Shown here: positions 1-39,367 of the stretch, piece by piece
How the letters are laid out: the number at the start of each line of letters is the position of its first letter
Position numbering within the stretch: the stretch's first letter is position 1
Sequence record: SRR20825010_1490
Direction: 5' to 3' (one strand)
DNA length: 39,367 bases
The notes under the pieces: generated by a model
What the model was told of the DNA's origin: nothing
Seen by the model: only the letters and a program-made list of their open reading frames with translations
The model's database searches: none
Made by a program: the position numbers and the translations under genes

Positions 1-97
1 CCTACTTACGAAAGTCCTCGCGGACTTTCTATTTGTGATTTATTTGCTAACTTTATTACTTAACCACGCAGCAAAACGAGCCGAAACCGTTAGCCAC
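1..97 (+). repeat. 3' part of an attC-like cassette-boundary repeat (cut by window edge)
   Basis: Perfect 8-bp hairpin GAAAGTCC-tcgc-GGACTTTC at 10-29. The element ends in a GTT core-like site GTTAGCCAC (89-97) whose exact reverse complement lies at 828-836, just after the next gene pair. Confidence 0.55.
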
Positions 98-141
98 AAG
101 CAAAAAATCCGTAATGAAATTAAATTTACGTAATAATTTAT

Positions 142-149
142 TAAATTTG
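142..149 (+). promoter_or_regulatory. Bacteroidota -7 promoter element of the TA operon, flanked by TACGTAA repeats
   Basis: TAAATTTG matches TAnnTTTG and sits 17 bp before the ATG at 167. TACGTAA occurs at 127-133 and 150-156. Confidence 0.6.
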
Positions 150-166
150 TACGTAAAACAAATGTT

Positions 167-412
167 ATGGATAAAAAATTGACATTGAGTTTAGACAAAG
201 CAATTATCGAAGATGCAAAGAATTATGCTAAATCAAATAATATTAGCTTGTCAAAACTTATCGAATCTTATTTGACAACACTTACTAAACGGAAAAAAAA
301 TTCAACCGAAATCACACCTCTTGTTGAAAGTTTAAGTGGAGTAATTAATCTTGATGAGGATTTTGATGTAAAAGACGCTTATACTGATTACCTAATTGAG
401 AAATACAAATGA
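167..412 (+). CDS. DUF6364-like ribbon-helix-helix antitoxin
   Basis: 81 aa; KLTLSLD..IIE.AK.YA....SLSKLIE.YL RHH-like N-terminus; acidic C-terminus; ATGA overlap with the PIN gene. Confidence 0.8.
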   Translation: MDKKLTLSLDKAIIEDAKNYAKSNNISLSKLIESYLTTLTKRKKNSTEITPLVESLSGVINLDEDFDVKDAYTDYLIEKYK

Positions 413-822
413 GCAGATTACTAATTGACACTAATATTGTTATGGACCTTCTTTCAAAAAGAGAAAAATTCTATGACGAGGCTGCGGATTTATTTTCTCG
501 TGCTGACAAAAAAGAATTGGAACTCACAATTTCATCATTAACCTTTGCGAATACAAATTATATTCTGACAAAACTAAAATCTGCAAAGGAAGCAAGAGAA
601 ATTTTGAGAAAATTTAAAGTACTTGTGGAATTACTAGCTTTAGATGATAAAGTAACAGAATTAGCTTTGAGCGATGACAATTTCCCTGATTTTGAGGATG
701 GACTTCAATATTATTCCGCTATTGAAAACCAAATTGATGTGATAATTACAAGGAATAAAAAAGACTTTAAAAATTCCAAAATTCCTGTATTGACAGCGAA
801 AGAATTTTTAGCTCGCAAATAA
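409..822 (+). CDS. PIN-domain (VapC-like) toxin
   Basis: N-terminal LIDTNIVMD, plus DFEDGLQY and IITRNKKDF motifs typical of PIN toxins. Confidence 0.9.
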   Translation: MSRLLIDTNIVMDLLSKREKFYDEAADLFSRADKKELELTISSLTFANTNYILTKLKSAKEAREILRKFKVLVELLALDDKVTELALSDDNFPDFEDGLQYYSAIENQIDVIITRNKKDFKNSKIPVLTAKEFLARK

Positions 823-836
823 TGCCAGTGGCTAAC

Positions 837-1056
837 ATATTTATGCCCAAAACGCAACGATTTCGGATTGGAAAAAATACTGACTGAAAAAGAGGCTGAA
901 AATTTATGGAAAAAATCTAACCAGAATTTTAACGGATTTACAAAGTTAAAATCAAAAATAATAATGAAATACTTTCCGAAAATATTTGAAAAGAAAATTA
1001 TGGAAAGTGCAAATAGTGAATATAAATCAACACCGAAAGAAAAAACCGTTGCATAA
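837..1056 (+). pseudogene. 5'-truncated gene (cassette) remnant, unknown product
   Basis: The frame is open from 823 to the stop at 1054-1056 with no ATG near its 5' end (only TTG 868). The stop lies inside an inverse-core-like GCATAAC (1051-1057). Confidence 0.4.
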
Positions 1057-1153
1057 CACCGGTAACCGATTGCACAAGTACTTTAAGTTTTCTAAAAACG
1101 AAATAAATTTAAGTCCTTTTGTTTTACAATCTAATCAAGATATTTATTAATTG

Positions 1154-1726
1154 ATGCAAAAGTTACTTCAAGAAATAAGTCAATGTCAAGTTTGTGCGGA
1201 ATACCTTCCGTTAGAGCCAAGGCCTGTTTTAAGGGTTACAAAAAAATCTAAAATTTTAATTATTGGTCAGGCACCAGGATTAAAGGTTCATACAGGTGGG
1301 ATTGATTGGGATGATCAAAGTGGAAAGAAATTAAGAACTTGGCTTGGAGTAGATAACTATACTTTCTATAATTCAGATAATTTTGGAATTCTCCCAATGG
1401 GATTTTGTTACCCTGGAAAAGCAAAAAGCGGAGATTTACCGCCTCGACCAGAATGCAAACCTCAGTGGCATGATAAAGTAGTAAAACAATTGGAATCTGT
1501 AGAACTCACTATTTTGGTGGGACAATATGCTCAAAAAAGTTATTTAAAAGACAGATTTGAAAAGAATCTTACTGAAACAGTAAGAAAATACAATGAATTT
1601 CTACCAGAATTCCTTCCTATTCCACATCCATCTCCTACTAATAGATTTTGGATAGCAAAAAATAAATGGTTTGAAACCGATGTAATACCTATTCTTCAGC
1701 AGAAAGTAAAAGAAATTTTAAAATAA
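1154..1726 (+). CDS. Uracil-DNA glycosylase family protein
   Basis: CxxC N-terminus, IIGQAPG, PMGFCYPG..KSGDLPPRPEC and PHPSP motifs. Confidence 0.9.
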   Translation: MQKLLQEISQCQVCAEYLPLEPRPVLRVTKKSKILIIGQAPGLKVHTGGIDWDDQSGKKLRTWLGVDNYTFYNSDNFGILPMGFCYPGKAKSGDLPPRPECKPQWHDKVVKQLESVELTILVGQYAQKSYLKDRFEKNLTETVRKYNEFLPEFLPIPHPSPTNRFWIAKNKWFETDVIPILQQKVKEILK

Positions 1727-1824
1727 AAAGTACACGAAGTCCTTAAATGAATGTAGTGTCTTCAAAAGAGAATGTGTATTTTTGAAGTCTCCAAGACAAA
1801 TAACTATAACTCATACTTTGGCAA

Positions 1825-1851
1825 TGCCCTTTAGGAAGCTTAGGGCAAGCT
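1825..1851. repeat. Degenerate REP-like palindrome
   Basis: Stem TGCCCT(1825-1830)/AGGGCA(1842-1847). It resembles the widespread CCCTTCGACAAGCTCAGGGCAAGC repeat (recalled, not searched). Confidence 0.35.
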
Positions 1852-1907
1852 TTTGAGAAATTAACTCTTGAAGAAATCCATAAGAAAGTCGAATTAAAAT
1901 AATAAAA

Positions 1908-2333
1908 ATGGGAGCTACAAATACCGTAATTACTACATGGAAAAAGAACATGCAATTTCATTCAACAAATCCAGCAGGCGATTTAATTATTGATGCTAGT
2001 CCTGAAGATGGTGGAAATGGCGATGGACTAAGGCCTAAGGCGTTAATGCTTTCTGCATTGGCAGGATGTTCTGGGTTGGATGTAGCTTCATTAATTAAGA
2101 AAATGAAATTGGAAGTAGACGATTTCAGAATAGATATTATTGCAGAACTTACCGATGAGCATCCTAAATATTATCATAAAGTAAAAGTAGAATATCACTT
2201 TTATGGAGCTGCTTTAGATGAAAAAAAATTACAGAGAGCAGTAGATCTTTCCGTAGAAAAATATTGTGGTGTAATGGAAATGTTTCGTCAATTTGCAGCA
2301 ATGGAAATTGAAACTACGTTTCATTCAGCATAA
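1908..2333 (+). CDS. OsmC/YhfA family protein
   Basis: G.RPKALML.ALAGCSG.DV and LS.EKYCGV two-Cys OsmC motifs. Confidence 0.9.
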   Translation: MGATNTVITTWKKNMQFHSTNPAGDLIIDASPEDGGNGDGLRPKALMLSALAGCSGLDVASLIKKMKLEVDDFRIDIIAELTDEHPKYYHKVKVEYHFYGAALDEKKLQRAVDLSVEKYCGVMEMFRQFAAMEIETTFHSA

Positions 2334-2417
2334 AATATTTTACTAAAATAAACTACCTCATAGTAAACTCTGGAGGCAATAATTATTGATTGTTGAGTAA
2401 AACATATATATTTTTAA

Positions 2418-4109
2418 ATGACTCGTTGGACTGTAAAAGCATCACATAATAAAGAAGCTATTAACTCACTTTCAGAAACATTGGGAGTGGATACTGTTAT
2501 TGCTAGTTTACTTTTACAAAGAGAAATTACAAATTATGAAGAGGCAAAAAAGTTTTTTCGCCCTTCTTTGAGTCATTTACACGATCCTTTTTTGATGAAG
2601 GATATGGAAAAAGCGGTATCTAGAATTGAAAAGGCAATTGCCGAAGGAGAGAATATTTTAGTGTATGGAGATTATGATGTGGATGGAACTACGGCAGTTT
2701 CTTTGATGTCGTCTTACCTTTTAGAAGCATATCCAAATGTGGCAACATATATTCCAGATAGGTATAATGAAGGATATGGTGTTTCTTATCAAGGAATTGA
2801 TTTTGCAGATGATAATGGCTTTACCTTAATTATAGCACTAGATTGTGGCATTAAAGCTGTAGATAAAGTAGCTTATGCCAAAGAAAAAGGAATCGATTTT
2901 ATAATTTGCGATCACCATAGACCAGGTGATGTAATTCCAGATGCGGTAGCTATTTTAGACCCTAAACAAGACGATTGTAACTATCCATACGACGAACTTT
3001 GTGGTTGTGGAGTTGGGTTTAAATTAATCCAGGCTTTGGGTACAAAAGCTGGAAAAACAATCCTTGATTTTATTCCGTATTTAGATTTGGTGGCTACTGC
3101 TATTGGTGCCGATATTGTGCCTATAACTGGAGAAAATAGAGTGCTGGCTTATTTTGGGTTGAAGGTTATAAATGACAATCCCAGAGCTGGAATTAAAGCA
3201 ATTATCTCCAAACACCTTAAAAAGAGATTAACTATTACCGATGTTGTTTTTGTAATAGCTCCTCGGATAAATGCAGCTGGAAGAATGAAACATGGGTTGC
3301 ATGCAGTGCAACTTTTAACAGAGAAAGATTTTGAAACAGCGCAAAGTTTTGCTGAAGAAATAGATATTTTTAATTCGGATAGAAAAAGCTTAGATAAAGA
3401 AATAACGAAAGAAGCGCTTCAGCAAATTATAGATAATAAAGAAGAAGATAAATTTACTTCGGTAGTTTATAATGAAGGTTGGCATAAAGGTGTTATCGGA
3501 ATTGTAGCTTCAAGACTTATAGAAACTCATTATAGACCTACTTTAGTATTTACAAAAAGTGGCGAAAAACTTGCTGCTTCAGCCCGTTCGGTAAAAGGTT
3601 TTGATGTTTATAATGCTATTGAAGCTTGTGAAGATTGTTTGGAGCAATTTGGAGGACACAAATATGCGGCAGGACTTACTTTAAAGCCGCAGCAATATGA
3701 AGCTTTTAAAACAAAGTTTGAGAAAGTAGTTTCGGAAACTATTGACACAAAACTTTTAACTCCTGAAATTATTATTGATAGTGAGCTTAATTTAGACCAA
3801 ATTACACCTAAGTTTTATCGTATTTTAAAACAATTTGCTCCATTTGGCCCAGGGAATTTATCGCCAGTGTTTCTTACCCAAAATTTAAAAGATACAGGAT
3901 ATAGCAAATGTGTGGGACAAGATGATGCACATTTAAAAATAAGCGTATCTCAAAATGGAAGTCCTTCTATTAATGGAATTGGTTTTAATCTTGGAGATAA
4001 AATAGCAAGGATTAAAAACCAACAAACATTTTCTGCTGTGTATGCTATTGATGAAAACGAATGGAATGGAAATATTTCCCTTCAACTTAAATTAAAAGAC
4101 ATCAAATAA
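2418..4109 (+). CDS. recJ: ssDNA-specific exonuclease RecJ
   Basis: YGDYDVDG, DCG, DHH, PRINAAGR, GVIGIVASRL, SARS and FGGH..AAG motifs. Confidence 0.97.
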   Translation: MTRWTVKASHNKEAINSLSETLGVDTVIASLLLQREITNYEEAKKFFRPSLSHLHDPFLMKDMEKAVSRIEKAIAEGENILVYGDYDVDGTTAVSLMSSYLLEAYPNVATYIPDRYNEGYGVSYQGIDFADDNGFTLIIALDCGIKAVDKVAYAKEKGIDFIICDHHRPGDVIPDAVAILDPKQDDCNYPYDELCGCGVGFKLIQALGTKAGKTILDFIPYLDLVATAIGADIVPITGENRVLAYFGLKVINDNPRAGIKAIISKHLKKRLTITDVVFVIAPRINAAGRMKHGLHAVQLLTEKDFETAQSFAEEIDIFNSDRKSLDKEITKEALQQIIDNKEEDKFTSVVYNEGWHKGVIGIVASRLIETHYRPTLVFTKSGEKLAASARSVKGFDVYNAIEACEDCLEQFGGHKYAAGLTLKPQQYEAFKTKFEKVVSETIDTKLLTPEIIIDSELNLDQITPKFYRILKQFAPFGPGNLSPVFLTQNLKDTGYSKCVGQDDAHLKISVSQNGSPSINGIGFNLGDKIARIKNQQTFSAVYAIDENEWNGNISLQLKLKDIK

Positions 4110-4362
4110 GAGCAATCTAATTTTATCTTTTTCTGCTTATCATTTAACTTCAATTTATAGTATTTTACATATTTCAGTATTAGTTTTAAAAGAAGAAATA
4201 GGATTTGCATAATTACGATTAAATTCTATATCTTTAGAAGAAGTTATGTTTATAATTGTAAGGAATTGATAGTTACTTCGACTATTATTAAGTATCAAAT
4301 AAGTCGAGATACCAAAATTTCATTAAGAACATTTTTAACCAATAAAGAAAGGACACTACAGT

Positions 4363-4821
4363 ATGTTAACTTGGAAAGACGTTATTAATTTTTCTGTAAA
4401 AGGGAATCCAAAGCCAGACAGGCGTGTTGAAAAAACAGAGGCAGAATGGAAAGAAATACTCACACCAGAACAATATAGAATAACACGTTTAAAAGGCACG
4501 GAAATGGCACATTCGGGTGCTTTATGTTCTATTTATGATGCTGGACAGTATAATTGTGTATGTTGTGATACACCTTTGTTTGATTCTACCATAAAATACG
4601 ATTCGAGTTCTGGATGGCCAAGTTTTACACAACCAATAAAAGAGAATGCTATTAAATATATAAAAGATAGCTCCTTTGGAATGGTACGTGTAGAAGTTTT
4701 GTGTAATACTTGCGATGCGCATCAGGGACATGTTTTTCCAGATGGTCCAGAACCAAGTGGATTACGATATTGTATAAATTCAGCATCAATTAAATTAGAA
4801 AGGAAAGAAAATGACAACTAA
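4363..4821 (+). CDS. msrB: Peptide-methionine (R)-S-oxide reductase
   Basis: GTE, CxxC...CxxC Zn ligands, GWPSF, GHVFPDGP and RYCINS motifs. Confidence 0.97.
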   Translation: MLTWKDVINFSVKGNPKPDRRVEKTEAEWKEILTPEQYRITRLKGTEMAHSGALCSIYDAGQYNCVCCDTPLFDSTIKYDSSSGWPSFTQPIKENAIKYIKDSSFGMVRVEVLCNTCDAHQGHVFPDGPEPSGLRYCINSASIKLERKENDN

Positions 4822-5362
4822 AAAATTAGAATTAGCAACAATAGGTGGCGGATGTTTTTGGTGTATTGAAGCAGTTTTTCAAGAAGTTGCAGGGGTAGAA
4901 AAAGTTGTTTCTGGTTATACAGGGGGTAATGCTCCTGGAAAACCTACTTACCGGGAGGTATGTTCTGGACTTACAGGGCATGCGGAGGTAATACAGATAA
5001 GCTTTGACCCACAAGTTATTTCTTATGATGATTTGTTAGTTATTTTTATGACAAGTCATGATCCAACAACCATGAATCGTCAAGGAGCAGATGTTGGTTC
5101 TCAATACCGTTCGGTTATTTATTATCATAATGAGGAACAAAAGAAAATTGCCGAAGAAGTAGCAAAGCAAATAGCACCTTATTATGAAGATGAGATTGTT
5201 ACAGAAATTAGTCCGATAGGAGCGTTTTTTGAAGCGGAGGAGTATCATCAAGATTACTATAAAAATAATCAAACACAAGGTTATTGCAGTGCTGTAATAA
5301 CTCCAAAATTGGCAAAACTACGTAAAATGCATGCCGATAAATTAAAAAAGGCGGCTTCGTAA
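4811..5362 (+). CDS. msrA: Peptide-methionine (S)-S-oxide reductase
   Basis: GGGCFWC, PTY.EVC...TGHAE, RQG.D.G.QYRS and AEEYHQDYY motifs. Confidence 0.97.
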   Translation: MTTKKLELATIGGGCFWCIEAVFQEVAGVEKVVSGYTGGNAPGKPTYREVCSGLTGHAEVIQISFDPQVISYDDLLVIFMTSHDPTTMNRQGADVGSQYRSVIYYHNEEQKKIAEEVAKQIAPYYEDEIVTEISPIGAFFEAEEYHQDYYKNNQTQGYCSAVITPKLAKLRKMHADKLKKAAS

Positions 5363-5430
5363 TTTTTAGTACTAATACCTCATAAGCTTATTTTATATTG
5401 AGGGAATTTACTTAGATTATTTAACATTTT

Positions 5431-5465
5431 AAGCACCTAAGAGTTTATCTTTTAGGTGCTTTTTA
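5431..5465 (+). terminator. Intrinsic terminator after msrBA
   Basis: Stem AAGCACCTAA(5431-5440)/TTAGGTGCTT(5452-5461) followed by a T-run. Confidence 0.7.
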
Positions 5466-5508
5466 TTCCAAATAAGTGTAATCATTTTAAAAAGAAAGGG
5501 AATGAATA

Positions 5509-6000
5509 ATGAGCAATCAAAATGAAGACAAAACAATATTTAATGCTCCAGCATTTGATGTAAATTTATGGATAGATGCTGATGGAAATAAAACAAATCC
5601 CATTGAGTTGTCCGATTTTCAAGGAAAATTCAAAGTAATATATTGTTTTCAAAGTTGGTGTCCAGGCTGTCATAGTCAGGGACTTCCAGCCTTACAGAAA
5701 ATGGTAGAAGCATTAAAAAACAAGGATGAGGTAGAATTTTTAGCCATTCAAACCGTTTTTGAAGGACATGATGCTAATACTTTTGAAAAAATGGTAGAAA
5801 CGCAGGCTAAATACAATTTAAAGATTCCTTTTGGACATGATCCTGGAGATGAGACTACAGGAAATCGTTCTAAAATCCTAACTAATTACCAAACGGGGGG
5901 AACACCTTGGTTTATTTTTATTGATAAGCATGATAAGGTAGTTTTTGCAGACTTTCATTTAAATGTGGAGAATGCGATTGAATTTTTAAAAACAGTTTAA
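5509..6000 (+). CDS. Thioredoxin-fold redoxin (AhpC/TSA/TlpA-like)
   Basis: FQSWCPGCH active site, QTVFEG and GTPW cis-Pro motif. Confidence 0.85.
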   Translation: MSNQNEDKTIFNAPAFDVNLWIDADGNKTNPIELSDFQGKFKVIYCFQSWCPGCHSQGLPALQKMVEALKNKDEVEFLAIQTVFEGHDANTFEKMVETQAKYNLKIPFGHDPGDETTGNRSKILTNYQTGGTPWFIFIDKHDKVVFADFHLNVENAIEFLKTV

Positions 6001-6536
6001 TGAAAAAAAATATTCCTATAATTAAATTATACGGAGCAGAAGGTTGTCATAAAACGCGCTACTACCAATTATTGTTGGAAGCGCGTGGACTTCCTTTTCA
6101 ATTTTTGGATGTAGAAAAAAATGAAGATTATGCTGAGGAACTAAGAAGTTTGTATGAATCTGGGAAATTAAATTTTCCAACAATTACAATTGGATCAAAA
6201 AAGTTGAGAAACCCTAATAAAGAGGAACTCAATAAATGGATTAATAAGCTAATACCGTCAATTTTGGATGTACAACATGATAAAGTAAATAATGCGTATC
6301 TTTTAGCTATTAATGAGGAAATAGCAAAAGTTGAATATCAACTTAAAAATGGTAAAATGTATTTAATTCATTCTGAAGTTCCGATACAATTAAGAGGTAG
6401 AGGAATAGGAAAAGAATTGGTAGAAAAAACATTTGAAAAATTAACTAAAGAAGGTTATAAAGCAGTTGCCGTTTGTTCTTATGTTAAAGCTGTAGCTAAG
6501 AGAAGTGATAAATGGAAAGAAATAATAGAATTTTAA
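6000..6536 (+). CDS. Glutaredoxin-like domain fused to YjdJ-type GNAT domain
   Basis: N-half has LYG..GCHKT...LDVE...NFPTI (Grx fold). C-half has HSEVP..LRGRGIG..LV and ..CSYV (YjdJ-type GNAT). Confidence 0.75.
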   Translation: MKKNIPIIKLYGAEGCHKTRYYQLLLEARGLPFQFLDVEKNEDYAEELRSLYESGKLNFPTITIGSKKLRNPNKEELNKWINKLIPSILDVQHDKVNNAYLLAINEEIAKVEYQLKNGKMYLIHSEVPIQLRGRGIGKELVEKTFEKLTKEGYKAVAVCSYVKAVAKRSDKWKEIIEF

Positions 6537-6540
6537 AAAA

Positions 6541-8112
6541 GTGAATACTATACAACTAAACATACAAGATACTTTTAATAAAGAACTCCCAGCAGACCCT
6601 ATTTTAGAAAATTCAAGAAGGCAAGTTAAAGAGGCTTTCTTTTCATATGTTACTCCCAAAAAAACGACAGCGCCAGCGTTACTCCATGTGTCGGATGCTA
6701 TGTTGCAAGCGCTTGGGATATCTGAGGAGGAAAAAAAATCGGATGCTTTTTTAAAAATTTTTACTGGAAATGAGGTGTTGGATAACACCAAGCCTTATGC
6801 TATGTGCTATGGCGGACATCAATTTGGGAATTGGGCAGGACAACTTGGAGATGGTCGCGCTATTAACCTTGGAGAAGTAGTTCACAATAATAAGCGGTGG
6901 GCAATCCAATTAAAAGGGGCTGGAGAAACGCCATATTCTAGGTCTGCTGACGGACTTGCAGTATTGCGTTCTTCAATTCGAGAATATTTGTGTAGCGAAG
7001 CAATGTTTCATTTAGGAGTTCCAACAACAAGAGCCTTGTCTCTTGCGCTTACTGGAGATGAGGTATTAAGAGATGTGCTTTATAATGGAAATCCAGCTTA
7101 TGAAAAAGGGGCTGTAGTTTGTAGGGTTGCACCTTCATTTATACGATTCGGGAATTTTGAAATTTTTGCAGCAAGGGGAGATCATGAGAGTTTAAAAAAG
7201 CTAGCCGACTATACCATAAAACATTTTTATCCGTATTTAGGTACTCCTTCAAAAGAGGTTTATATTCAGTTTTTTAAAGAAGTAGCAATCCAAACTTTAG
7301 AAACGGTTTTGCATTGGCAACGAGTTGGCTTTGTACACGGAGTTCTTAATACAGATAATATGTCTATTCTAGGTCTTACCATAGATTATGGGCCTTATGG
7401 TTGGCTTGAAGGATTTGATTTTGGATGGACGCCCAATACAACAGATGCTACTAATAAAAGATACCGTTTTGGAAATCAACCAAATATTGGACTTTGGAAT
7501 TTGTATCAGTTGGCAAATGCTATTTATCCGTTAATTGATGAAGTAGAAGGGTTAGAAAAAATACTAAACGACTATAAGGTAGATTTTGAAGAAAAGTCAT
7601 TAGACATGATGCGAAGTAAGCTTGGATTAGAGCAAAAGGAGGAGGAAGATTCTCGTTTAATTCTTCAATTAGAAGAAAATTTAGAATTATCAGAAACAGA
7701 CATGACGATTTTTTTCAGAAATTTGAGTAAATTTACGAAAGAAAAAAATGGGTGTGGGGTAGACATAGTAAAAGAGGCTTTTTATTCTTCGGAAGAAATT
7801 CAAGGAGAAATTCTTGAAAAATGGAACACTTGGTTTACTTTTTATAGAAACCGATTGAAAAAAGAGCGCTTATCTGATGAAGCTAGAAAAGAGAAAATGA
7901 ATAATGTAAACCCTAAATATGTATTGAGAAATTATATGGCTCAACTAGCAATAGAGAGTGCCGATAAAGGCAATTATTCTTTGATAGAAGAGTTATATCA
8001 ATTACTAAAAAAACCGTATGATGAACAACCAGACAATGAGAAATGGTTTGTTAAACGCCCTGAATGGGCACGCCATAAAGTAGGTTGTTCCATGTTATCG
8101 TGTAGTTCTTAA
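6541..8112 (+). CDS. selO: Protein adenylyltransferase SelO/YdiU
   Basis: YGGHQFG...QLGDGRA, QLKGAG.TPYSR.ADG.AVLRSS.RE, HGVLNTDN, IDYGPYG, NPKY.LRNY and C-terminal CSMLSCSS. GTG start. Confidence 0.95.
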   Translation: MNTIQLNIQDTFNKELPADPILENSRRQVKEAFFSYVTPKKTTAPALLHVSDAMLQALGISEEEKKSDAFLKIFTGNEVLDNTKPYAMCYGGHQFGNWAGQLGDGRAINLGEVVHNNKRWAIQLKGAGETPYSRSADGLAVLRSSIREYLCSEAMFHLGVPTTRALSLALTGDEVLRDVLYNGNPAYEKGAVVCRVAPSFIRFGNFEIFAARGDHESLKKLADYTIKHFYPYLGTPSKEVYIQFFKEVAIQTLETVLHWQRVGFVHGVLNTDNMSILGLTIDYGPYGWLEGFDFGWTPNTTDATNKRYRFGNQPNIGLWNLYQLANAIYPLIDEVEGLEKILNDYKVDFEEKSLDMMRSKLGLEQKEEEDSRLILQLEENLELSETDMTIFFRNLSKFTKEKNGCGVDIVKEAFYSSEEIQGEILEKWNTWFTFYRNRLKKERLSDEARKEKMNNVNPKYVLRNYMAQLAIESADKGNYSLIEELYQLLKKPYDEQPDNEKWFVKRPEWARHKVGCSMLSCSS

Positions 8113-8126
8113 CCAAAAATAAAAAA

Positions 8127-8531
8127 ATGAAAACAACCGTATTAACACTATTACTAATAGTTATGACCAATGCTGAAGGAATTGCTCAAAAAGGAAATCA
8201 ATGGGTAGATAAAGTATATAGTATTAGAGGGAATTGGAGCGTTCAGAAAGAAAATAAAGAGATGTACTTTGTACTTGGAGGGGATTTTTACACCTTGGCT
8301 GGTCCAGATTTGAAGTTATATCTCTCTCAAAAAGAGATGAGTGAAATTAACAACAGAGATGCTATCGACAAAGAAGGAGGCGTTTATGTTGCAAGCTTAA
8401 AGTCGAATAAAGGGGCGCAGAAGTATAAATTTCCGCCAGAAGTAAATATAGCAGACTATAAATCTTTGGTAATACATTGTCAAAAATTTTCAGTTGTTTG
8501 GGGAGGTATTGATTTAATGGATGAAGAGTGA
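8127..8531 (+). CDS. DM13 domain protein, secreted
   Basis: Signal peptide; GPDL.LYLS, LK...G.Q.Y and VIHC..F.V.WG motifs. Confidence 0.8.
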   Translation: MKTTVLTLLLIVMTNAEGIAQKGNQWVDKVYSIRGNWSVQKENKEMYFVLGGDFYTLAGPDLKLYLSQKEMSEINNRDAIDKEGGVYVASLKSNKGAQKYKFPPEVNIADYKSLVIHCQKFSVVWGGIDLMDEE

Positions 8532-8773
8532 TACTTGAAAAAATAAAAAATTTACCTCTTGGTTATTCTGAAGTTGAATATCAACAGAAAAAATATGGAG
8601 TAACTAGAGCCGATTTTAATGATGGTAAAAGCATTAAAATCTATGCTAAAGAGCTTGGAGGAAATGATTTTATTAGTTTGAATTACTATATAACAAGTAA
8701 ATCTGAAAATTTAAAACCTTGTGAAATGCCTGAACAAAAAGTGATTCATTTTTTAAATAATTATAAAGGGTAA
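8528..8773 (+). CDS. Small conserved protein with LKPCEMP motif (Msr-cluster associated)
   Basis: 81 aa; GTGA overlap with the DM13 gene; ELGG.DFISLNYY and LKPCEMP..KV motifs. Confidence 0.7.
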   Translation: MILEKIKNLPLGYSEVEYQQKKYGVTRADFNDGKSIKIYAKELGGNDFISLNYYITSKSENLKPCEMPEQKVIHFLNNYKG

Positions 8774-8799
8774 AAATTAAAAAAACAATAATAATTAAA

Positions 8800-9093
8800 A
8801 TGAAATACAGAGCAAGTTGGAATGGAGAAATTTTAGCTGAAAGTAGTGAGATTAAAGAGATAGAAGGAAATAAATATTTTCCTCAGAATAGTCTTAACAA
8901 ACAATTTTTTAAGGAAACAGAAACACATACTACTTGTTCTTGGAAAGGAAAAGCATCTTATTTTAATATTGATGTAGCTGGTAAGACTAATAAAATGGCT
9001 GCATGGTATTATCCAAATCCAACGCCATTGGCAAAAGAAATTAAAGATTATGTAGCCTTTTGGAAAGGGGTAGAAATAACAGAAGAAGGATAG
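8800..9093 (+). CDS. DUF427 family protein
   Basis: EGN.YFP, C.WKG.ASY, AAW.YP.P and I..YVAFW motifs. Confidence 0.9.
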   Translation: MKYRASWNGEILAESSEIKEIEGNKYFPQNSLNKQFFKETETHTTCSWKGKASYFNIDVAGKTNKMAAWYYPNPTPLAKEIKDYVAFWKGVEITEEG

Positions 9094-9096
9094 TAA

Positions 9097-9600
9097 ATGA
9101 ATAAAATAGCACTTAGCGGGAGCTGTTATTGGTGTATGGAAGCTATTTACCAGTCGCTTGTAGGAGTGAAAAAAGTAGCGCAGGGGTTTGTAGCCTCAAA
9201 AGAGTATAAAGACCAATTTTCTGAGGCTATTATTGTTCATTTTATTCCAGATGAAATTTCTTTGAAAACGCTTATAGAAATTCACTTACATACCCATAAA
9301 AGCACTGTTAATCATAGTTGGAGAGATGCTTATAAATCTGCAATCTATACTTTTTCAGAAGAGCAGAAAGATAAATCGATGGAGGTTTTAGAGTTGTTAC
9401 AGAAAGAATTTTCAGAAGAAATAATTACCAAGGTATATAGTTTTGAAAGCTTTAAACCTTCTGAAGAAATGTTTCATAATTATTATTTCAGTAATCCAGA
9501 AAAGCCGTTTTGTAAAAGCTATATCAATCCTAAATTGAAAAAGTTATTAAAAGAATTTTCTGAATTTACAAATAAAGAAAAGTTAGAAAGCACTTTATAA
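9097..9600 (+). CDS. Divergent second MsrA-family protein
   Basis: GSCYWCMEA, Y.SAIY and HNYY..NP...FC motifs. It lacks the PTY..VC..TGH and RQGxDxG segments. Confidence 0.85.
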   Translation: MNKIALSGSCYWCMEAIYQSLVGVKKVAQGFVASKEYKDQFSEAIIVHFIPDEISLKTLIEIHLHTHKSTVNHSWRDAYKSAIYTFSEEQKDKSMEVLELLQKEFSEEIITKVYSFESFKPSEEMFHNYYFSNPEKPFCKSYINPKLKKLLKEFSEFTNKEKLESTL

Positions 9601-9658
9601 AACTGATATATGCAAGCCTTATCGAGGGATTTATTATAGCCAAAATAAATGCTTCCAC

Positions 9659-9698
9659 AAAAGGAGATGAATAAAGCGAAGGCTTTTTAAGAGGTAGT
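9659..9698. repeat. Decayed intergenic repeat copy
   Basis: 9659-9690 matches 32290-32320 at 29 of 32 positions. It is followed by GAGGTAGT, whose reverse complement occurs at 2352-2359. Confidence 0.6.
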
Positions 9699-9758
9699 GC
9701 TTGAGTACTTAATTATGTAATATTCTAAAAAATAAATGTTTAACTTAATTTTATTCGT

Positions 9759-10985
9759 GTGAAAAATTCAAAGCTAGATATTATTAATAAAAAGGGATAT
9801 AAGTTACAAGCTTATTTAGAGCTTCCTGCAAACCAAAAACCTAATTATTATGCAATTTTTGCGCATTGTTTTACATGTAACAGCAGTTTTGGTGCAGTAC
9901 GTAATATAAGTAGGTCGCTTACAAATTTTGGCTTTGGAGTAATACGTTTTGATTTTACGGGTTTAGGACGAAGTGAAGGAGAGTTTGCGGAAAGTCACTT
10001 TTCTGCAAATGTTGATGATTTGCTGGCTGTGAATCAGTTTATAAAAGAAAATTATGCCGAACCTTCACTACTGGTAGGTCATTCTCTTGGAGGGGCAGCG
10101 GTTTTAGTGGCTGCATCTATGTTGAATTCGGTAAAAGCGGTAGCAACTATTGGGGCACCAGCTTCGATTTCCCATGTTAAGCAGTTGTTTTCTCATCAAA
10201 TTGAAGACATAGAAAAGAAAGGAGATATTGAAGTAAACATTGGAGGGAGACCTTTTACAATTGACAAGGATTTTGTGGAAGATTTTGATAAGAAAAACCT
10301 TCCAGAAATTGTAAAATCCTTAAGAAAGCCTTTATTAATTATGCATGCTCCTTTTGATAAGAAGGTTGGGATTGAGAATGCACAAGAATTGTATCATAAT
10401 GCAATGCATCCAAAAAGTTTTATCAGTTTAGATGATGCAGATCATCTTTTGTCGGAGACGAAAGATAGTGAGTATGCAGGAAATATAATTGGAATGTGGA
10501 CACAACGTTATTTCTCTTCAGAAGAAAATAAAATGTTAAGTCCAAATGGCGAGCAATTGGTAGCTCATTTAAACTTAAAAGAAGATAATTTCACTACTAA
10601 TATTCAGACGAAAAATCACGCCTTTATTGCAGATGAACCCCAAAGTTTTGGTGGAGATGATTTTGGGCCAGGTCCCTACGATTATTTAAGCGCTGGATTG
10701 GCTGCTTGCACAACCATGACGATAAAACTTTATGCAGAAAGGAAAGGATGGCCGCTGGAAGAAGTATTTGTATATATAACACATTCAAAAAAACACAGCG
10801 ACGATTTAAAGGTAGATGTAGAAAAACCTGGACGGATTGATTATTTATCCAAGAAATTAAAATTTGTAGGAAATTTGGATGAAACCCAACGGAATAAATT
10901 AAAAGAAATTGCCTCGAAATGTCCTGTTCATAGAACATTACAGAATGAAGTGATTATTGAAACAGAAGAAATTAAAAATCAATAA
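9759..10985 (+). CDS. Bifunctional alpha/beta hydrolase::OsmC protein
   Basis: [16 protein letters not shown] and GHSLGG nucleophile. C-terminal ADEP...GG.D.GP, LAACT and KCPVH.TL (OsmC). GTG start. Confidence 0.92.
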
Positions 10986-10988
10986 AAA

Positions 10989-11264
10989 ATGAAAGAAAGT
11001 ATTGTTGATAGTGTAAAAAGGTATTTTAAGAGTAAAGAAAATAATGATTCTGTAGGGAAATCTCCAGAAGGAATTTGCCCAAACTGTTGGGGAAGCCAAG
11101 AATGGGAAGGGCAGTTTTATGAGCTTATGAGAGCCAAAGACGTAAACCCACTTCATGATAATTATAATAATTTCATCAAAGAATTTGTTACTCAACATAT
11201 AAGTGGTATTATTTTGGACGAACACACGTATACATGTGTTACATGCCAAATAAAGTATGATTAA
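10989..11264 (+). CDS. Small hypothetical protein with CPNC...CVTC
   Basis: 91 aa, tightly coupled to both neighbours, with two CxxC pairs. Confidence 0.75.
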   Translation: MKESIVDSVKRYFKSKENNDSVGKSPEGICPNCWGSQEWEGQFYELMRAKDVNPLHDNYNNFIKEFVTQHISGIILDEHTYTCVTCQIKYD

Positions 11265-12226
11265 TGAGTGGAAATAAGACAAAAATAGGTTTAGGTTTAG
11301 CAGCGCTTGGACGTCCAGAATATATTAATGTAAATAATTCGGTTGTAGATAATAAGTCAGAAAAAGCTTTTAAAAATAATGCATTTGAAGTTTTAGATCA
11401 AGCTTATAAATTGGGAATTCGTTATTTTGATACTACTCCTTCTTACGGAAAGGGAGAAGCTTTTTTGTATGAATGGAATGTTAAACACGGCTACACAGAT
11501 GTTGTTTTGGGCACTAAATGGGGCTATACATATATGGCAGATTGGGAACTTGGATATGCTGGAAAACATGAAATTAAAGAACATTCTTTATCAAAATTAA
11601 CCGAGCAATGGGAAGTTTCTAAAGTGTTATTACCACAGCTTAAGTATTATCAAATACATTCCGCTACCTTAGAAAGTGGGGTTTTATTCAATAAGGACGT
11701 TCTAGTTAAGCTTTCTAAATTAAAAAGAGAATTTGGATTAAAAATAGGCTTAACATCTAGCGGAATTAATCAATCTGAAGTTATAAAAACTGCATTAAGT
11801 TTAGAGATAGATGGTTTAGAATTATTCGATAGCTTTCAAGTAACATATAATATATTTGAACAGAGTGTTTTCAATATTTTAAAGGACGCAATAAAGAAAC
11901 AAAAAACTGTTATTATAAAAGAAGCTTTGGCCAATGGAAGAGTTTTTAAGAATGAGAGTTATCCACATTATTCTGATTTATATGAGCTTTTAAAAACACT
12001 TTCTAAAAAATATAATGTAGGGTTGGATGCCATTGCTTTGCGTTATGTTATGGATAGTATAGAACCTTCCATTGTTTTGAGCGGAGCCTCTTCTAAGTTT
12101 CAATTAATAGATAATTTGAAAGCATATACTTTTGAATTATCTGAAGCGGAAATTGCACTATTAACTAAGCATAAAATTGCTGTAAATGAATATTGGGAGG
12201 AAAGAGCTAAGTTAGATTGGCATTAA
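11264..12226 (+). CDS. Aldo/keto reductase
   Basis: GLGLAALGRP, YFDT..SYG..E, TKWG, YQIHS, Q.TYN and VLSGA...QL..N motifs. Confidence 0.9.
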   Translation: MSGNKTKIGLGLAALGRPEYINVNNSVVDNKSEKAFKNNAFEVLDQAYKLGIRYFDTTPSYGKGEAFLYEWNVKHGYTDVVLGTKWGYTYMADWELGYAGKHEIKEHSLSKLTEQWEVSKVLLPQLKYYQIHSATLESGVLFNKDVLVKLSKLKREFGLKIGLTSSGINQSEVIKTALSLEIDGLELFDSFQVTYNIFEQSVFNILKDAIKKQKTVIIKEALANGRVFKNESYPHYSDLYELLKTLSKKYNVGLDAIALRYVMDSIEPSIVLSGASSKFQLIDNLKAYTFELSEAEIALLTKHKIAVNEYWEERAKLDWH

Positions 12227-12233
12227 GAATGAA

Positions 12234-13295
12234 TTACCGATTAACCCATTCTTTTATAATTTTATTAATTTCACCACTTTCCTTTAGTCTTAATATTTCA
12301 ATATCAATCTGTTTTTTTAATGCATTTGCTTCAGGAAAAGCAAAGCCATAATGTTGAGGTAAAATACCCTTTTTACTTAAAAGAAACCCTTCTTTTTTAC
12401 TATTCTTAAAGATGTGTTCTAAGGGTACAATATCATAAACTAATGCATCTACATCACCATTTATTAATTTTTTATAACCTTCCTTGGCATTTGTTACAAT
12501 TACCGTTTCTCCTCCAAAGATATTAATATTGTCTATTAACTTTTGATTGGATGGCACGGCAACTTTTTTACTTTCAAGATGTGTAAGAGAAGTAATAGTT
12601 TTTCCTTCCTTGGATGTAATTGAGAGCGTTGTAGCAATTCCAGCCACAAAAGAAGTAGCCATAATAAGAGATATAATCATCCAGCTTCCTATAATAAACC
12701 TACCTAAAATGGTTTTTGGAGCATAATCACCATATCCAACAGTTGTCATCGTTACAATAGCAAGCCAAATGCCAGTTCCTATTCCTTTTATAGCACTATC
12801 ACCATACTCTGCTCCCATATGTTTTCCTTCGGCAAGCCAGAATAATATTCCAACAATGGTAAGTACCAATAGCAAACCAAGTACGGCATACAAAAAAGTT
12901 GTACTAAAAAATGGCTGAATACGTTCCCAAAAAGTTAAATCTAGTACAGGAGCTAGAATAGCCATTTCTGTATCAAAATAAGGCTGAGAGAAAGTAGCAT
13001 GTTGAGCCCGATTAGAATTAATGGTTATTGGGCCAATAAAAACATCAATTTTATTGTTTTTTACTGCAAGTAAGCCAGAATCAATTGTTTTGTATGGATA
13101 TAGCTTATATTTAAAATCTTCATTAAATGCTATTTCTCGCCACACATCTACAATTATTCCTTTTGGAGTTTCATTAGTATATACAAAAGGCTCAGACCCA
13201 CCATAACCAACCCGTAAAATACTGTCGTTAACCGATTGTGGATATAAGTTAAGAATGCTTATAGCGGATAAAAGTAAAAAGAAGAGAAAGCGCAT
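12234..13295 (-). CDS. Solute-binding domain + K+ channel pore fusion (GluR0-like ligand-gated channel)
   Basis: Order is signal peptide, SBP family-3 half (EPF...ITI...R...FSQPY), TM1, pore TMTTVGYGD, TM2, second SBP half (YGFAFP...G....I..EW). Confidence 0.9.
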   Translation of the reverse strand: MRFLFFLLLSAISILNLYPQSVNDSILRVGYGGSEPFVYTNETPKGIIVDVWREIAFNEDFKYKLYPYKTIDSGLLAVKNNKIDVFIGPITINSNRAQHATFSQPYFDTEMAILAPVLDLTFWERIQPFFSTTFLYAVLGLLLVLTIVGILFWLAEGKHMGAEYGDSAIKGIGTGIWLAIVTMTTVGYGDYAPKTILGRFIIGSWMIISLIMATSFVAGIATTLSITSKEGKTITSLTHLESKKVAVPSNQKLIDNINIFGGETVIVTNAKEGYKKLINGDVDALVYDIVPLEHIFKNSKKEGFLLSKKGILPQHYGFAFPEANALKKQIDIEILRLKESGEINKIIKEWVNR

Positions 13296-13312
13296 TGTAG
13301 TTTTATTTTATT

Positions 13313-13320
13313 CAAAAGTA
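13313..13320 (-). promoter_or_regulatory. -7 promoter element of the channel gene
   Basis: TACTTTTG on the minus strand, 17 bp upstream of the ATG. Confidence 0.5.
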
Positions 13321-13391
13321 TAAAAATCCTTGGGATGCAGAAAAAAATCTACTGTTTAGATTGTAATTAGAGATAATTATAAATTAAATAA

Positions 13392-14279
13392 CTATTGAAT
13401 ATTTTGGATTAGAGAGTCAATTTCTTTTATAATAAGTTGTTGTTTTGTCCATGGAATAAAATGATTTTCATTTGGAAGTGTTATGGAATTTAGGAGTGTT
13501 TTTGGGAAATAATCCTCAACATATTCCATGTTTTTATAGGGAGCTAAGAAATCCTTTTTTCCATGTAGTATAAGCACAGGAACTGGTATTTTTTTCCATA
13601 AACTTTCCATAGTTTTTAATTCTTCGGCATGAGCATATTTTTCATCGGCTGCTACTACAAAAGCTCTTGGGACTAACCAACGGGTAGCTTTCCATTTGGC
13701 AAAATTTCCAACCCAAAAATATTCTTCTGAATTTGGATCTATTGCTGGAGAAAGCATAACTATGTCTTTTATTTTATTATTTTTTAATGCTGAGAGTGCA
13801 GCAATTGGTCCTCCATAAGAATGTCCTACAACAATTACATTTTTCAAATCTAAAGCCTGGATTATTTCATCTACAATTAAGGCTTGTTTTTCTATGGAGG
13901 GAAGCGACTTTCCAAAACCAGAATAGCCATAACCGGGACGATCGAACGTAATTAGTTTGGTGTTTTTTAATAAGGAAGAATCTTTTAGATACCCATAAAA
14001 AGCGTTCCCAGAACCTGGAGCTCCATGAATAAATAAGACTGTATTTTTTTTAGAATTTCCTGTTTGAATAACCCTTACTTTAGAAGAAATTATGTTTGAA
14101 GGGATGTATTTTATAGAAGCAGAAACTTCCGATTTTTTAAAAATACGTAGTGTTTCTTTATCGGATGTTCTAAATTGAAAAAAGAAATGAGAAAAAACAC
14201 ATAAAACAACCACAAACAGCGCAAAGAGAAAACGCTTTCTTTTTAAAGGGTGTTTTTTATGGTTATTTCTGTATATCAT
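13392..14279 (-). CDS. Alpha/beta fold hydrolase, membrane-anchored
   Basis: N-terminal TM; HGAPGS, DRPGYG.S, GHSYGG, HG..D and NHFIPW motifs. Confidence 0.9.
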   Translation of the reverse strand: MIYRNNHKKHPLKRKRFLFALFVVVLCVFSHFFFQFRTSDKETLRIFKKSEVSASIKYIPSNIISSKVRVIQTGNSKKNTVLFIHGAPGSGNAFYGYLKDSSLLKNTKLITFDRPGYGYSGFGKSLPSIEKQALIVDEIIQALDLKNVIVVGHSYGGPIAALSALKNNKIKDIVMLSPAIDPNSEEYFWVGNFAKWKATRWLVPRAFVVAADEKYAHAEELKTMESLWKKIPVPVLILHGKKDFLAPYKNMEYVEDYFPKTLLNSITLPNENHFIPWTKQQLIIKEIDSLIQNIQ

Positions 14280-15027
14280 AAGTTTTTAGTCGGAGTTCGG
14301 TTCCGTCAAATTCTGCGTAGGTATAATAATGTATCCAGTCTCCTAAATTTACATATTTACTATTGTTATTCAAATCTATTTCAAGAGGTAAGTGTCGGTG
14401 TCCAAATACAAAATAATCGCGGTATTCACTTTCTAGTTTTCGTTTGCAATATTGCACAAGCCATTCATTCTCTTCGCCTAAAAATTTAATATCCTCATCT
14501 CCAGAAATAAGTTTGTTTTTTACCGACAGATATTGTGCTAATTTAACACCTAGATCTGGATGTAGCCATCTAAAAAACCATTTAGCAACAGGATTAGTAA
14601 ATACTTTTTTCATGCGTTTGTACCCTTTGTCGCCTGGGCCTAGACCATCTCCGTGACCGATGAAAAATTTTTTATTGTTAAAAGTAAATTCTTGAGGAGT
14701 ATGATAAACAGGAATATTGAGTTCTTCTTCAAAATAACCATCCATCCATAAATCGTGGTTACCAACAAAATAATAGATTGGGATTCCGGCATCTGTAATC
14801 TCTGCTAGTTTTCCAAAAGTTCTAGAAAACCCTTTTGGAATTACTGTTTTATATTCAAACCAAAAGTCGAATAAGTCTCCTAATAAAAAAATAGCTGCTG
14901 CATCTTGCTTTACTTCGTCGAGCCAAGCAACAAATTTTTTTTCACGGATTGCACTTTCTTTTCGAGTAGGTGCTCCTAAGTGGTTATCTGATGCGAAATA
15001 TACTTTTTTACCTTCAGGAATATTCAT
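14263..15027 (-). CDS. lpxH: UDP-2,3-diacylglucosamine diphosphatase
   Basis: SD.HLG, LGDLFDFW, GNHD, HGD, GH.H and NLGDW motifs. Confidence 0.9.
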   Translation of the reverse strand: MNIPEGKKVYFASDNHLGAPTRKESAIREKKFVAWLDEVKQDAAAIFLLGDLFDFWFEYKTVIPKGFSRTFGKLAEITDAGIPIYYFVGNHDLWMDGYFEEELNIPVYHTPQEFTFNNKKFFIGHGDGLGPGDKGYKRMKKVFTNPVAKWFFRWLHPDLGVKLAQYLSVKNKLISGDEDIKFLGEENEWLVQYCKRKLESEYRDYFVFGHRHLPLEIDLNNNSKYVNLGDWIHYYTYAEFDGTELRLKTYDIQK

Positions 15028-15067
15028 TCTTTGTATTTAAAGATGTAAAGATAGAAAAATTGTTTTT

Positions 15068-15132
15068 GCGTTAGGGGTTGAAGCAAGCTACCGTGTAGCG
15101 CGGAAAACCCGACCCCTTTTGGGGTAACGCCC
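15068..15132 (+). ncRNA. Flavo-1-like structured RNA/repeat element
   Basis: Multibranch pairing: GCGTTA(15068-73)/TAACGC(15125-30), GGGTT/AACCC(15106-10), GCTAC/GTAGC and CCCC-TTTT-GGGG. It is a GC-rich island in AT-rich DNA and resembles the Flavo-1 motif as recalled. Confidence 0.55.
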
Positions 15133-15584
15133 TAGTTATTATCTGTAGCGTACCATTCGGCAAATGAGGTTTCTGTTTCTTGTAGTTTTAAGGAGTGCAG
15201 TTGGATATGCTCAGGAAGTCTTTTTTTAATTTTTTCAGCAAAATCTATGACCATATTTTCGCTTGTAGGTTGATAATCAACCAAAATAACATTGTGTCCA
15301 CGAGTAGAGAGTTCTTGTGCTAATTCTACGTGAGGAGTGTTTTTATTAAATACGGTAGCATGGTCAAAAACATCAACAATATCTTCTTTAACCATTTTTT
15401 TTAGATCTCCAAAATCTATCACCATTCCTAATTTAACATTAGCAGTATCGGTTATTGGAGTACCAATAACTGTAACAGAAAGTTTATAGCTATGCCCATG
15501 TACGTTTCTGCATTTGCCATCATAGCCATATAGGGCGTGCCCAGTTTCAAAGTTAAATTGTTTAGTTATACGTATGTTGCTCAT
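15132..15584 (-). CDS. queD: 6-carboxytetrahydropterin synthase (QueD/PTPS family)
   Basis: FETGH.L, C.N.HGHSY, G.VIDF, DH, PTSEN and ET.TS motifs. ATG 15584 is preferred because the upstream TTG overlaps the -7 box. Confidence 0.9.
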   Translation of the reverse strand: MSNIRITKQFNFETGHALYGYDGKCRNVHGHSYKLSVTVIGTPITDTANVKLGMVIDFGDLKKMVKEDIVDVFDHATVFNKNTPHVELAQELSTRGHNVILVDYQPTSENMVIDFAEKIKKRLPEHIQLHSLKLQETETSFAEWYATDNN

Positions 15585-15602
15585 TACCTTTGGTTCTTTA
15601 TG

Positions 15603-15610
15603 CAAAGATA
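15603..15610 (-). promoter_or_regulatory. -7 promoter element of queD
   Basis: TATCTTTG on the minus strand. Confidence 0.6.
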
Positions 15611-15672
15611 GGGAGTTTTTATGGGTTTTGTTTTTTATCGGTTACGGATATTCATAGAAAATTTCCTACATA

Positions 15673-15688
15673 ATGTTATCGATTACAT
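15673..15688. promoter_or_regulatory. LacI-type palindromic operator (distal)
   Basis: ATGTTATCGATTACAT, a 16-bp palindrome with one mismatch and a central CG. Confidence 0.6.
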
Positions 15689-15795
15689 ATATTCATTAAA
15701 ATCAGTATAAGCATTGATTATTTAGCTTTAAAAACGTTTATTTCGTATAATATTGGCGCTATTTTTATGTTAATATTAAAAAAATGCTGTCAAAA

Positions 15796-15840
15796 TTTGG
15801 AAATTTGTAATTTATAAATATATTTGTGCAATCGATTACA
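15796..15840 (+). promoter_or_regulatory. PUL promoter (-33/-7) with adjacent LacI-type operator
   Basis: TTTG(15796-99)-N19-TATATTTG(15819-26), immediately followed by TGCAATCGATTACA(15827-40). Confidence 0.75.
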
Positions 15841-15959
15841 TGAAATTGTGCTTTACTGCAATCAAAACTTATAGTCAAATAGACTATTTTTTCATAAAAC
15901 GGTAAGGATGGAATTTTTGAAGTCGAATAAATAAACTAGCTAACCAAAAAATAACTTTT

Positions 15960-18900
15960 ATGACAAACCTAAACTTTTTAAGTTGCTACAGCTCTTCGTT
16001 GAGTTTAAGCAATGTTCAAAGTCCTCCTAAAGAATGGTGGTGTTTTTCAATACTGCTTTTTTTTATGTTTTTTACTACAACGATTGCGTCCCAAGAGCTT
16101 AATGTAATTGGGCAAGTAAGTGCAGCAGATATTTCTGGCCCTTTACCTGGCGTTACAGTTATTGAAAAAGGAACCAGTAATGGGGTAGCCACAGATTTTG
16201 ATGGGAATTATAATATTACAGTTTCTAACCCTAGTGCTACCTTAATTTTTTCATACATCGGCTATGTTACCAAAGAAGTAGCGGTGAATGATCAGTCGGA
16301 AATTAATGTTAGTTTAGAAGCCGACGTTAATCAATTAGATGAAGTTGTTTTGATTGATTATGGTTACGGAAAAGTAAAGAGGCAAGATATGACAGGGTCC
16401 GTAGCAACAATGTCTGCCAAAGAAATTTCTAAGATTCCAGTTTCTAGTGCGGCTGAAGCACTCTCAGGAAGACTTCCAGGAGTAAATGTAACAACCGCCG
16501 ATGGAGAGCCTGGAGCAGATATTAAAATTAGAGTTCGTGGAGGTGGATCTATTACCCAAGATAACTCTCCATTATATGTTGTGGATGGATTTATTGTAAG
16601 TAGTATTAACGATATTCCGCCAAACGATATTGCAAATATAGATGTACTTAAGGATGCAGCAGCAACTGCTGTTTATGGAGCGCAAGCTTCTAATGGAGTT
16701 ATTGTAATTACCACAAAATCTCCTATTGCTGGGAAAGTTTCTATTTCTTATAACAATTTCTTTCAATTTAATACACTTCCAGAAGATAGACGTTATGAGG
16801 TGTTATCTCCTTATGAATATGTGCTGGCAAATTATGAGTATGCTAAACTACAAGGACAATCATCTGTTGATAATTTTGAAAAGTATTTTGGAAAATATGA
16901 TGATATAGAATTGTATAAATCTAAGCCAGGAACCGATTGGCAAGATGAACTTTTTGGAGGATCGCGTTTATCTCAATATCACAACATCGCAATTAGCGGG
17001 GGTACAGATATGACTAAAATGAGATTGAGTGTTTCTAGAAATGACGATGAAGGACTTTTAACAGGTTCTGCATATGAGAGAACAGCAGTTAACTTTAAAT
17101 TGAACCAGAAATTAGCAGATCCACTACGCTTAGATGTGTCTACCAGAATTACAAATTCTGTTATAGATGGAGCAGGAACATCTAACAATGCGCAATTAAA
17201 AATTAAAGATGCAGTGCAAGCAAGACCTGTAAATGGTATTGCAGATGAATTGGAAATAGATTTAAATCAACCTAATAATGATGACGATTACCAGCAGTTC
17301 TTATTGAGTTTAGTAGATCCTACAGAACTTGTTAAACAGGATTGGCGTAAAAGAACGGAAAATAGTTATGTATTGAATGCAGGTTTGACATGGTCTATTT
17401 TTTCTGATTTAGACTTTAAAACAACTTTTACAACCGAAAAGAAATTTAGAGAAGACCTTCGTTTTTATGGTCCTTTAACAGGAGAATCTTTTAACAATGG
17501 TGGGAGTATGCCTTTGGGACAAAAAGATAATAGGGAGAACGATTCTTATAGATGGTTAAATACTTTGAACTATAAAAAGAATTGGGGAGAAGATTATAAA
17601 TTAGATTTCTTATTAGGTTTTGAAATGTCTTCTGCGGGAGGAAAAAGAAGCTTTATTCGTGCAGAAGATTTTAGACTTTCTATTACTCCAGAAGAGTTGT
17701 TTGCAAACATGGCTTTTGGTCGTGTAGATAGATTATTAACCTCAGAAGATACCGATGTAAACAGGCGTTCTTTATTTGGAAGATTAGATTTCCAACTTCA
17801 AGATAAATATATCTGGACACTTACTTTTAGAGGGGATGAATCGAGTCGTTTTGCAAAAGAGAACCGTTTAGGAATTTTTCCAGCATTGGCATTTGCTTGG
17901 AAATTAAAGAATGAAGATTTCTTAAAAAATGCTGATTTTATAGACGAATTAAAACTGAGAATTACCTACGGAGAAACAGGGAACGACAGAATCGACCCAA
18001 CAGCTACGCAATTCTTATTTGGCGCAACAACCAACAGAGGTCCTGGTTTTGGAAATATAGATAATGTGTATTACACACCTAGTAGTGATGTGCTTTATAA
18101 TCCAGATTTAAAATGGGAAACTACTGTTACCAATAATATAGGGTTGGATTTTGCCTTCTTTAATAGTCGTTTAAGAGGTAGTTTTGATTACTACAAAAAC
18201 GAAACAAGGGATTTACTATTAGAATCTGCTATTCCAAATAATACAGGTTTTGAAAATCAATGGGATAATGTTGGTTCTACTTCAAATCAAGGGGTTGAGC
18301 TTGGTCTTAATTCCTATATTATTGAGAATACAGATTTTAGTTTATCGGCTAATTTTAATATTGGAGCTAATACCTTTAAAATAGAATCTTTAGATGGAAC
18401 CAATGAGCGTTTCTTTAGATCAAATTGGGCAAGTACCGATTTAAATAATATCAACGATTATTACTTACAAGTAGGAGGTAAAGTTGGAGATATCTACGGA
18501 TATGTAACCGATGGAATGTATACCGTAAACGATTTTGAAAGTTATGATGAAGCTTCTGGAGATTACATTTTAAAAGACGGAATAGCTTCTTCTGGAGGTG
18601 TTGTAGGAAATACAAACATTCGTCCAGGGTTCTTAAAATTGAAAGATCTTGATGGAAATGGAGAGATTAATGCAGACGATAGACAAGTTATAGGTAATGC
18701 ATTGCCAGACTTCCAAGGAGGTTTTGGAGTGAATGCTCGTTACAAAGGGTTTGATGTATCTATATTTTTTAATTATCAATATGGAAATGATGTTTATAAC
18801 ACAGGAAAAATTCAATATAACCAATTCCGAAGAGTTACTTACGGTAATATGTTGAATACCATGAATTCTGACAATCGTTTTACGTATATCGATATAGACG

Positions 18901-19280
18901 GACAATATACTGGAATACCAGGAGGTGTAGTAACAGATTTAAATCAGTTACAGCAATTAAATGGCGATAAAGATATTTGGTCTCATGCCAGTCATGGTAT
19001 CGCAGGAGCAGTTGTTCATTCATGGGCAATAGAAGACGGTTCTTTCCTTAGATTAAATAACTTAACATTTGGGTATAATTTCCCGAAACAATGGATTTCT
19101 AAAGTAGGTTTAAGTCAGTTTAGACTTTTTGCTACCGGAAGAAACTTACATATCTGGACAAATTATTCAGGTTATGATCCTGAAGTGAGCTCATCGGGCG
19201 GAGGATTAACTCCTGGAGTAGATTATTCTTCTTTTCCTAGAAGCCGTTCGTATACTATAGGTCTTAACTTAACTTTTTAA
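15960..19280 (+). CDS. susC: SusC/RagA family TonB-dependent transporter
   Basis: CarboxypepD-like N-domain, LDEVV.I.YG, IRVRG..S, PLYVVDG, DVLKDA.A.A.YG...SNGVIVITTK, NPDLKWE and C-terminal GLNLTF. Confidence 0.97.
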   Translation: MTNLNFLSCYSSSLSLSNVQSPPKEWWCFSILLFFMFFTTTIASQELNVIGQVSAADISGPLPGVTVIEKGTSNGVATDFDGNYNITVSNPSATLIFSYIGYVTKEVAVNDQSEINVSLEADVNQLDEVVLIDYGYGKVKRQDMTGSVATMSAKEISKIPVSSAAEALSGRLPGVNVTTADGEPGADIKIRVRGGGSITQDNSPLYVVDGFIVSSINDIPPNDIANIDVLKDAAATAVYGAQASNGVIVITTKSPIAGKVSISYNNFFQFNTLPEDRRYEVLSPYEYVLANYEYAKLQGQSSVDNFEKYFGKYDDIELYKSKPGTDWQDELFGGSRLSQYHNIAISGGTDMTKMRLSVSRNDDEGLLTGSAYERTAVNFKLNQKLADPLRLDVSTRITNSVIDGAGTSNNAQLKIKDAVQARPVNGIADELEIDLNQPNNDDDYQQFLLSLVDPTELVKQDWRKRTENSYVLNAGLTWSIFSDLDFKTTFTTEKKFREDLRFYGPLTGESFNNGGSMPLGQKDNRENDSYRWLNTLNYKKNWGEDYKLDFLLGFEMSSAGGKRSFIRAEDFRLSITPEELFANMAFGRVDRLLTSEDTDVNRRSLFGRLDFQLQDKYIWTLTFRGDESSRFAKENRLGIFPALAFAWKLKNEDFLKNADFIDELKLRITYGETGNDRIDPTATQFLFGATTNRGPGFGNIDNVYYTPSSDVLYNPDLKWETTVTNNIGLDFAFFNSRLRGSFDYYKNETRDLLLESAIPNNTGFENQWDNVGSTSNQGVELGLNSYIIENTDFSLSANFNIGANTFKIESLDGTNERFFRSNWASTDLNNINDYYLQVGGKVGDIYGYVTDGMYTVNDFESYDEASGDYILKDGIASSGGVVGNTNIRPGFLKLKDLDGNGEINADDRQVIGNALPDFQGGFGVNARYKGFDVSIFFNYQYGNDVYNTGKIQYNQFRRVTYGNMLNTMNSDNRFTYIDIDGQYTGIPGGVVTDLNQLQQLNGDKDIWSHASHGIAGAVVHSWAIEDGSFLRLNNLTFGYNFPKQWISKVGLSQFRLFATGRNLHIWTNYSGYDPEVSSSGGGLTPGVDYSSFPRSRSYTIGLNLTF

Positions 19281-21118
19281 TGGTCAATAAAATGAAAAAT
19301 ATATATAATTCAGCTAAAATAATAATTGCCTCATTATCATTGACACTAGTTACAAGTGCGTGTAGTGACGATTTTATGGAGCCAGATTCGATTTCTACCT
19401 TCGATAATAATTACATTTATTCCAATGTAGACGATGCCAGAAATGGTGTTAATGCCATATATTCTTACTTTAATCAAGACGCATTTCGTTCGAGATTATC
19501 CAACAATATGGCTGGAAATACAGATATAGAACATCAATCTGGTTGGAACAGTAATGGAGATAGGTACCAAATATGGAATTTAGATGCATTACCTAGTAAC
19601 CGAGATTTAGACATTGTATGGACAAGTGCTTATAGAGCCATTAGAGATGCTAATATTTCTATTGAAGGTATTACAGCTAGCGGAAATTTGGAGAATGAGG
19701 ATGAAACTGTTCGAAAAACAATGAATCAATTGCTTGGAGAGGCTTATACTTTAAGAGCTTATTGGTATAGTATGTTAATTTACTATTTTGGAGATGTACC
19801 TTATGTAGTTGCTGCACCAGTAGCTGGCGATAATTTTAATTTGCCAAAAACCGACCGAAATGAAATTCTAAGTGGTGAGATTCAAAATCTTATCGAAGTA
19901 GAAGAAAACATGCTTTGGGCAGACGAAACTCGTTATGGAGTAGAACAAGTTAACAGAGAATATACTTTGGCAATGATTGCGAGATTGGCATTGCAAAGAG
20001 GAGGTTATTATTTAAAGCCAGATTTGTCGCAAGCTAGAGGGAGTAATTATCAAGAATATTATACCATTGCGAGAGATTATGCTAAAAAGTTAATCGACCT
20101 TAAAGATAGACCATTACCGACAGATTTTCGTCAGATTTTCTTAAACAACGTTACCTTTCAAACTCCAGTAAATAGTGAAGTTTTATTTGAAGTTCCTTTT
20201 TCTCTTAACAGTGGAGATGTAGGTTGGAATATTGGAATTGAAGTAGAAGGAGGTCCAACATCTTCTCACAATTATGGTTCAGGAAACAACTATATGGCAA
20301 TGCCTGTTACCTATTATTTTTCGTTTGATACGTTAGATGTTAGAAGAGATGTTACCTGTGGTTTATACAGAATAAATACAGACTTTGAACCTGAATTTAT
20401 AGATGGACCAATGAATATTTCCCAAGGAAAATGGGGACGTCATTTATTGGAAACGCCACCTGGAGCTTCAACGGCAAAAAGTACGGGTATTAACTGGCCA
20501 ATGATGCGTTATGCAGATGTACTTTTAATGTACGCAGAAGCAGAAAACGAATTAAATGGGCCAACAATGGAAGCGCAAAATGCACTTAGAAGAGTTCGTC
20601 AAAGAGCTTTTGAGGATGCCGATTGGGCTGAAAAAGTAGATCAGTATTTAACGAGTGTTTCCTCAAGTAAAGATTCATTTTTTGAAGCAATTGTAAACGA
20701 GCGCGCATGGGAATTTGGAGGAGAAATGATTCGTAAATATGAGTTAATCCGTTGGGGAATTTACTCTGAAAAAATGTCGGAAACTGTTGAAGGACTTAAA
20801 CAATTAGCAGACGAAGCATATAATGGAACCACAGATTTACCAGATTATATGTATTGGAAATTAGATGAAGAAGGGAAATTTACCATCTTAAATAGAAACT
20901 CAAGAGTAGTTGCTCCGCCAGACGAAACATGGAATCAAGTTCCTTTTTTACTTGATTTACATGATGATACCACTACATATGACGAATGGATTTTACGCGA
21001 CTGGGAAAATTATATAAACGGTCCTAATCCAGGAGTGGCAAGATATATTTTTCCAATTCCAACCATAGCCGTAGAGAACAGTCAAGGAACATTGCAAAAT
21101 GATGGTTACGGATTCTAA
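19280..21118 (+). CDS. susD: SusD/RagB family lipoprotein (start may be ATG 19292)
   Basis: Lipobox TSAC, GEA..LRA..Y, YFGDVP, MRYADVLLMYAEA, ER.WEF.GE..R and FPIP motifs. Confidence 0.95.
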   Translation: MVNKMKNIYNSAKIIIASLSLTLVTSACSDDFMEPDSISTFDNNYIYSNVDDARNGVNAIYSYFNQDAFRSRLSNNMAGNTDIEHQSGWNSNGDRYQIWNLDALPSNRDLDIVWTSAYRAIRDANISIEGITASGNLENEDETVRKTMNQLLGEAYTLRAYWYSMLIYYFGDVPYVVAAPVAGDNFNLPKTDRNEILSGEIQNLIEVEENMLWADETRYGVEQVNREYTLAMIARLALQRGGYYLKPDLSQARGSNYQEYYTIARDYAKKLIDLKDRPLPTDFRQIFLNNVTFQTPVNSEVLFEVPFSLNSGDVGWNIGIEVEGGPTSSHNYGSGNNYMAMPVTYYFSFDTLDVRRDVTCGLYRINTDFEPEFIDGPMNISQGKWGRHLLETPPGASTAKSTGINWPMMRYADVLLMYAEAENELNGPTMEAQNALRRVRQRAFEDADWAEKVDQYLTSVSSSKDSFFEAIVNERAWEFGGEMIRKYELIRWGIYSEKMSETVEGLKQLADEAYNGTTDLPDYMYWKLDEEGKFTILNRNSRVVAPPDETWNQVPFLLDLHDDTTTYDEWILRDWENYINGPNPGVARYIFPIPTIAVENSQGTLQNDGYGF

Positions 21119-21139
21119 ATCAACTTAAAAAAGGAACAA

Positions 21140-22819
21140 ATGAAAAACAATAAAAGCATATTTAATATAAAATCGTTGTTAGGCTTATTGCTGTGCATCA
21201 CCCTTTTTAATGCCTGTGATAAAGACGACGATAAAAGTTTTGAGCAAACAAGACTTTTTAGACCAGTACTTAATGAAGATTTGTTTTCTGAAGGAAATAC
21301 CATTATTGTAAATATGGGAAAACTTAAAGAAGCAGAGTCTTATACATTAGAAGTTAGTAGAGATACCTTTACAACTATAGAATATACTATTCAAGCAGAT
21401 ACTAATTATGTAGAAATAAATAAAACATTAGTTGGAGAAGATTTGTTTTGGAATACACTTTATCAAGTAAGAGCAACTGCTCATGCTTCCGATCCTCAGT
21501 ATGATAGTAAATTGTCGGATTTAGGGAATGTAAGAACACAGCGTTTTCCAACTATTTTAAATATCCCTGAAGCTTATGATGTTACCGATGTGGCTGCAAG
21601 AGTAACATGGACACCTGCGGGGGCAGCGGTTACGGGAATTAAAGTTTTTGCTGCTGAAGACTTAAAACTTCAAGAACCTTTATTTGAAGAGACTCCAGTT
21701 TCTTCAGAAGAGAATGATAATGGGGAAGGTTTTGTAGAAGGCTTGAGTCCGGAAACAGCATATCAAATTGCAATTTATAGCGGAGAAGATATCCGTGGTT
21801 GGGTAAATTACACTACAAAAGTTGCAGATATAGATGCTTCCGATCCTAATGTAATAGACATTAGAGAAAATGAAAGTGCTAGTGCAGTTGCAGATGCAGT
21901 TGCGGCCGCACCAGATGGAGCAACTATATTAGTAAAACGTGGAGTAACGTATGATTTACCAGGAGACAATTTAACAAAATCTATCACTATTCAAGCAGCG
22001 TATGGTTTTGGAGAACAAAAGGCAAAATTATACACTACTGGAAACTGGAATATTGAAGGTAATTCTAATATTGATCATATCCGTTTTGTAGACCTTGAGT
22101 TGAGAGGAGAAGATTTTTCAGGAGATTATATTTTCAATCCAAATACAGATAATATTTATGTTAGAGAAGTAAGTTTTGAAAATTGTCAAATTGGAACTTT
22201 AAGAGGAATAATGCGTATTAGGGGTACTGTAGAGATAGATAATTTCATTATTAATAATAGTGTAGTGGACAGTATTGGTAATTACGGAATTATTACTGCC
22301 GATACTAATCCTGCGGATGCTGGAGAAACACCAACGGCTAGATTTAATAACATAACTTTTAGCAACAGTACTTTTAACAAAGTAGATACAGGAGTTCAGT
22401 CTAGAAACAACTCTCAATCTTTGGTTATTGAAAGCTGTACGTTTGCAAACTTTATCAATACGGGAGCTAGATTCTTACGTTACCGAGGAGGTGATGGAAA
22501 TAATAATGTAGCTAATGGAATTCAGATAAGGAATTCAATATTCGGACATTCTTGGGATCAATCTGGTGAGGGTGTATATGGAATTCAAGGAGTTGGAGAA
22601 GGATTAGAAAGCACCAATTTTGAGTTATTAAATATTTATAGTACGTCAAACTTCTCCTTCAATGAAGGAAAAGAAATTCCAGGATTTCCTGTAGGAAACT
22701 ATTCTGGTACTCAAGACGATTTATGGAAAGATGTAGATAATAACGATTTCAATTTTAAAGATACAGGATTCTCTGGGAAATATAATTCTGGAGATCCTAG
22801 ATGGAGAGCACAATTATAA
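21140..22819 (+). CDS. DUF4957/DUF5123 surface lipoprotein (FN3 + beta-helix), putative glycan-binding
   Basis: Lipobox FNAC-DKDDD, RLFRP, FN3-like segments, beta-helix repeats and terminal GDPRW. Confidence 0.8.
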   Translation: MKNNKSIFNIKSLLGLLLCITLFNACDKDDDKSFEQTRLFRPVLNEDLFSEGNTIIVNMGKLKEAESYTLEVSRDTFTTIEYTIQADTNYVEINKTLVGEDLFWNTLYQVRATAHASDPQYDSKLSDLGNVRTQRFPTILNIPEAYDVTDVAARVTWTPAGAAVTGIKVFAAEDLKLQEPLFEETPVSSEENDNGEGFVEGLSPETAYQIAIYSGEDIRGWVNYTTKVADIDASDPNVIDIRENESASAVADAVAAAPDGATILVKRGVTYDLPGDNLTKSITIQAAYGFGEQKAKLYTTGNWNIEGNSNIDHIRFVDLELRGEDFSGDYIFNPNTDNIYVREVSFENCQIGTLRGIMRIRGTVEIDNFIINNSVVDSIGNYGIITADTNPADAGETPTARFNNITFSNSTFNKVDTGVQSRNNSQSLVIESCTFANFINTGARFLRYRGGDGNNNVANGIQIRNSIFGHSWDQSGEGVYGIQGVGEGLESTNFELLNIYSTSNFSFNEGKEIPGFPVGNYSGTQDDLWKDVDNNDFNFKDTGFSGKYNSGDPRWRAQL

Positions 22820-22850
22820 TAATTAGTTTGTTTTAGTTAGTATGCAAATT

Positions 22851-22907
22851 CAACTAAAGGCTAGCACCTCAAATAGGCATAGAATGGTGCTAGCTTTGGT
22901 TGTTTTT
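22851..22907 (+). terminator. Long hairpin + T-tract after the susC-susD-DUF5123 module
   Basis: CAACTAAAG-G-CTAGCACC pairs with GGTGCTAG-CTTTGGTTG, followed by TTTTT. Confidence 0.65.
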
Positions 22908-22970
22908 ATTAATTGAAATACTATTATTTATTAGTAAATAACTTTATTTTAAAATAATACATATAAGCAC

Positions 22971-24467
22971 ATGAAATATAAAGCAAGTTTATATTCCTTT
23001 TTTATTTTATTGATTACCTGCTTTATGAGTTGTTCTAATAGCGACGGAACAGGAATAAATCATGATGACGATACAGTGCCAGAAAATTCCTCCATAGAAA
23101 AGCCAACTCAAATTGAAGAAGAAGCGTATGCTTTTCCAGGAGCTGAAGGATTTGGTAGGAATACAACAGGAGGGAGAGGAGGGAAAGTACTTTTTGTAAC
23201 TAATTTAAATGATAGTGGTGAAGGTAGTTTTAGAAAAGCCATAGAAACAGCAGGCTCTCGATATATTCTTTTTAAAGTTTCTGGAAATATAAGTTTAAAA
23301 TCGAGGTTAGTTATTGAAAATGGAGATCTTACTATAGCAGGACAAACAGCTCCTGGTGATGGAATTACTATTAAAGATTATCCCGTTTTAATTAAAGCAG
23401 ACAATGTAATCATTAGGTTTCTGCGTTTTCGAATGGGAGACGAAGAGCAGCAACAGGCAGATGGATTAGAAGTACGCTTTCAAAAAAATATTATTGTAGA
23501 TCATTGCTCTATTAGTTGGAGTACCGACGAAACGGCAACTTTCTATGCAAATGAAAAAACAACGCTTCAATGGTGCTTTGTAACGGAGAGTTTAAGAAAC
23601 TCTGTTCATGAAAAAGGAGCACATGGTTATGGAGGTATTTGGGGTGGTAAAAAAGCATCTTTTCATCATAATTTACTAGCACATCATGATAGTCGCAATC
23701 CGCGTTTGGGAGAGCAAGCTGGGAAAGCCTTTGCATTAACAGATTTGGTGGATTTAAGGAATAACGTTATTTATAATTGGGGAAATAATAGTGCTTATGG
23801 AGGGGAAGCTATGAATGTTAATATTGTAAATTGTTACTATAAACCAGGACCTGCAACCGCAAAAAGAGATAGAATAATAGCTATAGATAAAAATAAAAAT
23901 ACAGATACCGAAGTGTATGATATTTGGGGAAAATTTTACATTTCTGGAAATTATATGGAGGGGAGTAAAGTTGTAACTCAAGATAATTGGAATTATGGAG
24001 TTTACAATCAGATCCATCATAGCTATGGAGAGGTTTCAGAAGAAGAAAAACAAGCAATGAGACTTCCTTCTCCCCTAGATGTTGAGAATAACGTTACTAC
24101 ACATACAGCTCAAGATGCATATAAAAGAGTTCTAGAATTTGGGGGTTCTTCTTTAGTTAGAGATGAAATAGACCAAAGAATAGTTAAAGAAGTAGAAGCT
24201 GGAAATTATACCTATGAAGGATCTAATGGAAGTTCAAAAGGAATTATAGATTCTCAAAATGATGTTGGAGGTTGGCCAGAACTTAAAAGTGAAACGCCAC
24301 CACAAGATTCTTCTAAAGATGGAATGCCAGACGATTGGAAGATTGAAATGAAGCTTAATCCCGAGGCTAATAATCCTAACGGAAATGAATTGAGTACTGC
24401 TTATGACAATATAGAAGTTTATATAAATAGTCTTGTAGCATTGATTACCGAACAGCAAAACAAATAA
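22971..24467 (+). CDS. Pectate lyase PL1 family lipoprotein
   Basis: Lipobox FMSC; AFPGAEGFG..TTGGRGG, VTNLND.G.GS.R, IAGQTAPG.GI, DHCS.SW.TDE, HHNL and R.PR motifs. Confidence 0.9.
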   Translation: MKYKASLYSFFILLITCFMSCSNSDGTGINHDDDTVPENSSIEKPTQIEEEAYAFPGAEGFGRNTTGGRGGKVLFVTNLNDSGEGSFRKAIETAGSRYILFKVSGNISLKSRLVIENGDLTIAGQTAPGDGITIKDYPVLIKADNVIIRFLRFRMGDEEQQQADGLEVRFQKNIIVDHCSISWSTDETATFYANEKTTLQWCFVTESLRNSVHEKGAHGYGGIWGGKKASFHHNLLAHHDSRNPRLGEQAGKAFALTDLVDLRNNVIYNWGNNSAYGGEAMNVNIVNCYYKPGPATAKRDRIIAIDKNKNTDTEVYDIWGKFYISGNYMEGSKVVTQDNWNYGVYNQIHHSYGEVSEEEKQAMRLPSPLDVENNVTTHTAQDAYKRVLEFGGSSLVRDEIDQRIVKEVEAGNYTYEGSNGSSKGIIDSQNDVGGWPELKSETPPQDSSKDGMPDDWKIEMKLNPEANNPNGNELSTAYDNIEVYINSLVALITEQQNK

Positions 24468-24471
24468 TTAA

Positions 24472-26676
24472 ATGTTTTATCAGAAAAAAATAACATTTCT
24501 TTTCTCACTTTTTTTAGTTGTAAGCGCTTTCTTAAGCGCTCAACAATTGGCATTTCCAAATGCTGAAGGTTTTGGTCGCTATGCAACAGGTGGTCGTGGC
24601 GGACAAGTTTATGTGGTTACAAACCTTAACGACGATGGTGAAGGAAGTTTGCGAAAGGGAATTGTGAAAAATGGTCCCCGAACTATTGTTTTTAATATTT
24701 CTGGGACTATAAATTTAAAGTCAGATTTAGATATTAACAAAGGAGATCTTACCATTCTTGGACAAACGGCTCCTGGCGATGGAATTACAATAAAAGGATA
24801 TCCTGTAAGTGTAAAAGCAGACAATGTTATTATTAGATATTTAAGGTTTAGAATGGGCGATGTGTATGGAGTAGAAGACGATGCATTTGGAGGGCGAGGT
24901 TTCGAAAATGCCATTATTGATCATTGTTCTATAAGTTGGTCTACCGATGAAAATGCATCATTTTATCATACCAAAAACTTCACCATGCAATGGTGTATTA
25001 TTTCCGAGGCATTAAATCGTTCTATTCATAAAAAAGGAGCGCATGGATATGGCGGAATTTGGGGTGGACAAAATGCCTCTTTTCATCATAATTTAATTGC
25101 AAGTAATAGTAGTCGAAATCCTAGATTTAGCGGTTCTTCATCAACCCCAAATACAAAAGATGAGTTTGTTGATTTTAGAAATAACGTCATTTATAATTGG
25201 AAACTAGACAATACCTATGGGGGTGAAAAAGGACGTTATAATATCATTAATAATTATTATAAACCAGGACCTGCAACCGAAAAATCAAAAACTAATAGAA
25301 TTGTAAATCCCTACAAGCCTTATGGTAAATTTTATGTAGAAGGTAATTTTTTAGAAGGGAACTCCGAAATTTCAGAAGATAATTGGAAAGGTCTTTTAGT
25401 TGATGATTTAGACGAAGTAAAACTTTCTTCAGAAGAAAAAATAACTAATGTAAACACACAAACAGCAACAGAATCTTATGCCTCGGTATTGAAAAATGCA
25501 GGAGCAAGCAAGGTTAGAGATGCTGTAGATAAAAGAATTATTTCTGAAGTTAAAAAAGGAACAGCTACTTATAAAAATGGAATCATTGACTCCCAAAAAG
25601 ATGTAGGAGGCTGGCCAACTTTAAAAGAGGTTTCAATAGAAAATGATAAGGACGAAGATGGAATTCCAGATGATTGGGAGCTTAAGAATAATTTAAAACC
25701 TACTATTAAGGATTCACATATAATTGCTAAAAGTGAATATAGTAATATAGAAGTTTATGCAAATTCTCTTCTTAAAAAAAGGGAGTTTGATTATATAGTA
25801 AGTCTAGACGGTACAGGAGATTTTACCTCAGTTCAAGCAGCAATAGATGAGGTGCCAAATTTCAGAAAAAAACAAACACGTATTTTTATTAAAAATGGAG
25901 TCTATAAAGAAAAATTAGTACTCCCAGCTTCTAAAACTAATGTTGCTTTTATTGGAGAAGATAAAGAAAATACTATATTGACATTCAACGATTATGCAAG
26001 TAAGCACAATGCTTTTGGAGAAGAAATGGGAACAACAGGCTCTACTTCTTTCTTTGTTTTTGGAGACGACTTCTATGCTGAAAATATTACTTTTGAAAAT
26101 AGCGCTGGACCTGTTGGGCAAGCAGTTGCAGTTCGTGTAGATGGGGATAGAGTGTATTTTAATAATTGCAAGTTTTTAGGAAATCAAGATACGCTTTACT
26201 TACATGGAAAAGAGAGTCGTCAATACTATAAAGATTGCTATATAGAGGGAACGGTGGATTATATATTCGGTTGGGCTACCGCTTTTTTTGAGAACTGTAC
26301 AATTATGAGTAAAGACCACGGATATGTTACAGCTGCTTCTACAGAAAAGAGTGCTAATTACGGAATGGTGTTTTACAATTGTAAGCTTTTAAGCAAAGCC
26401 GAAGAACACTCGTTTTATTTAGGAAGGCCTTGGCGAGATTATGCGCAAACCATTTGGATTAATTGTTATATGGAAAACCATATAAAACCAGAGGGCTGGC
26501 ATAATTGGAATAAGCCACAAGCCGAAAAAACTACTTTCTATGCTGAATACAATACTACAGGTCCAGGAGCGTCTAATAAGCGTGTACCATGGGCAAAACA
26601 ATTAACAGCTTCGGATATTAAAAAATATACTAAAGAAGAAGTTTTAAAAGGAAACGATAACTGGAATCCAAACTAA
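24472..26676 (+). CDS. Pectate lyase PL1 :: pectin methylesterase CE8 fusion
   Basis: N-terminal PL1 motifs as above. C-terminal CE8 motifs DG.GDF.SVQ.AI, G.YKE, QAVA, QDTL, DYIFG and LGRPW. Confidence 0.93.
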   Translation: MFYQKKITFLFSLFLVVSAFLSAQQLAFPNAEGFGRYATGGRGGQVYVVTNLNDDGEGSLRKGIVKNGPRTIVFNISGTINLKSDLDINKGDLTILGQTAPGDGITIKGYPVSVKADNVIIRYLRFRMGDVYGVEDDAFGGRGFENAIIDHCSISWSTDENASFYHTKNFTMQWCIISEALNRSIHKKGAHGYGGIWGGQNASFHHNLIASNSSRNPRFSGSSSTPNTKDEFVDFRNNVIYNWKLDNTYGGEKGRYNIINNYYKPGPATEKSKTNRIVNPYKPYGKFYVEGNFLEGNSEISEDNWKGLLVDDLDEVKLSSEEKITNVNTQTATESYASVLKNAGASKVRDAVDKRIISEVKKGTATYKNGIIDSQKDVGGWPTLKEVSIENDKDEDGIPDDWELKNNLKPTIKDSHIIAKSEYSNIEVYANSLLKKREFDYIVSLDGTGDFTSVQAAIDEVPNFRKKQTRIFIKNGVYKEKLVLPASKTNVAFIGEDKENTILTFNDYASKHNAFGEEMGTTGSTSFFVFGDDFYAENITFENSAGPVGQAVAVRVDGDRVYFNNCKFLGNQDTLYLHGKESRQYYKDCYIEGTVDYIFGWATAFFENCTIMSKDHGYVTAASTEKSANYGMVFYNCKLLSKAEEHSFYLGRPWRDYAQTIWINCYMENHIKPEGWHNWNKPQAEKTTFYAEYNTTGPGASNKRVPWAKQLTASDIKKYTKEEVLKGNDNWNPN

Positions 26677-26699
26677 ATAAGAATAATAATCATTAACGC

Positions 26700-28106
26700 A
26701 TGAAACTAAACAATCTATTTTTAAGTCTTATTGTAATTTTTACTTGCTTTTCTTGTAAAGAAGAGCCGAAGAAAGCTACTGCTGAATTACAAGACCCAGC
26801 CGATAAAATTATCAGTCAAATTGTTGTGCCTAACTTTCCTGATAAAAATTTCAATATTAAAGATTACGGAGCAGTAAACGATGGGGAAACAAATAATTCA
26901 AAAGCTATTAAAGATGCTATAAAAGCATGTAATGATGCTGGAGGAGGAAAAGTAATTGTTCCTAAAGGAAAGTATGTTACAGGGCCAATTCATTTATTAA
27001 GTAATGTGAATTTTCATTTAGAAGAAGGAGCAGAAATACTTTTTACAAAAGATAAAAAAGCTTATTTGCCTGTAGTTCACACTTCTTATGAAGGGGTGGA
27101 ATTGATGAATTACTCTCCATTAATCTATGCATATAAACAAAAAAATATTGCAGTAACAGGAAAAGGAACTTTTAACGGACAAGCAGGGAAAGATAATTGG
27201 TGGCCTTGGTGTGGAGCAGAGCGTTACGGTCATATTGAAGGAGAGCCTCAGCAAAAAGATTCTGTAAATCTTCCGAGACTTCGAAAAATGAATGAAGCTG
27301 GAACTCCTGTTGCAGAACGTGTTTTTGGAGAAGGTTATCAATTGCGACCTACATTTTTTGAGCCATTTGAATGTGAAAATATTTTAGTTAAGGATGTTAC
27401 GTTTACCAATGCGCCTTTTTGGGTTATGCATCCTATAAAATCTGTAAATATTACGGTGGATGGAGTTACGGTTCGTAGTCATGGACCAAATAACGACGGT
27501 TGCGACCCAGAGTATTCTAAAAATGTTCATATAAAAAATTGCTTATTTGATACAGGAGATGATTGTATTGCCATTAAATCGGGAAGAAACGATGATGGTA
27601 GACGTGTAAACATACCAAGTGAAAATATTGTGGTCGAAAACTGTGAAATGAAAGATGGTCATGGTGGTGTAGTAATGGGAAGCGAAATTTCTGCGGGCGT
27701 ACGAAATGTATATGTTAGAAACTGTAAAATGGATAGTCCTAATTTAGATAGAGCTATCAGAATAAAAACAAATACTCTTAGAGGAGGTTTTGTGGAAAAT
27801 GTTTTTGTAAAAAATATTGAAGTAGGTCAAGTAAAAGAAGCTTTTTTAAAGGTAAATACACACTACGGAATTTATGCTAATCAAGAAGGAGATTATATGC
27901 CTTCTATTAAAAATATTCATATTGAAGATGTAAAAGTAGACAATGGTGGGAAGTACGGAATTTTAGTGCGAGGCAGAGAAGCGTTACCAGTTAAAAATAT
28001 TACGTTTAAAAATGTGGTAATAAATAAGGCAGCTACTCCTATGCTTATTGAACATTCAGAACCGATTCAATTTACAAATACATCAATTAACGGAAAACAA
28101 TATTAA
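26700..28106 (+). CDS. GH28 polygalacturonase, lipoprotein
   Basis: Lipobox FSC; NNDG, GDDC.AIKSG, GHGG..GSE and RIKT motifs. Confidence 0.93.
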   Translation: MKLNNLFLSLIVIFTCFSCKEEPKKATAELQDPADKIISQIVVPNFPDKNFNIKDYGAVNDGETNNSKAIKDAIKACNDAGGGKVIVPKGKYVTGPIHLLSNVNFHLEEGAEILFTKDKKAYLPVVHTSYEGVELMNYSPLIYAYKQKNIAVTGKGTFNGQAGKDNWWPWCGAERYGHIEGEPQQKDSVNLPRLRKMNEAGTPVAERVFGEGYQLRPTFFEPFECENILVKDVTFTNAPFWVMHPIKSVNITVDGVTVRSHGPNNDGCDPEYSKNVHIKNCLFDTGDDCIAIKSGRNDDGRRVNIPSENIVVENCEMKDGHGGVVMGSEISAGVRNVYVRNCKMDSPNLDRAIRIKTNTLRGGFVENVFVKNIEVGQVKEAFLKVNTHYGIYANQEGDYMPSIKNIHIEDVKVDNGGKYGILVRGREALPVKNITFKNVVINKAATPMLIEHSEPIQFTNTSINGKQY

Positions 28107-28123
28107 ACACTTATTTTACAAGA

Positions 28124-29770
28124 ATGAATTTACGCCAATCAAAACTATTTTTTATTTTATCTCTACTAGTAAGTTTTTCCTACGGACAAAACCCAGACAA
28201 TTATAAGTCTAAAGTGTGGGTTGCAGACCAAGGAGATGGAACTTATAAAAATCCAATTCTGTATGCCGATTATTCAGATCCAGATGTGGTACGTGTGGGA
28301 GACGATTATTTTATGACTGCCTCCAGCTTTAACTGTGCGCCTGGATTGCCCATTTTACACTCTAAGGACATGGTAAATTGGAAGCTAATTAATTATGCGT
28401 TGCCCGAGCAAGTTCCAGTAGACCATTTCTCGGTTCCGCAACACGGTAATGGAGTTTGGGCGCCAAGTATTCGTTACCATAACAATGAAGTTTATATTTA
28501 TTGGGGAGATCCAGATTTTGGAATTTATATGGTAAAGACCAAAGATCCTTTTGGAGAATGGGAGGCACCAGTATTAGTAATGGAAGCTAAAGGAGCAATT
28601 GATCCTAGTCCGCTTTGGGATGATAATGGAAAAGCATATATAGTACACGCTTGGGCTGGGAGTCGTGCTGGGGTAAAAAGTTTGTTGACGGTTCATGAAA
28701 TGAATGCTGATGGAACCAAAGTTCTCGATAGTGGAAAACATGTTTTTGATGGTCATGAAAATCATCCTACTGTTGAAGGGTCTAAATTTTATAAGAGAAA
28801 TGGATATTATTACATTTTTGCGCCTGCGGGAGGAGTTGCTACAGGATGGCAGCTTATTTTGAGGTCTAAAGATGTATATGGGCCTTATGAGGAGAAAGTC
28901 GTATTAGAACAAGGAAGTACTAAAATTAATGGGCCACATCAAGGAGCGTGGGTGGATACTCCAAATGGAGAATCATGGTTTTATCATTTTCAAGACGTAG
29001 ATGCTTATGGTAGGATTGTGCATTTACAACCCATGAGTTGGAAAAACGATTGGCCAGTAATGGGAGAAGATTACGATAAAAACGGAATTGGAGAGCCAGT
29101 TGCAATACACAAAAAACCTAATGTTGGAAAATCTTATTCTATAGTTACTCCAGTTGAGACTGATGAGTTTGATATGGACGAATTAGGATTACAATGGCAA
29201 TGGCAAGCAAATCCAAATGTACTTTGGAACGCACAATTTAGAAATACCGATTATTTAAGACTTTTCTCTATAAAAGTTCCAGAAGAGAGTCCTAATTTAT
29301 GGATGGTTCCAAATTTATTATTACAAAAATTTCCAGCTCCAAATTTTTCAGCATCCACAAAGGTTAAATTGTTTCCAGAAGAGGCAGAGAGTGGTAAAAG
29401 CGCTGGACTTATAATTATGGGGATGGATTATGCAACCCTTACCATTTCATTAGATAAAGAGGGGTATTATATTACCCAAACAGAAGCTTTAGGAGCCATT
29501 AAAGGAAATGCAGAAAATGAAAATGCTAAAGAGCGAATCAAAAGTAATGAGGTTTATTTTAAAGTAACGGTTACAGCTCCAGATGCAACGTGTCAGTTTA
29601 GCTATAGCGAAAATGGAAGAAATTATAAAAAGATAGGAAAACCTTTTAAGGCACAACCAGGAAAATGGATTGGTGCCAAAGTAGGGATATTTAGTGTGAG
29701 TACTCAAGAAGCAAAACGTGGTGGGTATGCAGATTTTGATTGGTTTAAAGTGGAGCCTAATGAAAACTAA
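28124..29770 (+). CDS. GH43 beta-xylosidase/arabinofuranosidase (GH43_10-like) with C-terminal beta-sandwich
   Basis: NPIL..DYSDPD, WAPS, IDP, EG and GPHQG motifs. Confidence 0.9.
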
Positions 29771-32216
29771 GTTTTATACGTTATTATTATTTTTATGTAT
29801 TACCATTGGGAATGCTCAAAGCAATCATGTTTTATGGTATGATGAGCCTGCCGATAATTGGAATGAAGCGCTGCCCATAGGAAATGGGAGAATTGGCGCT
29901 ATGTTATATGGAGGTGAAAAAGTTGATCAAATTCAGCTAAACGAAGAAACTGTTTGGGCTGGTAGCCCAGGAAATAATATTGCTAAAGATTATTATCAAG
30001 ATGTAGAGTCTATTAGAGAACTACTATTTAATGGAAAATATACAGAAGCTCAACAAAAAGCTTTAGAAGTTTTTCCTAAAAATACTCCAGACAATACTAA
30101 CTACGGAATGCCATACCAAACAGTAGGAAATATTAAATTGGCATTTAAAAACCATAATAAAATTTCCAATTTCCGAAGAGAATTAAATATTGAAAATGCT
30201 GTAGCAAAAGTTAGTTATTTGGCCGATGGAGTTCAATACAATAGACAGTATTTTGTTTCATATCCAGATCAGGTTATGGCAATTCATCTCCAAGCAAATA
30301 AATCAGAGAAATTGAATTTTGATATTGAAATTCAAAGTGCTCAAAAGCATGTAGCTTCTATTGAAAATAACATACTTCATTTAAAAGGCGTTAGTGAAAC
30401 CCGTGAAAATAAACCAGGAAAAGTAAAGTTTAGTACACTAATTTATCCTAAGATAATTGGAGAAGGGAAAATAGTAAGCAGGGAAGGAAAACTTAGTGTA
30501 GAAAAAGCACAAGAAGTACTACTTTTTATAAGTATAGGTACAAACTTTAAAAAGTACAACGATTTATCTAATGCCGAAGACGAAGTTGCTTTAAAGTTTT
30601 TAAATAATGTTAAAAATAAATCTATAGAAGCATTGTTAGAATCCCATATTGAAGATTATCAGGACTTATTTAAGCGAGTAGATTTAAAATTAGGAAAAGA
30701 AAACTTGAGCAACCTAACTACAGATGAAAGGTTGAAAACATTTTCTAAAAATCATGATTTATCTTTGATTTCCTTATACTTTCAATTTGGACGGTATTTA
30801 TTAATTTCGAGTTCTAGAGAAGGCGGGCAACCAGCAAACCTGCAAGGAATTTGGAATAATAAATTATCGCCGCCATGGGACAGTAAATACACAGTAAATA
30901 TTAATACTGAAATGAATTATTGGCCAGCAGAAGTTACTAACTTATCAGAACTTCATGCTCCTTTATTTTCAATGCTAGAAGATTTATCGGAAACGGGGAA
31001 GGAAAGTGCTCATAAAATGTATCATGCTAGAGGATGGAATATGCATCATAACACAGATATATGGCGAATTTCTGGAATTGTAGACGGAGGTTTTTATGGA
31101 TTTTGGCCAATGGGAGGCGCATGGTTAAGTCAGCATTTATGGCAGCATTTTTTATTTACAGGAGATATAAATTTTTTAAAAAAGTATTATCCAATTTTAA
31201 AAGAAACAGCACTTTTTTATGTTGATGTTTTACAAAAAGAACCTAAAAATGGATGGCTTGTAGTAACGCCTTCCATCTCTCCAGAAAATAAATACATCGA
31301 TGGTGTAGGGGTAACTTATGGTACAACTATGGATAATCAATTGGTTTTTGATGTTTTTAATAATGTCATTACTGCAGCAAAAACTTTAAATATAGATGCC
31401 GATTTTATTAAGGTGGTTGAAGAGAAGAAGTCAAAATTACCGCCTATGCAAATAGGAAAACACGGTCAATTACAAGAGTGGATTGAAGATTGGGATAACC
31501 CTAATAATAAACATAGGCATATCTCTCATTTATACGGGTTATATCCATCGGCTCAAATATCTCCTTTTAAAAATCCAGAACTATTTCAGGCGTCAAGAAA
31601 TACATTAAATCAGCGAGGCGATAAATCTACAGGGTGGTCTATGGGTTGGAAAGTAAATTTTTTGGCAAGAATGCTAAATGGAAATCGTGCTTATAAATTA
31701 ATACAAGAACAACTTACCATGGTGGAAGATGGAACCACTTCTGGAGGAATCTATCCTAATTTATTTGATGCACATCCTCCTTTTCAGATTGATGGTAATT
31801 TTGGTTGTACAGCGGGGATTGCAGAGATGTTAATTCAATCTCATGATGAGGCATTATTTCTCTTACCTGCATTGCCATCCGATTGGGATAAAGGAGGTGT
31901 AAAAGGACTTATGGCGAGAGGTGGTTTTGAAGTAGATTTAAATTGGACTCATAACAAACTTGTATCGGTAAAAGTTAAGTCTAAACTTGGTGGGAATTTG
32001 CGTATTCGTACAAAAGAAGTTTTGCTTGATGCTTCTGGGAAGGAATTACCAAAAGCATTGGGAGAAAATAAAAATTTGTTTTATCAAAATCCGTCAATAA
32101 AAGACGTTATTATTTCAAAAGACGCACAATTAGAAGACGAAGAGGAGTATAATTTTTATTTGTACGAGATTCCTACAAAAAAAGGAACTTCTTATAGTTT
32201 TATAACCAAAGAATAA
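29760..32216 (+). CDS. GH95 alpha-L-fucosidase/alpha-L-galactosidase
   Basis: [50 protein letters not shown] and [11 protein letters not shown] motifs. The signal peptide begins at ATG 29760. Confidence 0.93.
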
Positions 32217-32335
32217 TTTAATCCCATAGAGGGTTTAAGTCCCTAGGTCTTGTCCTGAGTTTGCCTAAAGACTCTGTGTAGAAATAAGTAAAAGGAGCTG
32301 AATAAATCGAAGGTTTTTAAAATAGACTCCTAGCT
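32217..32335. repeat. Decayed intergenic repeat (MITE-like) copy
   Basis: Contains a 31-bp segment matching 9659-9690 (29/32). It is the only large non-coding gap in the enzyme part of the PUL. Confidence 0.55.
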
Positions 32336-32500
32336 ATTAATAAAAATGAATTAAAAGAGGGTTTTAGTAATGTTGTTTCTTTAAACTACTTGTTTTATGG
32401 CAGTTAAGATTTAGTCTTTTTTCTTATAGTGAAGCGGTCTTGTATTTTTACTAGGACATTAATGATTTAAAATTAAAATGTATAACATAAATATATTCTT

Positions 32501-34210
32501 GTGAAGAACAAATTTCAAAATACTTATACTTTCAAAATGCATATTCTAATATGTATATTATTAAGTTTTACCATAGGAATGTCTCAAGAAATTGAGCCTG
32601 TCCCCTCTTCGATTTATGAAAATGTAGCTATTGAGATGTCAAAAGTGCCGTTGGTTTCTTTTCCAAAATTAACTGTTAGTATTGAAAAATATGGTGCCGT
32701 TGCTGGAGGGTTGGAGAAGAATACACAAGCTATAGAAAAGGCAATTAGTGAGGTGTCTAAAAATGGAGGTGGAACTGTTAAAATCCCGAGAGGTATTTGG
32801 TTAACAGGCCCTATTACATTAAAGAGTAATATTAATCTTCATTTAGAAGATGGTGCTTTGTTGTTATTCAGTAAAAATTTTGAAGATTATCCTTTGATTG
32901 ATACCAGTTTTGAAGGCTTAAATACCATGCGCTGTATCTCTCCAATAAATGCAATGAATGTTGAGAATATTGCAATTACAGGGAAAGGTGTTATTGATGG
33001 AAATGGAGATGCGTGGAGACCTGTAAAGAAGGGAAAAATGACTTCAAAGCAATGGGATAATTTAGTAGCTTCTGGAGGAGTGCTTTCTGAAGACGGGAAA
33101 ATATGGTTTCCAACAAAAAGCTCTAAAAAAGGATTTGATAGCAGAGAATATTTTAATGTGCCTAATCTTACAAAAAAAGAAGACTTAGAATCGGTGAAAG
33201 ATTTTCTTCGTCCAGTAATGGTAAGCATTGTAAATTGTAATAAAGTGTTATTAGATGGGCCAACATTTCAGAATTCTCCTGCTTGGAATATTCATCCATT
33301 AATGAGTGAGAATGTAATTATAAGAAATCTTAAGGTAAGAAATCCTTGGTACAGTCAAAATGGAGATGGATTAGATTTAGAATCTTGTAAAAATGTTTTA
33401 ATCTACAATAATACTTTTGATGTTGGAGACGATGCCATTTGCATTAAATCTGGTAAAGATAAAGACGGTCGAGATAGAGGCATTCCTACTGAAAATGTTA
33501 TTGTTAAAAATAATACCGTTTATCATGCTCATGGAGGGTTTGTAATAGGGAGTGAAATGTCTGGAGGTGTAAAAAATATACATGTATCTAATTGTAATTT
33601 TATTGGAACCGATGTTGGTTTGCGTTTTAAAAGTACTCGTGGAAGAGGGGGAGTGGTAGAGAACATCTATATATCTGACATTAATATGATAAATATTCCT
33701 ACGGAAGCTATTCGGTTTAATATGTTTTATAGCGGAAACGCTCCTATTTTAGAAGAAAATCAAAAAGCAGAAGATGAACAAAGAGACGAACAAAAGGTTG
33801 CTGTAACTGAAGAAACTCCTGTTTTTAAAAATATTTATATGAAAAATATCATAGCAACAAATTCAGGAAAAGCAGCTTTTTTTATGGGACTTCCAGAGAA
33901 AAGTTTAGAAAATGTAACCTTAGAAAATGCGATGCTTGAAGCTGATGAAGGAATTACTGTAATTGATACTCGTGGTCTTCAGCTAAAAAATGTAAAAGTG
34001 ATTAGCAAGAAAACAGAAGCGCTTATCATTTATAATTCTAATGATATTGTTGTTGAAGGTTTTACTTTTTCTGATAATGGTAAAAAGGCCGTTAAGGTTT
34101 TAGGTACAACTTCTTCTGAGATTAAATTAGAGTTGGCAGACTTTAACAATGTAAAGCAACAAATATCAATTGCTAAATCATTATCAAAAGAAACCGTATC
34201 TTTTCAGTAG
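32501..34210 (+). CDS. GH28 polygalacturonase/exo-polygalacturonidase (start GTG 32501 or ATG 32537)
   Basis: NGDG, GDDAICIKSG, HGG..GSE and RFKS motifs. Confidence 0.93.
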   Translation: MKNKFQNTYTFKMHILICILLSFTIGMSQEIEPVPSSIYENVAIEMSKVPLVSFPKLTVSIEKYGAVAGGLEKNTQAIEKAISEVSKNGGGTVKIPRGIWLTGPITLKSNINLHLEDGALLLFSKNFEDYPLIDTSFEGLNTMRCISPINAMNVENIAITGKGVIDGNGDAWRPVKKGKMTSKQWDNLVASGGVLSEDGKIWFPTKSSKKGFDSREYFNVPNLTKKEDLESVKDFLRPVMVSIVNCNKVLLDGPTFQNSPAWNIHPLMSENVIIRNLKVRNPWYSQNGDGLDLESCKNVLIYNNTFDVGDDAICIKSGKDKDGRDRGIPTENVIVKNNTVYHAHGGFVIGSEMSGGVKNIHVSNCNFIGTDVGLRFKSTRGRGGVVENIYISDINMINIPTEAIRFNMFYSGNAPILEENQKAEDEQRDEQKVAVTEETPVFKNIYMKNIIATNSGKAAFFMGLPEKSLENVTLENAMLEADEGITVIDTRGLQLKNVKVISKKTEALIIYNSNDIVVEGFTFSDNGKKAVKVLGTTSSEIKLELADFNNVKQQISIAKSLSKETVSFQ

Positions 34211-34263
34211 TAAATTAACTCGGAGATATTGATGTCTCAATTATCGAGTAAAACCAACCAACT

Positions 34264-36900
34264 ATGAAGCAATTAACTACGATTCTATTTCTTTTTTTAA
34301 GTTTTAATTTTTGTTTTTCGCAATCAGAAAAATATCCATTTCAAAATACCGAATTACCTGAAGATGAGCGTGTAAACGATTTAATAAATAGATTAACAGT
34401 AGACGAAAAAATAGCGCAATTACTGTATCAATCTCCAGCAATTGAAAGATTAGGAATTCCAGCATACAACTGGTGGAATGAGTCTTTACACGGCGTAGCT
34501 CGAGCAGGATATGCAACAGTATTTCCTCAATCTATCACTATTGCAGCCTCTTGGGATGATGAATTGGTTGCTGAGGTTGCAAATGTAATTTCAGATGAAG
34601 CGAGAGCAAAACACCATGAGTATCTCCGGAGAGGACAACATGATATTTACCAAGGACTAACTTTTTGGTCGCCTAACATCAATATTTTTAGAGACCCTCG
34701 CTGGGGTCGTGGTCATGAAACTTATGGAGAAGATCCATATTTAACAGGAGTTTTAGGAACAGAATATGTAAAAGGATTACAAGGAAACAATGCTAAGTAT
34801 TTAAAAGTGGTGGCTACCGCAAAACACTTTGCTGTGCATTCGGGACCAGAGCCTCTAAGACATGAGTTTGATGTAGCTCCTTCTCAACGAGATTTGTGGG
34901 AAACGTATTTACCAGCTTTCCGAACTTTAGTAAAAGATGGGAATGTGTATTCTATTATGACGGCTTATAATAGAATTTATGGAGAAGCGGCCAGCGCAAG
35001 TAATTCGTTATATTCTATTTTAAGAGATAAATGGGGCTTTAATGGCTATGTAGTTTCAGATTGTGGAGCAATTGCAGATATGTGGAAAACACATCATGTA
35101 GCTAAAGATGCTGCCGAAGCTTCTGCAATGGCGGTTAAAGAAGGATGCGATTTAAACTGTGGGAATTCCTATGAAAAACTTACAGATGCTCTTCAAGATG
35201 GACTTATTACAGAAGCAGATTTAGATGTTGCGCTTCACCGATTGATGCGTGCACGTTTTAAACTTGGAATGTTTGATTCAGATGAAAAAGTACCTTATGC
35301 AAAGATTCCTTTTTCAGTAAATAATAATCCAAAACATAAGGTGTTAGCACTTAAAGCGGCTCAAAAAAGTATTGTCTTATTAAAAAATGAGAATGCTATT
35401 TTACCATTGTCTAAAAATCTAAAAAATATAGCTGTTATTGGTCCAAATGTCGATAATATACAATCGCTTTGGGGGAATTATAATGGAATGCCAAAAAATC
35501 CTGTTACCGTTTTAGAAGGAATAAAAAATAAAGTGGGAGCACAAGTAAATGTACATTTTGAGGAAGGAGCGCCATTAGCAAAAGGAATCCCAACTATGGA
35601 AGTAATTCCATCAGCATATTTTTCTACAGAAGACGGAAAGCAAGGTCTTACAGCAGCATATTACAATAGTACAGAATGGAAAGGAGCACCTCTTTTTACT
35701 AGGGTAGATCAAGCTGTAAATTTTCAATGGGATATTGATACGCCAGACTCACGTTTAAAAATAGGAAATTATAGCGTGCGTTGGTCGGGTTACATAACAC
35801 CTCCTAAATCGGGGACGTATTATTTTAGCGATTGGGGAAAGCCATTTATGGCGTTTACAATTTCCGATACTATAAAAGGAGGAGGCACGCATGAGCATCA
35901 TGCGGTTATAAACCCAAAAAATATGTATTTAGAGGAAGGTGAAAAGTATAAAATTGAAATAAGATATAACAATTATTATGGAGATGCTACTGCAAAAATG
36001 ATGTGGAGTATTCCTACAGAAAACCAACTTGAAAAAGCAGTATTAGCAGCTAATAAATCGGATGTAGTAGTATTGGCTTTAGGGTTAAATGAACGGTTAG
36101 AGGGAGAAGAAATGAAGGTAGAAGTAGAAGGATTTGCCGATGGCGATCGTACTAGCTTAAATCTTCCTAAAAAGCAGGTTGAGTTAATGAAGGAAGTAGT
36201 TGCTACAGGAAAACCAGTAGTACTTGTATTACTTAATGGAAGCGCATTATCTATTAATTGGGCTTCAGAGAATATTCCTGCTATAATTTCAGCTGGCTAC
36301 CCAGGGCAAGAAGGTGGAAATGCTATTGCAAATGTATTGTTTGGCGATTATAACCCTGCGGGAAGACTTCCTGTAACTTATTATAAATCGGTTGACGATT
36401 TGCCACCTTTTGAAGATTATAATATGGATGGGCGGACGTATAAATATTTTAAAAAAGAACCGCTTTATCCTTTTGGGTATGGATTAAGTTATACAAAATT
36501 TAAATATTCAAATCTAGAAATTCCTTTAGAAATAAAAATAAACGAGCCTATAAAAGTTTCCGTTCAAGTTGCTAATGAGGGAGATTTTGATGGCGATGAG
36601 GTTGTTCAATTGTATGTAAGAGATGAAGAAGGCTCTACTCCTAGGCCTATTTGTGAATTGGTTGGGTTTAAAAGAATTCATCTAAAAAAAGGTGCTAAGC
36701 AGAAGGTAGAATTTACTATTCAGCCTAGGGAGTTAGCAATGATAAATAAGGATGATAAATTTGTAATTGAGCCTGGTTGGTTCTCTATTTCTGTAGGAGG
36801 TTCACAACCAAATTTCACAGAAAATAAACATATTAATTCTACAAACACATTAATCGGAAGGGTTGAAATAAAAGGAAAAACTACCGAATTAGAATTTTAA
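34264..36900 (+). CDS. GH3 beta-xylosidase-type glycosidase with PA14 insert and FN3 tail
   Basis: WWNE.LHG, WSPNINI.RDPRWGRG.ETYGED, KHFA and SDCGA motifs, a PA14-like insert, EGEE and GRTY.Y. Confidence 0.93.
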   Translation: MKQLTTILFLFLSFNFCFSQSEKYPFQNTELPEDERVNDLINRLTVDEKIAQLLYQSPAIERLGIPAYNWWNESLHGVARAGYATVFPQSITIAASWDDELVAEVANVISDEARAKHHEYLRRGQHDIYQGLTFWSPNINIFRDPRWGRGHETYGEDPYLTGVLGTEYVKGLQGNNAKYLKVVATAKHFAVHSGPEPLRHEFDVAPSQRDLWETYLPAFRTLVKDGNVYSIMTAYNRIYGEAASASNSLYSILRDKWGFNGYVVSDCGAIADMWKTHHVAKDAAEASAMAVKEGCDLNCGNSYEKLTDALQDGLITEADLDVALHRLMRARFKLGMFDSDEKVPYAKIPFSVNNNPKHKVLALKAAQKSIVLLKNENAILPLSKNLKNIAVIGPNVDNIQSLWGNYNGMPKNPVTVLEGIKNKVGAQVNVHFEEGAPLAKGIPTMEVIPSAYFSTEDGKQGLTAAYYNSTEWKGAPLFTRVDQAVNFQWDIDTPDSRLKIGNYSVRWSGYITPPKSGTYYFSDWGKPFMAFTISDTIKGGGTHEHHAVINPKNMYLEEGEKYKIEIRYNNYYGDATAKMMWSIPTENQLEKAVLAANKSDVVVLALGLNERLEGEEMKVEVEGFADGDRTSLNLPKKQVELMKEVVATGKPVVLVLLNGSALSINWASENIPAIISAGYPGQEGGNAIANVLFGDYNPAGRLPVTYYKSVDDLPPFEDYNMDGRTYKYFKKEPLYPFGYGLSYTKFKYSNLEIPLEIKINEPIKVSVQVANEGDFDGDEVVQLYVRDEEGSTPRPICELVGFKRIHLKKGAKQKVEFTIQPRELAMINKDDKFVIEPGWFSISVGGSQPNFTENKHINSTNTLIGRVEIKGKTTELEF

Positions 36901-36911
36901 ATAAAACCATT

Positions 36912-38585
36912 ATGTTAAGAAGATACAAGCTATTGTATTTGCTATTGTTTACTATAATTGCTAACTGTTTTATATTACAAGCTCAAGAGAAACCGACTAC
37001 AATTTATTTAATAGGCGATTCTACGATGGCCGATTATACTGGAGATTATGATCCAGATAAAGACTATATGGAAACCCGGTATCCAGTAACGGGTTGGGGG
37101 CAAGTATTCCAACAGTTTTTTGTGGATGATAGCTTGTCTCAAATAAAAAATCTCATTTTTGGAGGTCAGGTAATTGTAGACGATCGTGCTCGTGGAGGAA
37201 GAAGTACACGAACTTTTTTTCAGGAAGGACGTTGGAGATCGGTTTTTGAAAATTTACAACCAAATGATATCGTTATTATGCAATTTGGACATAATGATGC
37301 AGCTGAGAATAAGCCAGAACGTTATGTAGATATTGAGGGTTATAAAGAGTTTTTACGCTTATATGTATCTCAAACTAGAGAAAAGGGAGGTTTGCCAATT
37401 ATTTTAACTCCTGTGGCTCGAAATTATCCTTGGGAAAATGGTGTTTTAAAAGATGTTCATGGAGATTATGATATAGCCCCAAAAGAAGTTGCTGAAGAAA
37501 TGGATGTGAATTTAATCGATTTAAATAGACTATCGCAAGCGTATTTTACTTCTAAAGGAAAAGATTTTGTAACTAAAAACTACTTTATGAATTTACCTGC
37601 AGGAAAATATAAAGCATATCCTGAAGGCCAAAATGATAACACTCACTTTCAGCCTAAAGGTGCAGAAGCAATAGCGCAATTGGTTTTTAACGATTTAAAA
37701 AGAATTTCTTCAAACACTATAAAACCGAAGCCATATACTATTGAAACTACGTATGAGAAACTAAAAAAACATTATCCAGAGATTAGTCCTATTTCTGAAG
37801 ATAAATCTTCAGAAATTATAAGTATTGAAAATGTAATTTATAAAACTACGAAGGAGAAAGATTTGACTGCCGATGTTTTTATTCCGAATAAAAAGAAAGA
37901 AAATTATCCTGCGGTTTTATTAATTCATGGCGGTGGATGGATTTCTGGGAGTAAAGAAAATCAAAAAATAATGGCTCAAAAGTTAGCTGAAAATGGCTAT
38001 GTAGCGGTGTCAATTAATTATACATTGAGTACGGTGGCGCCATATCCGCAAGCTGTTTTAGACATAAAGGATGCATTGAAATGGATGCGAACTCATGGAG
38101 ATAATTTAAAAATAGATACTGATAAAATAGCTGTTTTAGGAGCTTCTGCAGGCGCGCAACTAGCAACTTTGGTAGGGGTTACTCCAAATAATCCATCTTT
38201 TAAAACTTCAAGTTCAGTCTCAGATAAGGTTCAGGCGATTGTTAATATTGATGGGATTACTTCTTTTATTCATCCTGAAGCCGAAGAAAGTGAAATAGCA
38301 GGAAAATGGTTGGGAGGTTTAAGAAATGAAAACCCGACAAATTGGAAGTCGGCATCTCCGTTGGAATATGTAGGAGAAAATACCCCGCCTATTTTGTTTG
38401 TTAATAGTGCCCAGCCTAGATTTCATGCAGGGCGAGACGATATGATTTTAAAGTTAGATGAATATAATATTTATGCTGAAGTGCATACATTACCAGATTC
38501 ACCACATTCTTTTTGGTTGATGAATCCATGGTTTCAGCCAACTTTAAAATACACATTGGATTTTCTAAAGAAAACATTGAAGTAA
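36912..38585 (+). CDS. CE12 (SGNH) pectin/rhamnogalacturonan acetylesterase :: HGGG-type alpha/beta hydrolase fusion
   Basis: N-half has GDST, GWG, GGRS, QFGHND and DNTH. C-half has IHGGGW.SG, GASAG and PHSFW. Confidence 0.88.
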   Translation: MLRRYKLLYLLLFTIIANCFILQAQEKPTTIYLIGDSTMADYTGDYDPDKDYMETRYPVTGWGQVFQQFFVDDSLSQIKNLIFGGQVIVDDRARGGRSTRTFFQEGRWRSVFENLQPNDIVIMQFGHNDAAENKPERYVDIEGYKEFLRLYVSQTREKGGLPIILTPVARNYPWENGVLKDVHGDYDIAPKEVAEEMDVNLIDLNRLSQAYFTSKGKDFVTKNYFMNLPAGKYKAYPEGQNDNTHFQPKGAEAIAQLVFNDLKRISSNTIKPKPYTIETTYEKLKKHYPEISPISEDKSSEIISIENVIYKTTKEKDLTADVFIPNKKKENYPAVLLIHGGGWISGSKENQKIMAQKLAENGYVAVSINYTLSTVAPYPQAVLDIKDALKWMRTHGDNLKIDTDKIAVLGASAGAQLATLVGVTPNNPSFKTSSSVSDKVQAIVNIDGITSFIHPEAEESEIAGKWLGGLRNENPTNWKSASPLEYVGENTPPILFVNSAQPRFHAGRDDMILKLDEYNIYAEVHTLPDSPHSFWLMNPWFQPTLKYTLDFLKKTLK

Positions 38586-38650
38586 AAAGCGAGGATTTAA
38601 AGTGGTTTTTTTACATTAAAAAATTAATTAATACCAATTGAATTAAAGTC

Positions 38651-38658
38651 TATATTTG
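38651..38658 (+). promoter_or_regulatory. -7 promoter element of the 2OG oxygenase gene
   Basis: TATATTTG, 23 bp before the ATG. Confidence 0.55.
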
Positions 38659-38681
38659 CGCACTTTTTTAAATAGCGCATA

Positions 38682-39326
38682 ATGGATGAGTTGTTCGATC
38701 AGTTGGAGTTTATTGAAAACCCACTATATGAATCAATTATTGAGGATCTTTTGGAACAACAGTATAGCGTTGTAGATAATTTCTTTTCTGCTGAGGAAGT
38801 TTTTTTACTTAGGGCTTCTTTGTTGGATAAATATGAAGAAGACAAGTTTAAAAAGGCAGCTATTGGAAATAAGTTTGAAGAGCAAATAATAAAATCTATC
38901 CGTGGGGATTTTGTGCTTTGGATAGATGAAAAAAATAGTAATTCTGCTGAAAAGCTTTTCTTTAATAAAATTAATAGTCTGATTGATTATTTAAATAAAA
39001 CCTGTTTTTTAGGGATTTTGCATAAAGAATTTCATTATGCAATCTATCCTGAAGGTACTTTTTATAAGCGACATTTAGATACTTTTCAGAACGATGATCG
39101 CCGAAAGCTTTCTTTTGTTTGTTATTTAAATGATGAAGATTGGAAGAATGAAAATGGAGGAGAACTTGTTATTTATAAAGATGAGAACGGACTAGAAGTT
39201 CCAAAAAATTTATATCCACTTCCTGGGCGAGTTGTAATTTTTGAAAGTCAGCTATTAGAACATGAGGTAAAAACTGTACTCGCTTCCGAAAGATATAGTA
39301 TAACAGGTTGGTTGAAAACAAGATGA
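38682..39326 (+). CDS. 2OG-Fe(II) oxygenase (prolyl hydroxylase-like)
   Basis: IRGD...W, Y.RHLD, YLN..W....GGEL, HEV and RYSITGW motifs. Confidence 0.92.
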   Translation: MDELFDQLEFIENPLYESIIEDLLEQQYSVVDNFFSAEEVFLLRASLLDKYEEDKFKKAAIGNKFEEQIIKSIRGDFVLWIDEKNSNSAEKLFFNKINSLIDYLNKTCFLGILHKEFHYAIYPEGTFYKRHLDTFQNDDRRKLSFVCYLNDEDWKNENGGELVIYKDENGLEVPKNLYPLPGRVVIFESQLLEHEVKTVLASERYSITGWLKTR

Positions 39327-39338
39327 TTTTGTAAACAA

Positions 39339-39367
39339 GTCCTTTCGACTGAAAGGAGAAATCACAT
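39339..39367 (+). repeat. REP-like hairpin (cut by window edge)
   Basis: Perfect stem TCCTTTC-gact-GAAAGGA (39340-39357) just after the stop codon. Confidence 0.4.

Follow-up and report, generated by a model that had tools for sequence, protein, structure and literature searches.

A probable mosaic neighbourhood of oxidative-damage repair genes centred on SelO in Bacteroidota

Twelve plus-strand genes surround selO at positions 4363..12226 of a 39,367-nucleotide stretch of DNA (the window), and the original prediction read them as a self-contained system for the repair of oxidized proteins. Do these genes form one machine, or a looser assembly around SelO? Our analysis indicates that the island is probably no fixed twelve-gene machine but a mosaic neighbourhood of Bacteroidota in which genes for the repair of oxidative damage gather around SelO. 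Among the loci surveyed, the island in the window is the richest instance of this neighbourhood.

Layout and transcription of the island

All 12 ORFs were found at the predicted places on the plus strand, mostly abutting or overlapping (Table 1), and the Pfam and NCBIfam assignments agree with the identities first given and with the predicted redox and repair character. Nine of the 11 junctions overlap or measure no more than 26 nt, which leaves two gaps, of 146 and 158 nt. For example, msrA overlaps msrB by 11 nt, the stop of the DM13 gene overlaps the start of the 81-aa gene by 4 nt, and the start of the aldo/keto reductase gene overlaps the stop of the 91-aa gene. Co-orientation carries little weight by itself, given that 16 of the window's 20 other ORFs share the plus strand. 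Each of the conspicuous cysteine motifs quoted in the prediction was present in the translations; cysteine accounts for 1.44% of island residues as compared to 0.67% in the 20 other ORFs (about twofold), and CxxC occurs in 6 of the 12 island proteins as compared to 3 of the 20 others. The host of the island is a Galbibacter-like marine flavobacterium.

Table 1. Features of the island (all on the plus strand)
Feature	Position	Evidence or note
Bipartite motif GTAAGG-N17-CGACTA, candidate alternative-sigma (ECF-like) promoter	4258..4284	~80 nt upstream of msrB
msrB, methionine-(R)-sulfoxide reductase	4363..4821	Pfam SelR 160.8 bits, 1.5e-47; TIGR00357 178 bits vs cutoff 113
msrA, methionine-(S)-sulfoxide reductase, GGGCFWC type	4811..5362	Pfam PMSR 213.8 bits, 1.8e-63; TIGR00401 201 bits vs cutoff 108
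Terminator-like hairpin, 13-bp stem then TTTATT	5431..5461	between msrA and redoxin gene
Thioredoxin-fold redoxin, WCPGC, no signal peptide	5509..6000	AhpC-TSA 3.8e-13; Redoxin 6e-13
Monothiol glutaredoxin-like domain (G-C-H-K-T, FPT) + minimal GNAT (Acetyltransf_CG, conserved CSY)	6000..6536	Pfam and alignment
selO/ydiU, protein adenylyltransferase, pseudokinase fold	6541..8112	Pfam 430.5 bits, 1e-128; NF000658 574 bits vs cutoff 431
DM13-domain protein	8127..8531	Pfam DM13 2.9e-15
81-aa protein, undescribed domain, Cys65 in LKPCEM	8528..8773	no family
DUF427 protein, TCSWKG	8800..9093	Pfam PF04248 4.8e-30
Divergent MsrA paralogue (msrA2), GSCYWC	9097..9600	PMSR 75 bits; TIGR00401 63.6, below cutoff 108
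Alpha/beta hydrolase (GHSLGG) fused to OsmC-like domain with two Cys	9759..10985	Hydrolase_4 3.9e-15; OsmC 2.7e-15
91-aa protein, CPNC...CVTC	10989..11264	no family
Aldo/keto reductase, no cysteines	11264..12226	Pfam 5.7e-21

The island is neither self-contained nor a single operon. A Pfam search of the 12 genes found no NAD(P)H-dependent disulfide reductase, which leaves the claim of self-containment unsupported, and the claim of one unit is not supported in view of the hairpin after msrA and the 158-nt gap before the hydrolase-OsmC gene. The case for the hairpin rests on its stem length and position, since the scan as a whole gave 5 sites against 4.2 in shuffles, no excess. A single compartment is not supported either: the N-terminus of the DM13 protein (MKTTVLTLLLIVMTNAEGIAQ), read by eye, resembles a signal peptide, and the protein appears to be exported. 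The island is probably transcribed in three units, in which msrBA would be expressed from the ECF-like promoter and terminate at the hairpin, seven genes from the redoxin through msrA2 would form the second unit, and the hydrolase-OsmC gene through the aldo/keto reductase gene the third.

The motif upstream of msrB, a candidate promoter, resembles the Caulobacter sigmaF sequence GTAACC-N16-CGAA (PMC3511200). Of 16 msrB genes (in 15 loci and the window), 10 have a strict form, GTAA-N16-20-CGACWA, in the 200 nt before them, as compared to a mean of 0.024 matches and a maximum of 1 over 500 shuffles. The whole window holds 2 matches against 0.29 expected, and within it the ECF-like motif precedes msrB only. 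ECF-sigma control of msr genes is described for Neisseria Ecf and msrAB (cited in PMC3511200) and for H. influenzae RpoE2 (PMC7907618). The likeness to such systems lies in the conserved bipartite GTAAG-N17-CGACTA upstream of msrB, a predicted promoter similar to ECF promoters such as GTAACC-N16-CGAA (PMC3511200); unlike them, neither the window nor the relatives' loci were seen to carry a sigma or anti-sigma gene.

SelO and its neighbours

SelO aligns with PDB entry 6EAC (1.2e-102 over 21-517), including the LKGAG, HGV.NTDN and D[FY]G segments, and its C-terminal GCSMLSCSS is invariant in 20 of 20 alignment rows. The premise that SelO AMPylates redox proteins including glutaredoxin is borne out by work in E. 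coli, where grxA, sodA, acnA and sucA are described as targets (PMC12663964). In the window, the glutaredoxin-GNAT fusion stands directly upstream of selO. The two domains are also fused in one relative (L007), whereas in another (L026) they are encoded by two neighbouring genes immediately ahead of selO. On the strand of selO, the 3 kb upstream hold a standalone glutaredoxin-like gene in 5 loci, in 4 of which it is the direct neighbour of selO, and a standalone GNAT gene in 3.

The 81-aa ORF has no match in Pfam or NCBIfam, and neither its fold (AF2 pLDDT 95.9) nor its sequence matched the PDB; it has 291 close homologues and 369 representative clusters. Its cysteine, in the motif [P/S/A]-C-E-M, is conserved in 139 of 150 sequences, the remaining 11 being fragments. 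Natural fusions join the domain to an MsrA2-type protein (P0269, P0278), to MsrA (P0296, L036), to a C-H-K-S glutaredoxin (P0271), of the monothiol type that is joined to GNAT upstream of selO in the window, and to GNAT (P0377). By its conservation and fusions, we consider this ORF an undescribed domain with a conserved cysteine, linked to methionine sulfoxide reductases. The prediction that a protein of unknown function belongs to this pathway is supported by these fusions, which tie the 81-aa protein to the glutaredoxin-like domain, to GNAT and to MsrA.

Among the other members, MsrB has two CxxC zinc motifs and the RYCINS cysteine. The divergent MsrA carries deletions in two conserved MsrA segments of the alignment and aligns without gaps, at 39% identity, with the MsrA half of fusion P0269. 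DUF427 is described as having a beta-tent fold that also occurs in MsrB, with sequence similarity that is not significant (PMC4287342). The 91-aa protein has no Pfam or NCBIfam match and only 12 clusters, with P26, C30, P31, N32, C33, W34, G35, Q37 and C83 invariant; no fold match was found for its model (best AF2 pLDDT 83.9; other four 64-76).

Recurrence beside selO in relatives

We surveyed 80 SelO loci from other species, counting parts within 3 kb on the strand of selO. The predicted grouping held in part. Varying subsets adjoin selO in 30 of the 80 loci, all Bacteroidota, far above random placement, but the full twelve-gene set occurs in none of the 80, the next richest loci having 6 of the families. 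None of the parts is near selO in 50 loci, among them every one of the 14 from Proteobacteria and the 3 from Acidimicrobiia, although some of the 80 are short and absence there is uninformative. MsrA was counted in 22 loci, MsrB in 15, hydrolase-OsmC in 7 (62-72% identity), Grx-like in 6, DUF427 and BrxC in 5 each, GNAT_CG and the 81-aa domain in 4 each, the redoxin, the 91-aa protein and the aldo/keto reductase in 3 each, and DM13 in 1. Downstream of selO, L001, L004 and L057 carry the aldo/keto reductase homologues (52-62% identity), and L080 carries a second DM13 gene.

The recurrent core in relatives is msrB-msrA-(monothiol glutaredoxin-like gene)-selO. The redoxin, minimal GNAT, 81-aa Cys domain, DUF427, divergent MsrA, hydrolase-OsmC, 4-Cys small protein and aldo/keto reductase are lineage-specific accessories, and other lineages carry BrxC or EgtB/EgtD instead. 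These accessories are patchy across the SelO tree (80 rows): minimum changes against occurrences were 5/5 for the 81-aa domain, 5/5 for GNAT, 4/4 for the redoxin, 6/7 for Grx and 5/8 for hydrolase-OsmC, counts that poor resolution of this FastTree tree would raise.

Another reading is that the stretch beside selO is a variable hot spot for stress genes that act independently and lack biochemical coupling, perhaps co-regulated, to which SelO has no specific link. In marine Flavobacteriaceae, the flanks are conserved and the cassette after selO is genus-specific and mostly redox-related, with non-redox XdhC+MobA in three loci (L005, L009, L036). The 50 loci without any of the genes and the hairpin and gaps that divide the window's island fit the same reading, as do the many substrates of E. 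coli SelO and the taxon dependence of its neighbourhood (PMC12663964; PMC3281104). However, occurrences per 100 kb fall from 44.5 (<1 kb from selO) to 9.5 (1-3 kb), 3.3 (3-6 kb) and 0.4 (6-10 kb), a drop of ~100-fold that is somewhat inflated because families such as BrxC, EgtB and standalone Grx were picked after being seen near selO. Moreover, the Grx-like gene, whether standalone, split or fused, is directly upstream of selO in most lineages that have one, glutaredoxin is a demonstrated SelO substrate elsewhere (PMC12663964), and the 81-aa gene lies immediately 3' of selO in Flavobacteriaceae as well as in a single locus of Saprospiraceae (L019). We regard a hot spot of uncoupled genes as unlikely, and a mosaic repair neighbourhood as the probable explanation.

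The linkage of SelO with Msr enzymes was published in 2012 by Dudkiewicz et al., who reported an enrichment near bacterial SelO of msrB (corrected p 5.9e-10) and, without correction only, of msrA, and took it as a link to oxidative stress (PMC3281104). Our survey agrees with an independent data set, table S9 of ProFaNA (2023), which lists as over-represented near SelO SelR (2973), PMSR (610), Aldo_ket_red (271), OsmC (219), Glutaredoxin (198), Acetyltransf_CG (101), DUF427 (76), Methyltransf_33 (50), PF11009 (13) and DM13 (7) (PMC10364804), a listing that is weak on its own because 4,848 domains are called over-represented there. Its main-text section on SelO names none of the island's families, and the 81-aa and 91-aa proteins escape a Pfam-based survey since both lack a Pfam family. 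The original view that this combination had not been described is thus partly correct: most pairwise links stand in the 2023 table, but both surveys give pairwise statistics only, and the composite cluster, with Grx-GNAT before selO and domain fusions, is described in neither.

Proposed mechanism and related systems

From the gene identities, their recurrence beside selO and the domain fusions, we infer the following mechanism. Methionine sulfoxide would be reduced by MsrB, MsrA and the divergent paralogue, and these enzymes may be recycled via cysteine relays formed by the CPGC redoxin, a candidate Msr reductant, the C-H-K-T glutaredoxin-like domain and the 81-aa domain. Electrons for the relays would come from reductases or a low-molecular-weight thiol encoded outside the island. 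By analogy with Polaribacter, which contains N-methyl-bacillithiol (PMC6282198), this thiol is probably of the bacillithiol type and not glutathione. OsmC and the aldo/keto reductase would clear organic peroxides and aldehydes. SelO may AMPylate one thiol protein and so tune de-thiolation under stress, like E. coli SelO with GrxA; as a target, the glutaredoxin-like protein encoded beside selO is the first candidate.

The E. coli SelO-GrxA-RNase Z AMPylation cycle (PMC12663964) resembles this proposal in the conserved nucleotide-binding and catalytic segments of SelO and in a glutaredoxin-type protein, here encoded beside SelO. Unlike the CPYC glutaredoxin described for E. coli, the neighbour here is a monothiol C-H-K-T domain fused to GNAT and its AMPylation is predicted only; the presumed bacillithiol-type thiols, suggested by Polaribacter (PMC6282198), differ from E. 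coli glutathione; and the window showed no RNase Z gene.

The island might instead act on low-molecular-weight sulfoxides or thiols and not on proteins, for instance on free methionine sulfoxide, on ergothioneine or on derivatives of bacillithiol, with the divergent MsrA, DUF427, GNAT, hydrolase-OsmC and aldo/keto reductase as metabolite enzymes. EgtB and EgtD follow DUF427 and hydrolase-OsmC downstream of selO in four loci (L006, L008, L011, L047), the divergent MsrA lacks two conserved segments and falls short of TIGR00401, GNAT, aldo/keto reductase and alpha/beta hydrolase are typical small-molecule enzymes, and DUF427 is presented as a family without known function (PMC4287342). We consider this very unlikely: MsrA and MsrB of the canonical type exceed their equivalog cutoffs by a wide margin, SelO acts by modifying proteins (PMC12663964), and relatives of the redoxin adjoin exported MsrBA fusions, which fits protein repair.

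Clustering of Msr with a thioredoxin-fold reductant is also found in Fusobacterium nucleatum msrAB-trx-ccdA-modRS, described as induced as an oxidative-stress unit (PMC9239216). Unlike that locus as described, the window's versions lack signal peptides, the island has neither a CcdA-type membrane electron conduit nor a two-component regulator, and it adds SelO, GNAT, DUF427, OsmC and the 81-aa domain. Two relatives (L049 and L080) also pair Msr with a thioredoxin-fold protein, with members of the redoxin family bearing lipoprotein-type signals beside exported lipoprotein MsrBA fusions.

Gene content and family assignments

Twelve plus-strand open reading frames (ORFs) lie between positions 4363 and 12226, and identification with Pfam and NCBIfam bore out the gene content and identities given in the original prediction. 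DM13, DUF427 and the 81-aa and 91-aa proteins found no match in NCBIfam. Cysteine accounts for 1.44% of residues in the island versus 0.67% in the other 20 ORFs of the window, and CxxC motifs occur in 6 of the 12 island proteins versus 3 of the 20 others. Nine of the 11 gene junctions overlap or span at most 26 nt; the shared orientation is weak evidence, because 16 of the 20 other ORFs also lie on the island's strand. A protein named from Galbibacter orientalis DSM 19592 shares 99% identity with the window SelO, and the host is therefore taken to be a marine flavobacterium; the G+C content is about 33%.

Genes of the island in order along the plus strand, with the resource that identified each product
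Product	Position (nt)	Strand	Identified by
MsrB	4363-4821	+	Pfam/NCBIfam
MsrA	4811-5362	+	Pfam/NCBIfam
Redoxin with WCPGC		+	Pfam/NCBIfam
Glutaredoxin-like domain fused to minimal GNAT (Acetyltransf_CG)		+	Pfam/NCBIfam
SelO		+	Pfam/NCBIfam
DM13 protein		+	Pfam
81-aa protein		+	no family
DUF427 protein		+	Pfam
Divergent MsrA	9097-9600	+	Pfam PMSR
Alpha/beta-hydrolase-OsmC fusion	9759-10985	+	Pfam/NCBIfam
91-aa protein, CPNC...CVTC		+	no family
Aldo/keto reductase (AKR)		+	Pfam/NCBIfam

SelO passed both PF02696 (430.5 bits, cutoff 22.8) and NF000658 (574.4, cutoff 431), and fell below the lineage-specific equivalogs NF040880 (403 vs 900) and NF045949 (438 vs 850). Its LKGAG, HGVLNTDNMS and IDYGP segments align with the matching segments of the solved SelO structure 6EAC and are invariant in our SelO alignment. 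Judged from profiles and motifs, the protein is assigned to the SelO/YdiU family, with the segments predicted to serve nucleotide binding and catalysis in the pseudokinase fold. A selenoprotein reading was rejected, as every weak NCBIfam match to (seleno)protein models was far below cutoff. A complex prediction for SelO with the Grx-GNAT protein, made with alignments unused (score 0.00, mark 0.34), carries no weight either way.

The canonical reductases scored well above their cutoffs, MsrA with TIGR00401 (201.1 vs 108.1; GGGCFWC present) and MsrB with TIGR00357 (178.1 vs 113.05; RYCINS present). The divergent MsrA was rejected as an equivalog-level MsrA, with 63.6 bits against the same TIGR00401 cutoff, and carries 10-residue and 4-residue deletions within conserved MsrA segments; it passes Pfam PMSR (75 vs 23.7) and keeps the GxCxWC cysteines. 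The OsmC half of the hydrolase fusion matches PF02566 (57 bits vs 27.5) with the AACTT and KCPVH cysteines present, so that this C-terminal half is classed, by profile and two cysteines, as putatively OsmC/Ohr peroxiredoxin-like. DUF427 and MsrB share a beta-tent fold, their sequence similarity not being significant (PMC4287342).

Pfam revealed no NAD(P)H-dependent disulfide reductase encoded within the island, and the island therefore cannot form a self-contained electron chain. Two genes ahead of the island, a standalone OsmC-like gene (1908-2333, plus strand), closely followed by recJ (2418-4109), may be an outlying member; genes for a PIN-domain protein and a UDG-superfamily protein (409-822 and 1151-1726) lie further upstream.

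selO neighborhoods in other species

Species-representative genomes were scanned once for SelO, and the best 80 of 600 stretches, with SelO identities of 50-71%, were kept as loci L001 to L080; the nearest genera, Galbibacter, Joostella and Mariniflexile, are not among them. The loci were compared with the window by tblastn with the window proteins, ORF clustering, and Pfam on representatives. Fourteen families were tracked, and a neighbor was counted if it lay within 3 kb of selO on the same strand.

Among these best 80 of 600 stretches, the twelve-gene set occurs in none, the richest locus holds 6 of the 14 tracked families, and 50 loci, including all 14 proteobacterial and all three Acidimicrobiia loci, have no tracked family. 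The remaining 30 are all from Bacteroidota and carry differing subsets: MsrA in 22 of the 80 loci, MsrB in 15, hydrolase-OsmC in 7, Grx-like in 6, DUF427 in 5, GNAT_CG and the 81-aa gene in 4 each, redoxin, the 91-aa gene and AKR in 3 each, and DM13 in 1. In the same 80 of 600 stretches, the monothiol bacilliredoxin BrxC (5 loci) and EgtB/EgtD (4 loci) recur and are not in the window. Distance from selO provides an internal control: these genes number 44.5 per 100 kb at less than 1 kb and 0.4 per 100 kb at 6-10 kb. When the accessory genes are mapped on a tree built from the 80 SelO rows, the number of changes needed nearly equals the number of occurrences, and thus the linkage is not one inherited arrangement; it reflects either repeated gain or repeated loss. 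Within marine Flavobacteriaceae the flanks are kept, and the cassette 3' of selO varies by genus.

The comparison supports a thiol and methionine repair neighborhood around SelO whose members are predicted to be functionally linked. That part of the original prediction is supported; a self-contained, single and conserved twelve-gene system is not.

Enrichment of msrB, and more weakly msrA, around SelO was described by Dudkiewicz et al. 2012 (PMC3281104). In the ProFaNA survey, none of these families is mentioned where the main text deals with SelO, and table S9 places SelR, PMSR, Glutaredoxin, Acetyltransf_CG, DUF427, OsmC, DM13, Aldo_ket_red, Methyltransf_33 and PF11009 near SelO among 4,848 over-represented domains (PMC10364804). 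A search of the literature outside subscription journals found no published account of the composite cluster or of the 81-aa family.

Several other arrangements were seen around selO. EgtB (FGE-sulfatase and DinB_2) and EgtD (Methyltransf_33) follow DUF427 and hydrolase-OsmC immediately 3' of selO at L006:13904-16060, L008, L011 and L047, and the ergothioneine-synthesis stretches of L006 and L011 also hold an FMN_red gene. At L049:5844-7631 and L080:7023-8712, a redoxin of the window family and a fused MsrB-MsrA both bear lipoprotein-type signal peptides, which looks like an exported version of the window pairing; three MsrA-type genes, a Transglut_core2 protein, a GNAT and BrxC also surround selO in these two loci. 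In the Flavobacterium loci L041 (7790-10005) and L045, two sulfur-transport-family genes, an HMA metal-binding gene and the peroxide-stress gene yaaA precede selO, and BrxC follows it. In a Methyloprofundus locus (L060:8220-9965), recJ immediately precedes selO; in the window, recJ borders the island on its upstream side.

The glutaredoxin-like and 81-aa cysteine domains

The Grx-like domain has a single active-site cysteine (G-C-H-K-T/S) with an FPT cis-proline motif, which ruled out a CPYC-type dithiol glutaredoxin. The window domain barely passes Pfam Glutaredoxin (26.0 vs 22.9) and is far below the cutoff of every NCBIfam Grx-like model. G-C-H-K-T is present in six of the seven Grx-bearing rows of the Grx/GNAT alignment, L036 being the exception; the Grx-like gene before selO in that locus (L036:9767-10007) matches in two pieces, is devoid of the cysteine motif and looks disrupted. 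Grx and GNAT are fused in the window and in L007, and are encoded by two adjacent genes before selO in L026. A standalone Grx-like gene lies upstream of selO in L001, L005, L009 and L036, directly adjoining it except in L009, where a homolog of the 91-aa protein intervenes. For the 91-aa protein itself, the best Foldseek match had an E-value of 1.5, the ESM Atlas returned unnamed Bacteroidota clusters only, and a weak DUF5100 match of the L007 homolog (E 1.6e-4), whose 22 bits do not reach the cutoff of 27, was set aside.

The 81-aa protein is 60-85% identical across genera in our alignment, and its family comprises at least 369 representative clusters (50% identity; E ≤ 0.001). The cysteine is kept in 139 of 150 representatives, the remaining 11 being fragments. 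The predicted fold (pLDDT 95.9) consists of a helix, five strands and a helix, with the cysteine just before or at the start of the last helix. Foldseek against the PDB gave no match at E ≤ 0.001, the best hit of a profile search against PDB sequences had an E-value of 0.73, and the ESM Atlas returned the protein's own family alone. The best Foldseek hit, Ivy (E 0.12, TM 0.59), was read as common topology only.

Scanning all six representatives of at least 150 aa revealed a second domain in five. The 81-aa domain is joined to a divergent MsrA in two orders (P0269, P0278, P0296), to a C-H-K-S glutaredoxin (P0271) and to a GNAT (P0377); in L036 its fusion partner is a third type of MsrA. A gapless alignment of the P0269 MsrA half with the window divergent MsrA shows 39% identity, compared with 28% for the window canonical MsrA; between the P0271 Grx half and the window Grx domain, identity is 42%. 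The name 'peptide methionine sulfoxide reductase', given to many standalone members although they have no Msr domain, probably derives from the fusions; a widespread small family carries an Msr name without the domain.

Family knowledge, gene adjacency and the fusions suggest a favored mechanism, in which three thiol partners (the redoxin, the monothiol Grx-like domain and a relay through the cysteine of the 81-aa protein) would recycle the Msr enzymes, OsmC and AKR would remove peroxides and aldehydes, and SelO would modulate a thiol protein. SelO is among the most widely conserved kinase-fold enzymes, and work on its targets and control in bacteria continues. The position of selO between a Grx-like gene and a conserved cysteine domain, elsewhere fused to MsrA and Grx, gives a short and assayable list of candidate partners. 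In E. coli, grxA, sodA, acnA and sucA are AMPylated by SelO, and RNase Z reverses the modification (PMC12663964). As a joint reading, which we offer tentatively and hold to be rather doubtful, the 81-aa protein might found an undescribed redox domain family, whose conserved cysteine would be dedicated to MsrA-type reductases as their thiol relay or resolving partner, acting alongside the C-H-K-T Grx-like domain and the minimal GNAT; the gene for SelO lies between them, and SelO would switch the module by AMPylating one member. If true, a physiological SelO circuit would for the first time be defined in a bacterium that lacks glutathione. N-methyl-bacillithiol has been found in Polaribacter (PMC6282198).

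Probable transcription units and flanking genes

A 13-pair hairpin followed by a T-run (5431-5461) lies within the 146-nt gap 3' of msrA, and a 158-nt gap directly precedes the hydrolase-OsmC gene. Upstream of msrB, at 4258-4284, we found a bipartite motif, GTAAGG-N17-CGACTA, which resembles ECF-sigma promoters such as GTAACC-N16-CGAA (PMC3511200); of 16 cases, 10 have the strict motif no more than 200 nt upstream of msrB, as compared to a shuffle mean of 0.024. In the window, the motif is absent before the redoxin and hydrolase-OsmC genes. Based on the hairpin, the gaps and a motif before msrB only, the island is therefore read as probably three transcription units (msrBA, redoxin to divergent MsrA, and hydrolase-OsmC to AKR). 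We infer this division, because the sigma-70 scan, whose coverage does not extend to Bacteroidota promoters, was no better than shuffles (43 sites vs 36.0, sd 6.0). The terminator scan gave 5 sites overall versus 4.2 in shuffles, Rfam no match at the gathering threshold and ARAGORN no tRNA. By eye, the DM13 N-terminus resembles a signal peptide, and the island products may reside in differing compartments.

The cluster suggests an ECF-type regulon controlling msrBA of marine Flavobacteriaceae. GTAA-N-CGAC[AT]A is likewise found before a conserved ORF that encodes about 795 aa without a Pfam domain (L004:5628-5654, L006:6094-6120, L011:6091-6117), with looser forms in L036 and L047, and this upstream sequence may place the ORF in one regulon with msrB. 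An HD and PycTM (Pycsar-effector-type) protein, whose family occurs in 13 loci (e.g., L047:7569-8942, minus strand), is conserved in marine Flavobacteriaceae, where its gene closely neighbors msrB on the upstream side and runs on the opposite strand.

Downstream, a gene for a prokaryotic glutamate-receptor-like ligand-gated ion channel (SBP_bac_3, Lig_chan, Ion_trans_2; 12234-13295, minus strand) abuts the island end on the opposite strand. The window also holds a polysaccharide utilization locus (15960-38585, plus strand) that looks pectin-directed, with SusC-like, SusD-like, pectinesterase, two GH28, GH43, GH95, GH3 and esterase genes; a 2OG-Fe(II) oxygenase gene (38682-39326) follows this locus.
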